Below, in pieces: positions 1 to 64,000 of a stretch of 64,000 nt of DNA. The translations under genes and the position numbers were made by a program. Under the pieces are notes generated by a model, which was not told the origin of the DNA, did no database searches, and saw nothing but the letters and a program-made list of their open reading frames with translations. The stretch's first letter is position 1, and every line of letters starts with the position of its first letter. The DNA lies in assembly GCF_037042905.1 (NCBI RefSeq), contig NC_087251.1:27716001-27780000 (forward strand), read 5' to 3'. This DNA is from Lytechinus pictus. Its lineage: Eukaryota.

Positions 1-381
1 GACTTTGATCTTTGACAATCAATTCATGAAATGTTATTAACTTGTCTCTATCCAACCATACTTGCCATTGTAACTGAAGAACCTTTTGTCTAAGGACTTA
101 CGATCAGGCTTACGATATACAGAATATCTAAATAAACATTATTCTTAATTTGGAATGACTTTTCCAAGTGGACCTTTATAATAAATGACCAAGTGTAAGT
201 CAATATCCTACGACCATACCCTTACCAAAAACTTGGGAGGCAGGGGCATTATACTATCGCACGGAGTTGCAAAGGACAAAAACAAAAATGAAATCGGACT
301 ATTTTTGACCGCCAACAAATTCCCTGACCAATGTAACTATTCCGAATCCGGAACACATGATTGTGACATTACGCAAAACTA

Positions 382-817
382 TGACGGGCCGTTCATGCCA
401 TAAGCCGTCATTCATTCACTCACTCGAGCATGTCGAGTGAGTGAATGATTTGTACGTTTTTTACCATCACTCACTCGGGAAGGGGAATGATTGTACAGTT
501 TTATCCAATCAGAGAGCTAGAATCGTAATCGAGACCCCTCACTGAAGTAGTAGTACATCCATTCGAGTGGATGTACAACCACTCGACTGAATGTTCAACC
601 ACTCGAGTGAGTGTACAACCACTCGAGTGAGTGTACAACCACTTTTGTGATGGAGGGGGGAGGTCTTGATAAAGATTCTAGCTCTCTGATTGGATAAAAC
701 TGTTCAATCACGCACTCTCCCGAGTGAGTGATGGTAAAAAAATGTGCAAATCATTCACTCACTCGACATGCTCGAGTGAGTGAATGAATGACGGCTTGTG
801 GCATGAACGGCCCGTCA
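382..817. mobile_element. Palindromic MITE, TA TSD (Tc1/mariner-type non-autonomous)
   Basis: Long near-perfect TIRs (TGACGGGCCGTTCATGCC.../...GGCATGAACGGCCCGTCA), TA at 380-381 and 818-819, internal ~20-bp tandem ACAACCACTCGAGTGAGTGT. Confidence 0.88.
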
Positions 818-3800
818 TACAAAACGCCGCATGTATACATTCACTCGGACAGAACTTTGACGTTATACAACATGCCTTGGAACTTGCTGTATTGTAACTC
901 GGATGATATTCTGACTTTATTACATTTCAATATCTCAATATTGAAGATTAGTTTTATCAATGTTATTAAGTATAACGACTACTTTTTATGAAGTTTACTA
1001 TAATACCATTTAAAAGAATTTTAAAAGATAAACCTTTAATAAAGTATCTTTCTACCAGTACCAGTCAGTTGCCTCACCGGCGACTGACTGGAATACTCCC
1101 CAGGAAGTGGAGAATTTGCTTTGCATACATTGTGTGCGGGAATGACTGATTGAATCCGATTCTTAGACAGATTGGTTTCTTTAAAAGATGCATTTACTTT
1201 ATACGTTTCTCAATCATAAACATTCTATAATTATCTTTGTTCAGATATTATTGGCTCGTCTGTATCAAGAAATTGTTGCGTTTGATTATCAAATGTTCTT
1301 GATGCTAAAAATTTCAAGGGACTTGGAGTAGCAAAGATCCACCTGGGCGTTCGGCTTAATATCATTTATGGCGCAGATGCAGACAAATTAAAGAAACCTA
1401 ACCACTCCCCAAGTAAGACACACTGTTTATGCCGCTTTACAGAGCAATCTACACCGCTGTTATGACCGGCATCCCTTTTGTTATTCCTTTTAATGAAAAG
1501 TGCCACTTTGATGATGAAAAGTAAAAAAAAAAATGAAGAGCGAGAACTCATCTCCTGATATACAATTTCACTCAGACCTGTCGGGCGCACATTTGATATA
1601 TTTCTCAAAAAATGAAGTACGGTCCGTGACGTCATAAACTGGCATGGAAACCAAACAATATAATCATACTAGAGAACGTTTTCCTTGCAGGGACTTCAGC
1701 TAGAGAGCTGGAAATTATAATGCCTTGATATTCAAGGCAATTTCGCCACAGAAAAAAAAAGAAAATTAAATCCTTCTTCTGATCTCATTCATTATTTTGT
1801 TTGATTCAATCTTGAGTTTGAAGGAAAGAGAGAAGAAAAATGGGAGTCGCCCAATTTAATCAGGAGAAAAACATCAAAGAATTGACTTTGCCATTCCATC
1901 ATGACTGTTTGGGGATACCATGCACTTTAGCCATTGATTCTTTTTGATGCAATTGAAACCAGGATAAGTGAGGGTTGTCCAAAATAAGATGTTTTGCGCT
2001 ATATTTCATGCTATTAATCTGCATATTTTCCTTAACTCTAGGACAAATATTTTCTTTTAAATCAAAGTTCCTTTAATTTTTTTTTATTGATTCCATTTGG
2101 TCTAGATTGGCATCAGGTATCACGTTCACAATATATAATTCAATGTATTGTATTTGATGTCTGTTAATTAAGGTTTCCTTTGAAAAGAGACACAAGTTTA
2201 ACTCTTTCACTCGCTCTCAATATGGAGTTTAGTCATAAAATTGCTTTTGGGAAATCACTCTTTTCAACCCCTTTTTACTCTTAAATGAGGAAGTAATCAA
2301 CACTTTTTTAGAGTACAGGTCTCAGATGTCACTGATTCCTAGAAATGTTTTTAAGACTAGAACCCTGTATCGTATTAATCAGCATTCTATTAATTGCATA
2401 TAAAATTCATCTGTACTAGTAATTTCGTATTCAGTAATCAACCTTGAAGATTCCCGTACGATCAGTATTATGTTCATGGGTAAACTTAGGGTTACGGGTT
2501 AAATAAAAATCGAGATTCACGGCATCGAAATTCCTTTGTCGGGATAAAGTGTTGGGATATTTGAGTGACTTGGGGACTAATTCACTGACAGCTAACATCA
2601 ATTATAAAAAGATGAAAGTTAATATTGTTAATTTGTCTACAGTTTCTGAAAAGTCATTTTATGTGTGTTAAATAATTATCCAACGTAAATTGATAATCAT
2701 AATTCGTGAATTTCAGTATGAATTACATTAAAATGTGGGCTTGACTCAAACGTAATTCTTACAATGATTAAAAGACAGTTATTAATAGAACTTCCAGAAT
2801 GTTTGAAACATTTCCAGCATCAAGTATTTATAGCAAACAAGAGAAATAAAGCCTAAATATGTTTTTCTTTGTGTCGAATTAAGAAAATTTTCCCAAAAAT
2901 TCGACAAATTCATCCACGTTCATTACGTAATAAACAAAATGCATAATTGTCATGAATCAAGATTTATTTATTTGTTTATTCGTTATACACTTTACTCATC
3001 TAATTTATGCACAGTGTCAAAAGTGCCAGAATGCTTTGTTTTAGCAGAGACAAAATATGTCTTGTTCTCCGTTTTCGTTGTTATATGTTTTATGTTATCG
3101 TAGTATGGAGTAGTTGCAATCGTGTTTTCAATGTAAAGCACAATTATTGAAATATTCAACGAGTACCATTAAATATATTGCTATTTATGCTATCAATGTT
3201 CATACAGAATACTAATCAAATTGATTCATCAGAGCTTACGTGTAAAATTATTGTCATTTCTTTTTTAATAACCATGAATCACTTAATTTTGTTATGATAA
3301 ACCAATAAAACTTTAAAAGTTTTAAAAATATGAGAAGGAAAATCTATATTGTTTTCATCGTAATTATTGTAGTGATTGGTGTGCTCTTTAGACCGGTAAT
3401 TTGAAAATGCATTTTGAGAGCTTGTAGACTTTTAAAAGATGGCGGAATAGAAATGAAAGTTATTCATTTCCTTTGTCTGTGCATGTATATGTGAGTGTTG
3501 GGGTGTGTGGATGCGTGTGTTTCAAAATTGCGTTTTCTTATAGAAAAAGAACTACGATCACGATGGTTTATTGATTATTTATTTTAGCTTGAAATAATAT
3601 ACATCTCTTATAAATATATAATCTTTTCGCCTGTCTATTTGCTGGGCAATTATTGATTTAAAATAGTTTTCCCAATCCAATTCGATGGAATTGAGCATGC
3701 ACAACATGAAGAATACTGCTTTATCAAGACAGATCAAGTATAAAGCAAGGGCAACTTGATTGTGGATTTAGGGGAATCGTTTGATAACCAGGTGAGTGAT

Positions 3801-3894
3801 TTTAGACCCTTTCACAAGTGTTGCTGTACAATATTTAATATTGACAAGGAGGGCATATGGTATATACACTCCACCCCGTTCCTCTGGTCATGGC

Positions 3895-4269
3895 GGTTTA
3901 TTTCCAATTCGTCGAATTGCCAACTCGTCTACTACCATTGGTCCATCATCAGTTCGTCTACTCACCACATGGTCTACTTTCATTTAGTCTAATGCCATTC
4001 CATCTAATAACTAGTTGGTCCAATAGCAATTTAGTCCATATACCATTTGGTCTAATTAAACTAAAGTGTCAATTGTGCAAAATGAATGAAATGAAAATGG
4101 GTATTAGACAAAATGGTAATATACGAAATGGTGATTAGACGAAGTGATGATTGGATCAAATGATTAATGGACCAAATGGTTGTTAGACGAAATGTTGATG
4201 GACGGAATGGCATTATAGACTAAATGAAGGTATAGATCATGTCGTGAGTGGATAAATTGGCAATTTACC
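3895..4269. mobile_element. MITE with GG...CC termini and 8-bp TSD
   Basis: GTCATGGC duplicated at 3887-3894 and 4270-4277; imperfect TIRs GGTTTATTTCCAATT / AATTGGCAATTTACC. Confidence 0.82.
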
Positions 4270-4370
4270 GTCATGGCGTATGGGTTACAACAAGGCGCAT
4301 TCCGCTTTTAGATATGACCAAATCTAATCAAAATATTGTGTATGGATGGCTTAGGGGTTTACCAGCGCTA

Positions 4371-4558
4371 CACTCTCAAAATGTTGGGCAACATACTGTC
4401 CACACAACAACTGGTTAAGACTTTATCCAACTCTGGGTAGTTTTAAACCATTAATGTGTGCTTTGGGTGAAAACTACACAGTACTGGTTGAAAACTGCCC
4501 AGAGTTGGATACATTTTTTAAACCAATTGTTGTGTGGACAGTGTACAGTCCCAACATT
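4371..4558. mobile_element. Short palindromic MITE-like repeat
   Basis: Arms AATGTTGGG..GTCCACACAAC..ATCCAACTCTGGG and their reverse complement. Confidence 0.7.
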
Positions 4559-4826
4559 GTAACCAACGATATGACCAGTTTATATGATTTGACCGAAATC
4601 TGTCATTTGAGCATCTTGAATATTAAAAGTAATCGTGGTAATAAAGAAATTGTATAATTTATTTAGTATAAACAGTATAAACGTTGCTTAAAACTTAAAC
4701 AACACTGGAACCTCACAGTAGTCGTTTAAAAGTTTAAACAACCATCATGCTTCATTATTGAGAATTAAGTATTAAGAATTCAACTTTGTAATTTAACTAA
4801 AAATATATTGAAAATTAACCATGATA

Positions 4827-6229
4827 CAGTCAGTCCGCAAGCCCCTGTGTTAATGAGCAAATGAGCAAGATTTATCCAAGTCCTCTCGTGGCTGAATTTA
4901 TGTCCCTGCAAAATCTCGTGAATTGTGAGACTTTCTTTCTCAAAGAATTTAACCACTTTCTCCTTGAGTAATATTGATTATTTTTGTACCATGGGCAAGA
5001 GTAAATGTTACTCTTTTATATTGGTCATTTCTTTTGAATGAAATATTTTGATAAATAAGTGAATTTTTTACCTGAAAGATGCATCAAACAGAATTTTCTT
5101 CCTCTGTTTTCACTTGCAAATTGTGCAACATTTTGTGTTTTAGGCACCAACATTATTTATATCATCAGAAAGCTCAAACTCTATACTTGTCGAGTGGAGC
5201 GTTGTGGCCCAGTGGATTAGTCTCTGGACTTTGAAACAGAGGGTCGTGGGTTCGAATCCCAGCCATGGCGTAATTTCCTTCGGCAAGAAATTTATCCACA
5301 TTGTGCTGCACTCAACCCAGGTGAGTTGAATGGGTACCTGGCAGGAATTTATTCCTTGAAATGCGTGTGCGCTGTAATCTTAGTAATTACGGCAGCCAAG
5401 CTACAGCTGGGGTAATAATATCCAAGTCCTTTGGAAGCGCATAGAGACATTATTCATAATTGTGATATGCGCTATACAAGAACTGTTTATTATTATTATT
5501 ATTATTACTTTCTTACAATGTCACTCTTGATATGTGGCATCTTTTAGATGGGTCAGCAGCTGGCTTTTTCCATCAAGATGCAAGACGAGATTTCTGAAAT
5601 TTCTGAGTAACATAAAATCCAGAGTTCTGATTGGCTGAATACTGTTTTCAAAACAAACAGGCGCGGGTAATTTGAAGAGATTACCACATGGTGAGTGTGA
5701 CCTTGCAGAGGCCCAGTGTGGGGAACATTGGAATTTGCGTGGGTGTGTGGTCTCTATGACCAATCAGAGCGCAGTATTCTTGTTTTTGAGCTGCAAAATG
5801 TACTTGGCCTATGAAAAGCTGGCTGCTGACCCATCTAAAATACATCTTCTTATAAAAATTATATCATATTAAAGCTTAGATCTTCAGCCTTATCATGATC
5901 TAAAAATCATTTGTGCCCAAACAGAAATTAAGTGTGAAAACAACAACTTTTGTTGCATGAAAAAATATTTTGTTTCATGTTTTAGATCAAAAGTTTTTCC
6001 TATATTACAACATTTTTTTACAAATCCAAACACATGACCTGAAATAATGATTCTTCTTCTTTACAAAAATACCAAAAACATGAAATTTGGTCAATATTTA
6101 GAGCAGCAATGGCCGAATAAAAAGAGGTGTTTTGGTTCGCACCAAGCTCATTAACTATGCAAAAACCCTCTAGTAATGAATATCACTTGGATAAAAGAAG
6201 CTACTTTTTCAGGGCTTGCGGACTGACTG
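4827..6229. mobile_element. Non-autonomous DNA transposon, TIR CAGTCAGTCCGCAAGCCC, 3-bp TSD ATA
   Basis: 18-bp perfect TIR at both ends, ATA on both flanks, additional internal inverted repeats. Confidence 0.82.
5189..5505 (+). mobile_element. tRNA-derived SINE nested in a DNA transposon
   Basis: A box TGGCCCAGTGG, B box GGTTCGAATCC, central CACTCAACCCAGGTG..AATGGGTAC, (TTA)n tail, TSD TACTT at 5184-5188 and 5506-5510. Confidence 0.9.
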
Positions 6230-8094
6230 ATAAATTCATTGAGAATTAAGTATTAAAACTTCAACTTTATCGTTTAATTGTTAATAAATACTTAAAGGTT
6301 CAGTAAAAAAAGTTGTATAAAAAATGTAAATGAACAGCGTTGTTACCGTGTGTACGGTTTTTGCCTGAGTTACTTCGAAAGCGCATGATTTTAAAGAATT
6401 CCTTTTTTTTTAATCTGTATTCTATTAATTCCATTCCCCCATCTACTTAACCCAAATTTTTGTGTATAACATTATTTTCGTTACTTTTTTTTTTGTTATT
6501 TCATTCTTTTTGTAATGAATTTGTTTTGTAAAAGATGTTTTCATTGGCTAGGAACCAACATGTTGCAGCGCATCCTAGGCCTATACGTTAACAAAATACA
6601 AGTAAAATATTGCATAATACAATCATTGTGATAATTGTGAAACATTGCAAAGCAATGGTGACGCAAACTGTAAAATACAGAGTTCGAAAGTCATTCAATA
6701 TTGCTTCCACAATATTTTCATTATAAATATTGATGTTGCTAATTTTAGAACAGATTGAGCATTATGATACCTTTTTGAGCCGGCTTAAGGGTCAATCTAG
6801 TATTTTTGAAAGCTCGTTTTTTCTGCATCTATACGGCCTATCTGGTATTACGCTCAATTAACAAAGGTCTTCTTATACCATGTATACGCTTCAGATTATA
6901 TCCCACCCTTTCCCCCCCCCCTCTCTCTCTCTCCCGCTCTTCCATTCCCTCTCTTTATCTGTACACCCCTCCCCCAATCCAAGCCTTCCTCTGTATTTCC
7001 CACATTCACCATTAGCACACCTATTCTCCCTTCCTCTATCATCACAAATATAAATTTTTATAAATATGTATACCTTTATCATTTTCCCATATTTTTTTCA
7101 TTAAATTCGCCCACTCCATTTTGTGCTGCCAGTAATTTCTTAAAGATCTTAAGAATTCCCACAAGCGTGAACGCAGCATCAAACTTTCTTCGCTTGAATA
7201 AACCCTCCGGCCCAGACAAATTACACCTGAAATTTATTTCCTTCCATCCATCAGAGCAGATGGTTCGATCAAACCGGCCACTATTCTCAGTTCCTCCGAT
7301 AAATCAAAATGTGCACCAGAATAATTATGTGCAGGCAAGCAACATTCATCATCCTCATCCCAACGCGCAATACCTGAGCTTTGTTGTTATTTTAATGTCA
7401 CATTTGCATCTCATTCTCGGGTATAGGATAAGAGGGAGGGGTGGGGTAAAGACAGAGAGCAGGGAGAATGGTTATAGGGGGGAGGGAGAGAGAGAGGGGG
7501 GCAATACCAGGGGATAGAAGGGGACAGGGTGAAACAGTGAGATGGATGGATGAAAATGAAAGGAGGTGAGAGAACAAGAGAAACGAAAAATAGACCGGGA
7601 GGGAGACAGAGGTAATAAAGGGAGAAGGTGCATGTGAGAGAATGAAGAGATAGAGAGAGAGAAAAAAAAAGGAAAGGGGATAAAAAGATAAAGGAAGGTA
7701 TAGGGTTGGGGTGGGAGAAGGGAAGTAGAAGAATGTTTGATATAATTATGGCACAATATTATTCAAATAATTTTGTATTTTTATTCTAGCAGGGACGGTA
7801 TCACTTGATAGGGGCAAGCAAGCTAAAGATGCATGACGTAATTTTTCTCAATTGCATTACAGGTTTAAGTACAATGTTATGCGTCCCGTATCTCTCTTTA
7901 TGATAGTTTTATTTCCTTTCATTTTTTTCATTCCACCTATTAACTTATGCTCCTCTTGTATATTTCTTCACTACTTTAAAATCAGAGGGGCAGTCCCCCA
8001 CCCCTCTTTAAGTAAAAAAAAAATTCTGAAACTCATACACATTTTTGTTTTGTTTTTAAATTGAAAAATTGTATTGTACATAAAATGGTGAACG

Positions 8095-9133
8095 CATGCA
8101 GGGGCGGCGATCCTGGGGGTCGGAGGCACAGTGCCCCCCCCCCCCCCACTTTTTGAAGCACTGAAAAATGCCCTTTTTACGCAAGAAAATGCCCCCCTCA
8201 CGAACGTGTTCTTTTCCCTTTTAATATGAAGAGGACCCGTTTAAAGTGATACCAAGTGCCCCTTTTCGTATAAGTGTCATTTTTTCCCAAAATGCCCCCT
8301 CACGAACGTGTTCTGTGCCCCTTTCACCTGAGATGGACCCCTTGTATAGCTGAGCAAATACTCCCTTGCCTTCTCGTTAGTGCCCGTTTTTTAATCAGTG
8401 CCCCTTTTTTACCAAAGAGAAATGCCCCTTACGAACATGTCCTCTGCCCCCTTCACCTGAGAAGGATCCGTTTAATGTATTAGCAAGTGCTCCATTTGCC
8501 TTTTTATAGGTGCCTTTTCTCATATCAGTGCCCATTTTTACCTAAGAAAAGTGCCCCCACGAACATGTTCTGTGCACCTTTCACATGAGAAATACCTGTT
8601 CTATGTGCTAACGAGTGTCCCTTTTATAGGTGCCTGTTCTTCGTTTCAGACAAGTTGTCCTAAAAAATGACTCTTTTCGTGCCCGATTATGAGCGCCCGG
8701 TTTCTTTATTTAGCGCCGTTCTGCTTCCTTCTGCAAGTGCATATTGAATGAAAAACTAAAAATAATTCTACGTGCCTCAAGTTTCATGAGTGGGGTAGAT
8801 AAGTCATTTTTTTTCTTTGTCTTAAGATCATGGCCGTACGCAGCAGGGGCAGTTGTCTCCCCCCCCCCCCCGCCGAAATTTTGAAAACTCACCTTTTTTT
8901 ACTGCAGATTTTCACAAAATCCACCAATAGATGCACAAATTCTATCAATTTCACTTAACAAAATGCAAAAGCGCCGCAATGATAAGATCATTCGCTTCCG
9001 AGTTTTTTCAAAAAAGTTTACGCGTGCTATACCCCCAGCAAAAAATATATGCATACGGCCATGTTTAAGATAGTGCCCTTTTTTCCCTGTGCCCCCCCCC
9101 CCCCTCGCTTTCAACTTCGCTCCGCCGTCCCTG
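8095..9133. mobile_element. hAT-like non-autonomous element with internal ~100-130 bp tandem repeats and poly-C
   Basis: 8-bp TSD GGTGAACG (8087-8094, 9134-9141), imperfect CAGGG TIRs, repeats AAATGCCCCCTCACGAACGTGTTCT. Confidence 0.72.
8829..9063. mobile_element. hAT-like MITE nested in the previous element
   Basis: TIR CATGGCCGTA(C/T)GC, flanks CTTAAGAT / TTTAAGAT. Confidence 0.75.
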
Positions 9134-9776
9134 GGTGAACGAAATGACTCAGGACCCACACTCTAAGCAAATTAGGTACAACTTTGCAGCTTCATTTATC
9201 ATTATTATAAGTTTTTTTATATTGCAAAGTACAAATATTTTTTAAGTTGCAACTTTGCATCTTTCAGAAAAGTCGCACCTTTCTAAATGCGACTTTGTAC
9301 CATTTTCTGCAAAGCCAAAGTTGGACCTTTGATGCCGCTACCATTGAAATACAAAGCTATATTTCTGAGGATTTCATCATTGACATTATTAGATATCACT
9401 CGAGATGTGAGAACGAGTGACAATGAGGAGGGAGGGAGGAGGTTTCACGAGCCTGAGGAGAAGGAAGACAATGCCGATGATGAGGATAAAGTCGGTGATG
9501 ACAGCGAAAAGGAGAATGGTGAGAGGGAGTATTAATTGGGAGGATGGTCAATTGATAACACCAATTGAATAATGACAACCAAATGCTCCGTTTACCGCAA
9601 AAAGGAGTGAGGATGGGTTGAAGAGTATAATTCTCAAAAGTGTGAATAGATATAGGACGATGAAGGTGGGGACAGAGAGGATGATGACGATGATAATGAT
9701 GATGGGTAGGAAGGGAGGATAAGGGCGATGAGACAGAGTAGGGCAAAATAATACGAATATCGGATAAAATGATTAA

Positions 9777-10378
9777 AGGCCAAGTCCACCTCAGAAAAAT
9801 GTTGATTTGAATCAATAGAGAAAAATCAGACAAGCACAATGCTGAAAATTTCATCAAAATCGGATGTAGAATAAGAAAGTTATGACATTTCAAAGTTTCG
9901 CTTATTTTTAACAAAATAGTTATATGAACGAGCCAGTTACATCCAAATGAGAGAGTCGATGATGTCACTCACTCACTATTTCTTTTGTTTTTTATTGTTT
10001 GTATTACACAATATTTCAATTTTTACGAATTTGATGATTAGGACCTCCTTGCCTGAAGCACAAAATGTTAAAATATTGGAATTCCACGTCTTCAGGGAGG
10101 AATGAAACTTCATTTCACATGACAATGACGAGAAAATCAAAATATTTCATATTTCATATAATAAAATACAAAAGAAATAGTGAGTGAGTGATGTCATCAG
10201 TTCCCTCATTTGCATACCGACCGAGATGTGCATATAACTGTTTGTGAAATGAAGCGAAACTTTAAAATGTCATTACTTTCTTATTTTACATCCGATTTTG
10301 ATGAAATTTTCAGTTTTATGCTTGTTGAATTTTTCTCTTTTTATTCAAATCAAGTTTTTGTTGGGGTGGACTTGTCCT
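9777..10378. mobile_element. TTAA-target MITE (Kolobok-like), copy 1
   Basis: TTAA|AGGCCAAGTCCACC ... GGTGGACTTGTCCT|TTAA with long imperfect TIRs. Confidence 0.88.
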
Positions 10379-11263
10379 TTAATGATCTATGAAAACAACA
10401 ACACGAAATGCAGACCAACAGGCCTGGACCCCTGGACTTTCAAACTGAATGTCGTGTTTGTTAATCGACTTTTGATGTCATTAATGCATTTGAGGATTGG
10501 TTTTCATGATATGGCGGAAGACCGATCAAATAAAATGTCGTAATATCAGAGTAAGGAAATGAAGCTTGCAAGATATTGAGATAATAAATAGTCATGATTT
10601 ATCTCATGGTGACCATCATTATGCATCTTCTTTAAATTCACGTTGCCATATAATTCACACAGACGACGACAATGTTGTAAATCATTCGTGATTGGTTTCT
10701 TTAGGATTATAAAGCCAAGCTTCATAATACAGACAATATCAACCCGAAACACTCCCAATGTCCGCGAGGAAATTAGCGAGAAAAATTATGGGGTACACTT
10801 TATGACCATCTTCCAGTCTCATCAAGTGTAATCCGGTCCATAAATTTTAGTAAAAAGTACCTTGTCTGAAGTCTGATGATTTTATTAGTGGAACTGTATG
10901 TATAGGGCCAATATAATATAGGTCAATTGCTCATGTATAGATTTACTGCCGACAAAAAATGGTATAGGTATAAAGGCTTGATATTACCTGTAAATTGTCA
11001 GACGTGGGATGTTTTGTAATTCGCGTCAAAAGGGAAAAAGTGTGTTAAGTTTGGGCACAGCACATATAGGCCTAAATGTAGACCTATGTGAAACTTGAAA
11101 GGCTATACCGATGATCACTTTCCTGTCAGAATTCACTAAGCTCCCCCTCCTCCCGTTCCTCCTAATCCCCTTCCTCTTCTTCTTCTTCTCCTTCTTCTTT
11201 TCTGCCTGCTCGCGGTGAAAAGCAGATTTTTTTAAATAGGGCCCGTGTATTATAACCAATGTA

Positions 11264-12312
11264 GTGACAAGTCCACCCCAACCAAAAGTTGATTTGAATA
11301 AAATTTCAACAAGCATAACACTGAAAATTTCATCAAAATCGGATGTAAAATAAGAAAGTTAAGATATTTAAATTTCACTTAATTTTAATATATGCACATC
11401 CTGGTTGGTATGCAAATAAGGAGAATGATGACGTCATCCACTCACTATTTATTTTGTACTTTATTATATGAAATATTCTAATTTTCTCCTCATTGTCAAG
11501 TGAAACAACGATTCCTCCCTGAACATAAGGAATTAGCATTAATAACATGGTTCAGTCAAGTTGGTCCTTATCGTCAAATCTGTAAAAAAATGAAATATTA
11601 TATAATTCAATCAATAAAAAACAAAAGAAATGTAGTGAGTGAGGGACATCACTATCTGTCCCATATGCATATCACTGAGTTGTGCATATAACTGTTTTGT
11701 GAAAATAAGTGAAACTTTAAAATGTCATACAGTAACTTTCTTATTTTATATCCGATTTTGATGAAATTTTCAGCGTTATGCTAGTTTGATTAATTTCTCT
11801 TTTTATTCAATTCAATTCAATTCATTTATTGACCATATAAAAAATATTCAAATACAATGTAAAATAACTTAATATATAAATGCATAAATGTAACAAAACA
11901 TAAAACAAATAAATATACAACAAATAAATATAATTTATACATTCATGTAAAAGAAAAATCAACATATGGTAAGAGGCAACCAAAAAGATTAAAATCTTGT
12001 TAGGCAGTTGCCCCTTTACAGGTATTCAAATAATCATTAATAATCATAACGTAATCATTATATATTCATACATCAAACACAGAATCACCCACACCCAACA
12101 CACATCCATGACCCATTGCACTCAAACAAAGGAGAGAGAGAGAGAGAAAGAGAGAAGAGAGAGGGGGGAGGAGGGTACATGTATGTTTAGAAAAGGGAAA
12201 GGGAATCAAGATGAATAACCACTAATTAATTGTCTTTTAAGTAAAATTTTAAATGAGGAGGCAGTTAAACAAGAACGAATATCAACATTTTTCTGGGGTG
12301 GACTTGACCTTT
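11264..12312. mobile_element. TTAA-target MITE (Kolobok-like), copy 2, interrupted by a LINE tail
   Basis: Same CAAGTCCACCCC / GGGGTGGACTTG ends and internal sequence as 9777-10378. Confidence 0.8.
11810..12278 (-). mobile_element. 3' fragment of a LINE (CR1/L2-like) with (TTGAA)n tail
   Basis: Minus-strand AATAAA followed by a (TTGAA)n tail; splits the MITE between TTTTATTCAA and ATCAACATTTTT. Confidence 0.6.
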
Positions 12313-12739
12313 GAATTTTCACAGGAATTCAAAATTCAGTGGGCTTACGAGGGGGACGTTACATGCTGTCTGTATGTGGCTTCGAGGTATTCATTCTTTC
12401 ACATTCTCCTTACTACCCGCCCCCCTCCCCTCTATAATATAAATTGCTCTCGATTCCCAGTCTCGATTTTATTCACCGTTTTCGCTTTGTGTATCTTTTT
12501 TTTTTTTATCCGCAGGTTTAGTACCGTGGCTTTCAAGCTGGATTTGAAGCATTCAACTTGTAAGAGAAAAGGGGCTGATTTTCAGTGCACAATTATCATG
12601 ATTATAGGCCAACTTGGAATTGAAAGCCTTGAAAGCAAGCCTTCACAGCATGCATCCGTTATTTTTTTTCGGTCGAGTGGCCCTGCGCTCTTCAAAGAAA
12701 AGCCGCAGCGAACAGCTTTGTCAAAGACTATGAGCAGGT

Positions 12740-12895
12740 GGAGAACCAATCAGAGTCGCTCTTTCAGACTTAATCTGTGGAAAAGAAAGCGGTGAATTCA
12801 ACGTAAACACTTCTTGAAAATCACGAAGAATGTTACTTTTCGACCCGTGAGCACAGCATAGTCTACAGGTATTGTCATAGAAGTTGCCGAAATAG
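12740..12895 (+). promoter_or_regulatory. Candidate promoter and non-coding first exon (donor at 12896)
   Basis: CCAAT at ~12747, CpG-richer context, donor TAG|GTAAGA. Confidence 0.35.
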
Positions 12896-13706
12896 GTAAG
12901 AAAATCAACAGTTTTTAGATAGCGTAGATTAGTCTATATATTTACTAATAAGGTACAAATGAGCAGCTGGTTAGTGGTTGCAGTTGGCAAAGCAGAATAT
13001 CACACAGCCCCATCTATTCACTTATTTGTGGTGCGGATACGGTAATCCTACCTCAAGCGATGTTCGTGCAGGCTCCACTCCAGTCTCCACTTCACTACCG
13101 CTACACCACTCCTAGTACCAATGAGGTCCAAACATTACATGTATGGACCTCATAGGCGACATCAGTAGTATTTTTGGTTAGAAATCTCTGAGAACAGGAT
13201 ATTTCTATATTAGGCCTATATCACAAGTACAACTACAAGCTATATTCCTTTCTCTTATTTAAATTATAATTTTATACTAGGCCTATATAGTGTAAATGCA
13301 TCGTTAATAAAAAAATAAAAATGAAAGAAATGAAGGGGAACTTACATTTTCACGGCTTTTTCCTGGTTTTTCTGGGCAGTTGCTCTTCACTTCTGACTCG
13401 CGATCGAAGCTGATAGTGATATGAAGATCACGTGATTCGCGTTCTCGTCAGCTGATCGGTTGATTATTAATTTCGTCAGACGTTAATAATATATATTTTA
13501 TAATGCTAGCATTCATCGCTAATTTAGGTGAAAGAGATTGAAGTTAAACAGCGCCAGGTCGGAATCATAATTATTTTGGAAGAGTGTATTTATACACTCG
13601 ATCTCATACCTGACGTAGACGGCGCTATTCAACAAATGCACAATCTTCAATATAAAAAATAAAACGGAAAGAACGCCTTGAACACAGGCCAAAATGCCTA
13701 ACGATT

Positions 13707-13884
13707 TCTGGGCGTTGTGGCGTGCGCCTGTAATCCAAGCTATGCGGGGAAGTTACAAATTGATGCAGAGGTTCGAGCCCTGGTCACGTCTTTCGGATGG
13801 TGACGTTAAAGGTCGGTCCCAGACGTAAATAATCATATCTGATTGATACACGTCTGACAAAACTCAAATACACACACACACACA
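13707..13884 (+). mobile_element. 7SL-derived (Alu-domain-headed) SINE-like element with (CA)n tail
   Basis: First 42 nt align without gaps to the 7SL 5' end (32/42 against the recalled human sequence); B box GGTTCGAGCCC at 13770-13780; Meta-like GTCTTTCGGATGGTGACGTTAAA; (CA)7 tail. Confidence 0.75.
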
Positions 13885-13947
13885 TTCTCCGCGGCATTAA
13901 CAACTATCGTAAAGGGCGCTCCATTTATTAATAAAGATGGACGTATA

Positions 13948-14027
13948 GCTGTCTATGGCGACAAAATTTGCCGCAAATATTTACGAAGAATTGTGAGAAA
14001 TGGTCTGAAAATGCAACAAAAGAACCG
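13948..14027 (+). promoter_or_regulatory. RFX X-box-like site plus candidate non-coding first exon (donor at 14028)
   Basis: GCTGTCTATGGCGAC at 13948-13962; donor CCG|GTGAGT. Confidence 0.4.
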
Positions 14028-14383
14028 GTGAGTACCGATTAAACATTATCAATTTATTTAATAGAACATATTTTATGACTACAGTTTAACAATTTCTAGA
14101 TAATATTGCTTAGTTCTAAGCTAGGGCGGCCCAAATGCGCGTGAGTGGAGTCCCACTTTATTAACACGGGTAAGTATTGGGGTGTCGCCTAGAGTGCCGC
14201 TACACTACACTCCACCTACCCGAACATCGAGACCCAAAACTCGCTCTGATACTCCGAGTGGCAAAGGTGGGAAAAAAATGCATATTTATTGTAAAAATTA
14301 TACGTCTACACGGCATCAAATATAAGATTTTAAGAATAAAAGCTTAATTTCTTACTTTCTTTAGTTTAGGGCCTAACGTCCTA

Positions 14384-14772
14384 ACCCAGGCCAGCCAGGG
14401 AGCCCAGGGGCTTACCGTGTATTTGGCCATTGTCACCGGACTAGGGTGATTTATGGTCTAAATATTTCTCCAAATGGCCGATCGAGACTGGGGTAGAGGA
14501 GACCCCAGTCTCGATCGGCCATTTTGTTACGATTTTTAACAAAAATGGCCGATCGAAACGGGGGTAGAAGGAGAGAACTTTTCGTTTTTTTTTAGGTTCC
14601 AGTCTGTGCCCAGATGTCAGGAAACTGCCACTCGTTAGACCTTCATCCATATAATCGTGGTAATTGTATACTTTCTGTTTTCACAATTCATTTGGAGAAA
14701 TATTTAGACCATAAATCACCCTAGTCCGGTGACAATGGCCAAATACAGGGTAAGCCCCTGGGCTCCCTGGGT
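14384..14772. mobile_element. MITE with ~85-bp near-perfect TIRs
   Basis: CCAGGGAGCCCAGGGGCTTACC...TCTCCAAAT and reverse complement; internal hairpin at 14476-14520; TA-flanked. Confidence 0.85.
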
Positions 14773-15018
14773 TATTAAAAAAGTTACACTCTTGGAGACT
14801 TGACTCGTCTGACTTGGGGAGTCTTGACTTCACTCCATATCCCTCCTCCGCCTCCGGTTAGCCTCAAAATTGGTGATTTAGAGCCAACACCGAGTTCCTC
14901 GCACATATAAATAATTTGCTGCCGATTTCAAAACATCACGCGCATGCGCGAGGGTCCGAGCTCAGACCCTTCTTCTGGAAACAGTACCACTCACACTACA
15001 TCAGTACATATAGATATA

Positions 15019-15470
15019 CCTCGGGCGAAGTTCGTGCAGGCTCCACTCCACTTCACTACCGCTACACTACGCTCCACCTACCTGAACTTGGAGACTGTGA
15101 ACTCGATCTGATATTCCGAGTGACAAAGGTGGGATTTTATGGGGGGATAAGATTCATGCAACATCACGATCTTTAAAAACAAAACAAATATTCTTAATTT
15201 ACACAAAGTTTCATTTCTTTTCCATGCTTCTATCAGTCTCAAAATTGGTGATTTAGAGCCAACATGAAGTTCCTCACACATATAAATAATTTTTAATTGT
15301 TTTAAAGATCATGATGTTGCATGAATTTTATATTATCCCCCATAAAATACCACCTTTGTCACTCGGAATATCAGATCGAGTTCACGGTCTCGAAGTTCGG
15401 GTAGGTGGAGCGAATAGCGTAGTGTAGCGGTAGTGAAGTGGATTGGAGCCTGCACGAACTTTGCTCGAGG
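15019..15470. mobile_element. MITE with ~160-bp TIRs, TA TSD
   Basis: TA|CCTCGGGCGAAGTTCGTGCAGGCTCC ... GCACGAACTTTGCTCGAGG|TA; related fragments at ~13050-13110, ~14195-14270 and ~14863-14915. Confidence 0.85.
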
Positions 15471-15700
15471 TACACGCACACACGCATGCGAGGTTAGCTA
15501 GACTCTATACTAACCTTGCACAACGCATGTGATTTGACTATGGATTTTGACGTTTTCATTCATCACACAAATGTGAGGGAATAAAACACCCCAAAACCTA
15601 CATTTATTCACTAGGGCCTACATAAATTTAAATCTTATTAAATAACTTAATTTTAAAAATATAGTCGAAATTATTTATAAAAATTATTTTTCACGCTTAC

Positions 15701-16146
15701 CTGCAAATCTCGGCCAAGATACTCCCTCCGATCCGTCCGAAGATCCTTGATACTGTGGTGGAAATTACGCAAACAACACTCGAAAAGAGAATTTTTCCTA
15801 TCGAACAGTCATGATTCAAGTCGGCGCATAATAGAAAATTGTACCAAAAAAAATCAACAGGTTGCATCTCATGTATTTACTTATAGGTGAAGTACGCCAT
15901 CTTTTGACAAGATGATGATGAAAGTGGACTGAATGAGCAAGAAAATAATGCTGAGCGCCTAGAATGCAGCTAGCAGTACAAGCTTCAGAACCGTAAACAA
16001 ACCGGCTTATAAATAATATCGCGCGTCCTCTTTAGGCCAAAATTGATTTCGTCGCTGATTGAAGGGCATCTACGTGAAGATCAATAAAAATTCCCTTTAA
16101 AAAAAAAAACAGCAAAGAGAAGTCACCAAAGGATCCATATGGTTCG
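15701..16146. promoter_or_regulatory. Candidate bidirectional promoter with outward-facing splice donors
   Basis: Minus-strand CAG|GTAAGC at 15701/15700, plus-strand TCG|GTAAGT at 16146/16147, YY1-like CGCCATCTT at ~15896. Confidence 0.4.
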
Positions 16147-16375
16147 GTAAGTGTCATAGCACAATGTGAAATTCTAAATTTAATGTAATAATCTTTTATT
16201 TGGGCAAAAGCCCATGAAAGATTTGCATGGGTTGCGTGCATCATGTGCATTTGATATTCCTTCGCACGGGAGATGAAATGAACCCATGGGTGAAACATTA
16301 CAGGCCACCGTCTGGTGTATTGTCGTACCCTTGTTCATTGAATGAGTGCCTGGGGCTAAGCAAGTCCCTCAATCA

Positions 16376-16586
16376 ATCTTGACAACATCAGTTGAATCCT
16401 CAGACTTCGCTTAGCTTGACTTTGCTGTAATGTGATATGGACTGAAGTTAGTGACTAAAAGATTCACCTGCGTCATGCCGGCAGTTTGTTTGCATGGTTT
16501 GGTTGCTAACTTCATACCATATCAAAATTATGGTGTAGCCAAGTGAAGCGATGTCTGACTGAGGATTCGAAAGATGACGTCAAGAT
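16376..16586. mobile_element. Degenerate small MITE
   Basis: Imperfect TIR ATCTTGAC..GAATCCTCAG / CTGAGGATTC..GTCAAGAT. Confidence 0.55.
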
Positions 16587-17286
16587 CAAAGCTGAAATAC
16601 AGGCTTATTGCCATTCCCGATCTCGATATTTGGAAAAGCGGTGGGCATATTATTTATTGACCTTGAAATGTGACTGAGAGACTTGCCATGACATTAGTGA
16701 ACAATTTCTGGTGGAGAAATTTGCTCGAACTCGAAGTAGGCCGGTGCGAAATTACATGACTCTTAGTTTACTCTATCAATTTCATTTCATTTGTGTTTCT
16801 AGACACACTCACACTAAATGCGAGGTTTATTTACAGACGAACCTCCCACACCCAAGTCAACATGTTTTGAGTGTAAATTTAAACTAAAGCAGCTGACAAA
16901 AATTGCTTCATAACAGAAGTAAATTTTGGCGAAACTTGGTGTAAACTCGAATTTTGACATTTGTAAATAAACACAAAAATAAATTAAATTAAATTAAAAA
17001 TACAATAAATTCTTTATCTAACGTGCTAATATGTTTAGTACGTAATTCATGAGGGTTCCTTTTTCAGTAAATTCAGTAAAGATTAAGTTTGTTTAAGCAA
17101 TATTTAAAGTTGAAGACTGCTGATTACTGCTGATGGCAAACTAACAAATATGCACGTTGCATGGTCTATCATCAATTCATACCCATGGAAAAGAAAGAAA
17201 AATAATACACATTGTAGCCTGTCCAATTGAATGAGAAACGGCTTGTTTGCAAGACACAATGCTTTGAATTGTATTATGAATACATA

Positions 17287-18151
17287 CTGTATAAGCTGTT
17301 TTATTCACAGGGGTTTTATTTTCGCGAATTGCGATCGGGCATGAACTTAACAATGCCCGAAAATATTGACACATTTAGAAATTAGTGCCAATGTCCCCAA
17401 TAACAAAGCTCTGCAATTGCAAACATCCTGTGTGATAAAAAAAATTGTGATATGCACCTATATATGTACAAAAAATAAGAATGAGAAAGTACAGTTATTC
17501 ATTCAAAAAGTTAGCTAGAATTTCACTTTTTTATTTCTCCAACAAAAATAAGAGCCTATATTATTTCCTAACATATCTCTATCAATATTTTTTTCACTCA
17601 CTGTAATATTACAATGTAATATCCACGAAATAATTTGGTGTAATAATTTGATTGACTGTATACACAGGTACCTTGGCAGCTATTTGCATGCTCATTAATC
17701 TTTATAAGTCACATGACAAGAGGTTTTAGAGGTGTAATATTCTGTTCACAAAATTCAAAATTTTTGCACTTAAACCAATTTTAAAAAAAATGAATCTAAC
17801 GAAACACAACTTCCAAAGATTGCTTTTACAAATCAAATTGTGAAATGATGAATTTTCAGATCTAGAGGTGCAAAAAAAGTGAAATGTAAGCCACTTTTTT
17901 TCCACACTTTCTGACTTCTTTACAGGGACATACATGTATTTAGAATGTATGTAGAAAGTACAAAAGACACATCTGCATGGGGGCTTTTAGGAGCATATTT
18001 TTGCGCATGTTTTGCACTATTTTTGCTTCTCTGAAATGTTGTGGAAGTGCTTGGTATATCTTCCGATCGCGAATTCAACAACCGGCGAAAATGTCGGGAC
18101 CCATGCAATTCGCGAAAAAATTCTGTACGCGAAAAATAACAGCTTATATAG
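17287..18151. mobile_element. TA-flanked non-autonomous DNA transposon
   Basis: TA|CTGTATAAGCTGTT...TTCGCGAATTGC and GCAATTCGCGAA...AACAGCTTATATAG|TA. Confidence 0.7.
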
Positions 18152-18212
18152 TATAACATATTGATAATGGGATACATACGTGTAGCCGGGATTCCCCATT
18201 TCGATCGGGGAT

Positions 18213-18545
18213 GAGGGGGGAGGCACTCAACTATATTGTTTTACATGCATGTATGCGTGACCAAAGATTTTACAAACCAATCCTAAACAAGCCTTATTCA
18301 TTGGTCAAATTTATACCCTGTTCAAGTATATTCCATGCTCCTACAATTTTGCCCCTAAACAAGTACAATTCTGCCCCTAAACAAGTACAATTCTGAAAAA
18401 TACAACTTTTTCCCCCTGATTTTGACCTTCTTGACACCCTTAATGTGTTATGTGTGTGACGCACCATGATTGGCAAAAAGTTCCCATTTACATGTTTTGG
18501 GGGGTTGCTCGTGTGTACAACAATATTGTTGAGTTCCCCCACCCC
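18213..18545. mobile_element. MITE-like repeat with G-rich/C-rich ends
   Basis: GGGGGGAGGCACTCAACTATATTGTT ... AACAATATTGTTGAGTTCCCCC. Confidence 0.55.
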
Positions 18546-18998
18546 TGATTTCAATACTATAATACACAGGGTGGCGATATCCCTACATGGTGATTGCGTA
18601 CGTAAGAAATTTGCAAGCATCGGTAATGTTAATTGCTTTGTGAGTACACTGCTGATATTAAAGATAATCTCCCAAAGAGGAAAGAGTCTCATGCTTTGGA
18701 TGTACACATGTACATCTCTGTTGATAAAATTACACTCAAAAGAAAAAAGTGATAAAGTGATAATTTTCTGTCTGCTGCTTCCGCAATCACATATCTGGCC
18801 AATCACAGCAGTCGCCGTCTGAAGAAGCCTACAGCACCAAAGTGCCAGTAACCAAAAGTCCCTCAAAGTATTAATTTAATATAACTCTCTTGATTGTGTA
18901 AAGAAAATTTCTACCAGTGTTAAACAATTTCTTGAATTGGATAAACCTCTTCAAACATGTAGGATTTGTCTGTGTTTCATGAAAACAGACTGCTAAGG

Positions 18999-19148
18999 AT
19001 GTCAACAGAAAGTGATGGCTATGGTGCTTCAGATAATGGGAGTGTGCTCAATGCAAGACGTTATCCACTGGCCAGAAGAGGGCGCTCTAGACCTTCATCC
19101 AATTCTGACGTTGCTGAGAGAGTTGACACATTGGCATCTTCATTAAGA
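18999..19148 (+). CDS. CEP128: CEP128 coding exon 1 (MSTESD...LASSLR)
   Basis: Acceptor AG at 18987-18988, ATG at 18999, donor GTAAGT at 19149. Confidence 0.88.
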
Positions 19149-22100
19149 GTAAGTAGTCTTTCCTTTTTTTTTACCCAGGGGTATAAGAATTCAGCTCTTT
19201 AGCTGATTTCAGCTATTGTTTTTTTTTTTCAGCTTAAATTCAGCCTATTTTAGATTTCCTCAAGTACAAAAACTATGGGAGCTTTTCCAATTTAAACTTT
19301 TTTTAAACACTCTTCAGCTATTTTCTGCTCTGTTTATTTGTGATCATTCATACCTTTGTTTACTGTACCAGTAATGGATTTCCACAGTAATGAGCTGTTG
19401 TGCATCCTTGCTTGCTTCCTACCACAACCTTATACTATTTGTAGGCATGCACTCAGTAATCCAAATTTATCCAACTAACTTAACAGAACAATTTGTGAGT
19501 AAATTCAGTCAATGATGCAAGTTTGGTGCTACAAGTCTCTTTTTGTGGATAATAATATTTAGAATTCAGTTCCCAGACATGATACATATACATATTTTGT
19601 AAAAATCCAATCACTTTCATTGAAATACTCTTCTTTATGGAAATTTTATGTTACTTGATTAATTCACATCATGAAAGTTTTAGCATTTTTCTCATTTAAT
19701 GCTCAGTGTCACGTAATTTCAGTGTTCGATAATCTTTTTTTCCTTGCAATTTTCCAGCCCATCATTATTGATCTTGCAGTATTTATTCACGAAACAAAAA
19801 CAACTTAACATGGTCTACTGCAGTGTTTTTATGTATGTGCTGATGTTTTTTTATGCACCATCTTATTCTTTGATTGATCCTCAGGATACCAACAGAAATC
19901 TCCAAGAGGTTGGTGGTCTGTTAGGACAGTACAGAAGTGCCAGTAGTCAACAGACCGATGCAATTGACAGGGTTTGTTTTCTCTTAACTCTGGATGCAAT
20001 ACGTGTGGTGTGGTTGTAAATTTGTAGGTCATATACTCCAGTTGTTAGAGCATTGGACCCATGATTGTGAGGTTGTGAGTACGCATTCCTGCTCAGTAAT
20101 TAAATCCGCTGTAATCAAAAAGACCTGAGAGAGAGTAATTTCTGTCATCTGTTAGGTCAGTCACTATGACTGATTAACTTGAACATGAAATTTTTCCTAT
20201 GCAAATTTTTATACCAGCTTGGTGTGAATGTGGTAATAAGCTGCGCTACAGAAGTTACTTCATCAGAAAAAAAGGCTCTAGTTTCCACCTTTTCTAAATT
20301 TGATTGAAATCATATTCGTAGCCATAGATGAAATTTTGAGTGGTCTCTCAAACTTGTGAGTTCTGTAGATTTTTTCCTACGACTGTTGGGTTCTTCAGGT
20401 CTTGCCTTCTGTGGAAAAACTTTGTCTTGAATATGACTAATCTGCAGTCTTGATTTATTTAAAGAAATTTCACTGGAATACATTTGACACAAAGAAAATG
20501 TGTTTTTTTCTTTTTGTAAATGGTGGATCCGGAACTTACAAGGCAAGGGGGGTGGGCATGAATGACTGACAAGCCAAAGAAAAAAAGTTTTCACTGGTGA
20601 TGGAATGCATTTTCCCATCAAAAAAGCCTGTATGGGTTTTGCCATGGGCATGTGTCCTCCTGGATCTACTACTGGTGAAATAAACATTCAAATGGTGCTT
20701 GGTTTCTGATATATGCTTGTATTGTTAATATTGAATGGTTTTACTTTTTATTCTCAATTGAGCTACAGTGTGAGAGTAGGAGAAGGCTAAAACTTCACTA
20801 TATCAGTTTGTGATTGAAAATGTATATGAAACAAACTATTTTTTGGTATTTTTATTTTTGTTTGATATGTAGTTGAGGGCAAACCTCAATCAACGTGATT
20901 CCCAACTGAGTAGAGATCGCTCTGACAGATATGCAAGACATGAGTCTGACACTATGTCAGCAAGTGAACTAAGATCCGACTCCAGGCATAGAAGATCAGC
21001 TTCAGCAACACAAACGGTATGAAGGGGGGGGGGGGATGAAAGGGAGAGAGCGATGGAGAGACTTGTAGACAGGCAGAGAGAGAGAAAGATACTAGATGAA
21101 ATAGATTAAAGAGATTTTTTGTGGTTTAAAGTTGAGTTACTTTTCCTGTTTCAACAAAGTTTGATTTTTTTTTCTTCCATCTGTACATGCAACACATTTT
21201 GCTATGGAAACAAATTTCATGTGACGTACATTCCAGGATCTGTATGCCTATCACAACGCCCTTCCAGTACCGAAAGCATAGAGTGGCTGTTTGTTACTTA
21301 ACACCCAGTACAAATTCAGATAAATTTTAATGTTGTCAATTGGTTTCTTAGAATGATATATACTCATACACCTAACTTTTTTTTTTTTTTTTAAATTAGC
21401 ATATGTATCATGATATTCATATCAGTTTTTTCATTTATGACAGAGGAAGACAAGGCCATCTGTCAGATTTAGTCAAAATGCTGATGAGGTGAGAATTCGT
21501 ATCTATTCCAGTTAGCTAGTCCTTTTCAAATCTTTCTTATGAATGTTATATTTACTGCATGCAATAAATGTAGGATAAAAAAAGAGGTCCTAAAATCACC
21601 AATTCTCTGGTTAGATCCTAAAAAGCATATTCGTGCTTCCTAAGCAGTCGGCAAAAACAACAAATTCTACTCTATTACTCTTTACCTACAGCACTCCCTT
21701 CATTCATAATTTTAATTTTGTGAGATGAACAGCACTTAAAACTTCACTCAAGACTATCATTTTCTGTCAAACATTCAAATGCTTTATATTTCTGACAGAG
21801 GAGTCTGCTTCTTTGAATGTCTTTAAGCAGATATGCGGTATCATACAAATGCTGTGAATCATCATCGTCATCTCTAAATCATTTCTTTTTTATGTTCACT
21901 CAGGTCCATGAGATCCACCGCGATATCAGGGATCTAGGCCAAGACCAGGCCAGATTAGCTGAACAGCTCAGTCACGAGAGAAATCGACGTGACCAGGTCG
22001 AGTTGGAAAACAGGAAACTTCTTCTTGACCTCTCAGATTCTGTGAAGCGGACAGAGTGGCAAGATAGCAAGGTATTTGCCATTTGATTTAATCAATAATT

Positions 22101-25100
22101 GCAGTTTTATGCCTCCACACACCGTGAATGGTAGCCAGAGGCATAATACGAACCAATAGCACCATCTCGAGTCCTCAACTACTCATACCTGGCCAGTTTC
22201 CTGACCCATAATGCTAGTGAAGTCTAGTAATATAGACCCACTTGATTGATAACATGCTAATTAACTACTCAATACATTTATACCGCAATAATTATGTTAC
22301 CAAGTAGAAAAACAATTACTCTTCCTATAAAAACATTTTAGTTTCTCTGTACAAATACAGTTATATGTCAATTTATTCTCTGTAGTATTATACAAATAGC
22401 GAATAGGCATGAGTGCGATGGTGCGAGATTTTGCATGAGGTGAAAGAAAGATGCTCTATTCAACGAGGCGTGAGCCGAGTTGAATAGAGCGTTTCTTTCT
22501 TTCACCGAATGCGAAATCTCGCACCATTGCACGAATAAGAATATTCGCTATTTGTGTTGTACAACGCCTCGGAATTTAGCGAAAATATGAAAAAACAAAG
22601 AATTTATCCCTATAGTAATCTATGAAAAGGGAGCAAAAATACAGAAAGCAGAAAGCAAAATCCCACAAGCGCACATGACCTTGGGCAGCCTTGCGCATTT
22701 AGCCAGCTGGCTTATACGCGTACTGTTCATTTTTACCGAGCGCAATGAATTAAATTGTATTGTGACGTCACCTCCTAAAGCCGTGCAACGGTACATTTTG
22801 GATGGTACGTCTTGTGCAACGGTACGAATGTTTGACATTCAGCCTCCCATTTGCTCGCGTACAACAAGCTAAGTGGGCTTTGTACAATAGTAAATATCTG
22901 AAAACACACAGTCAATGAGAGACCACACACAGTTCTCTCCCCTTTAATGTCAATGCCTTGAAATGTGTGGGGTCCTAAAACATAAACTAGCAGTTGAGCT
23001 TTACATTAATTTGAATACATGAGTAATGTAAGACAAGCAATGCAACAAAGAAGCATTCTTATCAGGGCTTTCATGGTTTTCACAGTTCTAGTTATGATAG
23101 CATGGACATGAAAATAAGTGAGGTTTTTTAAATAAAACTGAAATACTAACTGACAAAATGACCTAGGATAGTGGAATACCAGTTTTAAACAGAGATATTT
23201 CTTTTTTTCCCCCAGCCATCAGAGAGAGTTGAGAAGCGTCTGAGAGATCTACAGGAGGAGCTACGGTTGCAACGTGAATCAGTTTCTAGGAAATTCAAAA
23301 GCACAGATGACAGAGATTCTATCAAAAAAGAGATAAGAGAGGTATGCAATGATGATATCAAATGCAACTATAAGAAATGTTTTATTGAGTTGAGAGAAAG
23401 AAAGAAGGGTGTACGAAGAAAGAGGAGGAAACATATTCGGTCAACCCTTTTTATAGACTCTCATACTCTTTGAAACTTGAACCAAGTCAATTTAGTAACA
23501 TGTAATATGATGAGAAGCAACATTGAGGGGAGGGGGGGTACACATTAATGTATTACAAGATGGTCAACAAGCTATGTTTATTAGCCATGCTGTGAAGAAA
23601 CAAATTTCAAGAGCGGGAAGAAAAAAAGGTAGAATAAATTTGTCAAGTGCAGGAAGAAAAACAGAGAGAGAGAGGAGTGAGAAAAGATAGGGGCCATGGA
23701 ATTACATTATATTTTTTCAGTCAAAATAGGGGATTTGATTTTCACACTTTATCTATAGACAAAAAAAAACTGATTTTCACCGACAACTGTTATAAGCTAC
23801 TGAAATGTTTTCATCTGAATGACTCGGAACAAATTAGTCAGTGAAAACAACTTGACTATGTGCTTCATGAAACCCTCCACTGGATCCAGTTACACAAAGG
23901 TTAGCAATTAATCGTACACTTGATTTTCACGATTGATTGTACATTGTAGTCAATGGAATCGATCGTAGAAAATGTTCTACGATCATTGCTAAGTTTTGTG
24001 TTACGCTTCCCTGATGTGACAGTGTATTGCAGGGGCAAACCATTGTTAACACACAACAGGTCTCTCTCCTACCGGCACTTGTCTAATGACCATGTCCTGT
24101 TACCACCGGGGTCAGGAAAGGTTAGAAGTTAGTGTTGGGTATGGTTTATAGACCAGGAAAATGATAATGCTGGATAGATGGTGAGGACTTTAAAACATTG
24201 TTTTTTCTTGTGGGTATAGAGTTTATGTATTTTAGGTTGTTGATTGCTTCCTCCTTCCTAGAAATGTCTGTACAATGTACAGAATAGAAATGATCATTGC
24301 CCCCTTGTCTCCATCCTATTTCTGACTAATAAAGACACTACTGAACGTGAGTCGTGAGGAGGATCGTGAGCTAAGATCAAGGCTGGTTCAGATGGAGGCT
24401 GAGAAACAGAAGATGGCATCGGAGCTGGAGAGTACCAAGAGAAAACTCGACCAATCACACGGAAGCTCATCTGTTCTACAGCAACATGTAAGATCTCTTG
24501 ATGTACATACTTGTCCATCAGTTCAGTGCCAACTGTCCACATTTTACAACGTCGGTCATATCTATAAAGTTATAGGAAAATTACTAGATTTTCACAAATA
24601 TTTGTATATAATTCATAGTAAAATAGTAGTAATATAAGAACTATGTTGTAACGTATCTTAGCTTTTACAGATTGTTATTAATCATTTGATTCACTCGGTC
24701 TTCTTTAGGTAAATTTTTAACAAGTTTGGAAGAATTTTTGCCAATTGCATGCCGATTGCTCTGTTTTTCGTAATTCATGTCCTTTGTCTGTGTACATTGC
24801 AGACTTCTCCAGTTTTCTCCATCCCTTATTTTCCTCTGCTTTCTTTTCTGTCTCTCTTGTTTTGCTCCTTTCTCATGTGGCTTTCATAGTGTTTATGTGT
24901 AAGACGGTGTGCCTATTGCAAACCATTTTGTGTTGTAGGATATATGCCTTTTTCTTGATGTGAAATTATTATTATTGTAAATACAATTTTCCCCTGTTTT
25001 CAACTAAATTTTAAACCCAAGCCCATACTTTGTACAAGAAGATGTAACCATTCGATGATCAATATATTACATTTTAAGAAAATCGATGTTTACTTGAACT

Positions 25101-28100
25101 GAGGAGCTCAAAATGCTTTTCAACTAGCTGGAAAATGGTTCAGATTAAATCTCAGGCCTTTGATTTACAACAAGTTAATGAATTTGATTGCCCCGTAGAT
25201 GGATTCATTACGGAAGGACCTTGCTCGTTCTGATGAAGACAGACACCATCTCAAGAGCCAGCTGACCCAAATGAGGAACTCATTCCATGAGGACGACTTT
25301 GCTGTGCCAAGGAGAGAGAGGCAACAGAGTATTCACGAAGGTAATGAGATAATGGCAGTAGTTTGTATTAAAATGAAATGAAAGAAGCATGGAATGTACA
25401 GGAATGTCCATGTATCCTTCAGATAAATAAAGGCTATAACTAAATTTGTCATATATTGAAATAAGACTATGGTTTTTGACGGTGCTCTTAATTCATTTCC
25501 CAAAATTCATGGCGTTTATTTGATTTAACTTAACCTTAGCATTTGAAGCATGAATTGCACTTTTCTTTATGTTTTTTGATAGTTACTTGTTATACTGGCT
25601 TGGGTTTATAGAACAAAGCAAGAGAGAGGATGTTTGAAATGTGTGATAGAAAGAGATAGAGGGAGAGGCACAAACTGAAAGAGAAACATAGAAAATGGAA
25701 GAGAGGAGGGATGGAAGAAAGACTAAGAAATACAGAGAGACTGCAGTGGAGAAATGGAAAGATGCATCTAGACTGAAACCAAAGAAAGAGATGGAGGTAG
25801 AGAGAATGCACAATTTTCTGATCATTTCTTCTCATTTCATTGTACCTACTTTCAGATGGAGATGATATTAGAGAAAGGAGTAAATTGGAGAGGGAGATTC
25901 ATAGTTTAAGAGCCCAGCTGAGTCAGGCCAGTAGTCTAAAGGAGTATGATGAACAGAGGAAAGAGCTGGACAGAAGTAGAAGACAGAATGAACAGCTATC
26001 TGAACATATTGATGTAAGTACTTCTACCTATTCAAATGCATTGTTAGGGTAACTTTCACCTTTTTATAAGTTTGTTTTAATAAAAGCAGAAACACATACC
26101 AAATTTAAACAAAGATTTTAGCAAAGAATAACCAAGTTATATACTTCATATTATTCAATGTGTTGATCTGCGGATTGTTTCATAAAGAGTTACAACTGTT
26201 GTAACTTTGCCATTATGGCAATTACCATTGAAACAGGGCTCAGCAGCCAATCAAAATCAAGGTTGCCATGGTAGTTGCCATAATGCCAAAGTTACAACAG
26301 TTGTAACTCTTTATGAAACGGGCCTCTGGTCATGTAACACACATGATTTGCAATCACACACAAATCGGCATGGCTCTAAGTCTCAATGCTCAAGGTGTTC
26401 AAGAAATATGATATCAGAATTGTTTGAATATGAAACCAATAATCTGTGTTCCAAGGCTTAGAACATCATAATAAACGTGATTAAACCTACCACATTGGCT
26501 AAAGTTTTGAAACAAGTGCTCTAGTCGTGACATGATTGCAGATGCCTTTATGAATATTATTCTTTTGAGTCCAGCCCATTTTTTTTATTTTCTTTCTTTG
26601 ATTTTTAGACGCTCAACCAAGAACTAGATGGGAAGGATAGGAAGCAAGGAAAATTGCTAGCCCAGTTGAAGGATGCCACAGATAGTCTAGCAGAGAGTGA
26701 GCACCAACGCCAACAGGCCCTGGACCAGCTACAAGATCTAGAGGAGAGGCTGAGACTGAAAAGCAGTGAGAGCGAGGCTAGCATCAAGAGGGCCAGAGAG
26801 AGCGAGAGATTGCTGACAGAGAACCAAGGAAAGACGGAAGACAGGCAGAGGAAACTACTTGATATGGTGAAACAGTGAGTGATTAATAGCTTGATGGAAG
26901 GTTGGTGGAGGATGGCAGGGCCCTGTCTTACAAAGAGTTATGATTGATCCAATCAATTGTAACTCTATGGAAATCCATTAATGTCATATTTTTTTCTACA
27001 GGATATTTGCAAAATGTCTTTTGTTAACAAAGAAGAAGAACACACCAAATTGTCAAGAAATCAATTAATTTATGAATATACATACATATCTATAATTTTT
27101 TGTGTATGTTGACTTTGCTGGCTTTCCATGATTGCGATTGATCAGATCAATCGCAACTCTTTGTAAGATGGGGCCCTGGTATGTGACAGAAGATAGAAAG
27201 AGTGGGAGAGAGATTGAAGGAGAGAGTGATGGATAGTCATGATAACTTGAAAAGTGTGAGGGTACAAATTTGGAGAGGTGGAAGGAGAGAGAGGAAAAGA
27301 GGACCAAGGAGGGTGACTTCTTGCTTTTAGAGAACCAAGAAAAGATGAAAGGATAAGCACATATGACCTTTTAAAGACATGTTGAAGGAGGTCTCTTTAA
27401 ACTGGATTTAAAGAGCAAACACTATGACAAATCTGCTGTCAGCCAGCCTAGGTTCTGTAAGAAAAAGATGAAATCAATTATGATCAATTGCATTTAGTGC
27501 TTGCTACCAAATCTATTTTTTTTTTTTTTCTAATAGCCTGAAATCGAAATGCAGGAAGTTGGAGAGAGATCATGAATCCAGCAGGCTTAGCTCATCCCAA
27601 CACCAAGATAGAGCAGAGGAATTGCTCAAAGAAAATGAGACGCTGAATATGCACAAAACAAACATGACCCACCGGATGGAAAATCTACAAAGGGAAATTG
27701 CAGACATCTTGGTATGGTTAAGTCGATTTTTTTATCTCTATCATTGTTCTTCTTTTCTTGTTCTTTCTTTTTGATTTTTTTTCTAGTTTTTCTCCTTCAT
27801 TCTTTGTACTTTATCTTCTCATTCTCTTTCTTATTCTTTTTCCTTTCCTTCTTTTTCATAAATTGTACTTTTTGCTTGTTTTAATAGGACTTTAACTAAA
27901 ATATTTTGATATTAATTTTTTTGTAGGAAAAGTTAGCGAGGCAAGATGAACAGCTGAGGTTAAAGGACATTGAGGTGAATGAACTAAAGTCTTCCTGTAT
28001 GAAACTAGACCAAGAACTCAGGGACAATAGGAATCTAACAGACAGGGTCAGTATCATATATAGAAAAGTCCTATTGTAGAAAAAGTGAAAGCAATCATTA

Positions 28101-31100
28101 GTTAGTTTAAATATTTGTTTCATACCAGTTGGAAAGAATATTGCAATAAAAAGTTACACTGCAAAGGAAATTACTGTAGTGTTCAGACTTAATATTTTGT
28201 GTGTAATCCTTTACATGCAATTCTTTGTGGTTTTGCATATAAAATTACAATTAAGTGCTCTATAATTGATATTTTCCATTCACTATGAGACAGTTTACTT
28301 TGCAAGTAAGTCTCATGACCATATTGAAATAGAATTCATCTTCAAACATATTCACTTTTTATTCTAGTAACATAATACAATGTACATTATCATCTATATA
28401 GAGTGTTTTAGCATAGTTTGGTCTGTATCAAGTGCCTGTTCAATACCAGAGCGTATCCCTAAAAGGACCGAAATCTGACAAATATCCCGTAGGCTCCTGG
28501 ACAAAACTTGCCATTAAATTGCCATTTCTCCACTTCATAATAATAATATTAATTATCATCATCATCATCATGATTTTCATCATTTCCTTATTAATGTTTC
28601 CGTTTCAGTTGGAGGGAGAGTTACACGGAGAACAATCAAGACTAATGATGGTCAGTAATGAAAAGCTCAAAGTGGAACAGCAGCTTGATTCAGCTAAAGC
28701 CAAGTTACATGATGCTCAAGGGCAGAATCAGAGAATACAGGTGACCTTACAAGTGACCTTATTTGGTTTATTATGTTTATTGGTAGGAGAATCTATCAAG
28801 TTATATCCTCTCTGAATCTCAGTTCTCTCTACTGGTATACAGTGCGTCACAGAAAAAAAGAAACCAAGATTTCCATGTCTTTTTAATTCAAAGGCAAATG
28901 AATTGTGATATTTGATTTTCATAATATATAATTCAATTATTCCTCTTTATTTTGATATCTAATATGAGACGAACACTACACGCGTCAATGAGAAAGACGA
29001 GTTTGAAATTTTAATGTAAAAATCAGGTTGCGCAGAAAAATTGAACAAGATTGGTTCGTGATACGGCGACCGTGCATATTGGAGCGTTGGCTAATTAGCA
29101 TTTCTTTTGTATTCTTTGTGAAGCTTCTTTCACTGATCCCTGAAATGAGAGTGGATTCAGATTCACTCGTGTGTTTCTGCTATGCCTCAGTCGTTTCTGA
29201 TATGCCTCAGTATTTATTGTTTGTAATCTGCTATGCGTGAACGATTTGCTAAGCTGTTGGTTTTAAATGAGAAGATAAGTTTGCACTCTGCTATGAGTAT
29301 CAAATTTATAGTAAAAAAAAATGTGAAATCTATCTCTGAAAACTGGTTTTCTTTTTTGTGGGACGCACTTAAAAAAAAAAAAGATTGAAATCACTAACCA
29401 TGTCATAGGGGAGACTCCCATTAGATAAGATTTTATGTGAGATTAATGAGCCAAGCCATGCATATTATTTTTATTCGGTCCAAGGTCGAACAGCTGGAGA
29501 AAATTATGAATAGAAATCTGAAATTGCTTTGAAATATTTCTGCAACATTTTGGCAGGGTACACCTATCATCATTAGGCAGTAGAATGAGTCTGCGCTGTG
29601 TTTTGGAGATGATTTTAAGGCCTGTACGGGAAAAAATATGAAGACTTCTGGTTGTCACATGATCTCTGTTCATTAGGTACTTGGGTAGACAATACATTTT
29701 ACATTGCTTGACAACTTGTCCTACGTATAGAAAAGATATCTTTCACAGAAAATTCAAAATTTATTCATAATTTCTTCTGCGATTATGGGCCAGCCACCTT
29801 TTTCCACTCTCCCAAACTTTTTTTTCTTTTTTGATAAAGTGGTTTTTGTCACCCCAATAGCAATATCTCCCTCGCTTTTCAATTTCAGAGAGAATTGCGT
29901 GACATCACCAAGCAGAATGCTGAACTAACCTCTCAGGTATCTGACCTGAACACTCGGAAGAAGGAAGTAGAAAGACAGCTTGCCGTTGCTGAAGATGAGA
30001 AACAAAACATCAAGCAGGACCTCAAAAAGTTGGATAAAAAGTTTCAAGAGGTATGGAATCAAGACTCAATATTATGCAATCGTTATTTCCACATTTGCAG
30101 TTGCAATGATATAAAAATTAACATTAAGCACTCACTTCAAACTAGAAAAAATGTTGTGTATATTATTATATTTTCGATTTTTTTATACAAGAGGAAAAAT
30201 TAAATAATTAATTTCATTTCAATTCACAATCGATCTAGTAGTTTTCAGGTTATACAATTAAGAAATGCAAAATCTTAAAAGTACAGGTGATTGCCTATTG
30301 CATAGAACAGTCCCAACTACGGTACTATAGGCCTATCCATTTTAGCAAATTTCATACACAGGTTATTGTTGACACAAATATACCCCTCTAGATCAAAATA
30401 CTTCTTGACCTTTTAATTCTCCATTGTTTTTGTTTGGAAGTTATATTACAATTTAGTTACTGATTTGGGTATTTTTCATCAAATTATTTCAATAAGCAAA
30501 ATCAGATCCGCACAGGCTTTGGATTATATTTTTCATGTGCAGAATACATGTAAGTTACTATTGATTGCAGATTCGGGTGCAACAAAGTAAGTGAATCACT
30601 GTTGAGGTCAGCTTTACTGCACTATTGTTGTCAAGTGAGGATTTTTTTTTTATAATAATTTTGTGGGATTTGTGGGGTGTAGAGGAAGAAGAACTCCATG
30701 AATAATCATTTCACAGTTGATTTTAATGTGATATTCATACTCTGTTCTTCAAAAGAATAATGCTAGTGTTCAGGAGGAGAATCTTGACTGTTGGTTCTTT
30801 TAAGATGACATTTATAGGCATAAGAATATTACTGTATGTCATCCAATATGTTTTTTTTTTCAACATCATGAATGATTGCTGTTTGCTTTTAGCATGGAGT
30901 ATAAGATTTGAAACTGTGTGGTCAGAATACTGATATTTCTGTTTCAGATAGCTCCAGTCTTGAATCTGTGTTCATTTTATTTCTAGATGTGTATTTAGTG
31001 ATGTGTACAAGTGATCCATGCAGTTCCATTGATGTGTTTCACCTTAAAGAGTCTTTTGTGAATACATTTGCAATATATGTTTGAATTGGGAAATGATATT

Positions 31101-34100
31101 GTCGAAAGAACTTTATGTGAGGAGCATGTTGTGTTCAGTTTTTGTAGACCATAGTATTGTAACAAATTTTTTGTTGTTGAAATTTTTACTTGATTTAGCA
31201 TCCGTTTAGCTGACAATTAGCAGTAGATTTTCTGTGTTGGGTGTAAAATTATTTACTTATACATGTAATACTCCTGATGATCATTCCATTTATCTAGGAA
31301 AATGAATTCTAACTCTTTTCCGCCAAGCTGCATATTTTTGCCTTATCTCACTGGGCACTGTTTCACGTTGTCATCAATTATGGTTACCTTGGTAGCATTG
31401 CTTCTCTACCAATCAAAACCAATGGTTTCACTTTTCTTTTGCAGCAAGCTTTTATGAAACATTACCTTAATCAAATTGAGGGGTTGTATTTGTTTGAGAA
31501 ATTATGGAACATTTTAATGAAAATGATTTGCCCAATGTCCTTTTATCATAGGTCCAAGATTTCAATGCAGCCCTGACAGAGAAGCTACACACTGAAATGG
31601 AAACATCAAAGGTAATATAATGCTGTTTTTTGTTTTTAAGAAAATGAAAAATTACACAAAGCCATGCATTTACACCATAATTTGATCTAGGATTTAGGTA
31701 AATTGATTTGCTGAATGGCTCTTATCATATTATTGCTGTCTTTGCTGCTTACTTATTTATTTCCTCCTTCACTATTTGATTATTATACATATAAAGTTTC
31801 CTTGTTTTGTTGATTATACAGTGCGTATCAAAAAAAAGTTTACACCTTGAAAAAGCCCTGGGAATTAAAAAATATACATGTGGGTAATTTTTTCACATAT
31901 AATCTTGGGTTTGGGTCTCATCTATCCAATGAAAGTAAAAGTTTTGACAGAATGTTACACTTGAGTGAGCACTGTCCATTTTTGTAAAGCTCGCAGAAAT
32001 CTGTTTGCGCAGAAATGCTCGTTTTCACGCTGTGTCAAGGGGAAATCAAACTTACCCTGTGAAACATTTCTCATACATTTCCCTTGCACTTTTAGTCAAT
32101 TGAAATAAAACGGATACATTCAAGCATTTTGTAACAATTTGCCACCCAAATTGAAATGTCAACACTTAGAAAGCACAACTTTTACCCTTTTTTGTGCCAG
32201 CTGGATCTGGAGACATAACTGAATCTGAACAAAAGTTAATATCTGACATCTCCAGCATTTTTTCACTGAGTTTTTATCATTTAAAGTGGGTTTACATTTC
32301 ATTTTTCATTTAATACTTGTTTCTCCACACATTTCCCAAGCTTGACAATGATTAACAAAATGAAAGTCAAGCCTAAGCCATTTCATGTAAATCTTAGCTC
32401 AGTGTAAAGTAAATATCGTCACGATGGCCTCGGTGTGTGGGGGAGTGGGGTGGGGCGCAATGCACTCTTCGAAGTGTTTTGGGCAAGGAAACAAGTTAAA
32501 AAAGGTAAAAGATATCTTCAAATCAATTTTACTAGCTAAATTCCACGTGTTCGTCATGATTAAGGTCTACTTTTATTCGCCTAACTATTTCAAAGTTCTG
32601 CGCAAATCATTTTTCACTAACTTTTCAAAAGTAAGTGGTGCTCACTCAAGCGGAAATATTTTTCGACAGTTATATCGTCATTTGCTTAAATGGATCTGTA
32701 CCAATGTTAAAATGTGGACAAATCTTCAGGATATTACAAATAAATGATTTTACAGGATTTTTTTCTAATGTAAACTTTTTTTTGATACGCACTGTATATG
32801 AAGATTTATCTAACAAAACTTATTGTAAATGTTTGTTGGAAATGGAAAATAAATGAGATGAAATGTTTGTAACACATTACTTTCTGGTAATATTTTATTT
32901 GCATTTGGATACGGTATTGCTTTGTATCATGTGGAAAACTGAGTTCTTGATATAGATAATCAATGATTATTCTCATATAATTTCTTTCTTTATCCGCTTC
33001 CTTAGATTTTTTCTATAATCCATGAAATCATTCTTATTCCAAGGATTCTGTGTTCAAGAAAATAATGAATTTTAGATGACGCTAACTCCTGATTGTTTTC
33101 ATTCATACAACTTGATACAAAAGGGAAATCCATAAAAAACACCAAATGTTTTTTTGGGGGGGTAAGTTTTAGTATAAGATTTATATATGTAAATTTAATA
33201 TTTGACAGGTTAATGAAGGGAAGGTGGTTCATGATCTGATGCGGAAAATGAAGTGTGAAAAAGCCGAGTCAGAAGCAGCGATCCAGGCTCTCAAGGTAAG
33301 CTTATTGCTACTTTTCTTTTAGATTACACCAAAATAACTTTTATTTTTCATAATAATGAGAAATTGCAACATTTATAAGTTTTGCTTAATCCCTTCAATG
33401 TGTTATCCATGTTACAGATCATTATTGCATAATATGAATGTTAATGTCCTATACCTGCTATGGTGTGGAAGATATGAAATAGAAATATGTTTTAGTGGAT
33501 ATATATTTCTCATATTTGGGATAGGTTGACTATTTCATGATCTATGTCTTTTATGTGTATTCTGATATTCAGAGAGAGAGATTTCTAGATATGAAACAAA
33601 ATAAAATTAGAATTTTCACGAGGAATGAATAGCTGAAAAAAATTCCATGGTCACTTTTGTAAGATGGGATATTTTTATGATAATTTAGTATCGTTAACAT
33701 TATTGACCCAAAGCTTTAGATGGGCCTAAATACAAATATTTCTTAATAATGATACACATTATCTTTTTGGTTATAGCTTAGCAGTTATATAAAGTGCACA
33801 GCTGTTCAAGGAATAACTTCCTACTGGGTACCTATTTAGCTCACTTGGATGAAAAAAGTATCAAATGTAGAGTTGTGATTTATGTTTTCAATAGATTGAA
33901 TCAGCGGAGGCAAGATCATTGACAAAGTCCCTCCGTCGTCAGGTGGAGAGAGGAGTCAGTGAGATGGAGAAGATGCGGGGAGAGATTCATCACCTTGACG
34001 ATGAGAACCTCAAACTGAGGAGAAACTTTGACAGGATCAGAGCTGGGTTTGAGGAGCAAGCCCAGCTGGTGGAGGTTGGGGATAACAGGTTGGTAGAATA

Positions 34101-37100
34101 TCCTTGGAATGTTAGGAATGTCAACTCTATTAATTAAATGCTTCATCTTAAAGACCGCTAAATTTGTAGATTAATTAAATTTATATTGCTTTCATTTTTA
34201 TCTTCTATATTTTCATGTTTTGTTAATCTAATTTTACTCTTTTGATTCAAGTTCGGTCATATTTTTGGTGGACTTCCACTTTGAAGAATAGGATGTGATA
34301 GAGGTTGTTGCAAGAAAGTAAATGACCAGTAATTGAGAGATCAATTTTAACTTGTGCTTTACTTTTCATTAGGCAGCCCTGCAAGTAATGATAATTGCAA
34401 AGATGCAAGTGATTGCTAGACTTGAAATCAATATATTAATTCTATCTTATACTTCATGTTGCAAGAAGCAAACCTAATAAGTAATTGTAATGTATGTATT
34501 GGACATACATTTCATTTGCAATCCCCTATAAATTCATATCAACTCCCCCTTAATTTTCATGTTGTTGACCTGTGTACAGATCATCGGCGTTAGAGAAGCA
34601 TTTACAGAGAGCAGAGCTAGCCATCCAGAGCCTCCGAACTGACCGTGAGAATGATATCAGGGGTGTGGTCAGGGAGGTAGACATCCTGGTTGGTTTGGTC
34701 TCGGCGAATGGTGATGATGATGATGATGACGATGATGACCGTGCGCCCTTACCGTTCTCAAGATCCCATGGCTCTCCAGATGCCCTGCTTGCTGATCTCA
34801 AGGTAACAGATAGGGCTGGGTGGGGGAAGTCTACAAGCACAGACTTAAATTTGACACTTTAACCAATTGTACCATGTCTAGAGTGAAGACTAGACTCCAA
34901 ACTATCTCTCTTTGTCGAATAAGAGGCAGCCACTGTGCACAGTGATTCTAGTCTCACTACTTCTGAATCTGCATCATGCACTATACACATTGCACTGAAA
35001 CCAAAGGTCTGCCTGCAGACTAGGGTGGGGGAGTCACATGAGTACTGTTAAAGGGGAATCCAGCCTTGGCCATAAAATGTTTTGTTGGGAAGGAGAAAAA
35101 TAAATTAAACAGATTGGTGAAAGTTTGAAAGAAATCGGACAAGCAATAAGAAAGTTATAGCTGCTTTAAAATTGAGATCACTAATAGTATATACATTTCA
35201 AATTGGCAACTGGGTAAGTAAATTATGACAAGGGGCAAGGACAACTTTCCCATAGGCCATGTACTTTATTATTAGGGATTTGTGGTTTTCTCTTAAGTAC
35301 CCATTCCCCTGGGGCAGTAATCTAAATATAACCCAGGTAGTATATTGTTTAATGTCCTCATGAAAGAAAAATATAATTTGAAGTAAAACTTTTGGAAAAA
35401 CGACATTTTAGCCATATATGAATTGGAGTACGTGGAAGAGTAGTCCTTGCCTTACATCACTATGACATCCCACATGCGGCCAATTTGAAGTCTCCATGAG
35501 TATAGTGATTACCAATATTTACAACTTTTAAAAATTCATAACTTTCTTGGTGTTTGTCCAATATTGTTCAAACTTTCACTTATCAACTTGTCTGATTTTT
35601 CTTTTTGTTATAAAAACAAGTTTTTATTTGGGTTGGATTCCCCTTTAAAGATTTTCATCGTCTGAAAGGCACTCAAACAAGGAATAAACTATAGAGTAAT
35701 TTTATGTCCTCTATATACTTTGCATTTTGGATTTTTGGACCCTAAACAGGGATTCTAAGCCTGGCTTGGAATTTTATTTATGGATTCTTTTTCCTACTGA
35801 TTCAGGTAAAAGATGATAATATTTCATACACTACTTTGTGCGAGATATGTTCTACATGCAGAATGAAAGCCGAAGCAGATTCAAATCGCAGGCTCCGCCG
35901 ATATCACTTCTAGTTGGAACCTATCTGGACCTTTCTCAATGAAGGTGGCCTATTGCGCCCTAGACTTGTTTCTGTCTGTACAACTTCAGAACCTTCACAA
36001 ACGTGTGACTATTACTTTGTATTGTACTGATAGAGCTGTTGAAATTTATTTGAATAATCGCATCACAGAGATTTTACAGAGTGAAATCGGCTGAATCAAA
36101 GAAGCTAACAGTCTAGAAATAGCACCACCAGGCCATTCCCAGATAGGCTTATAATGTAGCAGCAAGGTTTTGATCAGAAAGCACCATATATTTACATTTA
36201 CTGATTGATATCAGCAACACACACATGAAAATGGTAATTCCATCCCTCTAGCTCCCCCATTCTTTTTCCAATGCAGAGAACTGGGCGAAAACTCCAAAGG
36301 AATTAATACCTATTTATAAAAATGTTAGATATGTCCTGATCAGTACAATTCATACAACTTGCACAGTGTTATGGTTCATTGTGGTGATGCTTTTTCTCTG
36401 TATGTCTTCCTTCACAGAGCAAGCTGCACTGGCTACAGCAGGAAGTACGTAAACAGGCTGACCGTCGCAAGCGACTTAAAACGAACCTCAATCGTAGCCG
36501 GTCAGAGCTGACCGACCTCCAGAGAGATTACCTGTCTGATAAGTATGTTTATGAGACACAGTTAGGCAGAACAGGGGACATGATACGAGATCTGCAATAT
36601 GAGAAGCAAGGTAAAGAAAATAAAAGATATTGCTCGTTAGAAATAATAGTGTGCTGTTATATACAGCAAATACTGTTTTGATTGCACATAATTAACATTT
36701 TAGGACACTGACTTTGTATCAATATCTAGCTATCATTTATCCAGACTCCTCTATTGATCATCAATGTCTTTTCTTGTTCAATTCATCATTTGAATTTATC
36801 TAGAAGCCTAATCATTAGATTTTATTGTCATCTCGGACAAACAGAGAAGGATTTTTTTATAATTCGCTGTTATGCATTCCGCTGAGAGAAATGTATTATA
36901 AATTTATGCATCCCTTTGACTAATACATTAGTGGAAGTTGTGCTTGTATGGCTAGGACAGCAAGACTTATATTTGTTTAATTATACTTTTTTTTTTCAGA
37001 TTTGCAATTACAGAACCTTGAAAGAGTCCATACAGTGAGATCATTGGAGAAGCAAGTAGATAACATGGAAGAGCATATCAGAGAGGTGAGGTAGAACTTG

Positions 37101-38630
37101 CATCTCAAGCACATTATTTGTTCCCTCCTTTACACCTGAAATATATGGCAGACATGTGCACACAACTCATGCAGTCAGATCAATGGGTGATTCCAAGTTC
37201 AGTGTTGACCTTTTGGTGTTGGTGTTAGGTCAATTTTGACACGATTATAACACCAAAACATAAAATGAAGATGGTCCCGAAAAGTCACTCACTAGTTGTT
37301 GAGATGTCAATAATGTGATCTGGATCAGTTTTACAAACTCTGAATAAGTTTTGGAGCTAGGGGAAGCAATCCCAATTTCAACACCAACAACAAGGCCAAC
37401 ACCGCACTTGAAATCACCCAATGGCACAGATTGCAATATATTAACAAACCTGCATTGATTTTTGCTTTAACCCTTAATTTAAATATAATTGTGCAAAATC
37501 TGTTTGTTAAGCATGTAAGTAACAAATCAAAAGATGAACATATGTACTCTGCCTTTTATTTCAGGGAGCTAAGATTCTGGATAGATCTATTGAGGGACTG
37601 ACGGAGCCAGATCATTTACCCCCTCCACCTCGTCCTTCTTCATCCTCCTACTCAGAGTTTGATAGACTGACGGTAAGTTATGGTCATTTCGTCTGTTGTC
37701 TATCTCTTTTATTTGCCATCATTCTTCTAAATGCATGTCCTTAACTTAACATACTTTTTTGCTCAGAGTTTTTAATACAGAATGTGTGACTAACATTGTT
37801 CAAGGTTTATGCATTCTCTTTGAAAACAAATTTTGCTCTTCACTCCCGGGATTTCTTATTGGTTATTTCACAATTTGATATTGCAATCATTAACAGTTAA
37901 TGCATGATCCCTTTTTTGTTTCATACCATTTATTGTGTTTTGCTTGTAGGAACTTGATAAAGAAAGACAGCGTATTGAGGAGAAATACAATAGGTGAGAT
38001 TAGGTTTATTTACAATGCATTTTGTGTTTGTTTCTTTCTTCCTAGATTTGTTTTATTCTTTGACTATGTTTGTTTTGTTTGTTTGTTTATTTGTATATAT
38101 ATTTGTTTGTCTGTCAATTTGTTTGTGGTTTCTATACATCAGTGCCGGCCGCACAGAAACGTTGTTAGCCTAACAGAACGCTAACAGTAAGCCCAGTCAC
38201 ATCTTTCAGACTATGAACTCAAAACATTTCAATGTGTAAGTAATGCATTGTTGTAACATAAGGCATCGCTGGCGCATTACTTGATGTAACAGGGCCTCTG
38301 TTGGCGCATTGTTAGCGCTAACAATGTTTCTCTGCGGTCGGTACAGGTTGTCAGAAAAACATGCAAATTAAGTGATATACTGAGATCTTATAGGAAATCC
38401 TCAATAAATTTGTGAATTTAATTTGACTAAAGAAAGTCACAATGGTGAACAAAATGTGAGCAACTTGTGATTGATTTGCGATCCAATATTTAATTTTTCT
38501 GTTTTTTTCCTTTAGATATCAGAGTACAGTAGCCCAACTCCATCAGCAGCTAGACGAGTCCAAGAATTTCATAAGTAGTCCACCGTCAAAGAGAGAGCAC
38601 AGTAGATCAGGTAGAGGACACGACCTTTGA
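18999..38630 (+). CDS. CEP128: Centrosomal protein of 128 kDa ortholog, 23 coding exons, ~1045 aa coiled-coil protein (whole-gene span)
   Basis: Exons 18999-19148, 19885-19971, 20873-21016, 21444-21488, 21904-22071, 23216-23341, 24335-24487, 25199-25340, 25856-26013, 26609-26874, 27537-27711, 27927-28046, 28609-28740, 29889-30050, 31552-31611, 33209-33295, 33895-34088, 34580-34802, 36418-36610, 37000-37085, 37565-37672, 37950-37993, 38516-38630 splice GT-AG in phase into one ORF. Peptides such as ERVDTLASSLRDTNRNLQEVGGLLGQYR, PSVRFSQ, SERVEKRLRDL, KCRKLER, KCEKAESE and LADLKSKLHWL match human CEP128 as recalled (EKVNTITSTLQDTSRNLRQVDQMLGRYR, TGVRFVQ, SDRVERRLQEL, KHKKLER, KKEKSEAE, LAESKTKLQWL). 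Confidence 0.92.
19885..19971 (+). CDS. CEP128: CEP128 coding exon 2 (DTNRNLQEV...AIDR)
   Basis: CAG acceptor, GT donor, conserved DTxRNL motif. Confidence 0.92.
20030..20270 (+). mobile_element. Degenerate tRNA-SINE-like fragment
   Basis: Decayed tRNA-like head (GTTGTTAGAGCA...GAGGTTGTGAGT). Confidence 0.3.
20873..21016 (+). CDS. CEP128: CEP128 coding exon 3 (LRANLNQ...SATQT)
   Basis: Polypyrimidine tract plus TAG, donor GTATGA, open frame, SASEL motif. Confidence 0.82.
21444..21488 (+). CDS. CEP128: CEP128 coding exon 4 (RKTRPSVRFSQNADE)
   Basis: CAG/GTGAGA, conserved VRF motif. Confidence 0.85.
21904..22071 (+). CDS. CEP128: CEP128 coding exon 5 (VHEIHRDIRDL...QDSK)
   Basis: CAG/GTATTT, in ORF track 21817-22086. 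Confidence 0.9.
22388..22890. mobile_element. Unclassified repeat beginning with a ~165-bp hairpin
   Basis: Arms 22392-22464 and 22480-22555 around GAGGCGTGAGCCGAG. Confidence 0.6.
23216..23341 (+). CDS. CEP128: CEP128 coding exon 6 (PSERVEKRL...EIRE)
   Basis: CAG/GTATGC, conserved ERVExRL. Confidence 0.9.
23880..24013. mobile_element. Small Harbinger-like MITE (degenerate)
   Basis: ACACAAAGGTTAGCAAT / ATTGCTAAGTTTTGTGT arms, CTG flanks. Confidence 0.5.
24335..24487 (+). CDS. CEP128: CEP128 coding exon 7 (TLLNVSRE...LQQH)
   Basis: AAG acceptor (less certain), donor GTAAGA, conserved EAEK...ELE...LDQS.GS. Confidence 0.85.
25199..25340 (+). CDS. CEP128: CEP128 coding exon 8
   Basis: TAG/GTAATG, ends in phase 1. 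Confidence 0.88.
25856..26013 (+). CDS. CEP128: CEP128 coding exon 9
   Basis: CAG/GTAAGT, phase-compatible, LEREIHSLRAQL. Confidence 0.88.
26168..26328. mobile_element. Palindromic MITE
   Basis: GTTTCATAAAGAGTTACAACTGTTGTAACTTTG and exact reverse complement ending at 26319. Confidence 0.8.
26609..26874 (+). CDS. CEP128: CEP128 coding exon 10
   Basis: TAG/GTGAGT, coiled-coil sequence, ends in phase 2. Confidence 0.9.
26916..27178. mobile_element. Harbinger-like MITE, CWG-type flanks
   Basis: CAGGGCCCTGTCTTACAAAGAGTT ... AACTCTTTGTAAGATGGGGCCCTG. Confidence 0.8.
27537..27711 (+). CDS. CEP128: CEP128 coding exon 11
   Basis: Poly-T plus TAG, donor GTATGG, KCRKLER...ENLQREIADIL. Confidence 0.9.
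27927..28046 (+). CDS. CEP128: CEP128 coding exon 12
   Basis: TAG/GTCAGT, EKLARQDEQLRLKD. Confidence 0.88.
28609..28740 (+). CDS. CEP128: CEP128 coding exon 13
   Basis: CAG/GTGACC, LEGEL...EKLKVE. Confidence 0.86.
28840..29370. mobile_element. Tc1/mariner-type MITE
   Basis: TA|CAGTGCGTCACAGAAAAAAAGAAACCA ... TGGTTTTCTTTTTTGTGGGACGCACT. Confidence 0.75.
29889..30050 (+). CDS. CEP128: CEP128 coding exon 14
   Basis: CAG/GTATGG, RELRDITKQNAELT. Confidence 0.87.
31552..31611 (+). CDS. CEP128: CEP128 coding exon 15 (VQDFNAALTEKLHTEMETSK)
   Basis: TAG/GTAATA, 60 nt, phase 0/0; weaker homology support. Confidence 0.7.
31819..32794. mobile_element. Tc1/mariner-type non-autonomous transposon
   Basis: TIR CAGTGCGTATCAAAAAAAAGTTTACA at both ends, TA TSD. 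Confidence 0.88.
33209..33295 (+). CDS. CEP128: CEP128 coding exon 16
   Basis: CAG/GTAAGC, DLMRKMKCEKAESEAAIQALK. Confidence 0.9.
33895..34088 (+). CDS. CEP128: CEP128 coding exon 17
   Basis: TAG/GTTGGT, IES...ENLKLR, ends in phase 2. Confidence 0.88.
34580..34802 (+). CDS. CEP128: CEP128 coding exon 18 (contains D9 tract)
   Basis: CAG/GTAACA, phase-compatible, GVVREVD...PDALLADLK. Confidence 0.88.
35052..35644. mobile_element. TTAA-target MITE (Kolobok-like), second family
   Basis: TTAA|AGGGGAATCCA ... TGGATTCCCCT|TTAA. Confidence 0.85.
36418..36610 (+). CDS. CEP128: CEP128 coding exon 19
   Basis: CAG/GTAAAG, SKLHWLQQEV. Confidence 0.9.
37000..37085 (+). CDS. CEP128: CEP128 coding exon 20
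   Basis: Poly-T CAG/GTGAGG, phase-compatible. Confidence 0.85.
37565..37672 (+). CDS. CEP128: CEP128 coding exon 21
   Basis: CAG/GTAAGT, open frame. Confidence 0.82.
37950..37993 (+). CDS. CEP128: CEP128 coding exon 22 (ELDKERQRIEEKYNR)
   Basis: TAG/GTGAGA, ends in phase 2. Confidence 0.82.
38142..38344. mobile_element. Small palindromic MITE
   Basis: CCGGCCGCACAGAAACGTTGTTAGC / GCTAACAATGTTTCTCTGCGGTCGG. Confidence 0.65.
38516..38630 (+). CDS. CEP128: CEP128 terminal coding exon (YQSTVAQL...GHDL*)
   Basis: TAG acceptor, phase-compatible, TGA at 38628-38630. Confidence 0.8.
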
Positions 38631-38679
38631 CACTAGTTCTTAGAAAATAGTGTTTTGGGTAAGAGGTACATGTTGTCAA

Positions 38680-38876
38680 GGTGACACAATATTTATTCCT
38701 GCGACAATTGCTCTGGGCTTTATTTCGTCTAAGATATAAGTTTAGGGTTTTAAACTAAGTTTAAGGTTAGGTTTAGGATAGGGTATAGAGTTAAATCTAG
38801 GTTTGGATTTGGTCATTCCATTAGTGTGTGGAATTTGTGGCGGAGCAATTGTCGCCAGAACAAATGTCATGGAACC
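38680..38876. mobile_element. MITE with 8-bp TSD and TTAGGG-like interior, in the CEP128 3' UTR
   Basis: GTTGTCAA at 38672-38679 and 38877-38884; GG...CC ends; GCGACAATTGCTC / GAGCAATTGTCGC. Confidence 0.8.
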
Positions 38877-41298
38877 GTTGTCAAGGATTTAAATACAAGA
38901 TATTTAAAAGAGTAACAATGTAAATGAAAAATGTGATATTCACTTGAAAAATTACCTGCCATTTTGATGAACTTGTGTGATGAATCATAATATTTATCCA
39001 TTATGTGTATCTGAAATTTTTTTTTTTTTACATGTAACTCAGGGTTGCCATATGTCAGGCATAAGCATGAATTTAAGCCCTTGCAACTTTATTTTCAGGC
39101 TATAAGAAATTCCTCTTTTTGTCTATACAAGCCCTTTCTAGATAGTCATTTGTAATTTAAAAACAGCTACTGGTACACGACACACTTATTTCGACTGGTC
39201 TCTGACTTCAGCAACAGGTAAATGACATTTGTATCTATGTTGAAGTACCAGTTTCAAACAACAAAAGTAATGAAAATATATCTTACAGTGATAATAATGC
39301 AGTTCATTGTTTCTCTATGCAGAATACAATTTTTTTTCAATTTGTAAGAATGATTTTTTTTGTATGGTTTTTCAAAATAAAAATAAAAAATAGGATGGCT
39401 TTAGAAGAAATAAAAGGATTTAAACAAAGAAATGACTCTCCCCAATCTAAGAGATGCATGGTCTGTTAGCCCAGTATTAATATCATTTTCTATCATGCTT
39501 AAATGAGCGTAAAAACATGCACAAAATGATGGAAGAAGATTTCTATACGAAAATCAAAACAGACAAAACAAATTCAGGGAATTATAAAAAGTCCTACTAG
39601 AGGACCACATATTAATTCACCATTGCGAAGACTTAGAAATGTTCCCCATCACATGAATGTTGAGTTATGTTTCCTTATTTTTATTTTTATTTTTTTTGGG
39701 GGGTTGTTGCTTATTGTTTGAGGAGAACCTTTGTTTTTATGCAATATCATACATATCTATACAATTTTTTTTTTCTAGGTCTGTGATTTTTCATATGTTG
39801 TTTTTTCTCATATGACAGTAAAGCAACATGAAACTTTATTTTGTCTCTCTGTCATTTTCTCATTGATTTTGTTTGTAAATTGAGCAGCAGGCAATATTTG
39901 AAAAAAATCCAGTTTGAGAAGCAGCCAGTCCACTGTCCTTGAACAATACTTCATGCTATGTAAGATAGACCTTATTTTTATAGATGGGGGATATTTTGGC
40001 TTTGTGCTTTTTATGATGATAAGTAAACCAAATATTCATATGCAGTACATAATGCATTGTTTGAATCAATGAATTAATCTGCATAAAAGAATACGATTGT
40101 GCTGCAATCAAAATTTCTGGGTTCATGTAATTTTGTTTCTAACCCGTTTTAGATCGAGCCCATATATGTGAATGCTTGAATCTATGAAAAACATCTGTTA
40201 CAGCATACTAAGTCATTCACCAACTTCATTCCTTCAGTTATGAAATATGCTGCTGACAAAATGACTATCCAGCGTGGTATTGTACTAAGAAAGATATCAC
40301 CTGTTTGTAAATTTTGTGTGATTTAAGTTTAGTTTTGATTGTTCAGTTATCATAATGCTGACCCTACTTATGAAGGATCTACGCATTTTATGTTGATACA
40401 GCCTAATTCTTAAATAGAAAAGTAACAAATCTTCCCTGCATTATTTATTTGATCCATCACTTCTCCCTATCATTTGATTTTATTTTTTCAATCCCTCTTT
40501 TAAACATTTTATCTCGTGAATCGTGTAAGGAAATAGAGACCTTACCTCATATGTCTGCTATTGATGAGAAGCATTGTGACAATCCACTAATTATGCTTTA
40601 ATGTATCTTTCTTTAAACAAAAGTTACTAGAATACTGAAATATGATATTTTATCAATTTTTTTCTTTTTTGTATTTGGATATATCCTAGGATTTCATGAT
40701 CACACCTTAAATGGAAAGAAGCTGCCGATATTTTCACATCTTTATGTCTTATGAGAATGTGAAAGTCGTAACATTTGTCTTTCATAAGTAAACACTTTTT
40801 TAACAAAGAAACAACACAGAATTAATTTCCATCACCTACCTGTAATCTTAAGTAACATGCCATATAACATTGATCATTTGATTTAACCTTCTCTCTCGCT
40901 AAGTTGAATCTTGATGAGAGTGTTAAATGGCTACTGTAACTGTTACAAATGGAATAGCCATCCACTTGACATGGTGTAGTTGTTTATTTTCATTTTGAAT
41001 GCTGGAATTTGAGAATACATCACCAATTAATAATTGTTTGTTTATTGGGGGCAACTTTAGTTAATCCTTGTCATCTAAAAAAAAGTCTTTAAATCTCTCA
41101 ACACCTCAGCAACCAATATAAAAATAGTGAGTCATATGAATGAATATAAGGCAAAGCTGTACATTCTTAATCCTTTGTCAAGTCTTCCAGCCACTCATGA
41201 TAATTTTTAATCAATAAAGAATAAATTTATATCAGTGGGAATTAGAATTGCAATGTTAGCAATGCAGTAGAATATAAATGTGATACTTTGATGCTTAA

Positions 41299-41895
41299 AG
41301 GTCAAGTCCACCCCAGAATAAAAAAGTTGATTTGAATCAATAGAGAAAAATCAAACGAGCATAGCACTGAAAATTCATCAAAATTTGCTATAAAATGAGA
41401 AAGTTATGACATTTTAAAGTTTCGCTTATTTTTCAGAAAAAAGTTATATGCACAACCCAATGACATGCAAATGAGAAAGTCATTGATGTCCCTCAATCTT
41501 TTGTTTTTTATTGTTCAAAATATACAATATTTCAATTTTTACAGATTTGACAATAAGACCAACTTGACTAAACCATAAAATGTTAAGACAATGGTTATTC
41601 TACATGTTCAGGGAGAAACGAAACTTTGTTTCACAGGACAATGCAGAGAAAATTTGAATGTTTCATATAATGATATACAAAAGTAATAGTGAGTTAGGGA
41701 TGTCATCAGTCTCCTCATTTGCATACAGACCAGGATGTGCATATAACTGTTTTGTGAAATTAAGCCAGACTTATTTTACATCTGATTTTGATGAAACTTA
41801 TTTTACATCCACTTTTGATGAAATTTTCAGTGTTATGCTTGTTGGATTTTTCTCTTTTTATTCAAATCAGCTCTTTGTAGGGGTGGACTTGTACT
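41299..41895. mobile_element. TTAA-target MITE (Kolobok-like), copy 3
   Basis: TTAA|AGGTCAAGTCCACCCC ... GGGGTGGACTTGTACT|TTAA; homologous to 9777-10378. Confidence 0.88.
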
Positions 41896-44384
41896 TTAAG
41901 AAAAAATCAAATGTTTTTACATGTACAGTGTACTTTTTGATTGGTGTAAAATAAAAAGCAATAACTCGCCATTGACAAATGATATAGCAAAGCCCATGGC
42001 ACATATTTGCAATCAAACTTCCCAGATATCATATTCCAAACTCCACATAATATACCATTTGATGATGGTATGTTTATTTCTTCCAAATTAGAAATAAATA
42101 CTATTGTAGGACATGGGAACAGTATCTTGTACAATTTGCAACATCAGTGTAGTAAATTGAAAAAAATCAGCCAGTGAATTTTATGGAATACATTTTGAAT
42201 CTCATAAGTGCTTCCAAAGTATAAACATCTGCTATCACCAGTATTTGTTCATTATCTTATACCATTTTTATACCACCGAACTATGCAGTAATACTAGTAA
42301 TTGATGTTTGAATTTTTTATGATATCAATTTAGGTACATACAGTTTATTGATACTGTATTTTTTGTAATATATTGTTATATAATTGTACAAGTATTTAAT
42401 ATTTGAGGTATTGCAAATCTTGAAATGTGTGTGTTTGTGATTACACGTGCAGTCAACAGTCTTGTGTCTGACTTCATTATTTGCAATGATTTCATTGAGG
42501 AGTTGTAAATTATAGTAAATTATTGTAAATTAGGGAAAATTATCTTGCCAAATCACATGAATTCAGTAGACAATGGTAGGTCTTCCAATAAACTTGTTCC
42601 ATGGAAACAGTTCATGTTAGTCCGTTATGACACTATTGCAAGAAATTTTTGATAAAATTCAAGTGACTTTAAAGCCGCTTAATTAATAATTAGTCTCACA
42701 TTTGCATAATTGTAAGTGATTCTTGACCTACTTTTTGCAAGTGAATATATGGATTGATTAGCTGTAGCTCAAGTTGATCTGTCAATGCAAATTTGCAGTC
42801 AAAATTTTGACTCTATCATATTGAAGTTTCTTGAAACGCCTCTCAAAAGGGACGGGGGGAAGGGAAATAATTTGTTTCTATTTGATTTTGAAGTGTAATC
42901 CTTTTTTTCTCTCTGTTTTATATATTCTTTTTATCTCTCTACAAGTATTGTGAGGTGAATGAATGCTGCAATGCCTGTTTTAATTCATGATTTTAAATAT
43001 TTTCATCATGCAATATTGTAGTCAATCATAAGAAATCCTAACTATTTTGTCAATCAAAATCATTCATTATATATTGGCAATCAAGTTTTCTTTATTATTA
43101 TTATCTAATTCTGATATTGCATACTGAATCACTCATATTATGGATGGTTCATTCGTGCTGTATGACTATTTGTTTCATACAACTTATGCAAAAGGACATG
43201 GAATGATTTGTATTTGTATTCATATTTTCCCCTTCATTTATGCCAATATTTTGACTGTTTGTATTGTATCAATCTTGTGTGTGCTATCGCTTAAAGTTCA
43301 TGAATGAACTTCCAATTTTATAGGATATAACTGTATTTTTAATGTAATCTGTAAAGATTAGATGGTGATTGGGCATTTACTACAGGATTGAATCAATTGT
43401 ATCGTCTATCATTCATTTTAGTAATGTTTAGTTTGGGTATTAACTTTTAAACAGTATTTCATCTTGCAATCTTTTTATTTGGATGTGTGTGCTCTCTCAA
43501 CTTTTTTTTTCTGACATACCATGATATGTAATGAAATGGTATTTTTAATTTACAATTCCAATTTATGGATTTTCATCACATGGAATTTCTACGATAACCT
43601 CTTCCTTTTTTTCTCTCAAACTTGAAGACCTTCAATTTGATGTGACTTGATTTGTTGTTTGTTCATTCTACCATTCATCAATATGGGATATAAAAAAGAA
43701 ATGAGAGTACCATTACTTTGAATTAAAAACTTAAATTTTGGGGGGTGTATGTGAGATTTATTTTTCTATCCATGTTTTTCATTATATGAATTGAAAGAGG
43801 CTAATTATATGGAGTAATAAGAAACTCATTAGTTAGGAACCGTATGGTTCAATGAATCATTTTTAAATGAATGTAATTATTAAGACTGCTGAATTTTGAG
43901 CTAGACTTTACACTGCACAATATGATGTCAGAAGGTACACAGAGTCTTCGTAAAGCAAATGACTACCTTTTGTTTCTTTTCGACATAACTTCAAAATGTG
44001 AAAGTGTAGAATTTGAAGCATTTCTCTGCCGTCCCTGTCTATGCAGAGATAAGATTATTGCATACCTTTATTTAACTGCAGTGTTGAGTCAGAGACATTC
44101 TCTGAGACTTAGTTGAGACAATGGTCCCTGAGACAGAAACTCTCGGATCTGGAATCATTGGACACCGAGACAGAGACTGAAACACTATTACTCAAGACAC
44201 TTTAACCCAGATATTTCTTCACAGTGCCACATTTCTTTTAATGTCCTCATACACTTGTTTGCAATGACAGATTACTAGAACTGTTCAAAAGTTCATTCTT
44301 GATTCATCAAAGCGGTGTAATCATTCATTCCAAATTGAACTCGTTTTCACTGTCTTACTGGTGTGTGGAGACACAGACTAGGAC

Positions 44385-44855
44385 CAAGACATTGGCATCC
44401 GGACTGAGACGAGACACACAATCATTGTCTTAAGACCATCTCGAGACTTTGGGAACAAGACTGAGACACACAATCAGTCTTAAGACCATCTAATACAACA
44501 ATATCTACGACTTAAATGAGACACACAATTTCTGTCACAAGACATTAGAATCCAAGACTGAGATGAGACACACAGTCACTGTTTCAAGACAATCTCAAGA
44601 CATTAGCATCCAAGATTTAGATGCGACAAACAATCGCTGTCTTAAGACATTAGTGAACAAGACTGAGATGAGACACACAATCAGTCTTAAGATCATCTAA
44701 TATATTAACATAGAACGACTGAGATGAGACACACAATCACTGTCTCAGGATAATCTCAAGACATTAGAGTCCATCTTTGAGATGGGACGTACAATCACTG
44801 TCTCATGACCATCTGAAGACAGAGCCCCAAATCTGAATGAGACACACAGTCACTG
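44385..44855. repeat. Degenerate minisatellite, ~46-57 bp unit, about 9 copies
   Basis: Recurrent GACTGAGATGAGACACACAATCACTGTCTYAAGAC. Confidence 0.8.
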
Positions 44856-47800
44856 TGTAAACATTGATTAAAGCTTCAAAGGTATTTTAATTGCATTTAA
44901 TGTGTGTGTGGCCATTCTCGCCATCATGTACATACTTATTATTATGTTATCTATTGAGGGATGCTTAGTTCATCTCTGTGAAAATATTTTTGTAATATAT
45001 TTCAAGTTTGTAAATAATCTTTGAGAGATGTTTGAGTTATAAATACTTTGGTTTTCAGAATATATCTCTATTTATTTTGTACATTTCTAACAAGATTGTA
45101 TATACGTATTTGTTTTATACTATTCATTTGACTATCTGGTAGTTCATTGCTTTGTAATGGGCCTCTGTGACTTGTTTTTCCTTTCTGAATATCTTTCATT
45201 TTCAGAAACTATCATTTCATAATTTGTGAATTTTTATTTCTATCTTAAATTTGATGTTGATTTGATTGCATGAATTGAATGGACATATCAAAAGTTATTC
45301 AAATTCATGTTGAATACATCAGTAATTTTTATCACTCACTTCTATGAGGACTATTATTGTCGATCACATTTTTCATAAAAGATTTTATATGACATTACCC
45401 TTATAAAGAAAATAAGACACACATGATGTATTCATGAAATAAAAGAAACTATATTTCATTTTGTATGAAGTAGAATGCACCATCATTCTTTAATTTTCTG
45501 AAATTAGTGTGAAACAAAATGTACCTATCTCCCCTGACATTTTGCTAAGTGGAAGTTAGAGAAATGAAATGTCCCTATGTGACAAGTTCAAGGATAAATA
45601 ATATGCTATGAACTTTTTTAAGTGTACAATACTAAAATTTAATACATTTTCATTTCATTGAAAAAATAAGAATTATTATGCACATCACTATAGGTAGAAT
45701 ACTTGCAAAGTTGTGTATGCAATAATATTTTTAAACTGAGATTTATATCCTATAATTGAAATGTCAACTTGTGTACATTTGACAATATCTGATGTAATAT
45801 TGGCCTCATTCTCTATTGTGTGAAAATATAAATATTTGAAAGTACAATAAGTATTGTGATGTGATATTTATTTATGAAGTTTGTATCAAAGCCGATTTTA
45901 TTTCCTTGTCTTTACGACCCCGCACCCCCTCTCCCCTCTCTTACTCATACGTTTGCACTCTTACTCACTCTATCCTAATCTTTCCCCTCTCTATCTTCCA
46001 ATTCCACAGCACAAAGAGTCAGGATGAACTTTGTCCATATTATTCTTGAATTTATGTACATTTTGTAAGTCTACAGTTAAGCGCAGTGATCCCATTAGGT
46101 CTGTAAGATTACATTTTTTTTTACTTCGCCTTTTTAATGAAAGACTGAAATGCGTTTAAGAGATATTTTCAGTATATTTTGAAATTCTCCGTTTATCCGC
46201 TATTCTCCATCTGCTTTTGTCTCTCTGCCATCTTCATCCACATCTCGTTCCACACACATTCGGCATATTCTCGTTCCTGAATCCTCAATCTCCTTTGCAT
46301 TCATCTCCTCATCTGTTTTAAGTTTAAAACTGTCTTCTCCACCGCCTTAAGATTCATTTTTCAGCTCTTCTGCCTTCCTCCCCCCTTCATCCATGTCTTC
46401 CTCCTCTGACGTCCTCTCTCCCTTCCTCTCTTTTCATCTGTCTTCATCTCCTCTGCCTCTATCCCTCTCCTCTTCCATCTTCAGCCTTTAGCTCATCATC
46501 TGCCAAATCCCTTCCTTTATCCCCTTTTCAAGCCCCTCCCTCTCTGCTTTCCCCTCACCTTTCTTTATCTGTTTTTTTTAGCTCCTCTTTCCCCTCTGTT
46601 CCTTCTGCCTTCCTCTCTTTTTTCTGCTTTCCTCGTCTGCTCCAAAGTCCTCCTTCGTCTCTTCCTTCATCTCGGACTTCAGCTATTCTCCTTTGCCCTA
46701 TTTGTCTTCCTTTCCTTTACCTTCTCCCTTGTTCTTTGTCTTCTCTACATGTATTCCCTCTGTATTTAGCTCCTCCTTCGTCGCCAGAGTTCCTCTGCCC
46801 TTCTCGGTTCTACTTAATTTCTTCCCTTTTCTGTTTTCATCCCATTCTCCCATTCCTCCTCTGTCTCCATCTCCTCTGCTTTGAATAACCAGATTGTATA
46901 TACCTTCATCTTCCTTCATCTCCTATGTTTTTCATCTTCTTTTGCTCAGCCTTCAGATTCTTCGTTACTGCAATCATTCCATCGTCAGCTCAATGTCCAT
47001 TTTAGCTACTCATTTGTCATCATCTACCCTCATTTGTCTTTCCTTTCTTTACTTCCATCACCTCGGCATTCACCTCCTCTATTGCCATCTTCATCTCACC
47101 TGCTTTCACTACTGTTCACCTCTGTTTCAATTCTCCCTCTGCACTCACCCCTATCTTTGTATTCTAATTCCAACTGTATACCACATCTCTTCCTTTATTT
47201 ATTACACTTTTTTTAGTTTGTCCAACCAAACATTGGCTTTTAGAATATAGGCCGACAACACATAACACAATATATCGAGAGTAAATAGTAATGACATAAC
47301 CCTACCTTCAATCGCACCGTTGTCAATGACCCCACCCCTTCGTTTCGTAAAAGACGTACCGTGTTTCATGGTAGAAGTTTGTTGTAAGATTGTTGTAACT
47401 CAGATCAGAACAGAGGCAAGCACCGAAATTCGTTTCAGGGGCATACTTAAAAGTGATGCGAGTGTAACATTGTAACCAAGCGGATCTGAAGCGCGCAATT
47501 AAAATGACATCACAATGTGTGCACTTCACACGTCCCTCCGTACGTCACAACTGAAACATTTTGTAAAGTTTTTGTTCAGAGCGGGCGGAAACGACGGTCT
47601 TCTGTTCCTTAATATTTTGGCCTCCAGCTCGACCTCTCCCACCAATCCCTCCTCTACCGTCTCCATCTAACCTTCATCTCATTCGGTGGCTTCAGATCCA
47701 ATCTTATTCTCAATTCATCATTTTGTCGTCTCGTCTGGTTTCATCCCCGCCGCCTTCATTCACTCTTCCTTCTTGCCAACCACCTTCTCGTCCTTCACTT

Positions 47801-50191
47801 CCTTAATCTTTGCCCTTTTCCTCAACTGGCTTCACCTTTATCTGCTTTCATCTCATCATCTGCCTTTAGCTCCTCTTTCCCCCGATTCATTTTCCTCTGT
47901 CTTCACCCTTCCCCACCGTGTCTTTCAGCCTACACATTCTTAATCTTGTGATTCATCTTCCTGCGTCTTATTTTACTCTGCCTTGAACCGCCATCTTCTC
48001 CTCTTATTCATTCTCTTCTTCCCTTATTACTTTCTAGGCAACCATCTAATCTGTTTCAATCGCCTCCTCTGACTTCATCTCCTCGCCTGCTTTCAGATCG
48101 TCATTAGACTCCTGCCCCACTTCTGCCTTCAACCCTTCTCATCTGCTTTCATCTCCTCCTCTAGCTTTATTTCTAAATTCTGCCTTTATCAACTTCTGGC
48201 CTTCTCCTCCTCGGCCCTTAGCCCCTTCTCTGCTGGTCCATCTACCCTCTGCCTTCATCTCCTCCACTTCTGCTTTCATCTCCTCGGCTTATATCTCATT
48301 TGCTGTCATCTCCTTTAGTTTAATCTTATCTCTTCGTGTGGCTTTGTCTCCTCATTTGCCTTCAGCTCCCCCTTCTCTGCTGCATTCATCCCTTCTTCGG
48401 GCGCTTTCTCTTCTGTCTTAAACCCTCTCTCCCTCGTCCACCTCAGATCATTGGCCGTCATCTCCTCTAGTTTTCCTCCATCTCCCGGGCCCTCAGTTCC
48501 TTTTCTACGGCAGTTTTGCCTCATGTTCTCTGATACGTCTCCTCTTTTATAACTATGCTTTCTGCCTCCGTTTCATTTTCCGCCTTCGCCTCCTTCATTT
48601 CTGCCTTCTTCTCCTCGGCATTCACCTGTTTTCTATCTGCCTCCATCTCCTGGGCATTCACCTCCTTTAACTCTTCCTTCACCCCCTCATCGGCTTTCAC
48701 CTCCTTAACTTCTACCGTCAACTCCTCTTCGGACTTCATCTCCTTTTTTCTCTGCCTCAATCTCCTCGGCATTCACCTCCTTTATCCCTGTCTCTATCGC
48801 CTCGTCGTTCACCACCTTAATATCTGCATTCGTCTCCTCGGCATTCACCTCCTTTATCTCTGCCTCCGTCTCCTCCTCGGTCTTCACCTCTTTCAACTCT
48901 GCTTTCGTCTCCTCCTCGGCATCCACTTCATTTACATCTGCATTCGTCTGTTTTTGTCTTTCTCGGCATTCATCGCCTGCATCTCTTCGGATATGACCTC
49001 CTTTATTCCTGTCCCCATCTCCTCTGCATTCACCTCATTTATATCTGCCTCCTCCTAAGCCTTCACATCCTTTATATCTGCGTCCGTCTCCTCTTTGGCC
49101 TTCACCCCTTTTCTCTCTGCCTCCGTCTCCTCTGCCTTCACCCCTTTTTTCTCTGCCTCCGTCTCCTCCTCGGCCTTCACCTCCTTTATTTCTGCCTCCG
49201 TCTCCTCCTCGGTCTTCACCTCATTCAACTCTGCCTTCGTCTCCTCCTCGGCATCCATTTCCTTTGTATGTATGTGTTTTTCCCGGCGTTCATCTCCTTC
49301 AACACGGACTTTTTCTCCTTCTTGTTATTTACATATTTTAAATCTACCTCCATTTCCTCCTTAGTATTCTCCTCCTTTTGTCTGCCTTCGTCACTACGTC
49401 TATTCCTCGGCCTTCCCCTCCTTTACCTCCAATCTTCCCGGATATTCAATCCTTTTATCTCTGCCCCATCTCCTTGACCTTCACCTCCTTTATGTCTGTC
49501 TTCGTCTCCTCCTCGGCATTCACCTCCTTTATACCTGCCCGAATCCCCATGGCTTTCACCTCCATTTCTCTGCCTTCGTCCGTTCGTCTCTTCCTCGGCA
49601 TTTACCCCTATTATCTCTGCCCCCATCTCTTCGGCTTTGACCTCCTTTTTCTCTCCCCTCATCTCTTTGGCTTTGACCTCCTCTTTCCCTGCTCCCATCT
49701 ATTCGGCTTTGACCTCCTTTATCTCTGCCCTCATCTCCTCGGCCTTCACCTCCCCTCTATCTGCCTTGATTTGCTTTGATTTGATTTATTTAAACACGGT
49801 GGAATAGCCTTCGATCAGTAAATGGCTGATTTTCAGAGAGGCCGTGCATGTAATACATTTAAGCGTATAATGTATCATAAAGTAAACTAATAAAACAAAA
49901 CTTGTATATACAACCAAACAAAAGGGGGTAGTGAAAGAAAACAAACAAAAACAACAATTAGGGGAAAAGGGGGATAATCAAGATTTCAGGACTTATTCAA
50001 ATTTATTTCCACATATGATTAAGAACAAAAATTCATATGCAGATGTATATACAATATTGAAACATTAAAATGAAACATATTCAGTTCGAAGTAATAATCT
50101 GGTGGGAATTGACAGAGGCCGAAAGCCTATCAGAGTTATTCCCGAAGGTAACTAACTTTACATGATTTTTTTAAAAAAATATTTACATGAT

Positions 50192-51713
50192 TTTACATGG
50201 CTTTAACTTCGAATATTATGAAGTGTTTTGAGAGGTTGCTATTGCCATATTTGTTGAAACAAACTAAGGAATTCACAGACCCATTTCAATTTGCGTACAA
50301 GCAGAATAGAAGCGTGGAAGATGGTGTACTTGTATATTTGCATCAAATATATGAGCACTTAGATAGACCAAAGACATATGTTCGTTCTCTTTTTGTAGAT
50401 TTTAGTAGTGCTTTTAACACAATCGCACCCCATCTTTTAGCTCGCAAATTGATTAGGATGAATGTAGACCTTAAACTAATTAGATGCATACATAACTTCT
50501 TGGTAGGTAGAACACAGTATGTAAAGACGAATTGTCACCAATCAAGCACTGTTACCACTTACATAGGTGCCCCCCAGGGGTGTGTCCTCTCCCCGGTATT
50601 GTTTTCTCTTTACACAAGCGATTGCGTGAGTACAACTTCTTGCTGCAGCATTCTTAAATATGCTGATGACACAGTCATTATTGCACTATTGTCGAATCAG
50701 GTTAGCGATTATTTCTCACAAGTAGACAAATTCATTCGTTGGTGCGACGACCATTACTTAACACTGAATACAACCAAAACCAAGGAAATGGTTATTGACT
50801 TCCGTCGAAATGGTGCAGAGCACGAGAATGTAATCATTCATGATCAGGTGATCGAACAAACCAGCAGCTATAAGTACTTGGGAACAGTAATAGACGACAA
50901 ATTGTCATGGAGGGAGAACGCGCAGTTGGTTTATGGGAAGGCTTGCAAGAGGTTGTACTTTCTCCGCAAGTTAAAATCCTTCCATGTTGACAACACAATA
51001 TTAACTCTGTTCTATAATTCAGTTATTAAAAGTGTCCTTCTCTTCAATGTATTATGTGTATTTGGCAATCTCTCAAAAGATGACAAGATGAAACTGGAAA
51101 AGCCCCGTAAATAGCGCAAAGAATAATAGGAGTAGATTTAGCCTCTATCGAATCCCACTGTACAGATCAGATCTTAGGAAAAGTCCGCTTAATTATGAAA
51201 GACACTTCTCATCCACTTAATCATTACTACTCATTCAATCGTTCTGGCATAAGACTTCGTCCCACTCCAACCCGCCTTTCCCGTTTTAGAAATTCATTCA
51301 TACCCGACTCTATCCACAAATTCAATTCACAAGCTCAACGTTAAATAAACTTCTGTTCCCAGCGAAATGATGAACTTATGTACTGATATCCCGGAAAGTT
51401 TCATGATAATGATAATAGTTATATTAAAGCAATAGTAGTGATGATGATGGCAACAATAATAATGATAATAATAATAATGTCAATAATAATTATAACAATA
51501 TTTGAATGCTAATAATTTTGATAAGTATTCTGGATGACTCAAACTTTTGCAAATGTTTTGTTGTATTTGCTTCATACCTGTGTAACTTATTTGTTTCTTT
51601 GTTTGATTTTGTTCATGCATGTCTAATGTATATTACACCAGTGGAAAACAAATTTCTTTGTAATCATGTTTGCGAAGACAAAATAAATATCTTACCTGTC
51701 TTGTATATCTTGT
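50192..51713 (+). mobile_element. 5'-truncated Rex1/Babar-type non-LTR retrotransposon
   Basis: RT ORF, AT-rich 3' UTR, AATAAA followed by a short TCTTG-type tail, ATGAT duplication at 50187-50191 and 51714-51718; absent from paralogous host copies. Confidence 0.88.
50197..51344 (+). pseudogene. Reverse transcriptase ORF (Rex1/Babar-like), 5'-truncated, one frameshift near 51110
   Basis: Motifs ALTS..MKCFER, DPFQFAYK.NRSVED, FVDFSSAFNTI, GAPQGCVLSP, YADD, LNTTKTKEMVIDFRR; the C-terminus continues in a shifted frame (IAQRIIG...DTSHPL...FRNSFIP) to TAA 51342-51344. Confidence 0.9.
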
Positions 51714-54700
51714 ATGATAACATGTTTAAAACACAAAACTAGAAGAAAAAAAAACACATATCATTCAAGGATATAAATAAAATAAGACAAGGACGACCAG
51801 ACACCTAAACTTTAAATTGAAATAAATTAAGATTTGGTACTTTGCGAATAAGTTTTTCCAATGAATTGAACTCAAGTATAAAAAGAAAAAAGGCTGCTAT
51901 TTCGTGCGAAGTCTGTTTTTGCAGTTTGTTAGCTCATTATTATTATTATTATTGTTTGGAGGGGCTCTTTTTTAGTTTTTGAGTGGGTGGGTGGTATGTT
52001 GCCTAAGGGAATCATATTACATAAAAAGACAATAAGAGCTTAAGGAGTAACATAGATATTAGCATGATTGCTTTCCACCTGTGTAGGATGCTTTCAGCAT
52101 TCAATTAGGCGCATAATGCTGATGTGCTGAACAAAGAATCAACTTTTAGCAGAGTTCGAAGGGCTATATTCTACATTACATATTATATATATTCTATTCT
52201 ATATATATTCTATATTCTGCATTTTTCCAGATATATGAACAATAATCAAAGTAAGGTAGAATAAGCATTTGTACAATGACATACCAATATCTTGAGATAT
52301 ATATGGTCTATCCTTGCCCCCCCCTTCTCCTCGGCATTCATCAAATTTATATCTGCATTCATCCCCTCCTAGGTCTTCACCTCATTCAATATCTGCCTTC
52401 GTCTCCTCCTCGGCATCCACTCTCTTTGTATGTATGTGTTTTTCTCGGCGTTCATCTCCTTCAACACGGCCTTTGTCTCCTTCTTGTTGTTTACATATTT
52501 TAAATCTACCTCCATTTCCTCCTTAGTGTTCACTACGTCTATTCTTCGTCCTTAACCTCCTTTTCCTCAAATCTCCCCGGATATTCAATCCTTTTATCTC
52601 TGCCCCATCTCCTTGACCTTCACTTCCTTTATGTATGTCTTCGTCTCTTCCTCGGCATTCACCTCCTATATACCTGCCCAAATCCCCATGGCTTTCACCT
52701 CCATTTTCTCTGCCTTCGTCCGTTCGTCTCTTCCCCTTTTATCTCTGCCCCCATCTCTTCGGCTTTGACCTCCTTTATCTCTGCCCTCATCTCTTCGGCC
52801 TTCACCTCCATTATCTGTGCATTTGTCTGCTCCTCGAAATTCACATCCTTTATCTATACCTTCGTCTCTTCCTTGGCACTTGCCTTCTTTATCTCTGCCT
52901 TCGTCTCCTCTTCGGTTTTGACCTCCTTTATCTCTGCCCACATCTCTTCTCGGCCTCCACCTCCATTATCTGTGCATTTGTCTCCTCGAAATTCACCTCC
53001 TTTATCTGTACCTTCGTTTCTTCCTCGGCACTTGCATTCTATATCTCTGCCTTCGTCCCCTCTTCAGCTTTGACCTCCTTTATCTCTGAACACATCTTCT
53101 CGGCCTTCACCTGTAAGATCTGTGCATTTATCTGCTCCTCGAAATTCACCTCCTTTCTCGATACATTCGTCTCTTCCTCGGCACTTGCATTCTTTATCTT
53201 TGCCTTCGTCTCCTCTTCGGTTTTGACCTCCTTTATCTCTGCCCACATCTCTTCTCGGCCTCCACCTCCATTATCTGTGCATTTGTCCCCTCGAAATTCA
53301 CCTCCTTTATCTGTACCTTCGTTTCTTCCTCGGAACTTGCATTCTATATCTCTGCCTTCGTCCCCTCTTCGGCTTTGACCTCCTTTATCTCTGCCTACAT
53401 CTCTTCTCGGCCTCCACCTCCATTATCTGTGCATTTGTCTCCTCGAAATTCACCTCCTTTATCTATACCTTCGTCTCTTCCTTGGCACTTGCCTTCGTTA
53501 TCTCTGCCTTTGTCTCCTCGGCATTCACATCCATTACCTTTGCCTCCGTCTCCTCCTTGGTCTTTACCTCTCTCAACTCTGCCTCCTTTTACTCCTCGTC
53601 ATCCACTTCTGTTGTATCTGCATTCGTCTGTTTGTGTCTTTCTTGGCATTCTGCATCTCTTCGTATTTGAACTCCTTTATCCCTGCCGCCCCCTTCTCCT
53701 CGGCATTCATCAAATTTATATCTGCATTCATCCCCTCCATGGCATTCACTTCATCTATCTCTGCCCCAATCTCTTCAACATTCCCCTTCATTTTCTCTGC
53801 TTTCGTCAGTTCGTCACCATTTCGGTCTTCACCTCCATTATCCCTGTCCTCATCTCCTCAGCCTTTACCTCCTTTATATCTGCCTCCGTCTCCTCGGCCT
53901 TTACCTCCTTAATTTCTGCCTCCGTCTCCTCCTCGATATCCACCTCCTTTATCTCTCCCTCCGTCTCCTCCTCGGCCACGACCTCCTTTATCACCGCCTC
54001 CGTCTCCTCGGCCTTCACCTCCTTTATCTCTGCCTTAATCCCCCTCGGCATCCTCTTCCTTTGCATCTGCCTTCGTCTGTTTGTGTCTTTCTCGGCATTC
54101 ATCTCCTCCATCGCTGCCTCCGTCTTCTCCTCGGAATGTATCTCCTTCAACACTGTCTTTGTCTGCTTCTTGGTATTCACCTAGTTTAAATCTACCTCCA
54201 TTTCCTTCTTAGTATTTTCCTCCCTTTCTTTGCCTCCGTCTCCTCGTCCTGCACCTCCTTTTTATATGCCTCCGTCTCCTCCTCGGTCTTCACCTCCTTT
54301 ATATCTGCCTTTGTCTCCTCCTCGGTCTTCACCTCCTTTTTCTCTGCCTCCGTCTCTTCTTCTGCCTCCGTCTCTTCTTCTGCCTTTAACTCCCTTGTCT
54401 CTGTCTCCGTCTCCCCCTCGGCCTTCACCTCCTTTATCTCTGCCTTAGTCTCCCCCTCGGCATCCACTTCCTTTGCATCTGCCTTCGTCTGTTTGTGTTT
54501 TTCTCGGCATTCATCTCCTCCATCCCTGCCTCCGTCTTCTCCTCGGCGTCTATCTCCTTCAACCCTGCCTTTGTCTGCTTCTTGGTATTCACCTATTTTA
54601 AATCTACCTCCATGTCCTTCTTAGTATTTTCCTCCCTTTCTCTGCCTCCGTCTCTACGTGTATTCCCCGGCCTTCATCCCTTCATCTCTGCCCTCATCTC

Positions 54701-55639
54701 TTCGACTTGACTTTGACCTCTTCTATCTCTGCCCCCATCTCCTCGGCCTTCATCTCCATATCTGTGCATTTGTCCCCTCCTTGACATTCAACTCCTTTAT
54801 CTATACCTTCGTCTCTTCCTTGGCACTTGCCTTCTTTATCTCTGCCTTCGTCTCCTCTTCAGCTTTGACCTCCTTTATCTCTGAACACATCTTCTCGGCC
54901 TTCACCTGTATTATCTGTGCATTTATCTGCTCCTCGAAATTCACCTCCTTTCTCGATACATTCGTATCTTCCTCGGCACTTGCATTCTTTATCTCTGCCT
55001 TCGTCTCCTCCTTGGCATTCTCCTCCTTCAGATCAAAACAAAGCACTAAAATCACTTCATGGATCATCCAAGACAATAATGAGAATTTACAGAAAACATT
55101 GTAACCAGGCAAAACTGAAGCGCACAATTAAAATGACATCACAATATGCGCACAGTAAACATCTTAACTGACGTCACAACTGAAATTTTTGTAAAATATC
55201 TGTTTCAAGGGGTGGGTCGACTGTTTCTTTTTCAAGTTTTATGTCAGCAATGAACAGGAAAAGACAATATCGTAGTCGTACACAAAATTATTCTTCTAAC
55301 TGGAGGGACTTATTCGGTATTTGTGGAAACAAGCAGAATTGCAGGGCATGAAATTAAAATGTAGGGTATATTGCTTTTTTGAGGGATGCCGCACGTCTTT
55401 TAAATTTTTTTGTTCGAAGGAGGGGGTGGCATAATAATTATTTGGGATACTTTGGCATCTTAATGTTTGTAAAATTAAGGCTTAAAAAATACTTAAACGT
55501 CAGACATTAGAGCACATTTTCCATCATCAACGGCTTTAGCTCTTAATTGCAGCAGGAGCAGGGGGAAATGTGGTTTATACCCCCCCCCCCTTCCTTGCAA
55601 TTACATTGACAATGCTGGATCCGCCAGATCTAGTTGCCT

Positions 55640-55864
55640 ATTCAATCGCGCCCTGTATATATTACCCCGACTTCAGCTCCAGCTCCTAACGGCGTTTGGT
55701 GCATTCACAGAATTAAATCGTGCCGGGCACCCAATCACCTCACCTAAGACGAGTGCACAGCACAATGCGGATCAAGTTCTTGCTAAAGGAAATCTCGCGA
55801 TGGCTGGGATTCGAACCCATGACGTTCGGTTTCAAGGTCCAGAGGTTAATCCAAGGGCCACACT
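55640..55864 (-). mobile_element. tRNA-derived SINE, older copy of the family at 5189
   Basis: Reverse complement reads TGTGGCCCTTGGATTAACCTCTGGAC...GGGTTCGAATCCCAGCCAT...ATTGTGCTG. Confidence 0.8.
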
Positions 55865-56305
55865 GTAAATAAAACAAATGTTGCCAGAGGTATTAGACCT
55901 TATAAATTATCTCATGAAAATTGCTCAACTCTAAAGTCATTCCCATGCGTCAAGCTCAATTATCTTTGACTTTGTCTCCTCCGAATTCACCTTCGCCTTA
56001 ATCTCCTCCGTATTTACCTTCATTATCTCTGCCTTTGACTCCTTCCGGCATTCAATCAATTTAAATCTGCCTCCATCTCCTCGGCATTCTTCTCTTTTTC
56101 TCTGCCTTTGTCAGTTCATCTCCTCCTCGGTATTCACCTACTTTAAATATGCCTCCTTCATCTCCTCGGCATTTTCCTCCTTTATTCCTGCCCTCGTCTG
56201 TGTTTTCTCGGTGTTCATATCCTTTAGACCTTATAAATCTCTTCGACTTTGACCTCCTTTATTTCTGTTCCCATGTCCTCTGCCCTCACCTCTTTTTTCT
56301 CTGCC

Positions 56306-56440
56306 TTGATTTAATTTGATTTTTTTTCTACATGGTGGAATAGCCCTCGATCAACAAATGAGAGATTTTCAATTTTAATAAAACAAAATTACATACATAA
56401 CCATAAAAGGGGTTGATGAAAGAAACATAACACCCCATTT
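56306..56440 (-). mobile_element. CR1/L2-group LINE tail, copy B (short, deleted)
   Basis: GATTTAATTTGAT..GGTGGAATAGCCCTCGATCA.. homologous to copies A, C and D. Confidence 0.6.
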
Positions 56441-57927
56441 ATCTCTGCCTTCGTCTCCTCCTCGGCATTCACCTATTTTAAATCTGCCTCCATCTCCTCC
56501 TTGGCATTTCGACTCCTTTTCTCTGCCTTCGTTAGTTCGTCTTTGCCTCTTTTTATCTCGGCCCAAATCCCGTCGGCCTTCACCACTTTTATTTGTCCCT
56601 TCGTCTCTTCATCGGCATTCACCTCTTTTATCTGCTTCTCAGCATTCACCTTCTTTATATCTGCCTTCGTTTCCTCCTCTGCATTAACCAATTTTATCTC
56701 TGCCGTCTCCTCCTTCCCCTTCACATACTTTATCTCTGCATGCCTTCGTCTCCTCCTCGGCCTTCACCCCTTTTATCTCTGCCCCCATCTCTTCGGCTTT
56801 GACCTCCTTTATCTCTGCTCCAATTCCCTCGGCCTTCACCTCCTTATCTGTGGTTTTGTCTCCTCGGTATTCACCTACATCATCGGAGCATTCGTCTTCT
56901 CTTCGGCATTCACCTCCTTTGTATATTCTTTAGTCTCTTTCTCGGCGTTCATATTCTTTATCTCTGCCCTAATCTCCTCGATATTCACCTAAATTATATT
57001 TGCCTTCATCTCCTCCCCTGCATTCAATTGATTAAATCTGCCTCCATCTTCTTCTCGGCCTTCACCCAGTTCAACTCTGCCTTCGTCTCTTTCTCGGCAT
57101 TCACCTCCTTTATCTCTGCCTTCGTCTCCTCGGCATTCCCCTTCTTTATAACTGCCTTTGCCTTCTTTTCTGCATTCGCCTTCTTTATCTCTGCCTTCGT
57201 CTCCATCTCGGCATTCGCATTCTTTATCTCTGCTTTCGTCTCCTCCTCGGCATTTGTTTTCTTTATCTCTGCCTTCGTCTCCTTCTCGGCATTTGCCTAC
57301 TTTATCTCTGCTCTCGTCTCCTCCTCGGCATCCGTTTTCTTTATCTCTGCTTTCGTCTCCTCCTCGGCATCCGTTTTCTTTGTATCTGCCTCCGTTTCCT
57401 TCTCGGCACTTGCCTTCTTTATCTCTGCCTTCGTCTCCTTGGCATTCGATTTCTTCATGTCTGCTTTCGTATCCTCCTTCGACTTCATCTCCTTCAACTC
57501 TGCTTTCGTCTCCTCTTCGGCATCCATCTCTTTATATATCTGCCTCCGTATGTTTTGTCTTTCTCGGCATTGATCTCCTTCATCTCTGCCTCTGTCTCCT
57601 CCTCGTCATTCATCCCCTTCAACAGTGCCTTAATCTCCTCCTTGGCATTCACCTATTTTATATCTACCTCCGTCTTCGCCTTGGCATTTTCCTCCTTTTC
57701 TGTGCCTTCGTCACTACGTCTATTCTTGCCTCCCTTATCTATGCCGAATTCTCCTTGGCTATTCCCTCCTTTTTTTCTGCCACATCTCCGTGGCCTTCAC
57801 CTTCTTCATGTTTGTCTTCGTCTCCTCCTCGGCATTCACCTCCTTAATACCTGCATCCATCTCTTCGGCTTTGACCTCCTTTGTCTCTGCCCCCATCTCC
57901 TTGGTCTTCACCTCCCTTTTCTCAGCG

Positions 57928-59347
57928 TTGATTTGATTTGACTTGATCTATATCAACACGGTGAAACGGCCTCCGATCAGCGAATGGCTGATTTCCTGAG
58001 AGGCCGTACATGTAATATACAAACAGTACACCGAATAGTAATTCATAACAAAATAAACTAATATAACAAAAACTTATATACATGTACATAACCAAGAGAA
58101 AGGGGTGGTGAAAGAAAACAAACAAAACGACAATAATTACGTTTTAAAAACATGATAATCAAGATTTCAAGACTTTTCAATCCAATTCAAATTTATTTCC
58201 ACATCTGAGTAAACAGACAAGTACAAATCCATATGCAGATATATTTATACAATAATAAAACAATGAAATGAAACATAATGAGTCCGAAATTATAATATAG
58301 TGTGAATTGAGACACGCAGAAGGCCTATCAGGGTGATTCCCGAAGGAAATTGAATTTACATAAAACATTTTTGTTCAGTTACATAATAACATGTTTAAAA
58401 TACCAAACTAGAAAAAAAACCATGTCATTCAGACATATAAATGTAGTAAAACAAGAACGACCAAACACTAAAACTTCAGATTTAAGTGAATTAAGATCTG
58501 GTACTGTGCGAATATGTTCTGCCAATTATCACAACTGAAGTATAAAAATATAAAGGCTGCTATTTCGTACAAAGTCTTTTTTGGAGTTTGTAATATCATT
58601 ATATTGTGTTTTTATTTGGGGGGGGGGGGGTATGAAGTAGGTGGATGGTACATTGCTTAAGGGTAATCCTAGTATGCATAAAAAAGTCGGTAACATGATT
58701 GCTTGTTTTTTTTTTCATCTGAGAAGGATGGTTTCAGCATTCAATTTGGTGTAAAATGCTGATGTGCTGAAAAAAAAAAACTTTTAGCACAATTCGAAGG
58801 CCTCTATTCCACATTGCAACGAGGCGATCAATTTGAGTTTTCTCTGCATATCTCCAAATATATGAACAATAATCAAAGTGGGGTAGAATAAGACAATTAT
58901 ACAATGGCATGGCAGTATCTTCAGATATATATGGTCTAACGTGTTTTAAGCAGTAGACTTGAAGTTATTTTGCTCTTCATCTCATCAATTTGGTCACTCC
59001 ATGTAATATTTTCATTAACATTTGTCCATACGATTTATAGGAAAATATTCATCTTGATCTGAACATTAGCAAACTGACGTTGTTTGCGTTTTGAAGAAAT
59101 TATCATATATTCACATTTGCTTTTATTCAATAATAATTCATTGCCACCGATGTAATTGCCAATATTTATTCAAATCTTCATTGATTTTACGTTCAAGTTA
59201 AATTGGGTCATTGTAAGCAAAATGAAGGCATGAATTATCGGCATAAAGTGATAATGTACTTTGCCGAACATCTTTGGATATATCATTTGAATACATTAAA
59301 AAAAATAATCGAGCCAATGATACTTCCTTTGTGTACTCCGCAAATAA
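57928..59347 (-). mobile_element. CR1/L2-group LINE 3' fragment, copy C
   Basis: Tail plus RT remnant (minus-strand ICGVHKGSIIGSIIF, a decayed GVPQGSILGPLLF). Confidence 0.8.
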
Positions 59348-61389
59348 CCTTCGTCTCCTCGACATTCATCTCCTTAAAATCTACCTTCGTCTCCTCCTCG
59401 GCATTCACCAATTTGATCTCTGCCGTCTCCTCTCTCCCGTTCACATCCTTTATCTCTGTCTTCGTGTCCTTCTCGACATTCAACTCCATTATCTCTGCAT
59501 GCCTTCGTCTCCTCCTTGGCCTTCATCCCTTTTATCTCTGCCCCATCTCTTCGACTTTGACCTCCTTTATCTCTGCCCCGATCCTCTCGGCCTTCACCTC
59601 CATCATCTATTCATTTATCTCCTCGGCATTCACATCCTTTATCTCTGCCCTCCTTGGCATTCACCTCATTTATATCTGTCTTCGTCTCCTCCTCGTCATC
59701 CACTTCTTTTATATCTGCATTCGTCTGTGTCTTTCTTGGTATTCATCTCCTGCATCTCATCGGATTTTAAGTCCTTTATCCCTGCCCCCTTCTCCTCGGC
59801 ATTCATCTAATTTATATCTGCCTTCAAGCCCTCCTCGACATTCGCCTTCATTTTCTCTACCTTCGTTAGATGACCTTCACCTTCGCCTCCTTTTTTTGTG
59901 GCTCGGCATTCACTTACTTTAATTATTCCTCCTTTATTTCTGCCCTCGTCTGTTCGTGCCTTTCTCGGTATTCATATCCTTTACGTATGCCTTCGTCTCC
60001 TCCTCGGTATTTACCTATTTTAAATCTGCCTCCATCACCTCCTTGGCATTCTTCTCCTTTTCTCTGCCTTCGTCAGTTCGTCTTTTCCTCGGCCTTTGCC
60101 TCCTTTATCTCTAGCCAAATCTTCTCGGCCTTCACCTCCATTATCTGTGCATTTGTCTCCTCATAGATATTTACCTCCTTTATCTACACCTTCGTCTCTT
60201 CCTCGGCACTTGCCTTCTTTATCTCTGCCTTCGTCTCCTCTTCGGCTTTGACCTTCTTTATCCCTGTCCCCATCTCCTCAGTCTTCACCCTCTTTATCTC
60301 TGCCTCCGTCACCTCCTCGGCCTTTACCTCCTTTATCTCGGCCTTTACCTCGGCCTTCACCTCTTTTATCTCTGGCTTGGTCTTCTCCTCGGCATTCCTT
60401 TATTTTACATATGCCTCCTTCAACTCCTTGGCATTTTCCTCCTTTATATTTGCCCTCGTCTGTTCGTTTCTTTCTCGGTATTCATATCCATCACCTATGC
60501 CTCCATCTCCTCCTTGACATTCTTCTCATTTTCTATGTCTTCGTCAATTCGTCTTTTCTTCGCCCTTTGCCTCTTTTTATATCGGCCCAAGTCCCTTCGG
60601 CCGTCACCTCCTTTAACTCTGTCTTTGTCTGATTCTCAGCATTCACCTCCTTTATATCTGCCTCCGTCTCATCCTCGGCATTCACCTCGTTCGTATCTGC
60701 CTTCGTTTCCTTTCCGGCATTTATCTCCTTTATCTCTTCCCCAATCTCCTCGGCATTCACCACCTTTATTTCTGCTTTCGTCTCTTTCTTTGCCTAACCT
60801 CCTTTATATCTGCCTTCGTCTCTTTCTCGGCAGGCATTTGCCTTCTTTATCTCTGCCTTCGTCTCCTTGGCGTCCGTTTTCTTTATCTCTGCTTTCGTCT
60901 CCTCTTCGGCATCAACCTCTTTATATGTGCCTCCGTATGTTTGTGTCTTTCTCGGCATTGATCTCCTTCATCTCTGCCTCCGTCTTCTCCTTGTCATTCA
61001 TCCCCTTTAACACTGCCTTTGTCTCCTTGGCATTCACCTTTTTTATATCTACCTTCGTCTTCTCCTGGGCACTCTCCTCCTTTTATCTGCCTTCGTCACT
61101 ACGTCCATTCTCGCCTTCCTTATCTCTGCCCCATTTTCCTTGGCTATCCCCTCCTTTTTTCTGCCACATCTCCTTGGCATTCACCGTCTTTATGTATGTC
61201 TTCGTCTCCTCCTCGGCATTCACCTCCTTAATACCTACCCCAATCTCCTCGGCATTCACCTCCATTTTCTCTGCATTCGTAATTTTGTCTTTTCCGCGAC
61301 TTAACCTTTTTATCTCGTCCCCATCTCTTCGGCTTTGGCCTCCTTTATATCTGCCCCGTCTCCTCGGCCTTCACTTCCTTTTTTTCTGC

Positions 61390-62690
61390 TTTGATTTGAT
61401 TTGATCGCTATTAACACGGTGCAACAGCCTTCGATCAGCGAACGGCTGATTTCCAGAGAGAGGCCGTGCATGTAATATACAAACAGTACAACGAATAATA
61501 AATAACAAAATAATCTAATAAACAAAAACTTATATACATAACCAAAAGAAAGGGATGGTGAAGAAAAAAAAAACAATTATGTTTAAAAAAAGGATAATCA
61601 AGATTTCAAGACTTTTTAATTCAATTCAGATTTATTTCCCATCTGATTACAAAGACAAGTACAAATTCATATGTAGATATATATCATATACAATAATAAA
61701 ACAAACAAAAACAGAAACATATTGAGTTCGAAATAATAACATGGTGTGAATTGAGAGAAGCCGAAGGCGTATCAGGGTGATTTCCAAAGGTAATTGAATT
61801 TACATAAAATGTTTATATATATATATATATATATTTACATAATAACATGTTTAAAACTAGAAAAAACCTTGTCATTCATAAATATAAACATAATAACACA
61901 AGGACGATCAAACACCCCAACTTCAGATTCAAATGAATTAAGATTTGGCACTGTGCGAATATGTTTTGCTAATTAACTGAACTCGTGTATAAAAAGATAA
62001 AAGCTGCTATTTCGTACAAAATCTGTTTTGGAGTTTGTAATCTCATTATATGTTTTTTTTTTAAGTTTTGGAGTAGGTGGGTGGTACATTTACATTGCTT
62101 AAGGGTAATCCTATTATGCATAAAAAAGTCGGTAACATGATTGCTTGTTTTTTTTCCATCTGAGAAGGATGGTTTTAGCATTCAATTTGGTGTATAACTC
62201 TGATGTGCTGAAAAAAAAATTAGCACAGTTCAAAGGCCTCTATTCTACATTACAATGAGACGATCAATTTAAGTTTTTCCTGCATATCTCCAAATATATG
62301 AACAAACTGACGGTGTTTGCGTTTTGAAGAAATTTTGTCACTCCATGTAATATTTTCATTTAAATTTGTCCATACGATTTAAAGGAAATTTATTCTTCTT
62401 GGTCGGAACATTAGCAAACTGACGTTGTTTGCTTTTTGAAGAAATTATCATATATTCACATTTGCTTGTATTCAATAATAATTCATTGCCACGGATGTCA
62501 TTGGCAATATCATTCAAATCTTCATTGATTACGTTCAAGTTCAATTGGGTCATTGTAAGCAAAATTAGGGCATGAATTATCGGCATAAAGTGATAATGTA
62601 CTTTGCCGAACAACTTTGGATATATCATTTGAATACATTATAACAAAATCATTGAGCCAATGATACTTCCTTAAGGACCTCCGCAAATAA
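61390..62690 (-). mobile_element. CR1/L2-group LINE 3' fragment, copy D
   Basis: RT remnants LSLYADN, NEDLNDI..NELLLNTSKCEYMII in minus-strand ORFs 62356-62704. Confidence 0.8.
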
Positions 62691-64000
62691 ATATCTCTCG
62701 TCATTCACCTAAATTATATTTGCCTTCATCTCCTCCCCGGCATTCAAGTAATTAAATCTGCCTCAATCTTCTCCTCGGCCTTCACCCCGTTCAACTATGC
62801 CTTCGTCTCTTTCTCGGCATTCACCTCCTTTATCTCTGCCTTCGTCTCCTCGGCATTCGCCTTCTTTATCTCTGCCTTCGTCTCCTTCTTGGCATTCGCC
62901 TTCTTAATCTCTGCTTTCGTCTCATCCTCGGCATTCGTTTTCTTTATCTCTGCCTTCGTTTCCTACTCGGCATTTGTCTTCTTTATCTATGCCTTCGTCT
63001 CATTTTCGGAATTCACCTTCATTATCTCTGCCTTCGTCTCCTCGGCATTCGCATTCTTTATCTCTGCTTTCGTCTCCTACTTCGACTTCACCTCCTTCAA
63101 CTCTGCCTTCGTCTCCTCCTCGGCCTTCACTCCTTTTATATCTGTCCCCTTCTCTTCGGCTTTGATCTCCTTTATCTCTGCTCCAATTTCATCGGCCTTC
63201 ACCTCCATTATCTGTGGTTTTGTCTCCTCGGTATTCACCTCCATCTTCTGTGCATTCGTCTTCTCATCGGCATTCACCTCCTTTGTATATTCTTTAGTCT
63301 CTTTCTCGGCGTTCATATCCTTTATCTCTGCCCTAATCTCCTCGATATTCACCTAAATTATATTTGCCTTCATCTCCTCCCCGGCATTCAAGTAATTACA
63401 TGTGCCTCCATCTTCTCCTCGGCCTTCAGCTCGTTCAACTCTACCTTCGTCTCTTCTCGGCATTCACCACCTTTATCTCCGCCTTCGTCTCCTCGGCATT
63501 CGCCTTCTTTATATCTGCCTTCGTCTTCTTTTCGGCATGTGCCTTCTTCATCTCTGCCTTCGTTACCTCCTCGGCATCCGTTTTTTTTTTGTCTCTGCCT
63601 TCGTCTCCTCCTCCGCATTCGCCTTCTTTATCTCTGCCTTCGTCTCCTTGGCATTCGCCTTCTTTATCTTTGACTTCGTCTCCTCCTTCAACTCTGCCTT
63701 CGTCTCCTCTTCGGCATCCATCTCTTTATATATCTGCCTCCGTATGTTTAGTCTCTCTCGGCATTAATCTCCTTCATCTCTGCCTCTGTCTCCTGCTCGG
63801 CATTCATCCCCTTTGACGGTGCCTTTGTCTCCTTCTTGGTATTCACCTATTTTATATCTACTTCCGTCTTCTCCTTGGCACTCTCCTCCTTTTATCTGCC
63901 TTCGTCATTACGTCTATTCTCGCCTCCCTTATCTCTGCCCAATTCACCTTCGCCATCCCCTCCTTTTTTCTGCCACATCTCCTTGGCCTTCACCTTCTTT

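Follow-up and report, generated by a model that had tools for sequence, protein, structure and literature searches.

The window analysed here, a stretch of 64,000 nt, carries at positions 13707–13884 a sequence that opens like the 5′ end of 7SL RNA, and it raises the question of where this opening came from, how the sequence behind it has spread, and whether such a head acts in the manner proposed for Alu. SINE heads derived from 7SL RNA are famous through Alu, yet they are extremely rare. Positions 13707–13884 were confirmed to be one copy of a dispersed retroposon of ~177 nt, the front of which was copied from the 7SL RNA of its host. The original prediction had named the start of the element, the UGUAAU motif, the UGGC/GCUA loops, a B box, a hairpin and a (CA)7 tail; direct reading located each of them where it had been placed and bore out the absence of an S-domain. 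The prediction had also assigned the DNA to an echinoderm, in agreement with a strong Bindin match in the genome (PF02084, 236.7 bits), none being obtained in 14 control genomes; we take PF02084 to be the sea-urchin sperm protein, which points to an echinoid.

Structure of the element and source of its head

The element consists of a 7SL head of 45–47 nt, a linker of ~30 nt with a B box, a hairpin domain of ~40 nt and a stem-loop tail of ~50 nt, all lying on the forward strand. The 5′ end of the window copy reads TCTGGGCGTTGTGGCGTGCGCCTGTAATCC..., starting TCTGGGCGTTGTGGCGTGCGCC.... The head (13707–13753), recognized with cmscan (RF00017) and by alignment to the host 7SL genes, corresponds to nt 1–45 of the host 7SL RNA, comprising helix 2 and hairpins 3 and 4, and has one additional A at element nt 31. 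Within it, TGGCGTGCGCC (13718–13728) occupies the position of the 7SL/Alu-type A box and may serve as such (A box at 7SL nt 6–15 in the excerpt of Kojima 2020, PMC7245038). The U-turn motif UGUAAU (13729–13734), aligned to the consensus CCUGUAAu, separates the two hairpins, and the loop motifs UGGC and GCUA were read directly in the same head. The linker (13754–13782) was delimited by the subfamily alignment and by the lack of significant 7SL similarity beyond nt ~46; its B box, GGTTCGAGCCC (13770–13780, element nt 64–74), is kept in all subfamilies. The Pol III box-B consensus is GGTTCGANNCC, and the B box of the window copy fits it perfectly.

The central domain (13783–13822) includes the hairpin GTCACGTCTTTCGGATGGTGAC (13783–13804) and, in an alignment made by eye, is similar to the 5′ portion of a conserved SINE domain, Deu/Nin-DC. 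Both minimum-free-energy and centroid folds predicted the tail stem-loop CAGACGT ... ACGTCTG with the inner stem AATCA/TGATT (13820–13856). It is followed by the terminal motif ACAAAACTCAAATA (13857–13870), conserved in all copies aligned, and by the (CA)7 simple-repeat tail (13871–13884); across the family, the 3′ end consists of the stem-loop tail and then AACTCAAATA(CA)n. The tetranucleotide TTCT at 13885–13888, to which no strand is assigned, is a possible target-site duplication, although a 4-nt match easily arises by chance and is weak evidence alone. Its upstream copy (13706–13709) extends over three bases at the start of the element, and the window copy may therefore start at 13710.

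Seven full-length 7SL genes were found in the host genome (272–283 bits); they begin ACCGGGCGTTGTGGCGTGCGCCTGTAATCCAGCTAC, the gene at locus L037 beginning ACTGGG.... From 7SL nt 1 onward, an older-subfamily copy of the element (L038) was identical at 38 of 40 positions to the 7SL genes at L034 and L031, and the L004-type master, the sequence of which is that of the window copy, was identical at 34 of 34 positions to the gene at L037. The run GGGCG...TCCA of the SINE head matched all seven host genes at 28/28 to 30/30 positions. In helix 2, the SINE and the L037 gene have U3 and the partner A (ACU...AGU), whereas the other six genes have ACC...GGU; this is a compensatory pair that preserves helix 2. 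The comparison with the species' own 7SL genes proposed in the original prediction thus revealed a nearly identical head, which shares the U–A variant of helix 2 with one host gene.

The Rfam model Metazoa_SRP matched positions 13707–13764 (25.1 bits, E = 9.3e-5), the match running through the 5′ Alu-domain helices 2–4 and then into a 250-position deletion. A fragment of 7SL would not be expected to reach the gathering score of 70, and the match stays below it; a scan of the whole window against Rfam gave no family at the gathering score. The restriction of the match to the Alu domain had been anticipated; a weaker mir-1268 match falls on these same bases and adds no independent evidence. The older-subfamily copy scored higher with Metazoa_SRP (34.3 bits, E = 1.2e-7), but the match includes a helix-5-like stem drawn from non-homologous sequence, which lifts the score to this value and was given little weight, since only 11 of its 15 pairs were standard (manual count). 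Together, the two covariance-model matches and the identities of 38/40 and 34/34 to host genes uphold the derivation of the head from 7SL. The alignment of the young subfamily, to which the window copy belongs, with the host genes is not free of gaps, owing to the additional A at element nt 31.

The SINE and 7SL sequences diverge after GGAAGU (7SL nt 45). Local alignment of three subfamily representatives with two 7SL genes, with 500 shuffles each, revealed no significant similarity between the element from nt 47 to its end and 7SL from nt 45 to its end (shuffle p = 0.03–0.6), and the 3′ segment of 7SL is accordingly taken to be absent. Of 7SL, the element thus retains the 5′ Alu domain in full and no other part. 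The likeness to Alu put forward in the original prediction therefore holds for the 45–47 nt retained from the 5′ end, but not for the pair of 5′ and 3′ segments that Alu retains. The minimum-free-energy folds of 50-nt heads from two SINE copies and two 7SL genes contained two hairpins each. Neither the whole element nor any of the 50-nt heads folded with a better energy than its shuffles (z from −0.2 to +0.7), so the support for the structure comes from the covariance model and from the identity to 7SL.

Dispersal, subfamilies and insertion sites

When the 812-Mb genome to which the window belongs was searched at the DNA level, 1635 first-look candidates were obtained. Forty of these were scored, and all 40 were 98–100% identical over ~177 nt; among the 39 non-self matches, 20 were 100% identical to the window copy. 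With up to three mismatches allowed, the genome-wide count was 808 for a 35-nt head-junction pattern and 1342 for a 35-nt tail pattern, and the reversed-pattern controls for both gave 0 occurrences. The surplus of tail over head patterns fits 5′ truncation, to which the quicker decay of the CpG-rich head may add, and tail-only copies of 35–57 nt were seen directly. Comparison of 27 copies with their flanks showed that they lie on many contigs, several of them in the same host repeat families, that the flanks differ at every locus and that the boundaries, (A/G/T)CTGGGCG...(CA)n, are common to all. A single chimeric 7SL pseudogene, the outcome that would have overturned the original prediction, is at odds with the 40 near-identical scored matches and with the dissimilar flanks at the loci examined. 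On the sequence identities, the family is probably a young, non-autonomous SINE that is still active. Decayed copies at 76–88% identity are also present (loci L050 and L057), and the family is thus old as well as active.

Subfamilies were visible in an alignment of 53 near-full-length copies, a sample biased toward the best-scoring copies and copies picked with indel-sensitive patterns. The older subfamilies have a 7-nt duplication GA(A/G)GTTC in the linker (GAGGTTCGA) as well as CCAGCTAC as in 7SL, while the youngest, to which the window copy belongs, no longer has the duplication and has acquired the A at nt 31. Thirteen words sampled from the element were also sought in public runs: runs of two organisms held 77–92% of them (12 runs from five studies for organism A, two runs from one study for organism B). 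RNA runs labelled as sea urchin, echinoderm or other metagenomes held fewer than five of the 13 words each and carry no weight as evidence.

Target-site duplications of 5–10 nt were found in five of the 39 copies (e.g., CCCTAAAG and TTCAA), while ~0.5 of 39 copies would be expected by chance to have duplications of at least 5 nt, given the 12 offset combinations tried. Duplications reached at least 4 nt in 12 copies and were shorter than 4 nt in 27; in 20 of the 39 copies, none of at least 3 nt was present. The length of the repeat tail varied from (CA)2 to (CA)14. SINEs mobilized by sequence-specific (non-L1) LINEs show target-site duplications of small size, copies truncated at the 5′ end, and a stem-loop followed by a simple-repeat tail. 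The short duplications and 5′-truncated copies observed here point to LINE-mediated insertion. The base preceding CTGGGCG was A in 36 of 52 de-duplicated flanks, a set that includes two 7SL genes picked up through the head, and A was found at −2 in 27 of the 52; the A directly before CTGGGCG probably corresponds to 7SL nt 1. A CA-rich target site was not supported ("CA" just upstream in 15/52 flanks against a background of 21%, p = 0.13), the enrichment being in A at −1 and −2. Independent insertions lay within a few bases of one another in three host repeat families (L005/L011/L017, L008/L021 and L009/L018/L024), and at two loci (L013 and L039) the insertion had occurred at the tail of an earlier copy.

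Some copies lie in duplicated blocks, namely dimers of the L039/L040 type at no fewer than five loci and a tandem array on contig 15. These few copies are what could be cited for a one-off chimeric 7SL retropseudogene multiplied by segmental duplication, an account that, like contamination of the assembly with human Alu, has next to no probability, given hundreds of copies with unrelated flanks, short duplications of their own, variable (CA)n tails and random points of 5′ truncation. Contamination is further contradicted by a head that matches the host 7SL specifically, not just 7SL in general, and by a body and tail unlike those of Alu.

Body, tail and the search for a partner LINE

The original prediction likened the central hairpin to the central domain of MetaSINEs. 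This likeness did not survive comparison with the supplement of PMC4824008, which shows the Meta-domain as a different sequence behind a tRNA head (66 bp directly after the head in the excerpt of that study), and the Meta-domain stretches of BivaMeta-SINE1 and BivaMD-SINE1, compared by eye, were without counterpart in the element. A match was found by eye in BivaMD-SINE1 3′ of the Meta-domain, GTCACGG.TCTTTCGGATGG..AC.TTAAA...GGTCCC, of which the Deu part of BivaMD-SINE1 and the element share GTCACG..TCTTTCGGATGG..AC.TTAAA..GGTCCC; the portion of BivaMD-SINE1 after the Meta-domain is the Deu-domain in the excerpt of PMC4824008. Between GTCACGGTTCTTTCGGATGGGAACTTAAAATAAACGAGGTCCC of BivaMD-SINE1_TeGr (supplement of PMC4824008) and GTCACGTCTTTCGGATGGTGACGTTAAAGGTCGGTCCC of the element, ~31 of 44 columns agreed, as counted by eye. 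This alignment contains one exact 12-mer and one exact 6-mer and is limited to ~40 nt at the 5′ end of the domain. In the host genome, the mollusc-type Deu motif occurred once, and the excerpted Table 1 of PMC5804259 lists echinoderms among the hosts of Nin and Deu domains. From these resemblances, the central hairpin domain is rather more probably than not of the Deu/Nin-DC type. The chimeric 7SL/Meta SINE born in this lineage, as originally proposed, is thus retained as to its 7SL head, which matches host genes, and abandoned as to its Meta-domain.

A partner LINE was sought with seven SINE-excluding patterns placed from the head–linker junction to the tail, each a piece of 28–32 nt with "not-the-SINE" bases upstream (five searched at up to three mismatches, two as exact matches). 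They gave 0–60 matches and no recurrent foreign upstream sequence. The body and tail patterns excluding the SINE gave 0, 2, 48, 18 and 22 matches, and all those inspected were truncated or indel-bearing SINE copies; the anti-head and anti-linker patterns, aimed at a tRNA-headed sibling or parent, returned 60 and 27 matches, which were scattered and among which no other head recurred. It follows from the seven patterns that no repeat family shares such a piece at ~90% identity or above while differing just upstream. In the same genome-wide patterns, no LINE shared at least 29 nt of the tail at ~90% identity.

LINE candidates were also taken from an RVT_1 search, 150 of whose 12239 candidates were scored. 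None of the 15 LINE 3′ regions compared, together with two further copies of one of them, resembled the SINE tail. Seven of these regions ended in poly(A), others in (AAACT)n or (AAACTG)n, (AAAC)n or (AAATC)n, and the remainder had no clear tail within the stretch compared. A degraded reverse transcriptase in the window (50191–51114) was considered as a partner and proved unrelated to the element. A search with the terminal motif revealed a second short retroposon family of ~85 nt, CATGGGCGGAAATCTC...CTAACTCAAAC(AC)n, which is not a LINE and for which no LINE relative at about 90% identity was found either. The similar ends of this family and of the SINE give a hint, at the level of sequence, of a shared partner that may read ...AACTCAAAY(AC)n.

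In the alignment of subfamilies, the B-box region of the older ones can be drawn as a T-arm-like stem with four of five pairs. A tRNA origin of the linker is possible. It is a different matter to regard the whole element as an ordinary tRNA-derived SINE (SINE2 or DeuSINE) that resembles 7SL at its 5′ end by chance or convergence. The canonical B box and the Deu/Nin-like body, as in tRNA-headed DeuSINEs, would suit such an origin, as would the drawable T-arm-like stem of the older subfamilies. It is nevertheless highly improbable in view of the 38/40 identity that begins at 7SL nt 1, the runs of 28–30 nt at 100% identity and the Metazoa_SRP match at E = 1.2e-7, and no tRNA-headed sibling was found that shares the linker or body at ~90% identity or more. 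The element is very probably a 7SL-headed SINE that was born in this lineage.

Relation to known SINEs and the role of the head

Like Alu, B1 and the other SINE1 elements of Euarchontoglires, the element has a head made from the first nucleotides of 7SL and has no S-domain. As in Alu and B1, the hairpins of the 5′ Alu domain, the U-turn and the A-box region are retained, the B box lies ~50 nt downstream of the A region and there is no internal terminator. Alu and B1 keep 7SL nt 1–63/76–83 and nt 267–299 and otherwise have only poly(A) (excerpt of Kojima 2020, PMC7245038), whereas the element keeps only nt 1–45, its B box is in sequence not demonstrably 7SL, its body is foreign and its tail is structured and ends in (CA)n. 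From this body and tail it follows that the partner LINE is not of the L1 type, which reads poly(A).

The SINE1-1_EBu family of hagfish (PMC7245038) offers a closer parallel, since its 7SL head likewise arose independently of, and outside, the mammals and since it joins a 7SL piece to a body and tail of SINE/LINE type, with a simple-repeat tail and a non-L1 partner. The copy numbers are also similar (2363 for SINE1-1_EBu as quoted in the excerpt of PMC13023118, ~800–1600 for the urchin element). The hagfish family differs in that it keeps both the 5′ and 3′ 7SL regions and has a tail that matches RTE-2_EBu (excerpt of PMC7245038), whereas the urchin element has no 3′ 7SL, neither a LINE nor a tRNA-headed parent was found for it in the searches described above, and its host is an invertebrate deuterostome. 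In the tree shrew Tu type II elements, the left unit is of dual 7SL and tRNA origin (excerpt of PMC13023118), possibly the same kind of hybrid promoter as here, with a 5′ part from 7SL and a B-box part of other, perhaps tRNA, origin; however, Tu elements are mobilized by L1 and belong by descent to the SINE1 stock of supraprimates.

The DeuSINE/Nin-DC elements, e.g., SINE2-3_SP of the sea urchin and BivaMD-SINE1 of bivalves, have tRNA or 5S heads, unlike the element, and their conserved domain measures 70–330 bp (excerpt of PMC4824008), against the ~40 nt that match here. MetaSINEs (SINE2-1_SP, SINE2-2_SP and others; PMC4824008) occur in sea urchins and share with the element the modular order of head, conserved domain and LINE tail, and BivaMeta-SINE1 likewise ends in ...AAATCCAAATC(AC)n (supplement of PMC4824008). 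The tRNA head and the 66-bp Meta-domain of MetaSINEs are both absent from the element.

Measured against the definitions in SINEBase (PMC3531059), the element is of SINE size (~177 nt, below 1 kb) and is dispersed, non-tandem, over many contigs with unrelated flanks. Like SINEs in general, it displays the hallmarks of LINE-mediated insertion in its duplications, 5′-truncated copies and variable repeat tail. SINEBase demands at least 60% identity to tRNA, 5S rRNA or 7SL RNA over at least 60 nt and allows exceptions to the 60-nt overlap when Pol III transcription is shown (PMC3531059); the overlap of the element with 7SL is 95–100% identical and spans 45–47 nt, short of that length. The 5′ head derived from 7SL is that of a SINE1 (Kojima 2020), whereas the described SINE1 lineages have a central 7SL deletion with both the 5′ and 3′ terminal segments kept (excerpts of PMC7245038 and PMC13023118), of which the element has only the first.

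The observations are best explained by the identity of the element as a 7SL-headed SINE together with a general mechanism of retroposition, and this explanation, taken apart from any step through SRP9/14, is held with good confidence. In such a mechanism, Pol III would transcribe source copies from the 7SL-type A region and the B box, starting at or next to the base equivalent to 7SL nt 1 and running into flanking T runs. The reverse transcriptase of a non-L1-like LINE would then recognise the stem-loop and (CA)n tail, and the SINE RNA would be inserted by target-primed reverse transcription. As a further step, the 46-nt Alu-domain head may bind SRP9/14 and park the RNA at ribosomes, where it would capture nascent LINE protein, as proposed for Alu.

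According to the excerpt of Moldovan et al. (PMC11760393), Alu depends for its retrotransposition on a 46-nt 5′ Alu domain, which associates with SRP9/14 and is able to promote one round of the process. The portion of 7SL in the element matches this 46-nt unit in extent and stops at the closure of helix 2. The host genome contains an SRP14 exon (30.6 bits); a six-frame family search of the genome gave no match to SRP9, a method that cannot show the absence of a small gene with many exons. Granted that a 7SL-headed SINE was born in this lineage, the analogy with Alu gives the view that its head works through SRP9/14 a probability somewhat short of even.

Alternatively, the head of the same element may provide no more than a Pol III A box and start site and a 5′ end that is stably folded and protected, with no part for SRP9/14 or for docking at ribosomes. 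Recognition by the LINE would then proceed entirely via the stem-loop and (CA)n tail, as it does for ordinary SINEs with tRNA heads that depend on stringent LINEs. The predicted fold gives the element a structured tail of its own, and this is the type that stringent LINEs recognise in SINEs (excerpt of Kojima 2020, PMC7245038), so docking would not be required; moreover, a separate canonical B box has been added, which can be read as selection on promoter function. A mere A box, however, would need only ~nt 5–15, whereas the 7SL piece stops exactly where the 5′ Alu domain closes (nt 45) and keeps the compensatory helix-2 pair. In the sampled subfamilies, a small and biased sample, helix 3 and UGUAAU are constant while the linker varies, and in Alu the functional binding of SRP9/14 resides in that same 46-nt unit (excerpt of PMC11760393). 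A head confined to promoter and structure is considered a substantial but minority possibility.

The hagfish family was described as the first SINE1 outside Euarchontoglires (excerpt of Kojima 2020, PMC7245038), SINE1 elements are stated to be known only from primates, rodents and hagfishes (excerpt of Kojima 2024), and before the shrew-mole family, 7SL SINEs were confined to supraprimates and hagfish (excerpt of Kosushkin et al. 2026, PMC13023118). Both the hagfish and the shrew-mole SINEs keep a 3′ 7SL segment, like Alu and B1 (excerpts of PMC7245038 and PMC13023118). Full-text searches of the literature brought up neither an echinoderm 7SL SINE nor the hairpin sequence, while repeat databases may list the family under another label. 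The echinoderm family would accordingly be the first 7SL-headed SINE outside vertebrates. To our knowledge, no other SINE retains only the 5′ Alu domain of 7SL. Operational definitions of SINEs that call for a 60-nt RNA overlap would miss such short 7SL heads.

It may be proposed, tentatively and by analogy with Alu, that an invertebrate independently made an Alu-like parasite from its own 7SL RNA, taking exactly the minimal 46-nt domain that binds SRP9/14 and joining it to a stem-loop/(CA)n tail read by a non-L1 LINE. If the head does act through SRP9/14, nature would have repeated the deletion analysis by which the minimal Alu domain was delimited in HeLa cells, and ribosome docking would be a general, repeatedly discovered route of SINEs to LINE proteins, across phyla and LINE clades. 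The family offers a young, apparently active natural system, in animals convenient for the laboratory, for asking whether SRP9/14 docking aids a SINE that relies on a sequence-specific LINE and not on L1.

Insertion sites and arrangement of SINE copies

Independent insertions of the 7SL-headed SINE were found in four further repeats of the host, within a few bases of one position in separate copies of each. One of these four was a tandem repeat of approximately 120 bp. The loci sharing an insertion position were grouped as L005, L011 and L017; L008 and L021; L009, L018 and L024; and L010 and L013. Head-to-tail SINE dimers, the heads of which were 190 nt apart, were identified at loci L039 and L040 as well as at no fewer than five similar loci; these dimers lie within a larger repeated block, the flanks of which were identical at several loci. 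It should also be mentioned that the 7SL head of one SINE copy, at locus L048, was rearranged so that the head sequence forms inverted repeats.

Neighbouring repeats and a second short family

A reverse-transcriptase fragment with an open frame of 307 codons and a YADD motif was located at window positions 50191–51114 (plus strand). This fragment comes from a decayed LINE, and its 3′ region had no likeness to the SINE tail. A long run of low-complexity, overlapping open frames with an S-, L-, F- and P-rich composition occupied window positions of about 46300–64000 on the same strand; this stretch has the appearance of a large tandem or minisatellite array and not of a set of genes. At locus L041, a SINE that has a tRNA head (GTGCCGTGGTGTAGCGGTT...GGGTCGTGTATTTGAATCCC...) and belongs to a different family adjoined a 7SL-headed copy, lying about 230–530 nt upstream of it.

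The second retroposon-like family, with a length of approximately 85 nt, was represented by loci L096–L099 and by at least 13 of the loci listed in the terminal-motif search. Its sequences start with CATGGGCGGAAATCTC, contain an internal T5 run and end with CTAACTCAAAC(AC)n, the latter resembling the end of the 7SL-headed SINE. The family lacked a recognisable small-RNA head and had no LINE relative at about 90% identity.

Surroundings of the host 7SL genes

Three of the seven host 7SL genes (L031, L035 and L036) were arranged in tandem on contig 10. In all three units, an old copy of the 7SL-headed SINE lay upstream, its end approximately 33 nt from the point where the 7SL gene starts; these copies had ~80–88% identity and internal deletions, and a second SINE copy was present further upstream at L031. 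Downstream, the B-box-like sequence GGTTCGAGTC was detected 20–50 nt past the terminator T run in six genes (L031–L036), in each case followed by another T run, and the seventh gene (L037) lacked this downstream sequence. The downstream GGTTCGAGTC and the B box of the SINE are alike, but the match is too short to decide on their kinship. At the 7SL genes, GGTTCGAGTC may represent an extragenic TFIIIC site.
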